A DNA stretch of 64,000 nucleotides, taken from assembly GCA_052426225.1 (NCBI GenBank), contig JBNJNM010000021.1, positions 434,001 through 498,000 of the forward strand, given 5' to 3'. Below the pieces are notes generated by a model. That model made no database searches. It saw only the letters and a list, made by a program, of their open reading frames with translations, and was not told the DNA's origin. This DNA comes from Zancudomyces culisetae HAW-14-8. Its lineage: Eukaryota > Fungi > Kickxellomycota. Shown here one piece after another: positions 1-64,000 of this stretch (position 1 is its first letter; the number at the start of each line of letters is the position of its first letter). The translations under genes and the position numbers were made by a program.

Positions 1-410
1 GGGTCTTTCTTTGCTTGACCATCACCAGCTACTGCGTCGATACTGCTATGTGAGTGCGCGTTGCTTATCATTATTGTATCGCTACTTTGACTTTCATCGA
101 TACTTTTCTCGGTCGTTGGGCTAGTTTTGCTGTGTAAATCCAGCATCTGGCCTGATCCAATTGTCAGTTCATCACTACCTCTCTGTCTGTAAGTCTGTAT
201 ATCATACAAATCATCTTTATTATTAACGTGATCCTCACAAACGGTCATTATGTCGCTATTTGAAGGAGATATCAGTCCCGTATTATCTGTTGCGATCTTA
301 GAGGACTGGTGCTGAGACCAAGTGCTACAACTTGCATTTTCTTTTATGCCTGTATCGTGTTTATCTTTGTTGGTTTTTATAAACAGTGGGTTAATTTTGT
401 TTTCTTTCAT
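1..410 (-). CDS. N-terminal part of an unknown protein, running off the left edge of the window
   Basis: ATG at 410 opens a stop-free frame to position 1 (MKENKINPLFIKTNKDKHDTG...DAVAGDGQAKKD). An in-frame TAA lies about 60 nt upstream. No recognisable domain. Confidence 0.6.
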   Translation of the reverse strand, partial: MKENKINPLFIKTNKDKHDTGIKENASCSTWSQHQSSKIATDNTGLISPSNSDIMTVCEDHVNNKDDLYDIQTYRQRGSDELTIGSGQMLDLHSKTSPTTEKSIDESQSSDTIMISNAHSHSSIDAVAGDGQAKKD

Positions 411-2518
411 TTTATCGTTTGTTTGCCGCTTGGACGTATTTACTCTTACTTTACTCTTACTTTTGTGCTTTTATATTTCAAAATACTGGTATTTTTTGTT
501 TGTATATATTTAAGATTGCTTCACCTAGTGATATATACTCCTTTTTTCTCTCTTGACCTGCTCTATCTCCCCTCCCTTCTAGACGAGCTTTAAATTAACG
601 TTTTTTGAATATTGATGTAGTTCCTATTCACCTTGAAGTTCAAACCCACCAATTTGTTATTAGTGAAGAAATTCTACTTTTGTCAAGAGTGAATAAGCGT
701 TTAAAAATAAAAAATTGGTGTGCGAATTAAGATATATTACTTTTAATTTTCTGTTCATAAAGAGTTTGAAATACGAATATTGTCTTAACACCACCTTAAA
801 TGTATATTTGCTTTTTTCAATGCCATATAAAATGGTATGTATTTGTACCCTAATATACGACAGCCACTGAGAATTCGTGCATATAAGCCAAATCACATTA
901 TTAGCATTTTAATGATTTGTATGGTTTTTTTTTTTCCTTTTTGGAACTAAGAATTGAGAAAAAAATCTAAATGCCGATTTAAATTAACCCCATTTAGCCT
1001 CAGGCTTACCATCGCATTATTATTAAGAGCATATTCACCATCTTGGTGATTGAACTTGTTGCATTTTTCAAAATCCTCCTCTGCTATCCCCCATCCAACA
1101 ATGACCATTAGTCTCAAACATGATATCATTTTTGCCTTTGTCTTTTGCTGTTTTCTTTTTGGCATTTTTCAATTTGTTGCCAGCACGTAAAAAAAAAGCC
1201 ATCATTAATAAATAAAAACACAGAATAGTTAACCTGAAATGTGTGAGCATGTAAACAAAATCAAATCCAGAGGTAAAAACAAAAACAAAAACAAAAACAA
1301 AAACGAAACGTCAAAAAATAAAGAAAAGGCATCCACTACCAAGTCTGATAATCGATATTGCATGGAACCCATAAAGGACCTTTCCCCATTCCAAATATTT
1401 AGCATAAAAGACAATAATCTGTGGAAATTGGCTACTTTAATTCGCCATTTACTCCAATTAGCTCAATAAGCCATTTGCTTGTAGTTTGTAGAAAATGCTA
1501 AATGAACAAACAGCCAAATAGAAAGCACAGGAAAACAAACCCAACATTGCTGCTTTGTATTGTTTTAATCACAATCGAGTTTTTTTCTAATTTTTTTTCT
1601 TCGCATTCAGAAACTTTGGTGTGGTCATTTATTCTTTCATTCTGATGAAGGAATTTTAACAGCCATTATTTACTCTCATCAAAGCATTATTACCATTTTA
1701 TTTACTTTTGCGCTTTATTTTACATCGCGGTAGTGGTGATGTAGTATGAAAAATGTAAAGGCACCTGTTACATATAGTGGGTATTCATAAAAAAAGTGAC
1801 AAAAACGAACAAACATCATTGTGGAAAGTCTAATGTGTTTTAATCAAATTTTGCATTCTCTTCTAGTTCAGATAAAAACAGATTGCGCTTGTATCTTGAT
1901 CAAAAAACAAAACTTGGCACATGTAAAATAACTGAGTTCATCTGTGTCCATGCCCTTGAATAAGAAAAAAAAAGGCTCTAGTTGAATAGCTTTGTATGTG
2001 TGTGTATGTGTGTGTGTGTAGTAGTTTTGTCGTATATTTATAAAAAAAGAAGAAATACTCGGTTAACACGTGGTGATAGTCCCATCACACGCATCAGTTA
2101 TGTACACAATAGAAGAGACGTGGATATTTATCGGTCTTAATCCCTTATAGGCATCTCCAAATTTAAAAACAACCTAGTAGTCTGTAGAACCATCCATTTT
2201 GTAATATGGCTAACTAATTAGTGGGAAAGGTGTATAGTTTTGTGAGCATTATACTGTTAAAAACGCCCTATCTACTCAATTGATACATAGATGAACAAAA
2301 AGTGGAAGAAGCTCAAGCAGAGCAGTATATCGCTATGATTTAACTGGGCTTTTATAGAGTGTAAATAAAACAACGATGTATAAATCACCATGATCCTTTT
2401 CTGGACAAACTTTACAAAATCTAATAACAAAACAAAAAAAAAAACTATAAAAAATATCGGCAGAAAAGCATATATATATATATACACATAAATACATGTA
2501 TATAAACATTGCTAAATT

Positions 2519-3297
2519 TTAATTTGGAGGAGGAGCTAGTTGGGGTTGAGCACCAGCAGACATCCTGGAAATAGCGATACCAACGCCTTCAATCAATGCC
2601 AAGAGAACTCCACCAAATACTGCAGAAACAGCTGCGGTTCTTACACCACCTCTAGAGGCCAACAAACCACCAGTTATGGCACCTGAGGCTATCGAATTCC
2701 AAGGATCTTCCTTTTTTCGGAGTCCTTTCATTGCACAATCAAAAGTCGAAAACATACCACCCCATATTCCAAAGTTTCCTCCAAGTACAGGACCTCTGGC
2801 GCGCATGGCTGCCATAGCACCTCTGAATCTCTCGCCCTAATAATTTATAAATTAGCAAGATAAGTAATTGTTGATGGATTTATTACTGTCCAAGGGAAAT
2901 CAGGCTGGCACGGATTATTCTTTTTTCTGATCCAACAAAACTTGATAAAATAGTGTTTCACCTATCCCACACCTCCCTCCATTTCCCCATTTTTCCCGTC
3001 CTTTTCATGTAAATTCCTTTCGAATAAATTGCCAAAAAAGTGATAAAGAGTTTAATAAAGCATCAACCTACCTGTGGGGAGTTTCTTCCACCTTTGATAA
3101 AGTTCCATACGCCACCACCTATGGCACCCATACAAAATGCACCACCGGCATCATTCAGTATAACCCATGGACTAAATATACATAATTGGAGAATGGTAAG
3201 TCTTAGGCTTCTACTAATCGGTTAAAACGCCATATTTATTATATAAAATTTGCAGTAGTGTTTACCAGGGATCTCTAGTAGTATCGGAGCCTCTCAT
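2519..3297 (-). CDS. TIM17: Mitochondrial inner membrane translocase subunit Tim17; exons 3297-3266, 3171-3072, 2836-2519
   Basis: Spliced product [38 protein letters not shown]...[20 protein letters not shown]...[15 protein letters not shown] introns keep the frame. Confidence 0.95.
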
Positions 3298-4043
3298 TCT
3301 ATGTTTCTATATCTATGTTTTCTATATTCTATATTTTGTTTAAATTGTGGCTCGGATTGAGAATGGATCAAATAGCCAAGTCCCTTTTTTTTTATCACAA
3401 TTTTTATATACCAAATGATAGTTAAGCAATATTACAAATAGACAGAAAGCAAGTCCAAATTCAAATGTATCAGAAAAAAAATTTTATATTTAACGGAATT
3501 TTTTTTTTGGAGTGGAAAAATGGCACTATTTCAGAATTCTAGATATGTCTCATCAACTAAAACGTAAAAAAAAAGAAAAAAAGCTGACAACCTGATTTGA
3601 TTACAAAAACATTGATTTCTTGGTTTTGCAATGGTCTAAAAAAAAAGAGTGAGAAGAGGTAGAATTAATCTTCTTTTTTTCAGCACTGCTAGCGAAATAT
3701 GGTGTCCGATATGACACTCAGAATGCATAATTATGACTTTACATTGAGAATTGAAGGTTTTGCTTTGAACTCCTATTTGACCTGAGTATTGACAGGACAA
3801 AATGAACATGGTTTGAGCGTTTGTTATGCTTTGTGGCTCACAGATAAAAGAACTCAAATTCAAGGGCTTTCTGCACCATTTTACCCATACACACAAAAAA
3901 ATGAGTGAAAAAAGCCAGAAAAGAGAGAAAAACAACACTAACACTTTATATAGAGAACCGAATAACAAAAGAGGTAGAATATCTAATCAAAGTAACAACT
4001 AGGCCCGAAATAAATAATAAGATGGTAAAAATACGCCTTCGGT

Positions 4044-5093
<1,050 letters not shown>

Positions 5094-7032
5094 TTAAATA
5101 ATAAAAATAAAACGTAAATGAAAAACCAAAATTATTTGATTTTGGGATATTCAGAGGTGGAAAATTAAAGTAGGGGTTTCCAATTTCGGTTTGTTTTCCC
5201 TTTCATTTTGCATATTTCAGCGCATTTATAATTATTTGATTTAAATTGGCTAAAAGTTCTGATGAACATTGAAAAAATAATGCTAAATAAAAAAAAATTT
5301 TTTTCCTTTTTTAAAGTGATCCAATTTAAATAGGTCTTGCAAGCATAGTAATAAATGAATTAAAAAAAGACAAAATAAGCTGCGGCGATACATTGCACCT
5401 TTTTCTATAAGAGTGGAAAAGTGTAGGGGAGCTACAAGGTCTGTATAGTAGTTCGTTAGCCATTCCAACAAGGAAGAAACAGTGGTTTTATTTCTGGTTG
5501 CTCAATTGAGAAAGAAGTAGTGAGGACATGATAACATTTGGTGATCCGATAGAGGTCTTCTCCAAATAACTGCTTTTTTCTGCTCAAAAAATCACCTTGT
5601 GTTCGTTTTGTTTGGCGGGGAGGGAAGTAATAACGACTATTTCGCAGACCTTCTGCTATTGTGACTTTGAATATGACCGAGAAATGCTGGTGATTTCTTG
5701 GGCAAAATGCAATAGTTTTAAGGGAATAAAACGTAATAAACCCACCAAATGGAAAAAAGCGGTGTTTTGTTTGCCTAGTGGTATTGGCCCAATAGCCATT
5801 TGAAAGGGCTTTTAATTTAGTTTTTAGACCTACATCCAATAAAAGGGTGGGTTGAGAAAACATATAATTTTGCTTGCAGTTTTTTTAATTTTAATCCAAC
5901 TCGTCTTAATGGAGTATGCAAAAACTGCGATAAATCTCGAATACATGCTCCGTTTATAGAAATTCGCGGTAATTTCATAAAAGCACAATGGAGAAAAATA
6001 CAAGAAAGGCTCTATTTCGTGGTGTTAGCCCAACAAAAAACGCCGGCAAAGCTTTGGGTATTACCTTATCAAAAGGATACAAAATCCATGGTCTAAAAAG
6101 CCATTCAGTGTCCCAGTGAATATATAAAATGTTACCCAATTTGAATAGTACAGTGAGGTTAGCACAAATGTTGGTGGCTAAAGTTTAGTATAAATATTGG
6201 GTTTATTCATCACCAGCCCAAGGATTGCTTGTTCAAGCTTTTTGATCAATGTGTTCTGGTCTGAAGGTATTGATCCCAGAATTACCATTCACATCATACT
6301 GTGTACACCTGCGTATACGTGTATATCAGCATAAGGGAGTGTGTGGTGTTTGTGAAATATCTGATTCCCCTGTACTTCAAGCAATAGTTGCTGGTACCAA
6401 AGTTTTTACCGACTAGCTTAGAGTGGAAAAAAAAATTATAGCATGTCAAATATTGCCCAGTTCATCCATAAACAGGTGTGTTACTCATGAATAAAAAGAA
6501 TCTCTGCAAAATATAGATACTCAACTACTACTTGGAGTTTTGTATTCCTCTACATAGACAAGAATGTTATCCTACACTATAATGGAGAACTAACAAAAAA
6601 TGAAAGTAAAACCCACATGCCCAAAAGGCTTGAAAATTTAAGGCTCAAGAAAATAAAAGAGGTTATTCCTTTCCTGGAATGCAAACGAAAAAAATGCCAA
6701 TTCGTGGAAAATAGCAAATGGCACACACGAATACCCACAGCTATTTTTTGCTTTGTACTTTTTGGCAAATGATAATCTTCCACTAGTTGGATTGCTGCCA
6801 AATAAACCAAAATTGCTTGTTCTCAAAATTGATTTACAACAAGCCATAAAAGAGGTATGCTAACTTGACCAACTAAATATATTACTTTAAAGGGTACTTG
6901 TGATATATTCATAGTGAAACATCCTTTTAAATACTGAATTTTATATACTAAAACACAAAAAACTCCCCAGACAAGTAAAGAATAACACTTTAAACATACT
7001 GAATTGAAGTAAAAGATAAAAGGAAAGGAAAA

Positions 7033-8478
7033 ATGAGGTTGGTATTTCTAGTATTTGTAATTTTAAAGGTATTACTAGCCTTTGTGAAACCAGACGGGGA
7101 GATTCAGGAGGGGAAAGGGATTGAAATGAGAGAATTCGAAAGGGATGGGGAAACTTACATTTGTATACTGGCACCGAGCGCGGGCAACCTTACTGGAAGC
7201 GAGGGCATCCATAATGTTGAGGAGAAATGCTACCCAAAGGTTTTCAAGGCAACAGATGAGTTTCAGGAAATAAAGCAAGGACAGGTAGTCGAAAAGGGTT
7301 TGCATTACAAAATAGACATGCGTTCAGGTATTCGGATGGCCAAACTTTTAAAGGAAGAGCAGGATGTTAATGAATCAAATAAAGACTACAAAGCGTATAT
7401 TGGGGGGAAAGACGGATTAGGTAGTGGTAAAAAGCAGGTGATATTTCAAATTGATAGTGAGGGAAAAGTTGAAGAAAAAGTCCAGAAAGTAGGAAAAGAG
7501 ATCGTATTAGTTGAAGAGGCTTTAGAAAATGTGAATAACGTGAAAGAAAAGGATTTGGAGGATAAAATGAAACCAAAGGGTAAGGGGGCTGAAGCTGAAG
7601 CGGAAGCGGAAGCGGATCAGATAAATGAAAAGCTACGTGAATATGTTGATTTCTTTACAGTGTCAAAAGATAGGAGTGAAAAGATAAAGTATGCAGAATT
7701 AATCGAATACCTAAACAAGCTGGAAGGGGTGTCGCATGATATAGATAATGGTGTAGAAGTAATGAAGAGTAAGGAGATATATGATGCGTTAGCAAATTTT
7801 GAGGTCGAAAATGTGGAATATGAGCGACACAAGAGTCTTAAAAAGCAAAAGGAGGAAATAAGGGGTAAGATAGCGATGGTATTTTCATCAGCAACGCAGA
7901 ATAACAGAGAGGCACAGGATATAGTTATTTCTCGGGGGCTGATGAAGAAGTTGTTAGTGGCACTAGACAAAGAAAAGGAGAGTGTACAGGTTCAACGACA
8001 TTTGGTGGTGAGTATTTTGAGTCTATTGGGAGGAAATACACAAAGCCGCAGTGAAATGGAGAAGGAAAAGGGGATAAAGGTATTGTTCAAGAAGTATAAG
8101 GAATCATTGGAAAATAAAAGAAAACAAGTAGGGGAGAAGATGGCTGAAGAAGGGTTGGGTAGGGAGGAAAACAAATTACGGGTTAAAATAATGAGTGTTA
8201 TTCAAGACTTTTTTGATGATGATATGTTTCCACAAGAAAAAGATGGAGATTCAAGCCAACAAAAGCAAGAGCGGAGCAAAATTGCAGGAATATGTTGCAA
8301 ATCATTCAAGAAGCTATTGAAAAAATATAAAAAGGGTAAAGCTAGAATGGCAGAAAAGAACAAGAAGGAAATGAAAGGTGATAAGTCGATGTTTGGAAAC
8401 GAGTGGATTGAAGAGGAGATGCAGATGGTTAATGAACAATATCTGGGACTAAAAAATAAGTATCCAAAAGTTTGTTGA
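7033..8478 (+). CDS. SIL1: Sil1-like ER nucleotide exchange factor for BiP/Kar2
   Basis: N-terminal signal peptide. FKATDEFQEIKQGQVVEKGLHYKIDMRSGIRMAKL matches the Sil1 N-terminal motif. ARM-like region (LEGVSHDIDNG, SATQNNREAQ). Confidence 0.8.
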   Translation: MRLVFLVFVILKVLLAFVKPDGEIQEGKGIEMREFERDGETYICILAPSAGNLTGSEGIHNVEEKCYPKVFKATDEFQEIKQGQVVEKGLHYKIDMRSGIRMAKLLKEEQDVNESNKDYKAYIGGKDGLGSGKKQVIFQIDSEGKVEEKVQKVGKEIVLVEEALENVNNVKEKDLEDKMKPKGKGAEAEAEAEADQINEKLREYVDFFTVSKDRSEKIKYAELIEYLNKLEGVSHDIDNGVEVMKSKEIYDALANFEVENVEYERHKSLKKQKEEIRGKIAMVFSSATQNNREAQDIVISRGLMKKLLVALDKEKESVQVQRHLVVSILSLLGGNTQSRSEMEKEKGIKVLFKKYKESLENKRKQVGEKMAEEGLGREENKLRVKIMSVIQDFFDDDMFPQEKDGDSSQQKQERSKIAGICCKSFKKLLKKYKKGKARMAEKNKKEMKGDKSMFGNEWIEEEMQMVNEQYLGLKNKYPKVC

Positions 8479-8622
8479 CATGTAGATTTTTCGATATAGG
8501 TAGATTGTTAGGTATTAATAGCCCTTTTATTTATTTATTTATTTAATAAATCATAAATAAATAAAAAATGAGAGAAAAAGAGAAAAAAAGGGAAAGAAAA
8601 AATGAGAGAGGATTAATGTTCT

Positions 8623-9750
8623 TTATTGACGCTTGGCTTTAAGATCAGCCAAGCATTCTTGAACCAAGTCTTGTTGGAATTTAGGATTCTTAAGGAGTCC
8701 TCTAATATTGGTGACGATCTTTTCAGCGACTTGTTTTTGTTCGCTCTCACGAACACTGCGTTCGTAACGGACATGGGAGTCCAAGACAGCCTTAACTTCG
8801 TTGATAAAGGCAATTTCCTGTTGTTTTTCAAAGATTTCAGCCTCCATCTTGACGATTTCTTTACTAAGAGCAAAGAGGTCACTGTTGACAGCGTTGATGT
8901 TGGAAAGCTGGGACAGGGAGGAAATCTTGGAATCTACCAATTCCAAATGTTGTTGTCGTGCCGAATTCATAGTGTCTCGTAGAGTTTCGCGGTATTCATT
9001 ACCCCACTGCTTCATTGGCTCCCTAACCTTGGTATATAGCAGAGTTACCAAACTTGCAAATGCAGCAAGAATTACTGTTTCTTCGTTAAAAACGTAAATC
9101 TCCTTGCTGATCAACAATGCTGTCAAACCGGTTGCGGCAGCAATGTATCCGGTCTTGGTAACCATGCTATCTCCAGGCAATGATGCAATGATGCTGGTAG
9201 CTTTTTCTTCTATAAAAAGTTTAAAAGTAAACCAGTAAAGAATGTTAAAAACTTTTGACAATTTGCAATAATTGGATTGTAAATAATCATAAAAGTCGAT
9301 TTATTTTATTTGATTTTAATTCATTCTTTGTAATGTTGGATATGCTTACCACTGCTCTTGGATACTTGGTTTGAAGTAGAAAAAGATCTAAATCAAATAT
9401 AGAATTTGAAATAATCAAAGAATTATACAATGTATAATACAAAGTATGAATTGTGAATTTGTGAATTTGTAAATTGTGAAAAAATGTTTTTATATACCTT
9501 GAAAGAGCTTGAGCAGTCACTTTTGGAGCAAAAGTTTTGGTAGCATTGAGGGCAAGAGAATGAGTACTCACTAATCAATTATAAAAAATATAATATAATT
9601 AAAATCAAAACATTTACATTTAAAAATCTCGAGGAAACTTGAAGGATTTATACACATCAAGTAAAATGTTCAAGTGATAAAGTAAAGAAAAGTAAAAAAA
9701 AAGGTGTTACCTAGAGCCTTTGATCCACCTAGTAATTGTCTGAATGCCAT
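8623..9750 (-). CDS. ATP4: Mitochondrial ATP synthase subunit b/4; exons 9750-9711, 9570-9498, 9387-9350, 9209-8623
   Basis: Presequence (MAFRQLLGGSKAL...RSFSTS), then SLPGDSMVTKTG, ISKEIYVFNEET and KAVLDSHVRYE. Splice phases are consistent. Confidence 0.93.
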
Positions 9751-10382
9751 GGCTTCTTTAGTTTATCCTTCTTTTATTTTAATAAATTTATAAAATGTGA
9801 TTTTAAAAATTTTTTTCTTTTAAAAGATATATAATATTTAAGAACAATTAACAAAAATAAATGTTGTTAGATTAAAGTTATAAAAGGCAACATAACAAAA
9901 AAAAAATAAAATCCAAAAAAATGAACGGATTTTTAAGCAGGGGGAGGGGGGGGGAAATTGAAGGTTGGAAAAGTGTGAAATAGGAGGATGAACGTGAGAG
10001 AAGGGGAAAAAAGGGGAGGCAAGTAGGAGGCAAGGGAAGGGGGAGAATGAATTTTGTTTTTTTTTTACCTATCAATTTTTCTACTTTTTTTTTTTTACTT
10101 TGATGTTTTATCAAGATTGTAAATGAAATTTTTCATTCACAGAAAAAGCAGAATAATAAAAAAGAAAAAAGAAAAGATAGATTAAATTTATTTATTTATT
10201 TTAATGTTTCAAAAATAAAATTAAACTGTAGAAAGAAAAAAAAAAATTAATAATATATATATATATACATATAAATATAAATATGTAATCGTATAAATGT
10301 AGAATAGTGGTGGGATAGGGAGGGGGGATGGTGGGATAGGGATAGGGGATGGGTGGAGGGGATGGGGGTAAGCGGAAAAGAG

Positions 10383-12311
10383 TTAAAAGTTTTCGTTATC
10401 AAAATCCTCTTCACTCAAATATGTAGCTACTACAGTACGATCCGCAAATTTCCGTCCAGCAAGCGCTGTAAGTGCTACTGAAGCATCGGAAATATCCCTA
10501 AAACACACAAAAATCTTGCCTACTCCCTTATTTTCTCCTCCTTGTTCTCCTCCTTCAATATTATTATTATTGGTATTATTATTATTATTGATATTATTGA
10601 TATTGTTGTTGTTGTTGCTTTTCTTTTTTGGTCTTGGAATTTTTATATCTTGTACAACACCAAATTTACTACATTCATCACGAACATCTTGTAAAATATC
10701 CAAATACTCCTCATCATCCAACAATTCCTCATGGCTAACCATGTTCAGTAGTTGCAATACACGTGATTTGCGAGCAGCAGTACCACTTACCGCAGGAGCC
10801 AGTAATGATTCAGGCATATTGACAGGCATGATTCCAGCTTGTTGGAGTGCCAATAAATGTGCTGAAGAAGAACCACCACCACCACCACCAATGCCACCAC
10901 CAATGCCACCACCAAGAGGATTGGTAGAGGATCTTGAACCTACACTAGCCCTTTGAACAATGATTCTACAATCACCCAATTCCATATTGTTGAGACCTTG
11001 GCAAGCTACATCGGTAATACTAGTATCAACATATTCACAAAAGGCAAAGCCTCGAGATACACCAGTAGCTACATCACGGACCAAACAAAATGCTTTTAAT
11101 GGCCCAAAAGTCTGTAATAGCTCGGCTACATCATGATCGTCCAAGTAGGTAGGCAGGTTTCCTACATAGATTTTAAAAGGCGTTTCACCCACTATTGTTG
11201 GTAATCCTAAAACACCAATATTCCCACCACTTCCTCCCGCACCACCTCCACCTCCAGCTCCACCAATACCTCCACGAAACGGTCGGACATCTGGTGGTTG
11301 TCCAGCTGGTGCAACATAATCCTTAGGTCGTCTGACTTTAAGACCACAAGCCAAAAACTGAACACCATCCAAACCCATTCCCAAAGTAGCTTGTTCGGGG
11401 TTGCGGAATTCCACAAAGGCGTAGTTCTTGTCATTGTTGATTTGTACCGACATTACCGAAAAGGCGGGTGCAAAGCCCCGATTTTCCATTTGCTCGTTGA
11501 AAAACGCAGCTATCGCATCTTCATTTACTCCATATGGAATGTTTCCTACATAAAGCCGCCTCTGTTGCTTGGCAACCAATTCCTCGGCCTTCTTTTTGGC
11601 CTCGGGATCTTGTATTTCTGAAGGCGATTTGCTTTCTTGTAATACCGAAGGATTAAAGGAAGCCACATTTCTCGAACCCAATGATTGTCCAGGTGGCGGA
11701 AATAATCCGGCCTTTTTAGCCTCAAACGCTGATAGATTTTCAAAGCCTGGCGGTGCTAAATCCCAGAGATTTAGCTTTGGCTCGCGTAGATGAAGCGGAA
11801 CTACCGCTTTTGCTTGTCGTTTGGAACGTGAACGGGAATGTGAACGCGAACGCGAACGCGAGCGGGAAAGAGAATGTCTTTTTCTTCTTGATCTTCTGTC
11901 TCTACTTGAATTTCTTTCTCTTTCTCTGTCTCTGTCTCTGTCTCTGTCTCTATCTCTATCTCGATCACGATCCCTATCTCTTTCGCGTCCTCTATCACGA
12001 TCTCGATCACGATCTCTATCCCTGTTTCTTTCTCTTTCTCTTCCTCTATCTCTATCCCTATCTCGGTCTCGGTCTCGGTCTCGGTCTCTTTCTCGATCTT
12101 GATCTCTATCTCTGTCTCTTTCTCTTTCTCTTTCTCTATCACGTCCTCTTTCTCTGTCTCCTCCCCTATCACCGCCTCGATCTCTGTTATAATCCCTTTC
12201 GCGTTCTAATTCAGGATTGTGAATATTGTCGTCAAGAGTATTAACAGGAGCATTCTTTCTCGCCTTTTCTAACTGCAGTCTTAAATACTGCTCCTTTTCT
12301 TGAGTATTCAT
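10383..12311 (-). CDS. U2AF2: Splicing factor U2AF large subunit (U2AF65/Prp2-like)
   Basis: RD/RS domain, WDLAPPGFE (ULM), RRM1 RRLYVGNIP..KNYAFVEF..LKVRRPKDY, RRM2 KIYVGNLP..SRGFAFCEY, and C-terminal UHM (LLNMV..DVRDECSKFG..LAGRKFADRTV). Confidence 0.95.
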   Translation of the reverse strand: MNTQEKEQYLRLQLEKARKNAPVNTLDDNIHNPELERERDYNRDRGGDRGGDRERGRDRERERERDRDRDQDRERDRDRDRDRDRDRDRGRERERNRDRDRDRDRDRGRERDRDRDRDRDRDRDRDRDRERERNSSRDRRSRRKRHSLSRSRSRSRSHSRSRSKRQAKAVVPLHLREPKLNLWDLAPPGFENLSAFEAKKAGLFPPPGQSLGSRNVASFNPSVLQESKSPSEIQDPEAKKKAEELVAKQQRRLYVGNIPYGVNEDAIAAFFNEQMENRGFAPAFSVMSVQINNDKNYAFVEFRNPEQATLGMGLDGVQFLACGLKVRRPKDYVAPAGQPPDVRPFRGGIGGAGGGGGAGGSGGNIGVLGLPTIVGETPFKIYVGNLPTYLDDHDVAELLQTFGPLKAFCLVRDVATGVSRGFAFCEYVDTSITDVACQGLNNMELGDCRIIVQRASVGSRSSTNPLGGGIGGGIGGGGGGSSSAHLLALQQAGIMPVNMPESLLAPAVSGTAARKSRVLQLLNMVSHEELLDDEEYLDILQDVRDECSKFGVVQDIKIPRPKKKSNNNNNINNINNNNNTNNNNIEGGEQGGENKGVGKIFVCFRDISDASVALTALAGRKFADRTVVATYLSEEDFDNENF

Positions 12312-12556
12312 TTTTGTTTTTTGTTTTTTTGTTTTTTTTGTAAGAATTTGAATTTCTTAAAACGAAAAAAATACCAAAAAATCAAAGAAAAAAAGTAATA
12401 AATAAAAATATATAAAATAAAAAAAATAAACACGTATTTATTATCAAGTAAATAATAAATAAATGAGATGAAAGGGATAATTGAAATATAAAAATAAAAA
12501 TAAAAATAAAAATAATATGGTTAAAATAAATAATAATAATAAATAAATAAAACAGA

Positions 12557-15500
12557 TTAATTAGTTACAGTGTAATTAAAAGAGGTATTGAAAATTTGAC
12601 CAGTTGAAGTATCAATAAGATGGATAGGAACTTCAAAGTTCCCATTATTTGGATTGATTTGAATATTGGTAAAATCCTTGTATAGAGGAGCCAGACAAAA
12701 TAGAGAATCAGGAGACTTGTACTCAAAATATACAGGAGGAATACCATTGAATAAAAGTTTTATAGAGGGAGTAAAATTACAACCAGAAATGTTAAGGGAA
12801 GCACGAGAGCTGAAATCGGAGGGTTTATCAAAGAGATCCAGGTTGACGAGAGAAGAAGCTAAAGAAAGAGTACGAGAACGCTTTGGTGGAGAGATATGAA
12901 TGTTGGAAATGGAAGGAATAGGAGCAGAAAGAGAAGGATTGAGAAGTAGATTTGGATTGTTGTTGGAATTAGAGTTTATGTTTATGTTTGTGTTTGTGTT
13001 GGAATTAGAGTTGGTGTTGGAATTAGAGTTGGTGTTGGTGTTGGTGTTGGTGTTGGTGTTTGTGTTAGTGTTGATGCTGAAAGAAGAAAGAGAGGGATTA
13101 CAAACCATGCCGCCAAAAGTAGATAAAGAAGAAGAGGAAGAGGAAGGCAAAGAAGGTTCATTTGGGTAATTGAAACGATAGGTGGCACAATCAGTACCAA
13201 CAATAGTCCAAACAGCCGAGTCACCAACGTCTTCACACCAATGGAAATGGTTTGGTTGGGTGGATTTAAGTAGAGCAAAGTTAGAGACAGGCAAATCAAT
13301 GGTGGTATTTGCACGGCGACGGGCAGGGAAGGAATCCATTTGATCCATGGTGCGGCGCTTTTGACCACCTTTGATGTTGTGTAGTTGCGAGTACATATCA
13401 AGAGGAATGGGAGTAGAGGTAGAGGAGCGAGAAGGTAACATGTAAGGTTGCTGATCAAGAAGATCAAAGGAAGAAGAGGAAGGACGGTTGAAGAGGTAAG
13501 GAATGTGGTTGGCGCTGGATTGAGTAAAGTGTTTGCCACTAATGGAGCGTTGAAGACCAACAATATCACCAATGCAGGATAGATAGGTTCCAGGATAGCC
13601 AGATTCCTTGGAGGGAATAGCCATATTCCGATTAAGAGAATCAGCAGCTTTGTAGTTCGGAACCAAATGATGTGGTTGGTGTAATTCAAACGCCACTTTG
13701 TGTAGTTGGCTGACTGGATCGCCAACCGCGACACAATGCATTCCGTTGCTGTAGTATGAGCCGGTTGCATTACTGGTGCGCTCGACTTTCCGCAGAATCA
13801 AAATAGGACTGACCATTCCGGTAGATAAACACTGTAGCACTACTGGTTGGTTGTAGTGGATAGCAATAGGTGCACCTATTCCTTTCTTTCCGCCTTCTCC
13901 TCCGACAGTGTTTGCAAAATTAAAGTTTGGCGGTACTTTTGGGTTAAGGGCAACTACAGGAGGTGGTGGATACCCAGGAACTCGTACTTCATCGTAAGCT
14001 AGATTGTTACTGTTCATTACGTATGGATCAACTAACCAAATAATAAACAAATCCCACACCGAAGATCTTGCTACAAAACACGGACTGGAACTGTTGTCGC
14101 CTACACTTTTATCATTAGGATTGCTGTTGTTGTTGTTGTTACTACCACTGCCATTGCCACTGCACCAGCTCGGCACTTTTCCTCCTGCTACCATCGACTG
14201 ATTCACCCCCAAATACTTTGTACTGACTGTCTGCGACCGCAACCGGTTAAACAACGAGATTACAGATCCGTGATGAATACATAAATCTACATTTCGCACA
14301 CTCTGCCGCTTCTTTGATGGCTTACTAATCACTTTGATTGGCTTGCTGTAAAACTCTGCCTTCACCTCCCGTGTCTCTGCATCTAGCAACTTCACACTCA
14401 CATTGACCTTTTTGTTTTTATCGTCATTGTCGTTTATATACAAATGTTTTGCTACACACCGTCCCGCTAACCGCTCTATCCCCTCCACTTTTCCCATTCC
14501 ATCTCCCATTCCTCCTCCTATCATCATTCCTTTTACTTGTCCATGTCCATGTCCATGTCCTTGTCCTTGTCCCTGTCCCTGTCCTTGCTGTGTAATGTTT
14601 TTCATGTCTATTACATTTGATTCTACCAACCATTCCAGCTGTGCATTATGTCGTGCGCTTGATGTATTTAAATTACTCACTAATCCTGCACTGTTGCTTC
14701 CCGAATAGTTAATCTGATTCAAATTCCCTTGGTTATACGTCACATCCGCTGTTCCTCCATTATCCATTCCTGTAATCCCCACCGTCACCAACGGCATCGC
14801 CTTCTTCACTTCCTCCATCCCCACCATCTGTCCTCCTCCCTTAACCAACTCTCGCCCTATGTAACTGTTGCTGTCTCCAAAAAACATCACCACTGGTGGT
14901 GGACACAAAAACCGCTTCTCTGTTCCATACGACTTTTGCGCCACCTTCGCCGTAAATATCATCATCATCTTTTGTCCCTCCATCTCCTCCACATTCCCAA
15001 ACCCAAATCCCTTCGCCATCCCCTCCATCCCCTTCTCCACACTCTTCTCCGCCCCCGTCCCCGTCCCCGTCCCTGTTCCTGCTCCTGCTCCTGCTCCTGC
15101 TCCTACCCCCGCCACTCCCTCCTCCCCTTCCTCCTTCACCACCACCTCTTTCTCTTTTCCTTTTTCCACCTCTCTACCCTTTTCTTTTCCTCCACCTCTC
15201 TCTCTTCCTTCCCTTTCTTCCTCTTTATTATCGTTCCAACTATTCACACTCACTGATGACCCTTGTCTTGATTGGTTTTGTATGTTGTCTTGTTCCTCTC
15301 CCATCATCACCTTTTCTATATTCTTTCTTTTCCCCTTTATCCCTTCCTTGCTCTCTCCTATTCTCAACAACATCTCCAACGATTCCCCATTAAGTCCCAA
15401 TACTCCTCCTCCACTTCCCCCTCTGCCTCCCTCTGTAATGTCTAAAAGGTCTTCTCTATCTGGTAACTTTGGAAACGCTGAAAATCCTTCCCTCTCTCTC

Positions 15501-15644
15501 CCCATCCCCATCCCCATTCCCATTCCCATCCCCATGTTCATATTCATATTCATATTCATATTCATATTCATGTTCATATCCATTCCCATACCCATTCCCA
15601 TTCCCATTCCCATACCTGTCCCCATTCCTGTTCCTGTACCTGTT

Positions 15645-15685
<41 letters not shown>

Positions 15686-16471
15686 TCCTGCTAATCTATA
15701 CTTGAATTGCTCCTCCACCAATGTACTATTCTTGCTTTCGTTCCCATCCATTCTCCTAAAATCTAATACGTCTCTCCCCACCAACTCGTTAAAGTTCAAC
15801 CCTGCTCCTCCTCCCATTCCTCCCACTCCTCCCATACTATTAAGCATTCCTCCTCCCCCCATCCTTGGTGATACTTCATACTTTAAATACCCGTCTCCTC
15901 CCTCATTTCCCTTTGAATTCTGCATCTCCATCCCCCCAAATTGTGCCTTTTCCAAGATTCGCGCCATACTCATATCCAACTCCGCCATCAATCCTCTATT
16001 CGCATCAAATCCCATCCCCCCTTCTCCATTTATAAATCCTCGCCATTCATTAATTCCTATTTCATTCCCCTCTACTCGATTCTCCCCTCCTTGTCCCTCT
16101 CCCCCACCACCACCACCTCCTCCTCCATATACTATCGGAAGCGCTGAATCTCCCATTAATCCCCCCATAAGCTCTACTCCTATTTGATTCGTCTCGCTCA
16201 TTGTCATTCGTCGCTTTCTTGCTCTTCCCCCTTCTCCTCCCATACTCAGTCCCGCTGCTTCCAACTCCCACTCATTTCCAAATATTCCTCCCTCTAAAAT
16301 CCCTTCTCCATTCTCCCGCATCATCCCTCCCCCCATTCCAACCCCTACTCCCATTCCTCCTCCTCCTCCTCCACCACTTCCACCACCTCCTCCTCCTGCC
16401 CCATTACCATTACCATTACCTCCTCCACTACTACTTCCTGCCCTACTCATCTCTTCTATATAATTCATCAT
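12557..16471 (-). CDS. CSL-family (RBPJ/Su(H)/LAG-1; fungal Cbf11/Cbf12-type) transcription factor with a long low-complexity N-terminus
   Basis: AKVAQKSYGTEKRFLCPPP, SKPIKVISKPSKKRQS, SLFNRLRSQTVSTKYL, IHYNQPVVLQC, GDPVSQLHKVAF, WTIVGTD, and a C-terminal IPT-like domain. Confidence 0.93.
15500..15690. repeat. Compound coding hexanucleotide microsatellite encoding (GT)n-(GM)n-(NM)n-(GM)n in CSL
   Basis: Tandem CCTGTC, CCCATT and CATATT units on the + strand. Confidence 0.9.
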
Positions 16472-19400
16472 GTTTCGCTTTATTTCTTCTATTCTTTGTC
16501 TCTTCTATTTGACTATTTTACAAGTTCATCTATTCCCTTTTTTTTTCACTGTCTCTTTCTCTCTCTTTTTGCCTCACTTTGTAATACCCTTCTCTTCTCT
16601 TTCTTTTGCTGTTGTCGTTGCTGTTGCTATTGCCTTGATATTCTAAGTAAAAAAAAATGCACCTTGTATTATGCCTTGTATGCACTCTTGATTTGCTTTT
16701 GTTGTTTTGCTTTACTTTGTCTTTTCTTTGTACCCTTTGGAAATTCAAACAAAAAAAAAACTCCAATTCTTCCTTTCCCTCTCTTTTTCCTTCTTCTCTA
16801 TATCGCCTTGGTTGTATCCCTTTTTCCCGGCCTTTTTTTTTTTGCTCTTTTTCCTTTTTCCTTCTTGAAAAAACAAAAACAAAAACAAAATAAAGCCCTT
16901 GTGTATTCTGAACTCTAATGCTATCTATTTTTTTATTATCTTTTATCAGTATTTGTTTACTTTTTTTTTTTTACTGTTTCTCTGTTACTCTTTCCTTCAA
17001 ATTTTACTTTTCACTCATCCAATCTCTCTTTTTGCTTTGTTTTGCTTTGTCAACAATACCAAAACTATTTTAACCTCCCCCCCCCCTCCTCCTCCTCCCC
17101 TCAACATAATATACGTCTCAATCACTCTCAATTACTACCTCTCCTATATTCCAAATTATAAACTTTTTTTTTCCTTACACTTGCCTGTATCGCTCTATTT
17201 CTACCCTTGTACCTTCTATGCTTTCTCGCTCTATTGCTTACTACCTAATTTTTTTATTCATTTATTCTCTTCTTATGACCTGTCTTTTTTTTTCTGTTTT
17301 GATTTTTTTTTGTTTTGTATTGTATTATATTATATTGTGAGTGTTGTATTGTATTGTATTGTATTGTAGTATTTGTACTATTTCACCACTCCTTTCTCTT
17401 TAATCCACTCTCTCCTGTCTTTTGGTAAACAATTAAACGCTTTTTTAAACACCAAACATTTAAAATCGTCTTAAATCCACCTCTGAATAATAATAAAAAC
17501 CCTCAACAAAATTTACACAAATTATCAACAAACCATTTCCAAAATTCCTTTGTATTTACAAATATCATTCAGTGCTATGTTACCTTTTCTTTTTATTTCT
17601 TTTCCTCCTCCCCCAATCCCGATATGTCAATCAATCTACCTCTTTTCAGTTGCAATTGAATTTCGATTGCTCTTTTTTTTTTTCTACCTTGCCTTCTATT
17701 TGGTAATATTATAGCCTTAATTACTATGTTTGCTATTTCTAATCTTTATTACCAAAATTAAATTAAACTCTTGCTCTATGTTTTTTTTTTTTGCTTTTGT
17801 CTTTGAAAATTTTCAAAATTCTACGTTTCAACCGGTATTTATTCACTCATATATATAATTTATCCTCTATTCTCTTCTTTTTTTGCCCTTTACTTTATTT
17901 ACTGATTTCAAACAATACCCTCAATAACACATCAGTCTTCTCCCCTCTCCCCCCTTTCATTTTCAACTCTATACTTGCTTTTGCTATCTAGACTCGCAAA
18001 AATGATCACATTTTTCTAAATTTTTTTTGTTCTTTTGCCGCATTAAAAAAAAAACATTATTTAACTTGGCCAAATTATTTTGCAATATAATTTTTCTTTT
18101 TTATTATTACTATTATTATAATAATTGTTATTATTATTATTTTTTTTTATTTTACAAAATCCTGCACCAATCCCCAATATTCTCATTAATTTTCCTTTTC
18201 CGCCCTTAACACTTACAACCACCAAAAAAAAAAAAAACATATAACAAAAAAGAACCAAAACTCAATCAAGCAAACATGTACATCGTTGTGAACCTCTGAA
18301 AATTGAAATATTGGTACATAAAACTTGCATTCCTAATACTCTCCCTCTATCTTCTCCTTCCTCATACACCTCTAGATATTAAAAAGACGCATCACAACGA
18401 TGATCTCTAACTGAGAATGTCCTTTTTTTTTTACCTCTTCATTTTCCTTATCCACTTTTCCCACTTCCCTTACATACTCATTGTTCTTCACAACCCACCT
18501 GCGAAAATACTACACAGGATTTTCCTCACCTCAAAGCATGAAAAAAATTAATAAAATAGAAGGATTCGCTATACTTCAATGTTCACCAGCATTTTTTTTA
18601 CTTCCTTGATTTAAAACATATCTTTCTTTTTTCACCTTTTGTTTTTTTTTTCTTTTTTTTTACATAAAATATTTTTCGATTAATAAAAAAAATACCACTA
18701 TTCCCAATTTTGCCTCTCAATTTCCTATAATACTACCAGATACCCCCTCGTGTATCTTCCAAAGATTAACTATCATTGTACCAAATAATTTGTTTTACAT
18801 AATCCATCATCTGCCATAAAATACAACAATTCATCACGCCAAAGAACAATCAAATACAACATTATACAACAACAAATGCATTGCCGCCATAAATGAAAAT
18901 GTCCTGTACTCATTTTTCCTATAGTTCCCACTCGATTTTCTACACATTCTCAAAGATTAACAACTCCTCGTAAGTCCCCATGTCAACTATGATGTAAGAT
19001 TTTCTCAAGCATTGTGCGTTTTTTCCACAAATCCAGAATATCTCTGGCTCATTCATCACCATCCTTATCCTAAAATTTTAGACATATACGCCCAAATACA
19101 CACGCCCACACTTATACATATCCTATCTACTATTCTTTCTAAATTCTAAACCCAATCATCCTCTATTTACAAGTAGACCTTGCCACCACGAAAAAATAAA
19201 AAAAATTGTTGCAAAATGTCGTATGCAATCCTATCATACATTCATATGCACATACTTTAGCTCATTTGTACACTTTATCTTTACTATTGCTTGCTTGCTT
19301 ATTTAAGGCCATTTCTTAGCCTACCGACATTTGCAAAGTATACGGACACTGACCTCATCATTCCACCAACATTTCCATACTTGTCCCACTATTACATTAC

Positions 19401-20412
19401 TGATACCATTCAGCGCAACATTTTTTAAATATGTGGTTTTTCATCCTTTTACTCTGATTAACAGGCTACTATCTTAATTTTCTCTTTTTTTTTCACTTTT
19501 AAATTCAAAAAACGTACCAACGCTGTACACCTTAAATCAGATTCAAGTACATTGAAAAGAAAAGAAAAACAAACAAACTGACCTTTACCAATCAATAATA
19601 ATATTCTCTTTTCTTCTTAATTTACATTTTCTATCTCGTAGCTTATCTAAAAAAGAGCAAAGATCTAGATCACATTTAATCTAAATACTAAAGTTCTTTA
19701 GCTTATAAAACTGCCCATATACTCACCCCTGCATCATCACCCCCCCCCACTCTTTCACTCTTTCTTTATTCATATATCGACTGTCTCTTACACGCTTGCT
19801 CGTTTAATGTTTCATTATATAGCTTAAAATGCAAAGCAAAATTGTTTACATACTACATATCTTTTACTCATTTCTGAAAAAGATAACGAGGAATGCAACG
19901 CCTCTTGTTATACACTCACCATATCTTGCCTTAACACATACAAGCTTTGTTTTGTTTTGTTTTGTTTATGTTTTTTATACTTTGCATGTGTATGTGTATG
20001 TGTATGTATGCATGTATAGACAGTAGCCCTCCCCCCAAAACCTCCTCCATTCGCACTCCCCTCTTCCATCTTAGCCATTGTTATAAGCCTCACTTTTATG
20101 TAATCGCAAATTTCACAGTTTGTAAATCAAGTTAATCAAAATAAAATTTATACCCAATTACAATTTCCCAAACTAAATCTCAACTTCAGGATTTTGACCT
20201 TTAAAAAAAAAAAATTACAATAAAAGCAGTAAATATACCAGCACCAATATTAACCCCATCCCCTCCCAAAAAATCAAAATAGGAAACAAAAAAAATAATA
20301 ATCAAATCCCCCTTTTAGTATACACTCATTAGCACTTTAACCTTCACTTTGTGGTGATTTCCACCTACTTGACTACTTTTTAATTCACTTTTCACCTGTA
20401 CGTTCCGCAATA

Positions 20413-20493
20413 TTAATAATTATAATTATAAATGAAATAATAATAATAATAATAATAATAATAGTAATAAAAGGAGTAATAATAATAATAATA
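20413..20493. repeat. Imperfect (TAA)n microsatellite
   Basis: Two taataataa runs separated by aaaaggag. Confidence 0.8.
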
Positions 20494-23400
20494 AAAGGAA
20501 TAACGCATCATTCTTTTTATTAAACGCAACTTGTGTTTATAATTAGATATATGAGCAACACATACAACCCCCCCTTTTTGTACACAAATATATCCGTTTA
20601 CAATGTGATACAAGTAAGCAGTAACAACACCTATACTAGGAATAATAATAATAGAAATATCACTGTGTTTATATAAAACCTTACCAACCTTTTTCTTTTC
20701 CGTTTCCGCTCCCGCTTCTTCTTTTTTCCTTTTTGCGTTTACGCTTTTCTTTTTACCTTTAACTACGTTTTACTTTTGAATATTTCCGTCCTCGGGGTTT
20801 TGCTATTATTTTTATTCGTTTAGTATTATATATTCCTTGTTAAACATAGTTGCATTTTTCTCTTTGGAATATATTTTTATATAAACATGTTCTTGTTTTA
20901 TAGAGACTTGATGTATTTACATTTAATATTTGTTATACTCTCCTCCCCTAGAAATACTTGCACCTAAACAACCTTATCACTTTAACTTTTGCCCCCTTTT
21001 ATTTTTATCCCTTTAAACTTTTGGCCTTTTTTTTAATAAGCTTGAATAAATAAAAACAAAAAAAACGAATCAGTGGACCGGTTTTATCAACTAAGCACAC
21101 ACATACTAGCACATTTCTATTAATTTATTTTACCAATACATCATGTTATTCTCTCACACTTCACACCTCATACTCATACCCTACCCCCCTTATTCGTCTT
21201 TTTTTTCTTGGTCAGTTGGTATGCCACCTCCCACCTCCCCCCCCCCTTTTCTCGAAAATTTAGTGAGTTTAAGGCAGGCGGTCAATATTCTTTTATATTT
21301 GTTTTTGAGCTTTTATTATGATATTTTGGTGAAATCACTATAGATAATACTGGATAAATGCAATGATTAAAATAGCTGGCTCATTAATTGTAATTCAGCC
21401 ATTGTTTACCCGAAAAAATGCAATGAAATAGAATTAAAAAAAAGCTGCATAATTTTTTTATTGATGGTTTTATTTTAATTCAATAAAGTTTTAGGTTATG
21501 AATGGATTGCATGTACAACGTTATTCACTATATGGAACTACAAAGCAGTGAGGTAAAACTCGTGGGGGAGGTGAGGATGTGTTGTGTGTATGTGTATGTG
21601 TGTATGTGTCAATCTATTATCTGTAAATGGATCCGACAAGGCTATGTTCATCTTGCAATCTAAAACTAAAATTTGAAAAGCAACGCTTTTTCTTTGGTGG
21701 ACAGTTCTTTGTATTTTTTGCACAAGATGTCCAAAAAATATATATATTACATTTATAATTGCAATAATGGCGGCAACTATTATTAATTATCATAACACAG
21801 GATGAATCAACTGTGTACGATGATTAATCTCCGCTTCTTTTCAAATTTGTCATTACTCACATCGAGTTCTTTTTTAATTAATTAATTTGTTTAGACCAAT
21901 TCAATTTACCTAAAGTTATTAACGATCATTACAAGCGTTGCTCATTTAGTACATTAAAAATCTTAGAAATTATAAATACAGTTCAAATATTGAATCACAT
22001 CTAAAATGCAAGAAAATAAAAACTCAACCATTACATCATCAATACAGAGGGGAGGAAGGGGAAGAGTTTGTAGACTTTTTCTCCTATCTCCACTAATATC
22101 TATTTCAAGAGCTAGCTTGTCCAACACCAATCGTAGCTACGTCCAGCCTTAGTTTTCTAACCACTTTTTGCTCTCTTCTTTTCTCGCAGTGCTTTTAAAG
22201 AAATGATGGATTGTTTCAAGCTTTCAACGAGAAATTGGTGAGGATACGGATAGTTTCAATAATAGCATGGATATGTTTATGGTGAGATAAGGATCCGACG
22301 AGTATGATGTTTTCAACTTTGGAAAAGTTTGCATTATTGCCTTTATTAAACTATTACGAGTTATCGAAAAATAATTAAAAATCATAACACGTGTTTATTG
22401 GATGTAAATCATCGCCAATACATAATTGCACACTCCAAATTGCAAGTGTTCCTTTACTGCCTATGGCTTAATCGATTTTAGGATTGTCCATTTACTCCAG
22501 CTTATAACTAAAACGGTTAAGCACGCAAATATATGATAATACTGACCTTGAGCCTATAAATGCTCATCCACGTCATTTTTAAAAATCTTGTGTTCCTACT
22601 TTTGCGCTATTTTTTTTTGTCTTTTATCGTCTATAATGGTTTTTAATTTCGAGATATAGAGGTTTTAGAACCATATATCTAAAAAGAGATGAAATATAGA
22701 CATTTATATTTGTAGCAATTTGCTCCTACGAAGCCCTAGAAGTGCTGACGTTATTATATAAATTTGTCATTAGCGACAATTTGTAATCGTCAACATATAC
22801 TTACACCTATCCCTCTCACTAATTCACTGCTCCTAACTCTTCCCCTCCCAAAAAACAACAAGAATAAAGCGCTCAATAACACACACACACACACCTTATA
22901 GCTACGTTTATATATAGATTTTTAGAGCATAAAAACATGAATAAACGCAAAAAACGCAAACAAATAACATTTAAACAACCACATACACATATCTATCTAC
23001 ACACCATTTGTGCGTACCTTCCAGAAATCCTATAACACACGCTTATTTACTTCTACCCCCCCACCACTCAACTCTTTCTTTTCTTTTTTACCCATCCTTT
23101 TACCCACCCTACCCCAACACTATATCCACCACAAAGACACTTTCTCTCATAACATCTAATCACTAACACTGCTATTGTTTTCACAGCAAACTGTGCACAT
23201 TATAGGAGGTGAAAATGACTACAGACCAAAAATTAAATACTATATCTTGCGTCTATGTAGTTCGCCCAACACTCATCATTTAACCAAAAACAAGATTGGA
23301 CGACAAAGTTTATAGAGCTGCTCATTTACTTTTTTATGTTAACTAAACCATCTCTTTTTCTTTACTTTAGTTTTCTTTCTCTTCAAGGTCGAGTAGCCTG

Positions 23401-23899
23401 ATTCTAGAGATACAAAGATGTTGATTTTAAAATAGAATCTATCGAATAAATTTATCAAATCACTTGATATTTATAATTTTTTCCCAGAAATTCGTAAATA
23501 TATCAGCTGATTCATCCCTACTGGCTATTTTACTAGACACGGCCTACTCCATGATCTTTTAAAGCGATGGTGTGGTAACAGCGAATTTTCATCAATTCGT
23601 TTATTAGCGGTAAATCACTATTCTGGTTCAGGATCTAAGAATATTCTTTGCGTTCATTTATATTGAAGCACTTGAAAAATATTTCCTATTAGTAAATTAC
23701 TAGTGCAAGTAACTAAAAAAAATGCTGAATAAACATCAACATCAACATCAACATCGATACCAATACTAACATCAACTAAAATAAACAGGTTATCAAAAAT
23801 AATAAGTTTTAATAATTTGTTTATAATCACAAGCAGAGTTGAATCGTGCTCTTCTAGGTATTCTTTTATGATTTATAAGTTTGTGGTTGATGATTTCTG

Positions 23900-25210
23900 G
23901 GTGGTTCAAGAACATTTGGGGAATCAACACCTTCACCTGGTAGCTCGACGTCATAGTCTCTGAGAACATTGGCTACAATAGTAAACATTTTTACTCATGC
24001 CAAATTACGACCTGGACAGATACACACACCCCCTCCATAACAAGAAATCCCATAATGTTTCTTTTTAGACAACTGGTATTTGAGGCCCATAAATATGTCT
24101 GGGTTATACGGTGATCAGCTTTTACAAATCGTTCCATAGTTGTAGGCGCTGTCTATGGAAAGAAACGCCATTTTATTTTTTTGTAATGGTACTCCACATA
24201 AGATGATGTCATCTATAATATCTCGGGAAATTATCGTTTACCATTCCTCTGTATACTCCAGAATATCAATGATAGAACACCACCACTCATACTATTGTTT
24301 CACTGGCTGCATGTACTCCTGTCATAGACATTCCAGTAATCTCCAAGTACAAGTACTAGGACCCCAACACTGAAACACATTGACTTCTTGCCTCAAAGAG
24401 ATCCTGCAAGGTGTTTTTTTTTTTTGCACTTTATCTGGTTTTGTTTTTTGTATGTTTCTCTTGATTCTTGATAATATCAATGTTGAAATTTCTTGAGTTA
24501 TTTCTAATTTCCAACATTAATTAATAAGCGTTTTAAATCAGTTTGCCACAAAAAAGATAGAAAAAGCTATCAAAATTTTTTAAAAAGAAATGACTAGTTC
24601 ACCAGAAAAGTATGCAATCAAAGTATAACACCAATCAAAGAGGAAATGCTACCAGTAAAACCGAATAGTGTACACTTTGTTTCCACATATTCACCACTCC
24701 GGTGCGCACCAGTGTTAATTGCACCAAGGGATATCCCAAAAATCAATTTATTGATTACATCTGTTTCAACATGTTTGAAATATTTCTCATGATCCATAAT
24801 GAGTACATCACTTTGCACTTGAATACCACCTTCAAGGCCTTTTTTCAAAATCAATATACTGGAATAGAGTACTATTCTTTTGATTTTTGATGACACATTT
24901 GTAAATAATTCGACAGAAAACTGTCTTTGTATATCTAATCCACTATGCGGTACTATATCCAGTTTTATTTTTATCGCTTTAAGCGATTTATAATACAAGA
25001 ATGGGTTTTAAATATCAATACGTGTATCTATAGCCATATCTACTATTCCTCTGTTATGAACTGTTGCTTGTAGTATCAAGCGTATTTTCTGGTAGAAAAT
25101 ATTTCTAATATACAGCTGCAATTGGATACTTATGTTGCAAGGATATAATCTATTAACTTTAAGCTGTTGATAATACAGAAATAAAGAGAACCGATCCCAT
25201 CATGAACTTG
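23900..25210 (-). pseudogene. Degraded cytochrome P450 pseudogene (bounds approximate)
   Basis: Heme-ligand remnant ICPGRNLA*VKMFTIVANVLRDYDVELP (Cys codon 24018-24016). Also DDIILCGVPLQKNKMAFLSI..YNPDIFMG (beta-strand/PERF-like) and ETDVINKLIFGISLG. Multiple stops and frameshifts. Confidence 0.75.
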
Positions 25211-26919
25211 TTGTCACTTCTGAGCTTATCCAATACTTGTGCTGAAGCAGCCTAAAATAAATGGTTAACTTGTATTACACATTTATAATTTTGTTTATCC
25301 TTGTTCATTTATTCATTTTTGCTTTATTGTGGTATTGCTAAGTCGCTTATTAGAAAGAGGTAGGACTGTAATGAGATCTGCGACCAATTGTCTATAGCTA
25401 CTTTTTTGTGGTACTATTGCAGCAAAAACACGGATAGTTATAAAGCCCATGCCACGTTTTTATGATAAAAATGTAAAAGTCTATCTTTTATTTACAGTTT
25501 TTTATGACTTTTTTTATAGGGTTTATACTTAAACATTTTATATCACTTTTATTTAGTTCGCTTTTTAATAACCATAATATCTTATAATAATAATAATATA
25601 ATAGTAATAACTAATAATAATCTGAATCGCCTTCACCCATAAATCCTCAAACTCGCTATAATTGAAAAACGGTAATAAACCAAAGCCTGTATGAAAGCCT
25701 GTTCCTTTTGAAAAGTATAAACCTAGGACTTTATCATATGACTAATAATAATTAACTTTGATTATAAAATAGAACTGATAACGACTTTCCCAGTTCACAC
25801 ATACTAGTCCTTGTTTTTTTTTCTGAGCCAAGTTAACTTTTTCCAATGTAATTAACAATGCATTTGCGACACAATTACTTGCTTTATATGGCTACACAAG
25901 TAAACCCACTTTACGTCTAATACTTTTCAACCACTATATTTGGGTTTGCTAATCTGTACCATCCAAACTATGTTTAAAATTTGTAAAAAAAGGACAAAAG
26001 CCGATAAAAATTGATAATTTCACGCTCCCATCCATTTTAGCAACCAGGACAGAAAAATATTGTTTAGCCCCACTTTTAACAGCAGAAACCGACTTTGACC
26101 ATTTATTTCTTTCTGAAAGCAATTATTATTTTGAAGGGTATGGCGTATTTGCATCAAAATTGAAACTGTTGCGAGATTAAAGGCAGTCGAGTAAAGCTCT
26201 CAAGCAGGAGGTGGAGCAGAAGGGTTAATATGAAACAAAGAACAGAGCTGATTTCAGTTTTTCTTTTCTTTTAGGCTTATTAGCTGCAAAATACTCACAG
26301 CACATAACACTCGTGTTAGCAATTCTGGTAGTGTTGTACAAGCAAGTACAGAGTTAATATCTATATTAGAAAACGGGTTGTGCATGCAAGCACAACAGAG
26401 TTTATTTGTTACCTCAAAGTCAGTGATTAAAATACAATGTACTAGAGGCCAATATATATTGCTGCATTCTCACTAAAATAAGCTGTATCTCCTTATTTGA
26501 AGCGGAAATAATAGATAGCTAATTCCTATCACTACTGTCTTGTGAATAGAAGGGTTGTAAATATATAACTCACAAGCTTTCCAAAAGCCTTCATAACAAT
26601 TTGAAAGCAAAAGCAATTCATGGGTAACATCCATTCATTAAGCTACCTTTCTTTGGATATGTGTACACATAAATCGATTGTAATGTGAAATAGTTTGTGG
26701 ATTTTGCTTATCATTTCCTGGAATATAACATGATTGGCGATATTTTTACACCTTGTAATTTTTAACGGATGACATGGTTCGTATCTCAAGATTTTTGTTA
26801 GCTCATTCGACACTTTTTATTAATTAAGCATTCTTAATTTTTTTCCTTTCTTCTTGAACAGGCGATCATACTAGAATTTCCAGCAAAAGAAAAAACAAAG
26901 GTTAAAATATATTCCAAAA

Positions 26920-27362
26920 ATGACAGCAAGAACTAGAATATACGATATCGGACACAAGGCCTTTGCGCTGACATTAATAGGCTCTTCAGGTACCATACGC
27001 CACTACTATTATTGATTCTAGATGCATATATTCGAATGATTACTCTTGATTCTATAAACCTACCCAAAAATAAATAAAAAGTATCTACAAACATAAGGCT
27101 CGACTTTTTTCAGGATTAAAATTTTACATAACAATACTATGAATAGCGTATGCACTTACGTTTGTTTGCGCAAGCGTAGTCCGAAATTACCACAAAAAAA
27201 AGCTTGCGAAGGTGCGAAATTTTACCTATTTACCTCCTTATCCGTATATACATCTGTTTTAACTAAAGGAAAAAGATAGAACACACAAGCAACAATCACC
27301 ATACTAACCCACATTTACCAACAATTCTACATTTTTAGGCCCAGGAAAACAATGATAAATGA
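26920..27362 (+). CDS. COX14: 52-aa cytochrome c oxidase assembly factor Cox14-like protein; exons 26920-26989, 27147-27211, 27339-27362
   Basis: MTARTRIYDIGHKAFALTLIGSSAYALTFVCASVVRNYHKKKLAKAQENNDK*. A D-x-x-H/Y-K/R motif precedes a single TM helix and basic tail, as in Cox14. GT-AG introns, with a TACTAAC branch point at 27302-27308. Confidence 0.8.
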
Positions 27363-27806
27363 TTCAATACATCGGATTTTTGCTTTTTTTTAGTAATTTT
27401 AGATTACAAGAGAAATATAGATTTTTGAAAGTGCAGCGAAAAGATTCTACTTGCACTAGATCGATCATTCGTATCTTACATGTTTAAATTAATAACACCG
27501 TAGTGGTACCTCCACATAAAATAAACACAAGAACAACCCTCTATAAATACATTCACTTTTGCCTCAATGTTGTAAGCACATTGTCTTGTTGAGTAATACC
27601 AATCATGATACAGTAAATATCCCTACTACTAGGGCAATTTCCTAGGCAGCAGTCGAACCAGTATGTATTTCCTAAAAATATATAAAAGTTCATGATACTT
27701 ATTATGGTTAGCCTTGCATTTGGCGCTTTGCCAGAGCCAGAGCTGTTGTGTATTCAAAGATGTGGCACTCGAAAAGAGTGTACATATAAGCAGTGGTTAA
27801 TAGTGC

Positions 27807-27812
27807 TTTATT
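27807..27812 (-). terminator. Candidate AATAAA polyadenylation signal of the SPS mRNA
   Basis: AATAAA on the minus strand, about 27 nt downstream of the SECIS candidate. Confidence 0.4.
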
Positions 27813-27838
27813 AAAAATGTGTGTTATCTGAGAAAAAA

Positions 27839-27947
27839 GACAATAACTAATCAGATCAGGCGGAGTGGCGGAAGCACCAACGAATGAAGCTAACTATCCT
27901 TAATTTTTCTCCTTTAACTACCTGGTCTTCACTCCTAGCTTTTTATC
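27839..27947 (-). promoter_or_regulatory. SECIS element candidate in the 3' UTR of the selenophosphate synthetase gene
   Basis: Helix I GAUAA..AGCUA / UAGUU..UUGUC. Core GUGAA (27932-27928) / UGAU (27853-27850). Helix II GACCAGGU / GCCUGAUC with 7 of 8 positions paired. Unpaired AAA (27915-27913) lies 12 nt after the core. Confidence 0.72.
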
Positions 27948-28073
27948 CCAGATTTTGGATATAAAATTAAAAAGTATTAAAAATAAGACGTATATGTAAT
28001 GAGGTTTCACAGCTAAAATTATAAAAAGTTGTTGAATTAAATTCTCAGCATTCGATGAAAGCTAACGAGATGC

Positions 28074-29623
28074 CTAAGCATGTGGATCCATGACTTCAAC
28101 GAATAAAGGTTCGTTAGATAAATATGCATATGGTTCTGAATCGCTGACACGTTCGAAGACCTCTCCTACCACAAACGCCGGCCAGCCTTCAAGCTCGTGC
28201 AGCTCTTTTATGAGCATTGGTGCATTTTCACGACTTATTGAGATCAACAAACCGCCTGAGGTTTCGGCAGAGTATCCCGTTTTTAAACCGTAATCAAAAA
28301 CATCGTTAACTCTGAGAGCATTCGCAAAGCATGGCAAGGTGTGAATTTCAAACTTTACACACGCTTTCTGGTTGGAGGCAAGTTGGTTCGCATGGCCCAG
28401 TATTCCAAATCCAGTGACATCCGTGGCAGCATGTGCCTTGTATTTGTGCATTAGCTGAGCTGCCTTGCGATTCAACCGGACCATACTGTCAATTGAGGAG
28501 TTGTAGAGTGAGATTATTTCTTCTTTGCTAAAAATTTCCAATAATTTCTTTTCCTTTTCTTTATTATAAAGCATCACATGCGCATTAACAGCAACGCGAG
28601 TTCCCAATGGTTTTGTAAGAACAAGTACATCCCCAGGTACCGCCGATACAGGTCTACACATCAAATATCAAAAAAATAGCAGTAAAGGGAAATAGTCATA
28701 TAAAACTAGCAAAGTTTTGCTTTACCCACCTTATCATCTCGCTTTCTTTGACTATACCAGTCGCAACACCACCGAGCAAGAACCATGGGTTTCTAATGGT
28801 TTGTCCTCCTGTCACAATGGTACCAGCCTCATTTGCATGATCTAGGGGTTATTTCAGAATGTCAAACACAACTTGAACGTTGTAAATATCGAATATTATT
28901 ATATATACTACAAAGTTAAGTACCATGAAATCCTTGGATTATTTTTTTTAAAACAATGTCCCTTATCTCATCCTCCAACTTCTCACTAACACCCAGAATC
29001 ATCAACATATTATCACATTCAGTAACTCCCATAGCATATAAATCTGAAAGGACGTTTGAGCACGTTATTTTCCCCTGTTTTTTTTTTAGCAATATTGTAT
29101 TTACATTTCAAATTTTAGCATAGAAACAAAAATTTACATACAATTTCCCGCCATTAATGTCAAAAAGAATAAGTAGAGATCTTAAACTATTTTCAACTTT
29201 ACCATCAAATATGGATCTTCTACTAATGGATAAAAGCAATCGGTAGTTTGCACTATTTTCAAGCCTTCATGCCTTGTATCTTTTATGCTAGAGTCAAATC
29301 CAATGTATTCGTTCTTAAAGTCGCTTAGTATTTTTTCTAATTTTTCCTGTGAAACTATTTTTTGTATCATATTATTCTCTAGATCTCTGATTCAACATGT
29401 TGAATGTACATTAACAGCTCTGAAAAAAATATTTACGTACCCTTACAACCTCATCCCTTGAGCCCTGAGTAGCTGGTTAGCCTCCACCCTTTTGGCAAAC
29501 CCAGACGCTCAGGGTCAAACTCTCCCCTTTCCTATTTTTTATGTTTCACTTTTAATTTGAATTTTATTTTTTTTAGAAGCGAATATTGAGCTATTGGATT
29601 TGGAACTGTATCTTTCATACCAT
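28074..29623 (-). CDS. SPS2: Selenophosphate synthetase (SelD/SPS2), selenoprotein with in-frame UGA; exons 29623-29621, 29531-29441, 29354-29203, 29074-28924, 28841-28730, 28653-28074
   Basis: Spliced product [37 protein letters not shown]...[32 protein letters not shown]...GGQTIRNPW...[13 protein letters not shown]...[13 protein letters not shown]...[10 protein letters not shown]. All five introns are GT-AG and phase-consistent. Confidence 0.95.
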
Positions 29624-30382
29624 ATAATTCTTAGTTTTTCTTGTGTATTCTCTTTCCAAGTATATTTGGTATGTCTAATAAGGATATCTTTATGTTTGTT
29701 GTATTGTCAGTTATATTATTTTAAATTGAAAAACATGAGTTTGGGGTTTGTAGATACTTTTATTCCGAAAAATGACACATTTAGCTTAGAACCAATTTAC
29801 TCAGCGAGTTAGTGGCCGAATCAAATCGCCAGATTCTTGAAACAAGCTTAAATTAACATCTCCGAAACCCAACAAATGTTGGTATTTAGATCAAATCACG
29901 CCACCAGATACAGGATTTACTGATGCTAAGATAACATCACAGTTAAATATATTTCCCTAACACACAGAATGAGCAATCGATTAAGATGGATATATCCAAA
30001 CTCACACTCACACTCACACTCACGCACCCACCACTTGATGTAGTAGCTACAATGCTTCGTTGACTATCTTTTAAGACGGGATTGGTACTTTTAGCCACGC
30101 AAATCAAAATCGGCACACAAAAACGATTGGACGACGTTGAATATGCTCAATTTTGCTATTTTCTCAACCTTTTGAAACGGCTTTTTCTTTTATTAATAAG
30201 GGGAGTTTTTTTTTTTGAAATAGCTACATGAGCGTTGATTGTGATTAAATTTTTTCAGGGTTTTCCTTACACAGACCATTATCAAAAATTGTATATATAC
30301 CACACATATTTTTTCTGTTCACTCGCTCCCTTTTATTGAGTAAAGAGGATATTCACACAAACACAGACCCAAATAACTCAAA

Positions 30383-31603
30383 ATGAGCGCAGATTCAAGA
30401 GCTACAAAAAAAGTTGTGGTGCTGGGCGCAGGTATAATTGGAATGACCACGGCTTTGCTCATACAGCAGCAAAGACCAAGAGAGTATTCAGTTTTAGTGG
30501 TCGCTGAGCATAGCATCAACCCGTATATGAAGTCCGCAAAGACCCCAAGCGGAAAAACTGTAGAGTATCCCGAGACTAAAATGGATTTTTCTGCACTTGA
30601 AATGACATCACCGATTGCCGGAGCACACTGGCGCTCATTGGCAAGTAATAGCGATACCTTTTTGCAGCAAACCGAGGCGCTGACCTATAAACATTTTATG
30701 AATCTAGCAATAAAACACCCGAACTCCGGTGTTAGGATTGTGGAAGGTGTAGATCTCTACCTCAATAAGAAATTGGTGGATGACAACAACTGGCATTTCA
30801 GCCTGGTCAAGGATTTTAAGGTCGTTTCTGACCTTCCTGAAGGTGTCGAATACGCGACTAACTACAAAACCTTGGTAGTAAATCCCATAATTTACATTGA
30901 CTTTTGCAAACGGTGGTTCCTTATGGAAGGGGGAAAATTTGTTACTGGTGTCAGAGTAAAAGATTTGAGAGAGCTGGAAGCCATAGCAGTTAATGAGTTT
31001 ATGTCAAAGGGTGACAAAAGCCCAACACCAGTAGCTCAACACTTTTCAAGCAACGAGCTTACAATCATAAACTGTGCAGGGCTAGGTGGAGAAAGTATAA
31101 ATAAATCGCTGGTTAATACAAACAGCAAGTTGATGTATCCCGTGAAGGGACAGGTAGTGTTGGTATATGCACCATCCATGCAACACAAGACAATTACCAA
31201 ACTTGGAGGAAAGTACATGTCGTATGTTATCCCTAGAGGCAGTGGTACTGTGATATTGGGAGGAACGCATCAACCTCACGAGTATACACCAGACTCGGAC
31301 CCAATGACCACAGATAGAATTTTAGAAGAGTGTTTGAAGCTTGCACCAGAATTAGTAGAAGGCTCACCAGAGGATGATTTCAAGAGTAGACTGGAAATCC
31401 TTAAATCCAATGTTTTGGATGTCAAAGTGGGATTTAGACCTGGAAGGGTCGGTGGCGTCAATCTGAGTGTTGATAGCATGTACGGCAGATCCGGTAATAC
31501 TATAAGAATTATTCACAATTATGGACATAATGGGTACGGGTTCCAAAGCAGCTATGGTTATGCTGTTCATGCCTTCAATCTTTTGCGACAAAACAAGCTT
31601 TAA
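30383..31603 (+). CDS. DAO: D-amino-acid oxidase family flavoprotein, probably peroxisomal
   Basis: VVVLGAGIIG FAD motif, INCAGLG, PVKGQ, YVIPR, GFRPGR, HNYGHNGYGFQSSYG, and PTS1-like C-terminal NKL. Confidence 0.92.
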   Translation: MSADSRATKKVVVLGAGIIGMTTALLIQQQRPREYSVLVVAEHSINPYMKSAKTPSGKTVEYPETKMDFSALEMTSPIAGAHWRSLASNSDTFLQQTEALTYKHFMNLAIKHPNSGVRIVEGVDLYLNKKLVDDNNWHFSLVKDFKVVSDLPEGVEYATNYKTLVVNPIIYIDFCKRWFLMEGGKFVTGVRVKDLRELEAIAVNEFMSKGDKSPTPVAQHFSSNELTIINCAGLGGESINKSLVNTNSKLMYPVKGQVVLVYAPSMQHKTITKLGGKYMSYVIPRGSGTVILGGTHQPHEYTPDSDPMTTDRILEECLKLAPELVEGSPEDDFKSRLEILKSNVLDVKVGFRPGRVGGVNLSVDSMYGRSGNTIRIIHNYGHNGYGFQSSYGYAVHAFNLLRQNKL

Positions 31604-32510
31604 GTGTACTAATACTTGAGGTTTACCAGTTTTTAGGATACATCCAGGTTTAGATTAGTTTTCTTTAGTTAATATTATTTCAACCTGTGGAACACAAATA
31701 TTCTAGTTTTTACAATCTCGTGTTGCATGCCTGAAAAAGTTATAAATGCTATTTGGTTTGAACCCTTGTGTGGTTGGGGAGGGTTATTGTATTTCCTTGT
31801 GTAATTGTTTTTCACAATTTGGCATCAAATTAATAATTATAAACTGTAACAACACTGTTAAAAGGACTTGGTACTCGCTCCCGCTCTATCTGCCAGCATC
31901 TTTGTGTTCTGTTTACCAACTATTTTTATCTTGTTGGTTCTGTAACCCACATCCCCTCACCCTCCCCTTTTTTTCTTGCTAGGTGAACTTGTTAGATAAA
32001 TACCACATAAACCCACCACCCCACCCTTTGCCCCAATTTTAGTTTAACAAAAAAAAAAGAATTTTTGCCGCTGCAGTTCATCAAATAGGCCGAACCAACA
32101 ATTACGTAAATCCAACCTAAACCTCATTTGTTTGGTATGTTAACCACGGGAATTATCCAAACAATGGTAAGAATTTTGGATGAGTAGGTATTTTTTAAAA
32201 TAAAACTATTGGATACGTATGATTTATCCCAACCATTTCCCTGTAGTTAAAATGTAAAAAGACTAGCCTGAATAAAGTAAACAAATCATCTTTAGCAGCG
32301 AATAAAAAGCGCAATTTTGGCAGTTTAAATATGATGCTATAATGCCCATTTAATCTTTACATCAAGTATAACCGGTAAAAAGAGAAAACCGAATTTACTC
32401 CAGTATTCAAAATTACAATTCTTTGCTGACTCTCAAACGAAATATATACCAAGGAATTCTGTTTCAAAATACGCAAGATATGAGAAAGCCCATAAACTAA
32501 GAAATCTGCT

Positions 32511-33896
32511 ATGCAAGGGATAAAGAAATTCTTTCTGGGGGAGAAGGCCTCACAGGCTGACGAATACAGCGCAAAAGGCGGCTTAGGAATCGGCAGCGGC
32601 TTTAAGCTCAAGTCATTCAAACAGATTACCGACCCAAATGCGCTTGGTGATTTAAGACAAGTTCTTAATGAAGGTACGAGTAGAAAACTTTTACTTTAGT
32701 GGATACTCTCTTACAAAGGCTATCTCTACATATATGCCAACATATGTGATAAGTATAATACGCTACCAATTATACAAATATCAGCCATTTATTAAAAACG
32801 AAAATTATGATAAAATAATATTGTAGGAAAAAATAGAGACAGCTCGCTTCCCAATGCAGCGGCTAACGGTGGTGCTGATAATTTCGATGATAATGCAAGC
32901 TACCACTCATTCGACTCGTGTAGTTCAGAGGAAGGGTTAGATGTTTCTGGTGGCGAAGAAAATTTGCATGGTAATGATGCTATGGCAATGCGAGGAGGGG
33001 GGAGAAAGGTGAATTTTCAAGATGATCTTGTGGGTATTAGAGCGAGAAATATGTCTACTAGTAGTGGTTTAAAGAATCAAAATATACCTGGTGAACTCCC
33101 TCCAAGTTTAAACAGACTCAAAGACAGTAAAGCGGAAAAAAGAGAGAAAGGAAAGGTGCTTTCACAAGAGGACCATGAAAAACTACGAGTAGAAAAGGCA
33201 GAAAAATATTTTCAAGCAGCCATAAAGAAACATGAAAGTGGAGACTATACGACAGCCGCCTCACTCTTTAAGAAATCGGCAGATTTGAATAATCCATTGG
33301 GGCTGTTGTTTTTTGGGTTGTGCTTAAGACATGGATGGGTATGTATTTTTACGGGTATTGTTATTTTTTATTGTTGTATTTATTTGTGGTGTTACTACCT
33401 ACAGTGCATTACATATGATTTATCACGATTCTCCCAGGAGTGAAATTAATTTTAACATAGCTCATTTCTGCGTACAGCCACAAGATAATAGTTGTTTTTC
33501 TCAAAATAGGGGTGCCAACGAAATGAAAAAATGGCCTTTTTGTATTTACAAAAGGCAGGAGAATCAATAGTTCCAGAAGTCAAAAATGTGAACCCAAGTA
33601 TTAGTGGTGCAGCGAAAGAAGAGCTAGCCATGGCAATATACGAATTGGGCCAAAGTTACTACCATGGATGGGGTGTACCTCAAAGTAAAAAAACCGCTGT
33701 GCACTACTTTGAGCTTGCAGCCGATTTAGGAGATGCCGACTCGCAGACAGACTTAGCTAGGTGTTATGAAAGAGGGGAAGGGGTAAAAAGAAACCTTAAG
33801 ACGGCTGCACACTATTATAGACTGGCTCATGCACAAGGAGTTGAAAGTTTTGGGAATTCTTGGATTTTTAAAAAGAAATACGACTCTGATGGTTAG
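32511..33896 (+). CDS. Sel1-repeat protein (Dsf2/Nif1-like); exons 32511-32673, 32827-33338, 33510-33896
   Basis: GLCLRHGWGCQRNEKMAFLYLQKA, AIYELGQSYYHGWGVPQSKKTA, CYERGEGVKRNLKTAAHYYRLA, GNSWIFKKKY. Confidence 0.85.
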
Positions 33897-35377
33897 AATG
33901 GATCAGATCTCCGAGCTTGGCGTTGTTTTTGTTTTATTACAGCCCTTTTGGTTGGTATATATTTTTTTAAATTGTAATTTAGAAATGGGTGTTATTAATA
34001 GGTTTTTATGTATCTCAAGATAATTGCCCACACATTGTTTGGCTTGAAGGAATTAACCTTGGAAGGTGTATGTTAAGTATTCAAAATTAAACAGTATAAC
34101 ATCTTTGGGGATAAAGCTGGTGGGATGATAGTAAAGCTAACATTGATATCCAATCCAGTCCAAGTTGCCTCAAGAATTTCTTTTAATTCTATACATTGTG
34201 TAAATACAAAAATGGAATTTAAATACCGGATCGTCTGACAGTCCAGCACAATATAGCCGTTCGTCGGTTTCTTTTGACAATTAAATAAGTTTTGTTGTAA
34301 CGGTGGTTATAGCTTTTGCAGCTTCAGGGCCCATTGATTAGAGCATGGGGTACCACATGTGCTTTAACGCATTTGCTTGCAATGGTATAGACAAATCGAC
34401 AAAAATAAAATAAAAACAATGTACATTCAAGATGTAGGAAGTATTCAGATGTCAACCTGCTCCTTCCAATTTTCTAATCTGGCTCTGTTTTTTTATTTTA
34501 TTTTTTTGGCAGATTACACAATTTCAATAACAGGTCCAAAGTAAGCTGGGTAGGCCAATTTCTAGCAGTAACAACAGCACATTCCAAGTTGCGACCAATT
34601 GCAGCTCTAAAAAAAAGACCCAATGCCATAGAAAAAATAAGGGTTGTTGCTCTAATTTGCTGGAATCAAAGCGTGACAAGCTGAGTTGCTGATTGGCAAA
34701 GTATCACGTGCAAATGCATATGGGGGAGGGAGGAAAAACAGGCCAGTGCGGAGAATGTGCTAGAGGTACAAATGAACATCATCTTGAATAGGTTATTTTG
34801 GTTGGGAGAGGAAATAACTTGAGACATACGCAAAAATGGGCACATAAATGAATGAATACGCTCGTAAATACAAGTATAGGTAGAGAATGTTGCCTCTCCT
34901 CCTCATCCAAAGCGAGACAAGAGAAGAGATTAGGGTAAGGTTTTATTTGGGTAAACAAGACAAATGGTTGCAGAAACAACACATGCGCTGAATATAAAAT
35001 AGCACCTTACTTTATCTATCAAGCTAGGGTCTTTTTTTTTTTACTAAGCCGTATCACCTTCTTAACTGCATAAAATATATTTGTAAGACCAAGAATTGCT
35101 CAGATTTTGTTCTCTTGAAGGGCGAGAACAGTATAGTTTCAAATTACTGGAATATTTTGCCAACAGCATAAAGTCAAATGTTTTAACCAAAAAAAAAAGA
35201 GCTAAATTCAAATATAAAAGAACTGAGTCTGGAATTAACTCCAAAAACATAGCCTGTATAATAATAAACTGAACTGAACATTTTTTGAAAGGATTAAATT
35301 TTATATAATACACATTACGTATATATATCTTCTTTAGAACAGTATTAGTGATAGATACTATAGAATATAGTTAAATC

Positions 35378-37191
35378 ATGGATAGACCAAAGGCAATAGA
35401 AGTTAGAGACTCTATTAACGAGGTGCTTGCCATGTTGGGCAAGGTAACCGAAACTAGAAAGGTAAGCCTAGTAGAATTGTTATACCATTGAATAAAGGGA
35501 AAATATACAGATAGACCGACGCTTACATGATATATTTGATATATGGTTTTAGGAAATTATCGTAAAACACAAGAATGATGATGCAGGAGATATATCAAGA
35601 TTGGCAGAGGATTTACTAAAAAGAGTGAAAGAGCTGGAAGGTGAGTATATTACCAATAGGGTTCTTGTTATGGTTCTCTTTTCCTTAGTAGTTTATGGAG
35701 ATATAGCAGACGCATCTGTTTTAATATGTAACTCGCTGATGATAATAGTAGAAAAAGAAAAAAGCAAAAAAAACGCAGAAATAAATACAGGTGATCAAAT
35801 TATAAAGAGCGTAGAGGATGGCAAACCCATCGAGCCTTTCCCTTCAAGGGTTGTATTAACCAGTAAGTTGTGGTGTTGTTAACTTTAAATGCCTGTATAT
35901 TTGTGTATTTAATTTGTACTTTGGCTTATTACAGATACCATATAAAAAAACAATAATAACACACAAAATAGCATACCCGGGGCAAAGTGGAGTGAGACCC
36001 ATACCGCTCAAATGGGGTGCACCTACCCCCCTAGAAAGAGGCCCGATAGTTGTATCGCGTGCTCCAGAACTCATTGGGTTAAGGAATGCAATCGGTGCGC
36101 ATGGTGGGTCTTATTGCATTTACAAGGCACTGGCTGTTGCTGTGGGAGCAATCTCGCCTAATCACAAACCAGATTTTACCAACACACAGCCACTTTATAC
36201 TTTTGGGCCAAACAAAACATGGTCTGATCCGGAAAAAATTGTGTCTCTAGATCCTTGGGGACACATGATTGTTTCAAGCTATGGCGACTTTTTAGAAAAG
36301 GGAGTTGACATTAAGCCGTCAATTGCAGTGACAAAGGCAAATCTCAGATTAGCTGAAATCGACGATGCAGTAAAGGCGGGAAGGTTGGTTAAGGATGGGA
36401 CTATAATAACTGAAAATGGTGATATAAGAGTTTCGAAAGCAGCAATAGAACCTGTTTGGCACTTGAAGGGTGTCTCCAAAAGATTTGGAATATCTGAGAA
36501 GCTTTTGCGAAGAGCGCTTTTTGAGGATACAGGTGGAATGTATCCGGAATTGATTACTCGACCTGATATGGAGGTGTTTTTGCCACCCATAGGAGGAATC
36601 ACTGTTTATATTTTTGGTGATCCAGAAAAGATAAATGATGAAAGTACAAAGCTTACAATCAGGGTCCACGACGAATGTAATGGTTCCGATGTTTTTGGAT
36701 CTGATATCTGTACATGCAGACCATACTTGATTTATGGTATTGAAGAAGCAATAAAACAGGCTCAAGAAGGAGGAGTGGGGATGTCCATATATTTCAGAAA
36801 AGAGGGTAGGGCTCTCGGCGAGGTAACAAAATACCTTGTTTATAACGCAAGAAAGCGTCAGGATGGAGGCGACACTGCTGCCACCTATTTCCAAAGAACA
36901 GAGTGTATAGCGGGTGTGAAAGATATGCGATTCCAGGCATTGATGCCAGACGTTTTACACTGGATGGGTATCAAAAAGATTGATAGGTTTGTTAGCATGT
37001 CCAACATGAAATATGACGCGATTGTTGATTCTGGAATTTCGATCCTGGAAAGAGTGGATATTCCACCCGAAATGATTCCAAATGATTCGAATGTTGAGAT
37101 TCAAGCCAAGATAGCAAGTGGATACTTTAGTTCAGCCAAACCTCCTACAACGGACGATTTGGTGAAAACAAAAGGGAGAGAGTGGGAATAG
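35378..37191 (+). CDS. GTP cyclohydrolase II-like protein of the Urg1/Urc1 (uracil catabolism) family; exons about 35378-35461, 35553-35640, 35749-35862, 35972-37191
   Basis: RVVLTTYPGQSG, RNAIGAHGGSYCIY, HDECNGSDVFGSDICTCRPYL, RKEGRALGEVTKYLVYNARK, KDMRFQALMPDVLHW. Confidence 0.9.
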
Positions 37192-37820
37192 GTGGATTTT
37201 TTTATGCTTCTGATCCCACGATATTCTCGGATTTAGTGCACTTTGAGGGGTAAAATTTAGACGATGTTGAGTGTTTTTGTGAAGTATGTTCTGAAATAAA
37301 ACTAAAGAATACATCCTACAACGAGCTAGAAGGACTGAGTTCAGAGATAATTGAATGTGTGCTTCAGAGTTGTTATTAGCTTTGAAATTGTTTTTCTTAA
37401 ATACTAGTATTACTATAGCAGTTATAAAATTTTGGTACAATATGGATGGCGGTATACCATAGTTTTAACGATCGTTGCAGCTACTACTGCTTCCACTTGT
37501 CGAATGGCTTAAATTTAGTAACTTTCCATATTAAATATGAAATTTAAAGTGAATAAAACAGTATATGCAGATTCTAGCCCAGATTATCATGACATGAATA
37601 CAAGTTGGCTCCAAACTCAACAAAGTAAATAAAAATTTTACCACGACCAGTAAAAAAAATATAAAAAAATAAATCACAAACATAAAAGATGTGCTCTAAC
37701 AAATAGCGTTTTTCAGTGCTTTTCGTTACCTCTGTCTTTATTTTTTCCAATCCTCTCACTTTTATAAAGCTGAAACCCGATTTTCAACGAGAGGATAGCA
37801 AATATAAGCGAGAATAAAAG

Positions 37821-39872
37821 ATGGGCGAAGAAATTGGCGTGCAAAAATTTAACCCCCGCGTCTACTACAACTGCAGTTGTGAAGTGAACGACAGTCAGGT
37901 AGGCAAAACCGAGGGGGGCGAAAACGATATAGTGCAATATAGAAAGAAGAAAGCGCAACACAATCCCGATCAGTTGTTTTTTTGCTACGATTGTGACGCG
38001 ATAAGATGTAAAAATTGTGTGTTTTTGGAAGCAGCAGGATTTTACTGCCCTACCTGCCTATTCGAAGTACCTATGACTTCAGTACGTGCAGAAAATAATA
38101 GCTGCGGAAGAAATTGCCATTCTTGCCCAGTTTGCGACCAAATACTGGTAGTGCTGGAGGGAAGCGGTAAAAAGGATATGAACGATGTGGATGGAGATAA
38201 AAAATATTGGTTTCAGTGCGGAGTTTGCGCATGGGATTCACGGGAGATTGGATGGGAATTTTCTAAACCCACAGGAATATCAGGTAAGAGCTTTGCAATA
38301 AGGGAGTGCTTTTTTTTATTTTTTTTAAAAAGCTGAATTAGTGGTGAGATATAAACCCTTTGAAGGTTACCAAAGGCTCCAAGATGTCTAATTAATGATA
38401 AAAAAAAAGTATGGATATTCGACTGTTGGGTATTGCTGTGAGTGGTACAAACAAATATACGTGTGTATTATACCTCAAGATAAATCAGTAATGGAAAAAA
38501 ATAGGACAAATCGCAGAACTTGGTATGAAAGTACAGGCCAGTGAGGAATTTGATAATTTGGTGCAGCACTTTAGTGAAATACAGAAACAATCAGAGGCTG
38601 AGCGCTCAAATATGACAAACACACTTAGAACATATAGAGGCATTTACAATAAGGTGTATGGAATAGAAAAAAATGCAGGGCTTGGAGCAGCAGACTCAAA
38701 TCCTAACGATAAGAACCTTAAAGAGTACAGTGCCAAGGTACATGTGGGTGAAGATCAAGCTGTGTTGATAAAGCTTGCGCAAGCAAAGACCGGAGATGAA
38801 TGTAAATGCTTTTATTGTATTATTACATGAAAGGAAAAAAAAGGCAAAAAAATATATAATACTAGTAATTGATATATTATATGCGGTATATAACACGATA
38901 TGAAAAATATTTGGTATTTTAGGCATCATGCATAAAAGAGTAAAGTAAGAGGAATTTTTCTGAATATCTGAGATATCAATTTTCTATTAAAAATTCTACT
39001 TACTATCTCTAAAGAGACTATTGATAAAAGTCATGAATATTCGGTTATACAATAGGGATAAGTATCCAAAACCCGTACATCTAGTAATGAAACCAACTAG
39101 AAGATGTAAAAAGTGTCGACATATTTTGATCAGGCCAGAAACAAAGGCACAGAGTGTTAGATACAAGATCAAGCTAATGGCGGTGAACCATGTACCAAAA
39201 ATCAGCATTCCAGTCGAGTTGGCACCTGGGAAGCCAATTCTACCTAGCAAGGGATTTACCACGGGCAAATACTATATCCCCATCAGAATAGCAAATCCCA
39301 TGTATGTTCCAATTGATGTAGAGTTGGCGGTGTTAGATAGTGAAAAAGTAGGAGCACATGTGATTAAAACTACCGAAATAAAGGCAAGGTTCGTTCCAGA
39401 TAAAGTACACATAAATGAATACAGAGAACTTTGGGAATATGATGAGGATATGGAGGAGGATAGAGACGGGTTAGAAGGGAATCATGCTGTGGATTTTGAG
39501 ACGGAATACCAGTACAAATGTCAGTATAGGTCGGGAAAAGGTTTGACTAAAGGCGGGTTAGAGGAGGATGTACAAACTGTGATTTATAAAAGGTGCATTG
39601 AGCCACAGAAACAAGATGTTTTAAGTAGAAGTGGGAACAAAGTTTTGATCGTGTTGGAGCTTGACATACTAAAACCGAGAGCTTCAATTGGCGTTTCGGT
39701 GATGATGAAGTATCGATATAAAAAATCTGTGGAAATTGAGGACTCAAGTAGGGGAAGTGGATCCTTGATGGACACTGGAGAAGATGGACAGCAGCAGCAA
39801 AGTGAACAAATTCAAGAGCAGATAGTGCTGCAAACAGTAGAAAACTCTGTCTTTTTTGATCTTGAGTTTTAG
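37821..39872 (+). CDS. DCTN4: Dynactin subunit p62; exons 37821-38283, 38505-38801, 38923-38944, 39056-39872
   Basis: Cys-rich LFFCYDCDAIRCKNC..YCPTCLFEVP..CGRNCHSCPVC..CGVCAWDS, and TRRCKKCRHILIRPE..YKIKLMA. Confidence 0.88.
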
Positions 39873-40153
39873 GCATTTTCACTTTTATTTTCATTTCCCA
39901 CTTTTTTTCCTGCATGGCATGCTTTTCCTTGCATAGATCATTATAAACATGTGCTCCAGGTTATGGATGACTTATTTAACGCAATTGATATACAGGCTAT
40001 TGTTGGTACATTTCGCGGAATATATTTTTCCAGGAATAGTTTAATTGTAATATTCAAGAAAGTAAAAGATAAATTGACAAATTTATGAACACAAAATAGA
40101 ACAAATCGCAAAACTTGAGAAAAAAGGGGGGGGAGTGTAGTTTAGCAATAAAT

Positions 40154-43100
40154 TCAAGAATCACTGGAGTAAAGGGCCTCGTCATTCTCTGGTGCCAAAT
40201 TGATATTCTTAAAGTGGGGATCCTTTGGCTTTTCAAGGGAAGTAGTAAGGTCATTAATCAGTTTTACTTGGGAGGTAATATCTGAAGTGTCGACTGAGCT
40301 GGCAGGAGTAGCTGGAAAATCATCTGAGTCGAAGAATTTGTTTTGTGCATTCGTGGAAGAATCCGCGTCCGCATCAACAGAAAATTCAAAATCAGGATCA
40401 ACCTTTGAGTAGGCTAGTTTAACAGGATGTAGATGCAGAAATTCGGCCAATTTTTCATCTTTCAATGTTACTAGTCCTAATTGTTTGAGTACAACGCCTT
40501 CAACTTTTGCCATTAGCTTGACCAAAATGCTCAAGTCGGCATAATTATCACCGTCGTCGTTGATCATTTTATTTTTAACGTGGTTGATCAGCACCGATAT
40601 TTTCTTGAGTTCCAACTCCTTTTTGGCCTTATACTGTTCACGCATAACTATGTTAACATTGACAGAATCGGCAAAAACAAGCTCTTCATACTTTAAACTG
40701 TCAACTACCAGCTTGGTCACAAGTTGAATCATCGTTTTTAGTACTTGGTAGTCTTCAAGGCTACTGTTTGCTGCCACCAATGCATCTGTGCCTATCTGGA
40801 AATACCATGAGATATCGAAAAACCCTTCTATATTTTGTACATTGATATTAAGACTGCTCAGAATATCTTTAGAAATCTTGGGATCTATCCATGACAGTAA
40901 CTGGAGAGCCACTTCATATGGAGTTTTAATACTTGGGTTTACCGATTTCAAATCGTTGTAGGCCCTCGTGTATTCAACAAGGATATCTACAACCAACCCG
41001 GCCATCCTTTGTTGGTTTAAGCTAGAAGAATAGCAGAATGCCGGGAAAAAGTATGATAAACACTGTAGAAACTTTGAGTTGTCTGCCTTTTCTGGGTGGA
41101 AATACAAAATACACAGATTTTTTAGTACCAAGTCTGCCTCACTGATCTTTCGTGCATATAGCAGTTTGCATAACCCTTCCGCTGAAATCGCCTGAATCTC
41201 ATAACTTTCGCTTGCCAGTCCATCCATAAATATAGAAATAATTTCACCGGGTTCTAAATTAGATCCCACCACCTCTACGCCATACACAAAGCACAAATCG
41301 AACAAAGCTTTTAAGCCGTGAATTTGGAGCTCTTCAGTTCCTTGATTACATACTGCAATTAGTAGTTCCGCATTTCCAACTGCCATCTGCTTATCAAGAA
41401 GTGCACAAAGAGCCAAGCAATCTATGCCACACTTGAGTAGTGCCGGTTCGTGTTGTGTGAGTGCTGGAGATACATATTCCTGAGTCAACGCATACACTAC
41501 TGAACTCTCTGTCAACGTTTTGTAACACCTTTCTAGAAGCGCTCTTATAATATATAGTCCTTTGAGCTGCGTCAAAAGTTCCACAGATTTTTTGTCCTCT
41601 TCACCAAGTACGAGAACAGCCTCTTCTCCAGACTGCTGCACCTCGCTAATAACTTCGACAATAATTTGTGTAAAATCTGTTTCATCGACAGATAGCCTCT
41701 TAATAATGTCCACTATGTGTCCTATATGCACCTCTGATATGTCTGGTATAAGCAGCAATCTCCGCATCAATGTAAGCATTTCTCTTCTTCCAAGTTCGTC
41801 CATAAAGTCGCTTAGTTTTGCTACCAGCAATAGCTGCAGTATGATATAATCCACCTCCGCATCAGCTTCGTCAAAATTCGGTTCTCCCTCGTCCATGTTA
41901 TCTCTATCCTCATTGGATCTTATTTCTAGTTGCTTATTTATACATCTTACAATATCCAGAACCTCGGGAATACGCTCATCCAACTTTGCAAATTCTTTTC
42001 TTTCTTTGAAAAACTCCAACGTATGCCTCAGCAAAAACGCCGACTCGGGCTTCAGTTCTTGCCATATGTTACCACTAAACTCTATTAACTCTGCTATCTC
42101 TGGAAACGCTCGGAGTAAGCATTTTACCGTCTCGTCTGCAATTTCGCTGTCAACAACATCTAAACCTTCAAACAGCTTGGCTAGATCATTGCCTGCACTT
42201 TTTAACCAACACCCAGCCACCATTTCTATACACGCCTGTCGTACTGCCGCGTCTCTGTCTCTTATTCCAGCCATAAGAAGATCCTCCCTCTTTTCTATTG
42301 ATAGGGTCTTGTAGTCTATTTTGCTCATAATTTTGCTAAATAGATATTTGCGGTTTGTCTTGTCAACATCCCGACTTCGTTCAAGTAGATATGGGATTGT
42401 AACTTCGCTGGGCTCCAATGCCAGCATCACTACTCGGCGTACTTCTGCACTTTGCTCGTATCTGGTCAGCCTACACAGCTTTACAACCGTCTGGTTTTCT
42501 TCGTGCTCCAGTCCTATTACTAATCTACACAATGCTACTGCTGCATTTCCTCGAACCTTTGATTCTTTGTCCAAAAGTCTTTTTTCCAGTATTTCAATCA
42601 ATACTTCGTATATCTCCTCGCTAAAATTCATTTAAATGTACATTATTAGAATAAATGTATATATGCGACCTTAGTCTACGGCTAAAGACTGCACTTACTC
42701 GATTTCCTTTAACAAAACTATCAACATTGACACCAATTGGCAACAACGCAGTCTGACCATTTTTTCTTTGGCCTCAAACCCTTTCATCAAATGCAACATC
42801 AATGATTCTGTAAATCTCGAGGTTAGTGTATCTGTATTTTGGACCTCTTCAATCTCTTGTGTTTTATTCTTTTTGCGGCCATTGATAAACTTTTGTTCTG
42901 TTGGTATTTTTAAAAGGTTATCATTAGTATTAGTGTTTGCATTTGTATATTATATAAATAATTAAGCTTTAAAAGTTTAAATAATATGCATATGAATATG
43001 AACATGAATATAGATATAGATATAGATATAGATATAGATATAGATATAGATATTTCTACAAGATAGGATAAACAAAAAAAAAGTACCTCTGTTGAAACCA

Positions 43101-43426
43101 TATCGAATAAAGGTAAGCACAAATTTAATAATCCGATCGGCGGCTTCCGTCTTTTTCTTTATACTCAGTACAACATTCAACAATTCAATGAACTCGTCTA
43201 AGAAATAGTCCTCATGTTCGCCAACTTTTCCTACACCAAAATCTTTTCTACCTAGTTCTTGATATTTTCTCAATTCCACAGCTAATTTCTGATGTATAGA
43301 ACCAGAGGTTTGAGACGCATTGAAGATTCTAATAATTTCTGTTTCGAAGCTACTGTCAACATCCATATCATCGCCGGAAATTACTTCCTGCTTGGATTTT
43401 TTGCCTTTTTTCTGAGTTTTGGTCAT
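40154..43426 (-). CDS. YCG1: Condensin HEAT subunit Ycg1/CAP-G/Cnd3; exons 43426-43087, 42897-42699, 42620-40154
   Basis: IFNASQTSGSIHQKL, GFEAKEKMVRLRCCQL, RLLDKESKVR, AEVRR..LERSRDVD, DFMDELGRR, EGLCKLL, LQCLSYFFPAF. Confidence 0.9.
43008..43052. repeat. (ATATAG)n microsatellite in YCG1 intron 1
   Basis: About seven tandem ATATAG units. Confidence 0.85.
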
Positions 43427-44318
43427 GCTATTTGGTTATTTCGATGATTTGCTTTTTGATTTCCTCCAGAATTATAAAATTATACACACTCTTGGGTGTT
43501 GATATAATATAACGGTGAGAATTGCTCAAATCGAATAAACCTTGGTAATAGAAAGCTGTTTAAATGTTTTTATTTACTTTACAAACAAAAAATATGTTGA
43601 ATCAACAAATAAACCTATCAACCCATTGGCCCAGCTTATTTACACTTATCGTTTTTGCTATTTGTTGTATGTTAAATAAATTCCCCCAATTTAATAACAT
43701 CAATCTAGTAAACACCAAAGATGAGCAGCAAATGTGTCTAAATTATAACATCATTTAAAATGGTTTATCAACTGTCTTGGATATGTGATTAGCTTTTGAT
43801 AATCGAACATGTTATAATTACAATATGCTTAAGCATGCTAAAACATCTTGATTACACGTTTATTGAATGTTCAGTATTATGTTTAAGCTATACAAGTAAG
43901 TAGAAATCGCATAACCATTAAACCAATGTTTAATAACTGAAGCGTTTTTTTCTGGATCATGTTTAATTCAAGTTGTAATAAAACTATCGATAATAACAAT
44001 TCCATCAAAAAGAATACAAAAGGTTGTATATCAAATTATGTTGGAAAGCATGATGATTATCTAAAAGTAAGACGGTCGGCATTTGCAAGGAGAGATATAT
44101 ACTAAAGAGAATAAGTGCGCTTTACTTGATATTGAAAATAACTACTTTAATAGTAATAAGCTCATTTATAAAAATAAATAGTAAAATGGCTCGAGACCAG
44201 AGTATATCAGAACAATCGGTGCTAGTTCAAATTCAAACATCAACATTGCTGGAAAATGCCACCACTCACAAAAACAAACTACAGAGTACAAAAAAAGTAC
44301 AAAAAAATACAAAAAACG

Positions 44319-44390
44319 GGGCTCTGCCGGGAATTGAACCCGGGACCTCTCCCACCCTAAGGGAGAATCATGCCTCTAGACCACAGAACC
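44319..44390 (-). tRNA. tRNA-Pro(AGG)
   Basis: GGTTCTG TGGTCTAGAGGCATGATT CTCCC-TTAGGGT-GGGAG AGGTC CCGGG-TTCAATT-CCCGG CAGAGCC C. Followed by an oligo-T Pol III terminator. Confidence 0.95.
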
Positions 44391-44394
44391 CAGA

Positions 44395-44465
44395 TGCGTC
44401 AGCCGGGAGTCGAACCCGGGCCAATTGCTTGGAAGGCAACTATTCTACCGCTATACTACTAACGC
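44395..44465 (-). tRNA. tRNA-Gly(TCC)
   Basis: GCGTTAG TAGTATAGCGGTAGAATA GTTGC-CTTCCAA-GCAAT TGGC CCGGG-TTCGACT-CCCGG CTGACGC A. Confidence 0.95.
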
Positions 44466-46426
44466 ACATTTTTTAAAAAGTTTTTATAAAAAAATATATT
44501 TTTGTGCATTTTATTAAAATTTTAAACGGTTTTAGGCTTGATATTAGACTTGTGTGTTGTTTTGGGGAGCTACTTATATAAGGAAATGATAAAGAGTTAA
44601 TTTTCAGCATTGGTTTAGGTATTTTACATTATATTAATGTTTATGTAAAAGTTATTTAAAGTAGAAATTATGACTTTTTCTACTCAATTTGAAGGTGCAA
44701 AAAATCATTTCATGCTTTTGCTACTATGATTAGGTATAATTTTTGCATTTATTCACTTTAATGAAAAGACAATTTTAAGTATATCAAGGTATTAATATTT
44801 ATCATATTGATGGTATCTATAATATTTATGATATTTATGATAATTTCATTTAAACGTAGATGCCTATATCACAAATTGTTATAACACTTTTTTTATTTAA
44901 AGATCCAAATACAAATATAAAACATGTGGATATAATGATTATCTTAACTTTGTACACATCGTATTGGATTAAGACAAGAAACATTACTACAGTTTAATAG
45001 TTAAGTTAGTCTATTCACTATCTTGTTTTAGTTTGATATGTGTCACTTTTTTTTTATGCGTATCAAATGAATTCATTAAATAAATACATCAAGTAAAAAA
45101 GAAAACAACTATTGATATCGTGATACCAATGTGCCTGTAATTTAGCTTGCAACTATTAGAATACCAGCTTTTAGTATACTTTGTGTGTATTTACCACAAC
45201 TTGGTAATGCATTGAGATTAAAACGCTTTGGTCTCTAGACTTGATGATTTTTCGTTGATTTAAGTTTTATCACCTACTCTGGTGTTTCAGCACAATTCTT
45301 TGTTTATTTTGATAAAACGAGCATTTTTCGCAATCATTACATTTTAACTCTTTTTGATGAATGTGTTACAAAAAAAGAGAAAGAAACAATCCTTGTCACA
45401 AAATGTAATGACTATTCACAACTCACCCAACCTTTCCCCCATTCGCCCACATTAATCATTTGGTTAGTGATGATATAAAACTAACAAGAAACTGCTAATA
45501 ACTGCGGGATTAATAGTATCCCAGTATATTTCAAAGCACAACGTGCAGCATATTGCAGGTTCCGTCTACACTATAGTGAGCGTGGGGGTGTACCAGAATA
45601 GAGGAATGATGGCTATGGGTTTTATTTGAACAATCAAGTAAATCCACACACCCATAACCATGTAGCTTTTTACATTCTTTTTCTATTTTGTTTTATTTGT
45701 TGGGCTTTAATTACATATTTTCCATCAAAGGCGATTAAATTCACCGCATAGTTTTATTAGCTTGGCCAAACAAAAGATGCATTAGAAAAGATGCGTATTA
45801 TTGGTTGTAGAGTTTTAGAAATAAAGTAATTTGCGATTGTTATTGCTCAACATTATGTGCGATTATTACTTCATTTGTAATCGTCAGATGTTTTTGATTC
45901 ATTTATTAACATGCTTTTTTCGCTTGTTAGGGAAACGACAGGACATAAACAGTCAACACATTTGCAAAGCTTGTGTAACTCTGCTAGAAACCATTACAAG
46001 GTGAAAAAAAAAACGAATCCATTTAGTAATCTTTGGGAGCAAGGAGGGCTTGGTTTGTGAATTAGAGTTATGAATTGTCCCACTCTGGTGATAAAAGCAA
46101 AATTTAACGAGCCTAGAGAAAGAAAAATAAATAAAAGCAAGTACAGAATAGGCATTATTTGTTCTTCAACAACTGGTTTAGTGTATTATCATTACCGTTA
46201 AAGTATATAGTCATTCTTTCATCTTTCCTTCATAGATTATAAATACGAAATTATAGGAATTTGAGGACATCGTGGATCATTTTCACACTACAACATTGAT
46301 CATTATCTAGGAAACATTTGGAATATTAATTTTAAGCATCTTTGAAAGAGCAAACAAGCTAGAAAAGCAAAAATAAATAAATAAAAGGAAAACAAAGTAC
46401 AATAAAAAAAGAATAAAAAAGCAGAA

Positions 46427-48865
46427 ATGAACATTGGTAGAGTAAATAGAGAGCCTGCAAAATATCATTCATATGCTGGGACAATGAAACGTGGCAGTAG
46501 AGAGCCACAAAATTCAGGAACTTTAACCATAAATGCAAGAGAACGCCCTGCAAGCGCAATATTTTTTGCAAAGGCTAATCATCCTCTCCCCCAAAGTAAG
46601 TATATTTTATATTTATTTAGCAATTTTATCTGATACAAACTTGAAAGTGGATGATCGAAGGAGTATCAGTGAAATGTATTTTATTCTGCAGAATACAGAG
46701 TAAAGAGTACATAGGCCATGAGCCATAGACTATGGGATATGAGCTATGGGCTATATGATTAGTGAATATAAAATTTACAAATAATTGAACTAATAAACTA
46801 ATCCAGCCTATACTGAATTTTTTTAAAAATAGTAACACAAATCGATGAATTATTTGAAAGCCTCGCACAATATGAAGATATGCTGGAAGAAATGGCAGTA
46901 GTAAGCCTTGATCCAGTGTTCAAAGAGGAGCTAAATGCGATTGACCAGTGGTTTTCTGTGCTTACCGAGGCAGAACGAACAGCAGCACTGTACAGTTTGG
47001 TGCAACATGCAAGCGATTTGCAAGTCAAATTCCTTATAACGATTTTACAGCAAATGGCTAGAATGGATCATTCACCCATCCAGCCAAATGATACCAGCCC
47101 AATAGCAGGTCAGGGTGGCTCGCTGTACGATAATACTAGTAACGAAGGATATGCAAACGATATCGTGCGAGCAGGTAAGAACGGAGGTTTTTATGACACG
47201 CGAGAATATAGAAGCAGAGACAACGGCATAGATATGACTAGAGAAAGAGGTGGAAGCGTTGAAGGAGGCACAGGCTATGGATTGGGATATTTGGATGTCC
47301 AATCGCGGGGTAAGAACAGCTTTTCTGAGACACAGAACGGAGAACTGTACGCCTCGGGATGGGCTCGAGAAGTGCTTCCAGAAGCTTTTGGAAGCCCAGG
47401 CCCGACACAAGGTGTTTCAAGAGCACGCGACTCATACAATCGGCCAGAGCAACTTTCGGCTCATAATGCTTCGAATGGCCATGGATATTTGGGGGCATCA
47501 CGGTGGGCAAAAAGCTCGTTCAACAACCCAGGAGCTACCATTGGGGAGACAGTTGGAAGCCGGAGAAGTATATTTGTGGACAGACCCAAATCTTCAAGCG
47601 ACGCAGATCAAAATCCAGACTGGAGAAGCAAGCCAACAGCCACACAACTACCACCTCTAAATATGCTTGGAAACACCGTAGGCGTTGGTCAAACGCATGG
47701 AAATGGACCACATACATCACCTATTGGTGTTGGAGGTTCTGGGATAGGTCAATCTGGATTGAACACACACAACTATCTTCTTAATAGACAAGGTTATACA
47801 GAGAAGGATCGACGATCCATAAGATGGTCGACGTTTAGCGATAGCCTTGATTCTTACATGCCGATGAGCAAAGAATCAACATCTAGCATTTCCAACATTA
47901 GAGACAACTCTACCATTGGCAATCGACTTTCGATAGTTTTGGGGTCTAATAGAGATTCCAGCAGTGTACTCCCTCCTCCACCCGGCGTGTACTCTTCTTC
48001 AATATCAAACACATCAAATAACCTAACGCTGCTTAGGTCTATTCACACATCAAACTCACACCCAACTGCAAATTCTATACCGTTTCCTGCAGATTCCTCG
48101 AACCCCCCACCTTCTTCCCTCAGCCACAGCATTCCAGTATCTCATCCAGAAACTTCTTCCCGCGGAGCTTCTATCTCCTCTGGAAAATCATCAACAACCA
48201 ATGACATCCACCGAACATCTGCAGCCAAAATTGATCCTTCCTCGACCTCCAGTCTACTAGCATCTCCCTCGACAAGGACCACTGAGAGAGCCTTTACAAC
48301 CGATGAACGAGAGAGATTTAGTGGATCAACAACCACTGCCACTAACAACAATGCGTCAAGCATACCGCTCAAACCTACCTCAGACAATTCTTTACCACTT
48401 CCTGCCAATTCCACCAACTCAATGGGTCATTCTGTTCAAACGCTATCTACGACAACACCTAGTCACAAACAGCCATCACAGTCCATCACTGACAAATTTT
48501 CCACTTTTACAGTTACATCTGCTCCCAATACCACCAACAACAACGGTGTCAAAGCTAGCTCAACCACAGACGCAGCCAACAATAATACCAGTATTTCTGC
48601 TGCGTTCAACCCCAATAGCGCTGCTATTTCTCTGCCAAATACAGCCAAGGATCCAAGCGTTGATTTTGAAATCCTGAACGATATTCCTTCATGGATGAAA
48701 AGCCTCCGCTTGCACAAATACACACATTGTTTTGAAGGCATGACGTACCTGGATATTATTAAGTTGGATGATTCTCAACTCTCCAAACTGGGTGTTCAGG
48801 CTCTGGGTGCCAGGCGCAAAATGTTGAAGATTTTTGACCAAATCAAAGCCTCTTTGAGCTCTTAA
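46427..48865 (+). CDS. VTS1: Vts1/Smaug-family SAM-domain RNA-binding protein; exons 46427-46595, 46833-48865
   Basis: [43 protein letters not shown], and C-terminal SAM domain [30 protein letters not shown]. Confidence 0.92.
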
Positions 48866-49643
48866 AAAAAAACAAGAGAAGATGTGTCCATATTGCTTTT
48901 GCAAATAGCACTAACCCTGAAAATGACAATACCTTTATTATTATTATTACTACTCTTTGGCGAAATGATGCTGGATAGTACTTGGACTCATGACAAGCAT
49001 TCAATTGCTTTTGCCAACTAACTGCTTTCAAACATTTCTTCATCGTATCTATGCTATCTTGGATTCTATTATAATTTATAACCACTCTCTGGATATATCA
49101 ATATTCCACACTATTGTTATTCTTTTTTTTTTTGATTCGAGTTCAATCACTTTATTTTTTAATAAAAACGAAATCTTCATCCTATGAGTATTAGCCATTA
49201 ACTGTATCTTTATTTAAAGAAGCATTACAGAAAGATAAAACTCATTATTTAGACACGCAAAAAAGGAATCAATAGTTCAACTTGAATAAAGTACTATCTG
49301 GGGTCTGGCTATCTTGCTGAAACTGTCATCAGCTACGCCAATTTTTATCTGCATATATCCTTTTTTTTTTATCCTTAACTACACACACCAACTTTTGTTT
49401 TATGAATACTAGAAATTTTAAACCAATAGACATCAAGTTTTTATCCTCGTTAATGGGCGAATAACCTTCAAGATAAATATCGTTTTCTTTTTAGTTAATT
49501 AACTGCGAGTAGACTGCGTGACAAAAAAAAGGGTAATCAGAAAACAAACAAATAAATAAAAAGTGGAGGTAAATATATCTTTCATAAGGTTTAGTATAGT
49601 TTGTTTGTAGGATAAAATACCAAAATAAAAGGGTGTTGAGAGA

Positions 49644-52600
49644 ATGAGCAATTATTCGGGTACGAATGGAAATAAACGAAGAAAAAAAAACGAATCTCAA
49701 ATCATAGTTGACTTGACGAATTACTGGGATTTATATTTTGACGATTTGGGTAAGAAAGCTTTTTACTTTGTTGACTTGTAATATGGAATAAGTAAATTTA
49801 TGCATATATCCATGTTTATCTATTTTCTATATTCGTTAAATTTGAACTTATTTTGTGAGTTTTGGAAGAGGGGAAGAGGGGAAGAGGGGAAAAACAAAAC
49901 AGAGCACAAACAAACCTTTTCAATATCAATTAACTAGATGTATACTCTACAAGCGAGCTGCACAAAGAAAAGATTGAATTTCTGGACATTGTTGCGAGAA
50001 GACTAATTGATAGAAGAATCAAAGTAAGTATCTGAATATTTTTATCTACTGATTCTGTAATAACGAAATTAAGACGATCAAATAACCAACATTAATATTA
50101 TATATTGTTGTTAAATGCATACTAGGTTAATGAAATTGAAAAAACTTTTTTGCTAGAATACTCGGTGCTCATAAACACCATCAAGGAATGTTTGAAGCTT
50201 ACAAATCAAAACACCTATACAATAACATCAGCGCTTGTTGGTATCGACTATGGAGATACAGGTCAAAACAGTGAAAAAAATCAACTAAAACTTCGTGAAT
50301 ACGAAGATTGGATACGAAATCAACCCGAAAGTGCACTCAAAACCATCAATGCGCTTATTTCAAAGGTATGGTATATATGATCTGTATATAATACCAATAT
50401 TGACAATCACATGTAGTTGTATTAGTACAAATTTAAAAAAATAAAAATTATACCACTACTTATTTAGAATCTTGGGGAGACTAATGCCAAAAAGAAAAGC
50501 TTTTTCAGTACCACAAGGTTTAATCTGCGAATACTAAACTTTGGGCCGATAACAACCATCCAAACGATCAAATCAAACATGATTAGAAAGCTGATCACTA
50601 TTAAAGGAACAAGTAAGGTTTAAACATTTACCCATTTCATGCTATTTTATATACCTATCCTTTAATATTTTTTTAATAATTAAGTAAATGTAATGGTATA
50701 ATGGTACGATGTAATATGACATATTATGATATACCACAACAGTAGTGAGAAGCTCGCCAACAAAGCCATTATTAACACAGGGAGCTTTTAAATGCAAAGC
50801 ATGTGGAGCTGTGACAATCAAGGCGGTTAAAGACGGAACGTTCGAAATGCCAAATCGATGTCTTGGAACCATTCTAGATTTAGATGAAGGCGGAGGAGGA
50901 GGAGGAGGAGGAGGAGGAGGAGAGCTTGCTAGTGGTGGTGGTAGTGGATCGTGCAAGAGTCGAATGTTTGACCTAGTAAAAAGTAGTTTTTTGCGTGAAC
51001 AAACAAAGATAATCAACTGGAAGGAGATAAAAGTACAGGAAAAAATAGGAGCTGGGGTTGGAGTTGGAGGTGATGATGAGTTTGGTGATGTATTTGGAAG
51101 TGGGTTTGACGAGGGGCGAAAGGACGAAGAAGGAAGAATACCCAAAAGTATCAATGTAGAATTAACACACGAAATGACAGAAGGGATAGTCCCTGGTGAT
51201 ACAGTACAGGTTACCGGAATATTAAAGACAATGAGCGCAGATGATGGGGGCGGTGGAGGAGGAAGGAGACAACGTCAAAATTCAATGTTCAATATGTACA
51301 TCGATGCGGTTTCAATAGCCAAGGTTGGGGAAAGTACAAGTGGAGGAGCTGGTGTAGGAGAGTATACAACTATGGATCGTGAAATTATTACGAGTCAGTT
51401 TACAAATAGCGACTTGGAGTTTATTGAAGAGGTTCGTAAACAACCAAACATATTTAGGCTGTTAGTTCAGTCATTTTGTCCGTCGATATTTGGGAATGAG
51501 TTGGTTAAGGCAGGGTTGCTCTTGGGAATCTTTGGTGGGAGTAATAAGTTCAATGATGGTAGTGGTGTTGGTGCTGTGGAAATCAATACGAGTAACAATG
51601 ATGATGGCAATAATGAAGCCAATGGTGCAGCTGATGGCGTAGCCAAAAGCAGGAGCGGTAATACTGGTGGAAAAGGTGAGCTCAAAATCCGCAACAACTC
51701 TCATATTTTAGTGGTTGGTGACCCAGGACTCGGAAAATCACAGATGCTAACATTTGCAAGTGGAATCTCGCCGCGCGGCGTATACGTTTGTGGAACTAGT
51801 GGGATATCGAGTACAGGTCTTACGGTTACGTTGGTCAAAGAAGCGGGTACTTCGGACTTTGCGCTGGAGGCAGGCGCACTAGTACTCAGCGATATGGGAT
51901 GCTGCTGTATTGACGAGTTTGACAAACTCGTGAGCAACCATGAGGCATTATTAGAAGCCATGGAGCAACAATCTGTGAGTATTGCTAAGGGTGGAATTGT
52001 GTGTACTCTACCTGCCAGAGTTAGTGTGTTGGCTGCGGCAAACCCGGTTGGTGGACACTACAATAAATCCAAGACTGTTTCAGAAAACCTGAAAATGAAT
52101 TCTGCACTGCTTTCGAGGTTTGATTTGATTTTTATTCTGCTGGATAAACCGAACGCAAACAAGGACAAGTATCTTTCTGAACACGTCATGGCACTGCATT
52201 CGGGAGTGAGTAAAAGAGACAGAAGACACTGGGGTGGTAAGTATAGGGATGGAGAATCAATATGGAGAATCAATATGGAGAATCGGGGGGTTGGTAGTAA
52301 CGAATAAATTAATTTGCTTGTGTTTATTTAATGTATAAACCACTAATACTAATACTAATTACATATTAACTTTGATAATTTAAATAGAACAACGTCGAGG
52401 CAATAATGGTAGAGCCATTGGTGACACAAATCTAAATACACAACTATCGCTACAGTCAAGCAATGAACCCTCATATGGTAATAGCAGGAATGGAGAAACA
52501 CTTTTGGAAATGCTTCAGGGCACACAAAGCGACAACTACGATGACTATACTGATGGAAGTACAAAAGAACAGCAACTGGATTTGATTCCAAAACACCTCT

Positions 52601-53127
52601 TAAAAATATACATTGCATATGCCAGGAAACACGTACACCCAACACTTTCTCACGAGGCAAAACTCAAACTCAAGGATTTTTACCTCAAACTTCGCGACAA
52701 ACAGGCGGAATTCGGAGCAGGCAATGCGATTATTACGACGCGACAGCTGGAGGCACTTGTAAGGTTGGGAGAAGCGCGTGCCAGACTCGAACTCCGTGAC
52801 ACAGTTACAGCAACCGATGTTGACCAAGTGATTGAAATCATGGAAAACAGCCTCCTACAAACGTACGAGGATGAAGTCGGGAATCTCGACTTCAATCGGT
52901 CGCAAATGGGTACAGGAATGAGCAAAAACAAACAGCTTAAAACATTTGTAAACTATCTTTTCAAAATCGCCTCGGAAAGCTCCAACAATCTATTCACATT
53001 CGATACACTTCGGGCAGCTAGCGACCGTTTTGGCCTCCAAATGCGGCTGTTGGATGCCATTGACTCGCTCAATAACCAGGGATACTTGATAAAAAAACGT
53101 GGCGGTGTTTACCAGCTTACTTTATAG
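49644..53127 (+). CDS. MCM8: MCM8-like helicase; exons 49644-49749, 49938-50023, 50126-50366, 50468-50612, 50743-52236, 52388-53127
   Basis: YWDLYF N-terminal motif, C4 zinc finger (CKAC..C..C), GRIPKSINVELT, CPSIFGNELVKAGLLL, Walker A GDPGLGKSQ, Walker B IDEFDK, AAANPVGGHYNKSKTVSENL, SALLSRFDL, ITTRQLEALVRL, and C-terminal LNNQGYLIKK. Confidence 0.88.
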
Positions 53128-56100
53128 CCCATGCTCGCTTACCACCTGCATTATTTCTTGCCTAGTCTTTTGTATGTTTTCTTGAAATGCTATCAATATC
53201 ATATCCAAGTGTGCCAGATATCCCGATGCCATTTCTTCTGCCCCTTCACCTTCTCCCTTATTACCATTCTCATTGTCTTCCTCGTTTCCCGCCATTTCTA
53301 ACTTTTGAGTATACTGCTTTATCAATAAACTCTCTTCTTTGTAGGCATTTTTAAGAAACTGGAGATGGGTTTTATGTCTTTCAATAAACTGTTTCATGGT
53401 CTGATCAATCTTCAACTCTCTTTCTCTAGCATTCATGCGCATGTCTTGCATCTCATAATCTTTTTTAAGAATTGTAGAGGTGCCAGTTTGCTGCTTATTT
53501 TCATCACCACTGATACTACCAATGAATCCGTTGCTGCTACTACCATTATTACCGCCACTCCCACTGCCACTGTTATTGTTATTGTTATTGTTATTGCTAC
53601 GATTGTTGGTACCAAAATTACTACCACTGCTGACACTTTTGCTACTGTTTCGCATCACACTTTTTCTGGCAGGACTCATCGTTTCCATCCTAACATTTCT
53701 TTCTGCAGCTCTCGTAGGTGTCCTTAATCTATTAGCACTCATACTACCTTTACTAATTGGTAGTGCTGTTGTATTTATCGCTAACGACCCTGTTCCTGTT
53801 CTTGTCCCCGGTCGCGACCTTGCTATCCCTCTTCCACCTCCCTCGCCATCCCTACCAACATTGCTTTTAATAAGATCACCTGCTTTAGACACTGAAGAAA
53901 GAGTGCGTGAATTTTGAATCCCCTGTGATCCCATACCCATCGCTACCGCCTCTTCCCCGCTTCTCTTTTCACCTCTGATGTTTGTACCATTTATGGCACT
54001 GTTCGGAGTAATTCTACTTCTTATTCTATCGCTTCTTGCCTCCAGCTGCCCTTTGTTATCAGCCATCGCCATTCCTGTTTTATTCGTAAAAAATTGCTTG
54101 TTGGCAAAATTAACGTGGTTTCTTAGCGGTGTGGGTCTCACTTGTGCGTCTGCTAACCCTCCTCCAATAGTCGATCGTCTATTTGGTTTTCTCAATACAT
54201 TTCTTCCAGCACTGATGCTATTGTTAACCTTTTTTTCATTTTCATTTATACCTTCATGTTCGTATTTAGTATTGTGGTCGTACGTGTGCCCATCATCAAC
54301 CAATGTGCCACTACCACTGCTACTGCTACCATCACTACCACCTGGTCCCAACGCTTTAATCCGATCTGCATATCTCAACGTGTTCAACGTGTGTTCCGTA
54401 TTGCTGCTGTTTGGAGAAATCGTCGCTATCACTACACAATTCGAGTTCCCGATAAATGAATCTCTTAGTACAAGTGTCAGTTTACTTTGTCTAAACGGCT
54501 GGTGTGACTTTCCCATATCCATGGCTCTAATACACTCTTTTAGTGCAAGCAGGCTTTTGTTGATCTCTGCACCCTCTCTACGCGCCAAATCATCCTTGCT
54601 CGCTGCATCCCCCCTATCAGCACCTCTCTCGTTTCCTGCCAAGTCTACAAAAGATAGTTTTCCCACAACCTCATCAACCATTACTCTTCCCTTCTTAACT
54701 TTTTTACATACCAACAACTGCAGAATCGCATGCGATCTTGACGATTCTTTGTTTGCATTTGTCGCTCCCTTCTTCCTATGTTGGTTTCCGTACTCAAATA
54801 CCTCTACTAACTCTTGTGTACTCGATATTTGCACCTGTTGAATATCCTGTATACATACACTACGATCTCCTGCTTCGCGTACATTTAGCTTCTTCCGATT
54901 ATTAAGTAGATCATATACTTCATTTAAATATATTTCACAAAACTCTACCAGTATCACATATCCATCATCACCCCCTCCTTCACTTAGTCTTATAAACATC
55001 TCCTCTCCTGCCAGTTTATACAATCCAACATCCCTGTCCAACATTGTATACGTCTTTCCACTTCCGGTTTGCCCATACGCTATACACGTAGCATTCGCTC
55101 CACTAAACGCGTGGTTCACAAGTCGTTCCACTACACTTTGATATACCTGCTCGTTGTTTGTTTTCTCGCCATACACTTCATCAAACCTAAACACGTGTTT
55201 CTCTATATATCTAGTCAAATCCACCTTTTTTTTCATCTCATGCACTACTAGCTGTCTATTTGTAATTTCTATGACATCCTTTTCTGCTCGCACCAGCTCA
55301 TCTTTGCTAAGCGGCCGTTTTCTAACACACACCGTTATCTTATTTCTGTTTCCACTCTTTGCCACCCTACTTGTTTTAATCTCTGTCAACCCCCTTGGCC
55401 GCTGCGCATCAACTCTAGTTCCCTTTTGTGGGCTAATCTTTGTAGAGACGCCATATGCATTCACCAACGCATATTTATCATCTGTACCTAATCTAACTAC
55501 CTCCTCCATATCTTCCCCCTCATTTAACCCTTCCCATTCCTGCGACTCCCCGCTATCTTCCATATATCCTACGTTTGTTTGCTGCATAACCATTGTGTAG
55601 TCCATATCATTTTCACTTTGCGCTAAACCAACATGTTCGTGTGAATCCACGTTATTCATTCCAATATCTGCCTCCGTAAATAGATAATCATCTCCTTCAT
55701 GCTCCTCCAAGACTATCTCCTCTCTGAGTATTTTAATTAAGCTATTAAGGGTTTCCTTGTCCTTTTCTGAGTATATTCCAAGTCGTTGATACTGGTACCT
55801 CTCGAGCTATTTAGTATTATTGCTATTAGATCCTTTTCATATTTGCTACTAGTTTAGTGCTTACTCTTGAGAGTTTTTCAGGTGTATCAATTCCATTGTC
55901 TATAAAACTATATACAGTAAAAAGTTTTCTTCTGTGAGTTTGATATGCTTTCAATAAGTTTTGTTTTATATATTCATAGTTCTTATTTTTATTTTTTGAT
56001 TGACCATGGAGAAAAATAACTTGTTTGAGCCTTTATCCTGCTAAATATATTCAGGCGTATAAAGACAAACAAAAGGCTTACCTTTGGTATAAGTGCTCAA

Positions 56101-56143
56101 TGCACGCATTGATAAGTAGTGCTCTCAAGTCGTAGGTCGACAT
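53122..56143 (-). CDS. Kinesin-13 (KIF24/KIF2-like) with N-terminal SAM-like domain; exons 56143-56082, 55907-55865, 55806-53122
   Basis: Internal motor ITVCVRKRPL, kinesin-13 KVD (KKKVDLTRYIE) and KEC (LALKECIRA) motifs, GQTGSGKT, SSRSHA, DLAGNER. Confidence 0.9.
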
Positions 56144-57772
56144 TTGACCCGTTCCTAATGTATTCTTTGTGTTTTAACGTTGTTTATACTGTCAAATTCG
56201 TTAAAATATATATCTGAATTATTTGCTTTGTATTTTCTTTATTTCTGATTCAATAGTGTCCAAATATTCTATAAAGTAAAATCTTTAGTCGTTGTTTTGT
56301 TATTTGCGCCTTTATTCATACAAGTGGTGCCAAAGCTGCTGAGAATACACCTTTTCCATTTACAATCTGAATCCTATTCTATACTTGAACTTGCAAATAG
56401 CTGCTATTGAGAAATGTACATTTATTATTTTAACTCTTTAGGGGTTACTAGCTTTGTCAAAATGCAATATGTCTTTACAATGCCCGGGATTTTTTCTTTT
56501 TGTAAGCAAAGCTCATTATTTAATCACTTTATATTATTGAATAGCATTGTTGACATTTCTGCTTTGGTCCTGCAAAATTACAAAATTATAGTTTTTTTTT
56601 CCTACAATCAAAACAAGTAAATTTATCAAAGCAAAAAATAATAATAATAAATAAAAATTCCCTAAATCATTCAAAGTTTCCGATAATTCGGCCATTACTT
56701 TTGTTTATTCAGTTTATTAATTGGCCCTAATGCTAATTATTACATACGTGGGCATGTGTTTTCCACGCTACTATTGCCTGGTTTTATTGATAATCTTGAT
56801 TTTTCCTGTATTTCTTGTTTTTCGGTAATTATTGCCCAATAGTCTCAGATATGAACATTGATTTGCTCTGCTTCAACTAAATTTGGTTCAAATAATCAAC
56901 TTGAAACCATAAATATAAACAAGCTGTAACACATGGCTCGCACCATAAGGCTTTTATTTAACCACCTGTCTATGATTACAGTATTTAAACCAAAAAAGAA
57001 ATACATCATAGCTGAGCCATTCTAAACTGTATTACCACCAACCATATTGTTGCTACACTACCATAAACACTTGACTACATTGGAAAGACAGAGTTCAAAA
57101 AGAAAAATATTAACGAGATGCTGTAGCGTGTTGTATAGTTCGTCTTTATACTCTAAGAGTGCTGAAACCAGGTATACTGCAGACTCTATAAGCATATAAT
57201 TGTAACTACCTTCTCGCTTGCATAACACCGTATACCTTGTTATGATACGTTTCGACTGAACTTACCTAATTGTACCTTACTAATTTGCCTTGGCAAATCA
57301 AGTTGTATTTGCTCAAAATGTCCTTATACTCTAGCTAGAACACTCTGTCTTTGTATTTTATAACATTTTGACAGGTTAGTACACCACAATAGTTTCATGT
57401 GTCAATGAGAAGCATCCTATAAATTGGTGCGAGGAGTAAAAATTATTATGAACTATATATTCCCCTCCCCACTACCATCTATTACTTGGTTGACTTTACC
57501 GGTATTATACTGATCAATATACTTCTAACCCAGCCTTTTCTACGTTCCCACCTTCTTTTCACCTTTCCAAGCTTTATTTATGCTCAAAAAAATTTTCAAC
57601 GTTAATAGGCAATTTTTCAACTGTTTTTTTTTTTCTTGAACCGCTAACTCATAAACAATATCCAGCAACAAAAGGCGATTTATTTTGGATTTTCATTTAT
57701 TCTTTGGTTATCAGCCTTTTTTCAATGCCAACCTCACTATTAAATAAATAAAAAATAAGAAAAAAGTGGTAA

Positions 57773-59401
57773 ATGTTCGCTAACTCGAGCGGGAAATTCC
57801 AAAGGCTCCTTTCCATCTACAGCTTAAATTCGATAAAAACTCAATACAGAACTAAAACAACAAAAATGGCAAAGAACCTTAACAAAGGCTTGGTTGTTGG
57901 GATTTACAACGATTTCAAACTGAGCTTTGAAGAGACTAATCCCCAATTTCTGACCAAAGAAACCTCCTCAATGATTATCGAAGAGGTGAAAGCACGCCAG
58001 CTAAAATGCAAGCCCGGTGATTTTCATGTTTTTTACGAAAAGGCCAAAGACTCGTCAGAGTTTTTGAAAATTGCTGTAGTTGGTTTGGGTGGAAAAGATT
58101 CTCCATCTCCAAGTGTAATCGAAAACGTTCGAAGTGCTGTTGGTACAGGCGTAAGAAATTTGAGGGAATTAAACGTCGAAAACATTCAGATTGATCCATC
58201 ATTAAATCCACAAGGAGCAGCTGAAGGTGCCTATTTAGGATCTTATAAATATGACGTTCTAAAAACCAATAAAAAGGAAAAGGCGGGAGAAATGAGTATT
58301 GAACAAGTAAGTAGTGAACAAGCTAATCTGGAGCTTTGGGAAAAAGGCAAGATTTATGCTGAATCGCAAAATTGGGCACGAACTCTGGCATTCACACCCG
58401 CAAATCTCATGACACCAACGATCTTTGGAGAGGAATGTGTCAAAGAGCTTACAAAGTTTGAAAATGTCACTGTCAATGTACACGACAAGGAATGGGCAGA
58501 AAAACACAAAATGGGTGCCTTTTTGAGTGTTGCTGTAGGTTCAGATCAACCTCCCAAATTTGTTGAAATCATATACAAAGGAGGAAAAGAGGGAGAACAG
58601 CCAATTGTTTATGTAGGCAAAGGTATAACATTTGACACTGGTGGTATCAGCATTAAACCCTCAAGGAACATGGATCTGATGAAGGGAGATATGGGTGGAG
58701 CAGCATCTGTTGTTGCTGCAATGCGTGGAATAGCCGCTTTGAAACTCCCTATCAACGCTGTTTGTTGTGTACCACTGGCAGAGAACATGCCAAGTGAAAA
58801 GGCTACAAAGCCAGGCGATGTTGTAGTTGCAATGAACGGAAAGACAATTGAGGTTATTGATACGGACGCAGAAGGTCGTATGGCGCTGGCAGATGCTCTA
58901 ACTTATGCAGTCGAGTACCATAATCCATACATAGTCGTTGATGTGGCTACTCTTACAGGTGCGATGGTTGTTGCATTGGGTGATATTTATACAGGCGTTT
59001 TTACGCCATCCAACCAGCTGTGGAGTTTGGTAGACGCGGCAGCGACTGTAACTAGCGACAAGGCCTGGAGAATGCCACTAAACTCAGATTATATGAGGTT
59101 GGTAGAAAGCCAAGTGGCTGACATTGCCAATTATGTTGATATATTTGGTGCTGGCGCAAACGCCGCTGCCGTCTTCTTGCGTGAATTTGTCAGTCGTGTT
59201 AAAAACACTGACAATGGCGCTGCCGTTGAACGGGAAAGAGCAGAAGAGCCAAGCGAAGCACTGCCAAAATGGGCACACATGGATATTGCTGGAACCATGG
59301 AAACAGAGAAAAACTCTGGACACCATGTTCGTGGAATGACAGGGAGACCTACACGCCTTTTGATTGAGATGGCCAACCTGGTTCCAAAGAAACAACTTTA
59401 G
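57773..59401 (+). CDS. M17 leucyl aminopeptidase
   Basis: VGKGITFDTGGISIKP, MKGDMGGA, AENMPS..PGDV, DTDAEGRMALAD, VATLTGA, WAHMDIAG. Confidence 0.95.
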   Translation: MFANSSGKFQRLLSIYSLNSIKTQYRTKTTKMAKNLNKGLVVGIYNDFKLSFEETNPQFLTKETSSMIIEEVKARQLKCKPGDFHVFYEKAKDSSEFLKIAVVGLGGKDSPSPSVIENVRSAVGTGVRNLRELNVENIQIDPSLNPQGAAEGAYLGSYKYDVLKTNKKEKAGEMSIEQVSSEQANLELWEKGKIYAESQNWARTLAFTPANLMTPTIFGEECVKELTKFENVTVNVHDKEWAEKHKMGAFLSVAVGSDQPPKFVEIIYKGGKEGEQPIVYVGKGITFDTGGISIKPSRNMDLMKGDMGGAASVVAAMRGIAALKLPINAVCCVPLAENMPSEKATKPGDVVVAMNGKTIEVIDTDAEGRMALADALTYAVEYHNPYIVVDVATLTGAMVVALGDIYTGVFTPSNQLWSLVDAAATVTSDKAWRMPLNSDYMRLVESQVADIANYVDIFGAGANAAAVFLREFVSRVKNTDNGAAVERERAEEPSEALPKWAHMDIAGTMETEKNSGHHVRGMTGRPTRLLIEMANLVPKKQL

Positions 59402-60004
59402 TGATGGGCTTCTTTTCTATACACCCTTGATTCTGTAGGAATAAATGTATATGGATCCCCTCTGCTCTTTATTGATTACGGTTACTAACCATGGTCCTAT
59501 TTTAAATAAAGAAAATCCTGGCCACAAAATATCAGGATAAACAAACTATAGCTTTTTCCTCTACCAAAGAGTAATTATTCCGATCTGAAAAAATTGTTAG
59601 AAATCACGTAAAATAAGATTATATGATCTAATAAATCACAAAGGTGGAGATGTCTGCAATAAAACAGATCGATAATCCGTTTCGTAAACCAGTAACCTGG
59701 GACATCTTTCGGTTTTGTTTTTGTGCGACTCCTTTAAATACTTGCCCCAGTTTTCTACACAGTATTGCAACTTATCAATCTCTATCCATATTAAAGTTAT
59801 ATGGAGTATGTGCAATTTTTTAGTTGCATTGAGTGGGGGAGAAGAAGTTAAGCAAGAAATAATACCACAATTATTACAAAAAGTAGTGATACAAATCCAT
59901 GTGCAGCAGTGTGAAAAGAGAGCCATCCAAGCCTCAATAAAGAAAAATGCAAAAAGTAGCTTGAAAGCATTGCATCTTCTTTTTCAAGTGAAATCAGAAG
60001 AGTA

Positions 60005-61038
60005 TTATGATATTATACATGTTTGTTTCTCGGGAGACTTTTGTGTAGTTCTTCCATTCCCTATACTCCCGTTCCTCTTTTCACGAGTAACATTGGTATT
60101 CTTGAAATTGGCCCTGTTGGGTTGGCTAGTGGGCTTCTTTTCTACGGTCTGTTGATAGGTATTTTTCCAATATTTTTTCACTGTAGACGCTGTAAACATG
60201 GGTGCCTCTGGAACACAGTTGTGATCGCTTTCATGCCTGTGTTTTAAACAATACTGCTTTTTACATTTCTGGCAGTTAGAATGCACAAGACTTTTAGTGT
60301 TACACGCCTTCACATTACATATATCGCTTCTATATGCTGGTCGTGTGGATGTAGTGCCGCTTACTTTAGGGCATCCTGATCGTATGTGCCTTTCAACCTA
60401 TAGATTTTAAATCCAGATTTACTTTAAAACGAAATCCATGCAAACTGTTCCTTGGCGATGCTTCAAAGATGCATAATTCAATTATTTGGTTTAAAATATT
60501 GTTTTTGCATATGAATAGAGGGTGTCTAAATCAAAAATAATAATAAAATAATGTACCCTAGAATTTGGATTTTCGCCCCGATTGATAGGTATTGCTGCCC
60601 CACAGCAGGGGCATTCGGGAACCCTTACGTCTACCACTCTGTGTTTTTGAGGACAGTCATGCTCTGTGACTTTCCAATGAAGATCGCTATGTTAAAATTG
60701 CCCTTTTGTTAAACCCTTGATATTTTTTTACTTTTTATGCGATTCTAACTCTTCAGCTAAATGTTTATTCAAGTAAGATAGGAAAACTAAATGTGCTGTA
60801 CTTACCAAAATAGCCTCCTACAATACTGGCATTTGTAAGGCAAAAAATCTACGGTTTACCAATTAAAGCGTTAAAATTGTCAGAGATACAAGTTACAAAA
60901 TATAAGAACATGGACAATTGAAAAAATATATATATGAGTAGAAAATTGGTAATACAATCTTGAATTGCACTAGTTATGCTTACCCAACCTGTTGCATGCA
61001 TGATTGTTACAGTTAGCCCCTACGTCTGGCAGTTCCAT
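60005..61038 (-). CDS. AN1 zinc-finger protein, ZFAND2/AIRAP-like, four exons, C-terminal CaaX motif
   Basis: MELPDVGANCNNHACNRLDFLPYKCQYCRRLFCDLHWKVTEHDCP, VPECPCC..VERHIRSGC, second AN1 finger CQKCKKQYCLKHRHESDHNC. Ends in CIIS*. Confidence 0.88.
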
Positions 61039-62005
61039 TTCTGTATGCGTTGAGGATATGAACGGCAATTATCGTTTTCTTTCTCGCCTTCGTGGAAAAA
61101 GCTCTATATAAATATAATTGAACACTAGTTATCCTGCTAGTAATAATGGCTTGTACAAAACGTTGTTTAATTAAATTTTAATTATTTGTTTTTTTTTGTG
61201 TTGTAAATTAGTATTGATGAAATTTTTATTGTTTCAAATGTGAACAAGAGACCATTTATATATTCTGGTAGCCTAGCAATTGGGAACATCATAGTGTTAA
61301 CGTTTTATTATCTGGGTAATAATTACGTCATACTAATTCTGGTAGGGGGGGAATAGCCTTTTTTGAGATGATTAATAATATTAACTGCATTACTAATTGG
61401 AGAAAATAAACGCGCTAGCGGCAAATTCTAGAATGTACTGGCACATACATGCCTTGGCACAGCGTACGCTATATAACCCTCGTTGGTCGTACGCTGCTTA
61501 GCTGTCTACATGGATTTTGTAAGCACGTATATACATGTAAACTAGGTTCAAACTATGAAATCTTGTATTTGAAATCAAACTAAGTGGTTAACTATTGGTG
61601 GTAGGAACAAAAAATTGTAAAATTGATCTTTGTATTTGTAACATTAGTATTCCAAAGCACACTGGATACACATTTCAGTTGTTTCTGTTATTGTAGTATT
61701 GATATGTTTAAAACATGAATGAAGAGTAAAATGTAAGAGAATAAAAATCAGATCAAATAAACCGAGGCATCATCTTTTATAGCCAAGATAACCTGTTACA
61801 AGATTAGATTACAGTTCTCACCCCCCACCGCGCTCTCCTATTTAAACAATAAAATTGTTCGTATAAAACGTGGGATCATCTTTACCTTTATTTATATCCA
61901 GCCCAAACTAGTTACAAGGCACTCAAAAATACGAATAAGTTGGAAATGTCCAAAACAAAAACATTAAAAAACAAAACACAACAGGAGAAAAAAATGACAA
62001 ACTAA

Positions 62006-63079
62006 TTAAGATAGTACATCTTCAATTTCTTGTGTTGTTAAAATCTTAAACTTGGGATTGTTGGCCGAGACAATGGCCATTTCAACCTCAGTTGGTTTGA
62101 GGTAGGTGGCTAAGACCGAAGAAAGTGTATCCACTGCGGTCTCTATAGTTTGCTCTATTGTCAATTCGGGATCATCTTTAATTCGTTTTTCTAAAAAGTT
62201 TATCGCTTCCTGCTGCTTTACGCCTGCTGCAGTTGCCTTATAGCCAACAAAATATCCTGCGGGATCGACTTTGTAGAGCTGGGGTCCCATTTCAATATCA
62301 TAGCCGATTATAATTAGCGCTATAATTAAAAAAAGAAAAATTCGTTACATTTAACCATTTTAATAGAATAATATTAACAAAGTCCTTACAAACACCATAT
62401 GGTCTCATAAATGCCTTTTGTGTATACACTTGGTTTACATTTGCCATTCTTTTGGCCAACAAGTCTGCTGAGATTTCGTATCCATACTTGTATCTGAAGT
62501 CAGCCGCTTCACTCCTGGCTTTATCCACCTGAGCCCTTGAATCAGCTATTATAGTGTTTTTGTATTGATGTTAAAAAAAACGGCCTACAAACAAAAAATT
62601 TGTGCTTACCTATTAGTCCTGTTGCAACACACCCAACAGTAGGTGTAATATTGAACATTCTCGTGACTGTTTCAGGTTCCACCAGCTTGTCCTAGATTTT
62701 AATTGTAAAACACTCGTAAACATTCATTTTCTTTGGTAATTTATATATGTTATCCACAATCATGCTATTAGATACTGTTGAAATGGCCAAAATTGATTTA
62801 TATCTCATTCTGTTAAATTAATTCATATCAAGATCGCTTACGGGTGTTTTTCTCTGCGTCAATATAACTACACTATCTTTTCCGCGTACTCCGACAGATG
62901 TGATTGCATCTCTAGAAATTGCCTTGAAAGCATATTCTAATCATATTAAAGACAATTGTTAGAGCACCGATAATAGTCATAGAACGCTCATTTTACTCAC
63001 CTACTTGGTACAATCTCCCTTCAGGTGAGAAGATTGAAATCTGTCTATCATATCCTGCGCTTACGCTTCTGCCGCTCAT
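62006..63079 (-). CDS. SCL1: 20S proteasome subunit alpha-1 (PSMA6/Scl1), five exons
   Basis: [74 protein letters not shown]. Confidence 0.93.
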
Positions 63080-64000
63080 TATATTTTATTTTGTGCTGTG
63101 TTGTCTTTTGTGACTTTTCGTGTATCGTGTGGAAATTTCGTCTTTTAGCTTTTGTCTTTTTTCTTTGGTGAAAAGTGAAATCAGACCTAATTTTGCTTTG
63201 GATTGTGTTCAAATGTGTAGCAGAAAATTGGTGTTTTGTTTATTTGCTTTATTTTGTTTTATTTTGCTTTATTTTTTTTGTGTGTGTGTGATTACGTACT
63301 ACTTTAATCTACCAAAAAAAATAAAAATGCAATAAAATGAAATGGGTGGAGTGGGGCTAAAATTGAAAAATAGCTGAATTTGAGTATCTCGATATTAAAC
63401 TAAACCCAACTATAGATCTACCAGCAAATAAAAGCATGTATAAAAAAAAAGACCCTATATAAAAATAGTTATATCTATAGAGTATTTTACCTCTAAAAGA
63501 CGAAGATTTAAAAAGCGCACATATTTACTCTTCGAGTGTATACCCCTGGCATTTGGCTTTACAATTATAGCATTAAAAAATCTCGCATTTTGTCATACTT
63601 TTGATAATTGCTGCTAACCAGTTTTGAGTAGAGCATAGCGTTTGGAGACGTGTAAATAGAAGACCTAGTCGCTAGATTTATGATTACGAACATGTGGTAG
63701 TCCCATCGCTAAGACATTGTGTTATTAAAAAGATTTTCTAAACATCTTGTAGTTTCGTAAAATATGGCAGTTAGTGAATGACATACATCTATGTAGCAAA
63801 GCATATATGAAACCTTTTTAATACTGGATCTAGGGACCCGTCTAGTATTTATTCACCTGGTAAATGATCCACCGAAAAATCATTTGGATACAAATACCCA
63901 TCTCCGTAATCTATATTTGTAAAAAAAAATTCTTGTGTTCTTTTGTACCTGTTGGTTTAGGGTAAAGGTATTATGGAATAGTTATACAAAAAAAATGGAT

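Follow-up and report, generated by a model that had tools for sequence, protein, structure and literature searches.

A candidate SECIS element with an enlarged apical domain in the 3' flank of the Zancudomyces culisetae selenophosphate synthetase gene

The core of known SECIS elements follows the consensus UGAN/KGAW, and SECISearch3 rejects candidates whose apical loop is overlong (PMC3753652). Among described variants, GUGA_AA is a form that the elements of green algae and sponges commonly have (PMC3473315). For fungi, the 2018 preprint by Mariotti et al. (10.1101/314781) reports that a few early-branching species use selenocysteine, Z. culisetae included, with SPS and SelenoH as the selenoproteins. 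According to that preprint, SECISearch3 at maximum sensitivity found SECIS elements in only 5 of 16 fungal selenoprotein genes; its authors proposed that undetected fungal variants exist which drift together with a divergent SBP2, and named finding them as an open task. The hairpin described below may already be among the five SECIS elements drawn by Mariotti et al. (10.1101/314781).

In the current study, we examined a window of 64,000 nt from Z. culisetae HAW-14-8 (contig JBNJNM010000021.1, positions 434,001 to 498,000), in which all positions are counted from the first letter of the window. The hairpin at 27947-27839 on the minus strand is a concrete and statistically surviving candidate for a fungal SECIS variant, and it makes the question of such variants testable.

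The SPS locus and the anatomy of the hairpin

An intron-containing gene for selenophosphate synthetase (SPS/SelD) of Zancudomyces culisetae, a gut fungus, lies on the minus strand of the window. The best database protein match, 'Selenide, water dikinase [Zancudomyces culisetae]', is 98% identical across the last exon. The in-frame Sec TGA, which lies in the catalytic motif, occupies the identical site in all eight fungal SPS loci that we inspected, and the convergent neighbor of the gene is COX14-like. The first-pass annotation had placed a SECIS about 130 nt past the stop codon and upstream of an AATAAA; the hairpin in fact begins 127 nt past the SPS TAG, with an AAUAAA downstream of it at 27812-27807. 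Coordinates of all of these features are collected in Table 1.

Table 1. Coordinates of the hairpin, of the SPS gene features, and of related elements in other loci (plain numbers are window positions; prefixes L and G are our own handles for loci and genome)
Feature	Position	Strand	Basis or remark
Whole hairpin	27947-27839	minus	kink-turn core, helix I, helix II, AAA, apical part
Helix I, 5' strand, GAUAAAAAGCUA	27936-27947	minus	sequence and fold
Loop GGA	27935-27933	minus	sequence
5' core quartet GUGA (UGAN half of the kink-turn)	27929-27932	minus	consensus UGAN/KGAW (PMC3753652)
Helix II, 5' strand, 13 nt, AGACCAGGUAGUU	27916-27928	minus	mini-hairpin energy -7.7 to -8.1 kcal/mol
AAA, unpaired, 13 nt after the core UGA	27913-27915	minus	sequence
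Expanded apical domain, 46 nt	27867-27912	minus	sequence and fold
ACUCC	27866-27862	minus	sequence
GCCUGAUC	27861-27854	minus	sequence
Helix II, 3' strand, ACUCCGCCUGAUCU	27853-27866	minus	pairing and shuffle test
3' core GA, then U	27850-27852	minus	with U27853 the KGAW half, UGAU (27853-27850)
Helix I, 3' strand, UAGUUAUUGUC	27839-27849	minus	sequence and fold
Sec codon, in-frame TGA	29451-29453	minus	motif LKG-U-GCK (LKG-TGA-GCKG)
SPS stop codon TAG	28074-28076	minus	C-terminus alignable with Harpellales orthologues
AAUAAA, likely polyadenylation signal	27807-27812	minus	27 nt past the hairpin end
Motif m1, UGUGAAACCU	28002-28011	minus	sole 3'UTR block conserved over five Harpellales SPS genes
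m1 in relatives	L002:4155-4164; L006:4618-4627; L003:4139-4148; L005:2736-2752 (S. culicis)
AUGACGC	L002:4256-4262; L003:4333-4339; L005:2912-2918; L006:4793-4799
S. culicis SPS core and distant strand	L005:2877-3109
SelH distant-partner element	L051:1977-2289; G000:C11:3954899-3955211
Syncephalis fuscata SPS SECIS	L068:3897-3954		core-to-core span 57 nt
Quaeritorhiza haematococci SPS SECIS	L070:3806-3862		core-to-core span 56 nt
Synchytrium microbalum SPS SECIS	L072:3578-3628		core-to-core span 50 nt
Polychytrium aggregatum SPS SECIS	L073:4152-4211		core-to-core span 59 nt

Every segment that the first-pass annotation had assigned to this hairpin is present on the minus strand at the coordinates it gave. 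The core, the paired helix II and helix I are all there, as is the AAA, which lies 13 nt after the UGA. The core, UGAA (27931-27928) facing UGAU (27853-27850), matches UGAN/KGAW and allows tandem G.A pairs. Above it, helix II forms 11 pairs over 13 nt: eight of the first nine positions are paired, the exception being one C/A mismatch, and at the top a 2-nt bulge is followed by three further pairs. Its energy (-7.7 kcal/mol) falls between the extremes seen in four positive controls (-6.9 to -15.4). Helix I contributes five contiguous pairs, AGCUA/UAGUU, and is extendable. A helix III is available above the AAA through pairing of GGAG (27912-27909) with either CUUC (27874-27871) or CUCC (27865-27862), and it encloses a small further hairpin.

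The GUGA core had been called non-canonical. It is not: it fits UGAN/KGAW (PMC3753652), and GUGA_AA is commonplace among green algal and sponge elements (PMC3473315). The hairpin has the form of a type II-like SECIS whose core is ordinary and whose apical domain is about double the usual size. It resembles the eukaryotic type II SECIS (SECISearch3 model; RF00031) in its location in the 3'UTR of a Sec-UGA gene, its UGAN/KGAW core and U.U pair, a helix II of about 13 nt, an unpaired AAA on the 5' side, an upper helix, and a helix I under an internal loop. Unlike the type II SECIS, it has an apical part (from the AAA to the return strand) of about 50 nt rather than about 25, and the internal loop around its AAA is strongly asymmetric. 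With the green algal and sponge GUGA_AA elements it shares the G before the UGA and the apical AA, although those elements belong to unrelated lineages and, in the description given by that paper, have the usual size (PMC3473315).

The apical domain exceeds the length limits accepted for known SECIS elements. As SECISearch3 discards candidates whose apical loops are too long (PMC3753652), standard tools could well miss this hairpin, and the earlier suggestion that it escapes standard models is plausible. No SECIS match at E <= 10 came out of Rfam, whether the window, the isolated UTR or all related loci were scanned. This silence says little about the hairpin, since Rfam searches likewise missed the canonical fungal SPS SECIS controls (three to four of four). 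A covariance model built from the single Quaeritorhiza sequence recovered Syncephalis alone. When the whole genome was searched with Rfam SECIS_1 (RF00031), one sub-threshold match of 23 bits was returned. It lies at L067:3200-3258 (G000:C11:1478699-1478757) in a long ORF whose translation is acetyl-CoA carboxylase-like, and given this coding context we regard it as a false positive.

Fungal controls, rarity and folding

Positive controls were sought with a scanner that combines the UGAN/KGAW core with the energy of a 13-nt helix II, applied to eight fungal SPS loci that were retrieved via their proteins and that all carry the Sec TGA. Compact, canonical SPS SECIS elements were located in four of these loci (Syncephalis, Quaeritorhiza, Synchytrium and Polychytrium), at 57 to 228 nt past the SPS stop codon; all four have an AUGA core followed 13 to 15 nt later by the beginning of an AA(A). 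In the SPS locus of Endogone sp., where the Sec TGA is present, no clear SECIS was found. None of these five taxa is among the five species named in the 2018 preprint (10.1101/314781).

The hairpin and the control elements occupy the same place, 3' of the stop codon, in the same gene. Its AAA, 13 nt after the UGA, sits inside the range of the four controls. Its first two helix II pairs, A-U then G-C (5' UGA-A-G / 3' C-U-GA), are like those of Quaeritorhiza and Synchytrium, and a one-base variant of them occurs in Syncephalis and S. culicis. The hairpin differs from the controls in having GUGA in place of AUGA, and it has no sequence similarity to them beyond the core. The most obvious difference is one of size: the core-to-core span is 80 nt, versus 50 to 59 nt in the controls, and the apical part is about 50 nt, versus about 25 nt. 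The enlarged apical domain claimed by the first-pass annotation is thus borne out, at roughly twice that of a canonical fungal SPS SECIS.

How often such an object arises was estimated with a filter whose limits came from the weakest control: a 5' RUGA; a 3' KGA followed by A, C or U; a helix II of -6.9 kcal/mol or lower; AA 12 to 17 nt after the UGA; and a span of 45 to 130 nt, the upper limit having been picked with the candidate's 80-nt span already known. In each of the four control loci this filter recovered the true SECIS alone, with both strands considered. In Z. culisetae it returned 3 matches in 553 kb (both strands counted), the hairpin among them, so about 0.0015 matches would be expected in a 325-nt UTR. 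The sole other match in the window, at 38073-38161 on the plus strand, lies within a coding ORF (37821-38336) for a Cys-rich protein and on that account is taken as a false positive.

The helix II score taken by itself is less restrictive, and is reached by 3% of 600-nt segments of the Z. culisetae genome. When the 5' core was fixed, the observed 3' strand was better than 299 of 300 shuffled downstream sequences (0.3%; p = 0.003). From the SPS stop codon to the convergent COX14-like gene, the hairpin is the top kink-turn candidate, and no better SECIS candidate was found elsewhere in the UTR. As a SECIS-shaped object, it is statistically unlikely to have arisen by chance.

Thermodynamic folding gave a more mixed picture. 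Folded alone, the hairpin is the minimum-energy structure, with a pairing probability of about 0.7 for helix I plus helix II. The fold in which the core is left unpaired consists of helix I, a 3/0-nt internal loop, the core, a helix II of 3 + 5 + 3 pairs, an unpaired UAAA, a helix III (GGAG/CUUC) and a small terminal hairpin. Its folding energy is not exceptional (z = -0.66). When the whole UTR (0 to 290 nt after the stop) was folded, competing pairings won, the helix II pairing probability dropped to about 0.01, and forcing the hairpin cost 2.8 kcal/mol above the minimum. We count this result against the hairpin. We do not regard it as decisive, because nearest-neighbor models score neither sheared G.A pairs nor a bound protein.

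Conservation and competing explanations

A second, older Z. culisetae assembly (our handle L066) differs from the window at one position over 28073-27749 (325 nt). That position, 27893, is in the apical domain; all hairpin stems are identical in the two assemblies, which consequently offer no covariation. Seven differences follow in 27748-27608, and then none until the COX14-like gene. In the SelH 3'UTR, the same pair of assemblies shows about 13 differences in 600 nt. Indirectly, this distribution points to constraint on the SPS UTR and to an end of that UTR soon after the AAUAAA. The stretch at 27608-27748, between the convergent SPS and COX14-like genes, is probably untranscribed spacer.

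The relatives supply the main weakness of the SECIS reading. No match to the hairpin sequence, and no compact element passing the filter, was found in the SPS 3'UTRs of S. simulii, S. megazygosporum, S. culicis and F. boomerangus, whose stop codons we verified by protein alignment. The core and helix are therefore without counterpart in these four other Harpellales, contrary to the conservation that would be looked for in orthologues. In a MAFFT alignment of the five Harpellales UTRs, the UGUGAAACCU block alone was aligned. This block (m1) occurs 60 to 240 nt past the SPS stop codon, and in Z. culisetae it lies outside the hairpin; its variants are UGGGAAACCU in Furculomyces and CUGGAAACC in S. 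culicis. UUAAGGA and AUUAAGGAU are also shared between UTRs, at a level that is not significant once multiple testing is allowed for.

On balance, and with little more than even confidence, we lean towards the view that the hairpin is the functional SECIS of the Z. culisetae SPS mRNA, a type II-like element with a doubled apical domain. By analogy with known elements, we infer that it would be present in the mature mRNA, fold as a kink-turn, bind SBP2 and be active in recoding. The tandem G.A/A.G pairs of GUGA (27932-27929) and GA (27852-27851), together with the U.U pair, would build the kink-turn. If the general eukaryotic pathway applies, the divergent SBP2 of this fungus would bind it and bring eEFSec with Sec-tRNA(Sec) to the ribosome, where the UGA at 29453-29451 would be decoded as selenocysteine. 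What stands of the original SECIS interpretation is its context, anatomy and rarity; what falls away is conservation in orthologues and the description of the core as non-canonical.

A rather unlikely but serious alternative is that the true SPS recoding signal of the Harpellales is a different element, built on m1, and that the hairpin is a nonfunctional by-product (for example, a decayed duplicate of m1 that pairs by accident with downstream sequence). The 5' strand of the hairpin (AGCU-AGGA-GUGAA-G-ACC) does look like m1 with its flank (AGCU-GUGAA-ACC), the pattern that a local duplication would leave, and this keeps the alternative alive. m1 is the sole block conserved in five of five Harpellales SPS 3'UTRs, with a total mismatch score of 3 that lies beyond the shuffled minima of 5 to 6. 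It is no general genomic signal, there being no genome-wide enrichment (42 occurrences versus 74 for the reversed control). In Z. culisetae and S. simulii it is found 61 to 66 nt after the stop, and the SECIS cores of Syncephalis and Synchytrium are found at 57 and 63 nt. It is also shaped like the 5' half of a SECIS, with GUGA or GGGA, then A, and in three species AAAA 9 nt later. A drifted element would be in keeping with the preprint 10.1101/314781, in which fungal SECIS are proposed to drift alongside a divergent SBP2. However, when m1 was tried as a SECIS 5' core, no 3' partner strand beat the shuffled controls in any species, and it resembles the canonical core AUGAAAGCU (7 of 9 bases) no more closely than chance allows. 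Moreover, it is missing from the Z. culisetae SelH 3'UTR, although SelH must use the same SBP2, and an accidental by-product sits awkwardly with a hairpin that passes an otherwise very specific filter.

That the hairpin is a functionless chance structure, with the SPS SECIS located elsewhere or unrecognizable, seems to us improbable. AT-rich sequence allows many alternative pairings, the z score given above is unremarkable, a looser filter yields 9 matches per 128 kb, and the hairpin is not kept in relatives; against these observations must be set the low expectation per UTR from the control-calibrated filter, the result of the partner test, and the near invariance of this stretch of UTR between the two isolates. 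Box C/D snoRNAs carry a C box (RUGAUGA), a D box (CUGA) and a 10- to 21-nt rRNA guide adjoining the D or D' box. A transcript of this type, or some other kink-turn RNP of the Snu13/L7Ae family lying between the convergent genes and having no role in Sec decoding, would account for part of the anatomy: the C box would be GUGAAGA, with a single mismatch, the D box, CUGA (27854-27851), is perfect, a terminal stem of 5 bp stands beside both boxes, and the length of about 97 nt fits a snoRNA. Read in this way, the hairpin would share the RUGA..GA / CUGA kink-turn, the short terminal stem and the length with this class. Yet complementarity to the fungus's own 18S, 5.8S and 25S rDNA unit is at the level of random windows and G.U-rich, none of it adjoins the D box, no C'/D' boxes were seen, there was no Rfam snoRNA match, and the hairpin is not conserved in relatives. 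In addition, a Watson-Crick A-U pair follows the G.A pairs, as in a SECIS, where box C/D RNAs have U.U. We saw nothing else in favor of this last explanation and consider it highly improbable.

Should the reading as a functional SPS SECIS be confirmed, search tools could be relaxed, and further fungal selenoproteins may be found as a result. It would also bear on the choice of cis element for fungal (yeast) selenoprotein expression systems.

Other selenoprotein mRNAs

Two other mRNAs offer hints in the same direction. In S. culicis SPS, 283 nt past the stop, the 12-mer GAUAUGAAAGCU matches the Syncephalis SECIS core region exactly and occurs nowhere else in all of the sequence that we retrieved. 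The only good 3' strand for this core (...GAGCU-GA-A, control-like) lies 228 nt downstream (p = 0.04), which lends the expanded apical domain support of a partial and indirect kind. The Z. culisetae SelH gene (G000:C11:3954423, motif SIEHCTR-U-RVFSS) has no compact element of the hairpin's kind by the filter. Its 3'UTR does contain an AUGA (L051:1977) and a GA (L051:2288), 311 nt apart, that are joined by 11 consecutive pairs (fixed-core p < 0.003; about 0.03 per UTR). A homology search with the SelH N-terminal ORF returned the Z. culisetae protein itself as the sole match.

A pyrimidine tract plus CUUAG precedes the 3' strand directly in SelH and at a distance of about 20 nt in S. culicis, which makes a 3'UTR intron conceivable in both. 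The putative introns would be at L051:1992-2276 in SelH and at L005:2900-3090 in S. culicis SPS. The SelH element may represent a SECIS whose apical insert is very long, or one that is split by such an intron. With their distant partner strands, S. culicis SPS and the SelH of Z. culisetae hint that apical expansion characterizes this lineage, and that an oversized apical domain is a common cause of missed elements. One speculative idea, which we put forward tentatively and hold to be short of probable, is that Harpellales selenoprotein mRNAs combine a normal kink-turn and helix II with large, lineage-specific apical expansions, or even spliced introns. The sizes involved are about 50 nt for the apical part of Z. 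culisetae SPS, and 228 nt and 311 nt from core to core for S. culicis SPS and SelH, respectively. If true, this would explain why SECISearch3 found SECIS in just 5 of 16 fungal selenoprotein genes, and it would imply that the divergent fungal SBP2 has no need of a compact apical loop.

Beyond these, the heptamer AUGACGC is common to the four Smittium/Furculomyces SPS 3'UTRs and absent from that of Z. culisetae. We tried it as a canonical 5' core and rejected it, there being no consistent GCG-GA partner and no consistent SECIS fold among these UTRs; a type I-like fold built on it in S. simulii was weak. In S. simulii the heptamer is followed by a consensus 5' splice site (CAG|GUAAGU).

For a further Z. 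culisetae ORF, a protein search returned no homologue, and its 3' flank contained no SECIS-like element. This two-exon ORF (L062:915-1521; G000:C11:4824645-4825251) is SelK/SelS-like, with an N-terminal membrane helix and the end GGGG-TGA-G-TAA, and is an unconfirmed selenoprotein candidate.

Follow-up and report, generated by a model that had tools for sequence, protein, structure and literature searches.

The use of selenocysteine (Sec) in fungi was described by Mariotti, Salinas, Gabaldon, and Gladyshev, who identified a eukaryotic Sec machinery in Zancudomyces culisetae (10.1101/314781; Nat Microbiol 2019). Selenophosphate synthetase (SPS) was a selenoprotein in all of the Sec-using fungi of that study including Z. 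culisetae, while a recognisable SECIS was found in only five of the 16 fungal selenoprotein genes, most having none, and the fungal SBP2 was highly diverged (10.1101/314781). Both Sec in fungi and SPS as a selenoprotein of Z. culisetae have thus been in the literature since 2018/2019. In a Selenoprofiles analysis of the new assembly, SecS was recovered, and the selenoprotein and machinery genes were stated to be expressed; in the list of its files, SPS carries the label 'unaligned' and SelH the label 'selenocysteine' (PMC12611240). The file list suggests that the short exon carrying the TGA codon was missed in that run. Since SPS was labelled 'unaligned', an exon model with this exon in it is a modest addition to the annotation. 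The interest that remains lies in the recoding signal for UGA in Harpellales fungi.

The window analysed here is a stretch of 64,000 nucleotides from Z. culisetae HAW-14-8, and the SPS gene lies on its minus strand at 28074-29623. It was found, by reading 27800-29900 on that strand and by a script check, that six exons make up an open reading frame of 1089 nt, or 363 codons, ending with TAG. The introns are GT..AG throughout and their phases fit. The sole in-frame stop inside the model is a TGA at 29453-29451, in the context LKG-TGA-GCK. The features are as follows.

29621-29623, minus strand: exon 1, the initiator ATG alone, with a GT donor directly after it
29441-29531, minus strand: exon 2, N-terminal glycine-rich loop including the predicted Sec codon; the part before the TGA resembles Leishmania SPS (5l16)
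29451-29453, minus strand: predicted Sec codon TGA (G-U-G-C-K), at the same codon in orthologues
29203-29354, minus strand: exon 3, NCBIfam SelD positions 47-76; tblastn border at 29203
28924-29074, minus strand: exon 4, AIRS N-terminal domain (Pfam AIRS), SelD positions 77-121; tblastn 29074-28925
28730-28841, minus strand: exon 5, SelD positions 125-158; tblastn 28842-28732
28074-28653, minus strand: exon 6, AIRS_C domain (Pfam AIRS_C 2.7e-16; PRK14105 1.1e-31; SEPHS1 3e-38), with the TAG at 28076-28074

Every coordinate given in the first-pass annotation, which had been made from the letters of the window, holds on the minus strand, and its claim that this TGA is the single interruption of a frame with phase-correct introns was borne out by the script. 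The borders of exons 3-6 were reproduced to codon precision by tblastn of four fungal SPS proteins against the window. In all species compared, exon 2 is preceded at a distance of 75-190 nt by an ATG with an immediate GT donor, which is good in Smittium simulii, S. culicis, and S. megazygosporum and weaker in Furculomyces boomerangus. This recurrence across species supports the one-codon first exon. The splice junctions at the RNA level are those inferred from this sequence model. Among proteins, exon 6 best matched a 195-aa product named 'Selenide, water dikinase [Zancudomyces culisetae]', at 98% identity. This GenBank product corresponds to the last exon alone, which bears out the earlier claim that annotators truncate the gene, and the GenBank SPS products of Smittium and Furculomyces (264-318 aa) all begin downstream of the TGA. 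A codon-exact six-exon model is now available for a gene that had been cut down to its last exon in GenBank.

The family of the enzyme was assessed by homology searches run exon by exon, with the exon-2 query ending before the TGA. The matches to NCBIfam TIGR00476 are colinear over exons 3-6 (positions 47-76, 77-121, 125-158, and 163-260), and the bits per exon (21.6 + 35.1 + 25.6 + 92.1) come to about 174 by a rough addition of separate exon scores, against a cut-off of 125. The match to PRK14105 (SelD) reaches position 332 of 345, with an E value of 1.1e-31 in exon 6, and Pfam assigns exon 4 to AIRS and exon 6 to AIRS_C (2.7e-16). Among solved structures, the nearest to exon 6 is human SEPHS1 (3fd5/9hjt; E 3e-38), followed by Leishmania SPS. 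On the N-terminal side, the codons before the TGA carry the motif FDP...RLT...LKG of the SPS family, and the best match of the 26 residues preceding the TGA among all PDB sequences is Leishmania SPS 5l16, residues 23-45. Since this alignment ends at ...LKG, the TGA is the next residue, directly before G-C-K. The residue after LKG in 5l16 is presumably the catalytic Cys. By these matches the gene is a eukaryotic-type SelD/SPS, a predicted selenophosphate synthetase. The first-pass annotation had placed the TGA at the Sec/Cys position of SelD/SPS2 and had proposed an alignment to SEPHS2/SelD; the LKG-TGA-GCK context, the Leishmania SPS alignment running up to LKG, the colinearity of exons 3-6 with SelD, and the best structural match to human SEPHS1 agree with this reading of the gene. 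The SelD profile matches one locus in the whole genome, so that SPS is a single-copy gene and there is no Cys paralogue able to substitute for it. The finding of a single SelD locus is an addition of the present analysis.

Is the TGA conserved? The segment 26000-31500 of the window was compared with the corresponding region of another Z. culisetae assembly (GCA_001969505.1, LSSK01000071.1), and the identity is 99.35% over 5.5 kb. A D-amino-acid oxidase gene adjoins SPS in both assemblies. Exons 1-5 are identical between the two strains, and the TGA is present in both. As a separate observation, all seven exonic SNPs between the strains (7/7) fall in exon 6 (28109-28534) and cause four amino-acid differences, and the strain divergence of exon 6 is 1.2% against 0.44% for the region.

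The corresponding codon is TGA in S. simulii, in both gene copies of F. boomerangus, in S. culicis, and in S. megazygosporum. In the orthologues of Harpellales, it is flanked by F(D/N)P...GLP...(F/W)RLT.YS.LKG upstream and by GCK downstream. Over 26 codons around the TGA, the pairwise substitutions among the five species number 41, 28, and 121 at codon positions 1, 2, and 3, respectively. The TGA never varies across the five species, while neighbouring codons vary synonymously (GGA/GGG, TGT/TGC). This pattern of substitutions indicates that the frame containing the TGA is under purifying selection, with coding conservation on both sides. A phase-1 intron directly after GCK (29432-29440 in the window) is present in Zancudomyces and the three Smittium species. 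In contrast, Furculomyces (nt 2977 of the fetched locus) is without this intron, and its frame crosses the TGA uninterrupted, with GCKVSQ continuous into the exon-3 sequence. An ordinary ORF of the Z. culisetae genome, a PSTK-like gene, ends in TGA; thus, the codon has not been reassigned genome-wide.

The organism, which had been guessed from the sequence to be an early-branching fungus, does belong to such a lineage, the Harpellales in the Zoopagomycota. A TGA in the context ...KG-TGA-GCK was also found in the SPS genes of Synchytrium microbalum (2453-2455 of the fetched locus), Polychytrium aggregatum (2408-2410), and Endogone sp. FLAS-F59071 (2258-2260), whose GenBank SPS proteins begin at an internal Met after the TGA. 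These three fungi are reportedly not among the species named in the 2018 preprint of Mariotti et al. The use of Sec may be wider in early-diverging fungi, to judge from these loci.

I then turn to the Sec machinery encoded in the genome. A single tRNA-Sec gene was found on contig C12 (C12:2376020-2376107) with 57.9 bits (Rfam cut-off, 47), the next matches having no more than 39.8 bits, and ARAGORN calls this locus SeC(tca), with the anticodon UCA. The tRNA has a 9-bp acceptor stem, a 6-bp D stem, a 4-bp T stem, and a long variable arm. As for the surroundings of the gene, TATAAAT lies about 30 nt upstream (1470-1476 of the fetched locus), and a run of seven T residues comes right after the discriminator base (1590-1596). 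An upstream TATA box and a T-run are typical of upstream-promoter Pol III genes, a class including the animal tRNA-Sec genes. SepSecS (PF05889) was found with 219.8 bits at C14:532619-534278. The eEFSec is encoded by a multi-exon GTPase gene on C6 at about 499.3-501.9 kb; its best PDB match is human eEFSec (5izk/7zjw; 7e-19), with EF1A and archaeal SelB well behind among solved structures. Two other ORFs were considered as eEFSec candidates and rejected: the one on C13 is GTPBP1, and the one at C7:934425 is eRF3/HBS1-like.

For a 439-aa P-loop ORF at C21:3237127-3238446, the highest-scoring NCBIfam models are the two for PSTK, with 34 and 26 bits, far under the curated cut-offs, and the ORF has no PDB match. 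The true KTI12 gene is on C6 and is distinct from this ORF. The C21 ORF is a probable divergent PSTK. SBP2 was not found among the nine PF01248 (L7Ae) candidates of the genome, which are all ribosomal or snoRNP proteins: SNU13, eS12 (two), eL30 (two exons), NHP2 (two), and eL8 (two exons). For SelH, sought as the source of a second 3′UTR, the genome gave no candidates with PF10262 or TIGR02174. In summary, the first-pass annotation had predicted tRNA-Sec, eEFSec, SBP2, PSTK, and SecS. The tRNA-Sec search that it proposed yielded the single gene with SeC(tca), and the tRNA-Sec, eEFSec, and SepSecS are clear; PSTK is probable, while SBP2 was not found with PF01248.

Apart from the Sec pathway, it was observed that eS12, eEF1A, EF-Tu, NHP2, and other housekeeping genes occur in the assembly as collinear pairs with near-identical scores. 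The paired segments are C19 about 125-149 kb and C21 about 2.455-2.478 Mb; C6 about 2.16-2.44 Mb and C12 about 0.42-0.69 Mb (inverted); and C7 264.7 kb and 321.4 kb. The pairing suggests either large segmental duplications or haplotigs that were left uncollapsed.

Is there a SECIS in the 3′UTR of the SPS gene? Rfam gave no SECIS in 25500-29700 of the window, in 27800-28080 alone, or in seven orthologous loci. Rfam cmscan at E values up to 10 also missed a clear SECIS of S. microbalum; thus, the Rfam negatives are a weak test. For my own SECIS scan, the SPS loci of S. microbalum, P. aggregatum, and Endogone sp. served as controls. In S. microbalum, the scan found a textbook type-II SECIS 63 nt past the stop codon (nt ~4078-4129 of the fetched locus), consisting of AUGA, a 12-bp helix II, an unpaired CACAA, a mini-stem, and GA. 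Its recovery indicates that the scan works. In the five Harpellales SPS 3′UTRs, the same kind of scan gave nothing above shuffled controls. Thus, as far as the scan can tell, the Harpellales SPS genes are without a canonical SECIS, which agrees with the published figure of five out of 16 (10.1101/314781). Five Harpellales SPS 3′UTRs without a canonical SECIS, and a chytrid orthologue with a textbook one, are an addition of the present analysis.

A GUGA...GA stem-loop at 27851-27932 on the minus strand was also considered as a SECIS and is unsupported. Its folding z-score is -0.79. Helix II contains 8 pairs, a length exceeded in 83 of 100 shuffles (9 or more). It is without counterpart in other genera and without an Rfam match; the sole strain SNP in it (27893) lies in a loop.

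How, then, is the UGA read? One possibility is that it is read through, or that a near-cognate tRNA recodes it as one of the standard amino acids (Cys or Trp), with no classical SECIS/SBP2-dependent insertion of Sec. The failure to detect either a SECIS or SBP2 would suit such a readthrough, but a divergent SBP2 has been reported in Sec-using fungi (Mariotti et al., 10.1101/314781), and the intact tRNA-Sec, eEFSec, and SepSecS that the genome has kept would be otherwise useless. Moreover, strict conservation of TGA across genera would be unexpected if TGT or TGC served equally well, so that this possibility is very unlikely. It is more improbable still that translation starts at an internal Met downstream of the TGA, so that the protein would lack its N-terminus and the TGA exon would be a 5′UTR or an upstream ORF. 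The public annotations of six fungal orthologues do begin after the TGA; however, the stretch of 22 codons ahead of the TGA is conserved at the protein level, with substitutions at third positions, and carries the FDP...RLT...LKG signature, while the truncation would remove the catalytic loop G-U/C-G-C-K. As for a pseudogene, or a TGA arising from an assembly error, nothing speaks for it beyond the stop codon itself. Two independent assemblies of two strains agree, four more species have the same TGA, the gene has no other defects, and there is no second SelD locus in this genome, which keeps the Sec machinery; such an origin is scarcely credible.

Decoding as Sec is left as the best explanation. 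The gene structure, its family, the position and conservation of the TGA, the single copy, and the presence of tRNA-Sec, eEFSec, and SepSecS were all observed, and it is very likely that this is the only SPS/SEPHS2-type SelD gene of Z. culisetae and that its UGA in G-U-G-C-K is decoded as Sec by the fungus's own machinery. The points against Sec decoding are the SECIS and the SBP2 that were not found and the PSTK candidate scoring far under the cut-offs. The reading of the UGA as selenocysteine is itself almost certainly correct, Sec insertion being inferred from the genomic evidence. The first-pass annotation had proposed Sec decoding as well, and it is supported by the TGA that is invariant in two strains and four more species and by the tRNA-Sec, eEFSec, and SepSecS. 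In the proposed mechanism, the SPS mRNA would be spliced from six exons, and the UGA would be decoded by the tRNA-Sec and eEFSec of the fungus with the help of a cis signal in the SPS 3′UTR that does not fit the canonical SECIS. The Sec residue would be placed in the flexible N-terminal loop handling selenide, beside the catalytic lysine. The enzyme, whose activity is predicted from its sequence, would make selenophosphate for SepSecS. Since its product would feed SepSecS, SPS would be a selenoprotein and a member of the Sec pathway at once.

What could the cis signal be? The 3′UTRs of the five Harpellales SPS genes share one short motif.

28002-28011, minus strand: motif TGTGAAACCT in the 3′UTR, with the core GAAACCT in five Harpellales SPS 3′UTRs

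No 7-mer other than the core GAAACCT (28002-28008) occurs in all five 3′UTRs; the core lies 63-239 nt past the stop codon. Z. culisetae (28011-28002), S. simulii, and S. megazygosporum have the motif in the form TGTGAAACCT, and Furculomyces has TGGGAAACCT. When the first 300 nt were shuffled, any 7-mer common to all five appeared in 2 of 500 shuffles. GAAACCT is not enriched elsewhere in the window. When GAAACCU was considered as the 5′ or 3′ half of a kink-turn, no consistent pairing partner was found across species. I would suggest, as a speculation of low probability, that Harpellales selenoprotein mRNAs use a non-canonical Sec-insertion signal; UGUGAAACCU (28011-28002) may be a part of it and may have co-evolved with the divergent SBP2 of the lineage. 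The shared 3′UTR motif is a small, testable lead on how UGA is recoded in Harpellales.

Compared with known systems, the SPS of S. microbalum and those of Harpellales are alike in having LKG-TGA-GCK and in being cut short in GenBank to a model that starts at an internal Met. They differ in that the Synchytrium gene has an AUGA...GA SECIS, whereas none was detected by the scan in the Harpellales genes. Similarly, human SEPHS2 has a canonical SECIS, while none is recognisable at the Z. culisetae SPS. SEPHS1 has Thr at position X of the N-terminal LKG-X-GCK loop and is not known to be a selenoprotein. At the same position, human SEPHS2 has Sec and the Z. culisetae SPS has its TGA codon; the human SEPHS2 and SEPHS1 proteins and the Z. 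culisetae SPS have in common the SelD fold, with AIRS and AIRS_C, and this loop. Another close system is the published Sec-containing fungal SPS (10.1101/314781): the species, the gene, and the TGA are the same, and the window comes from another strain or assembly, at 99.35% identity.
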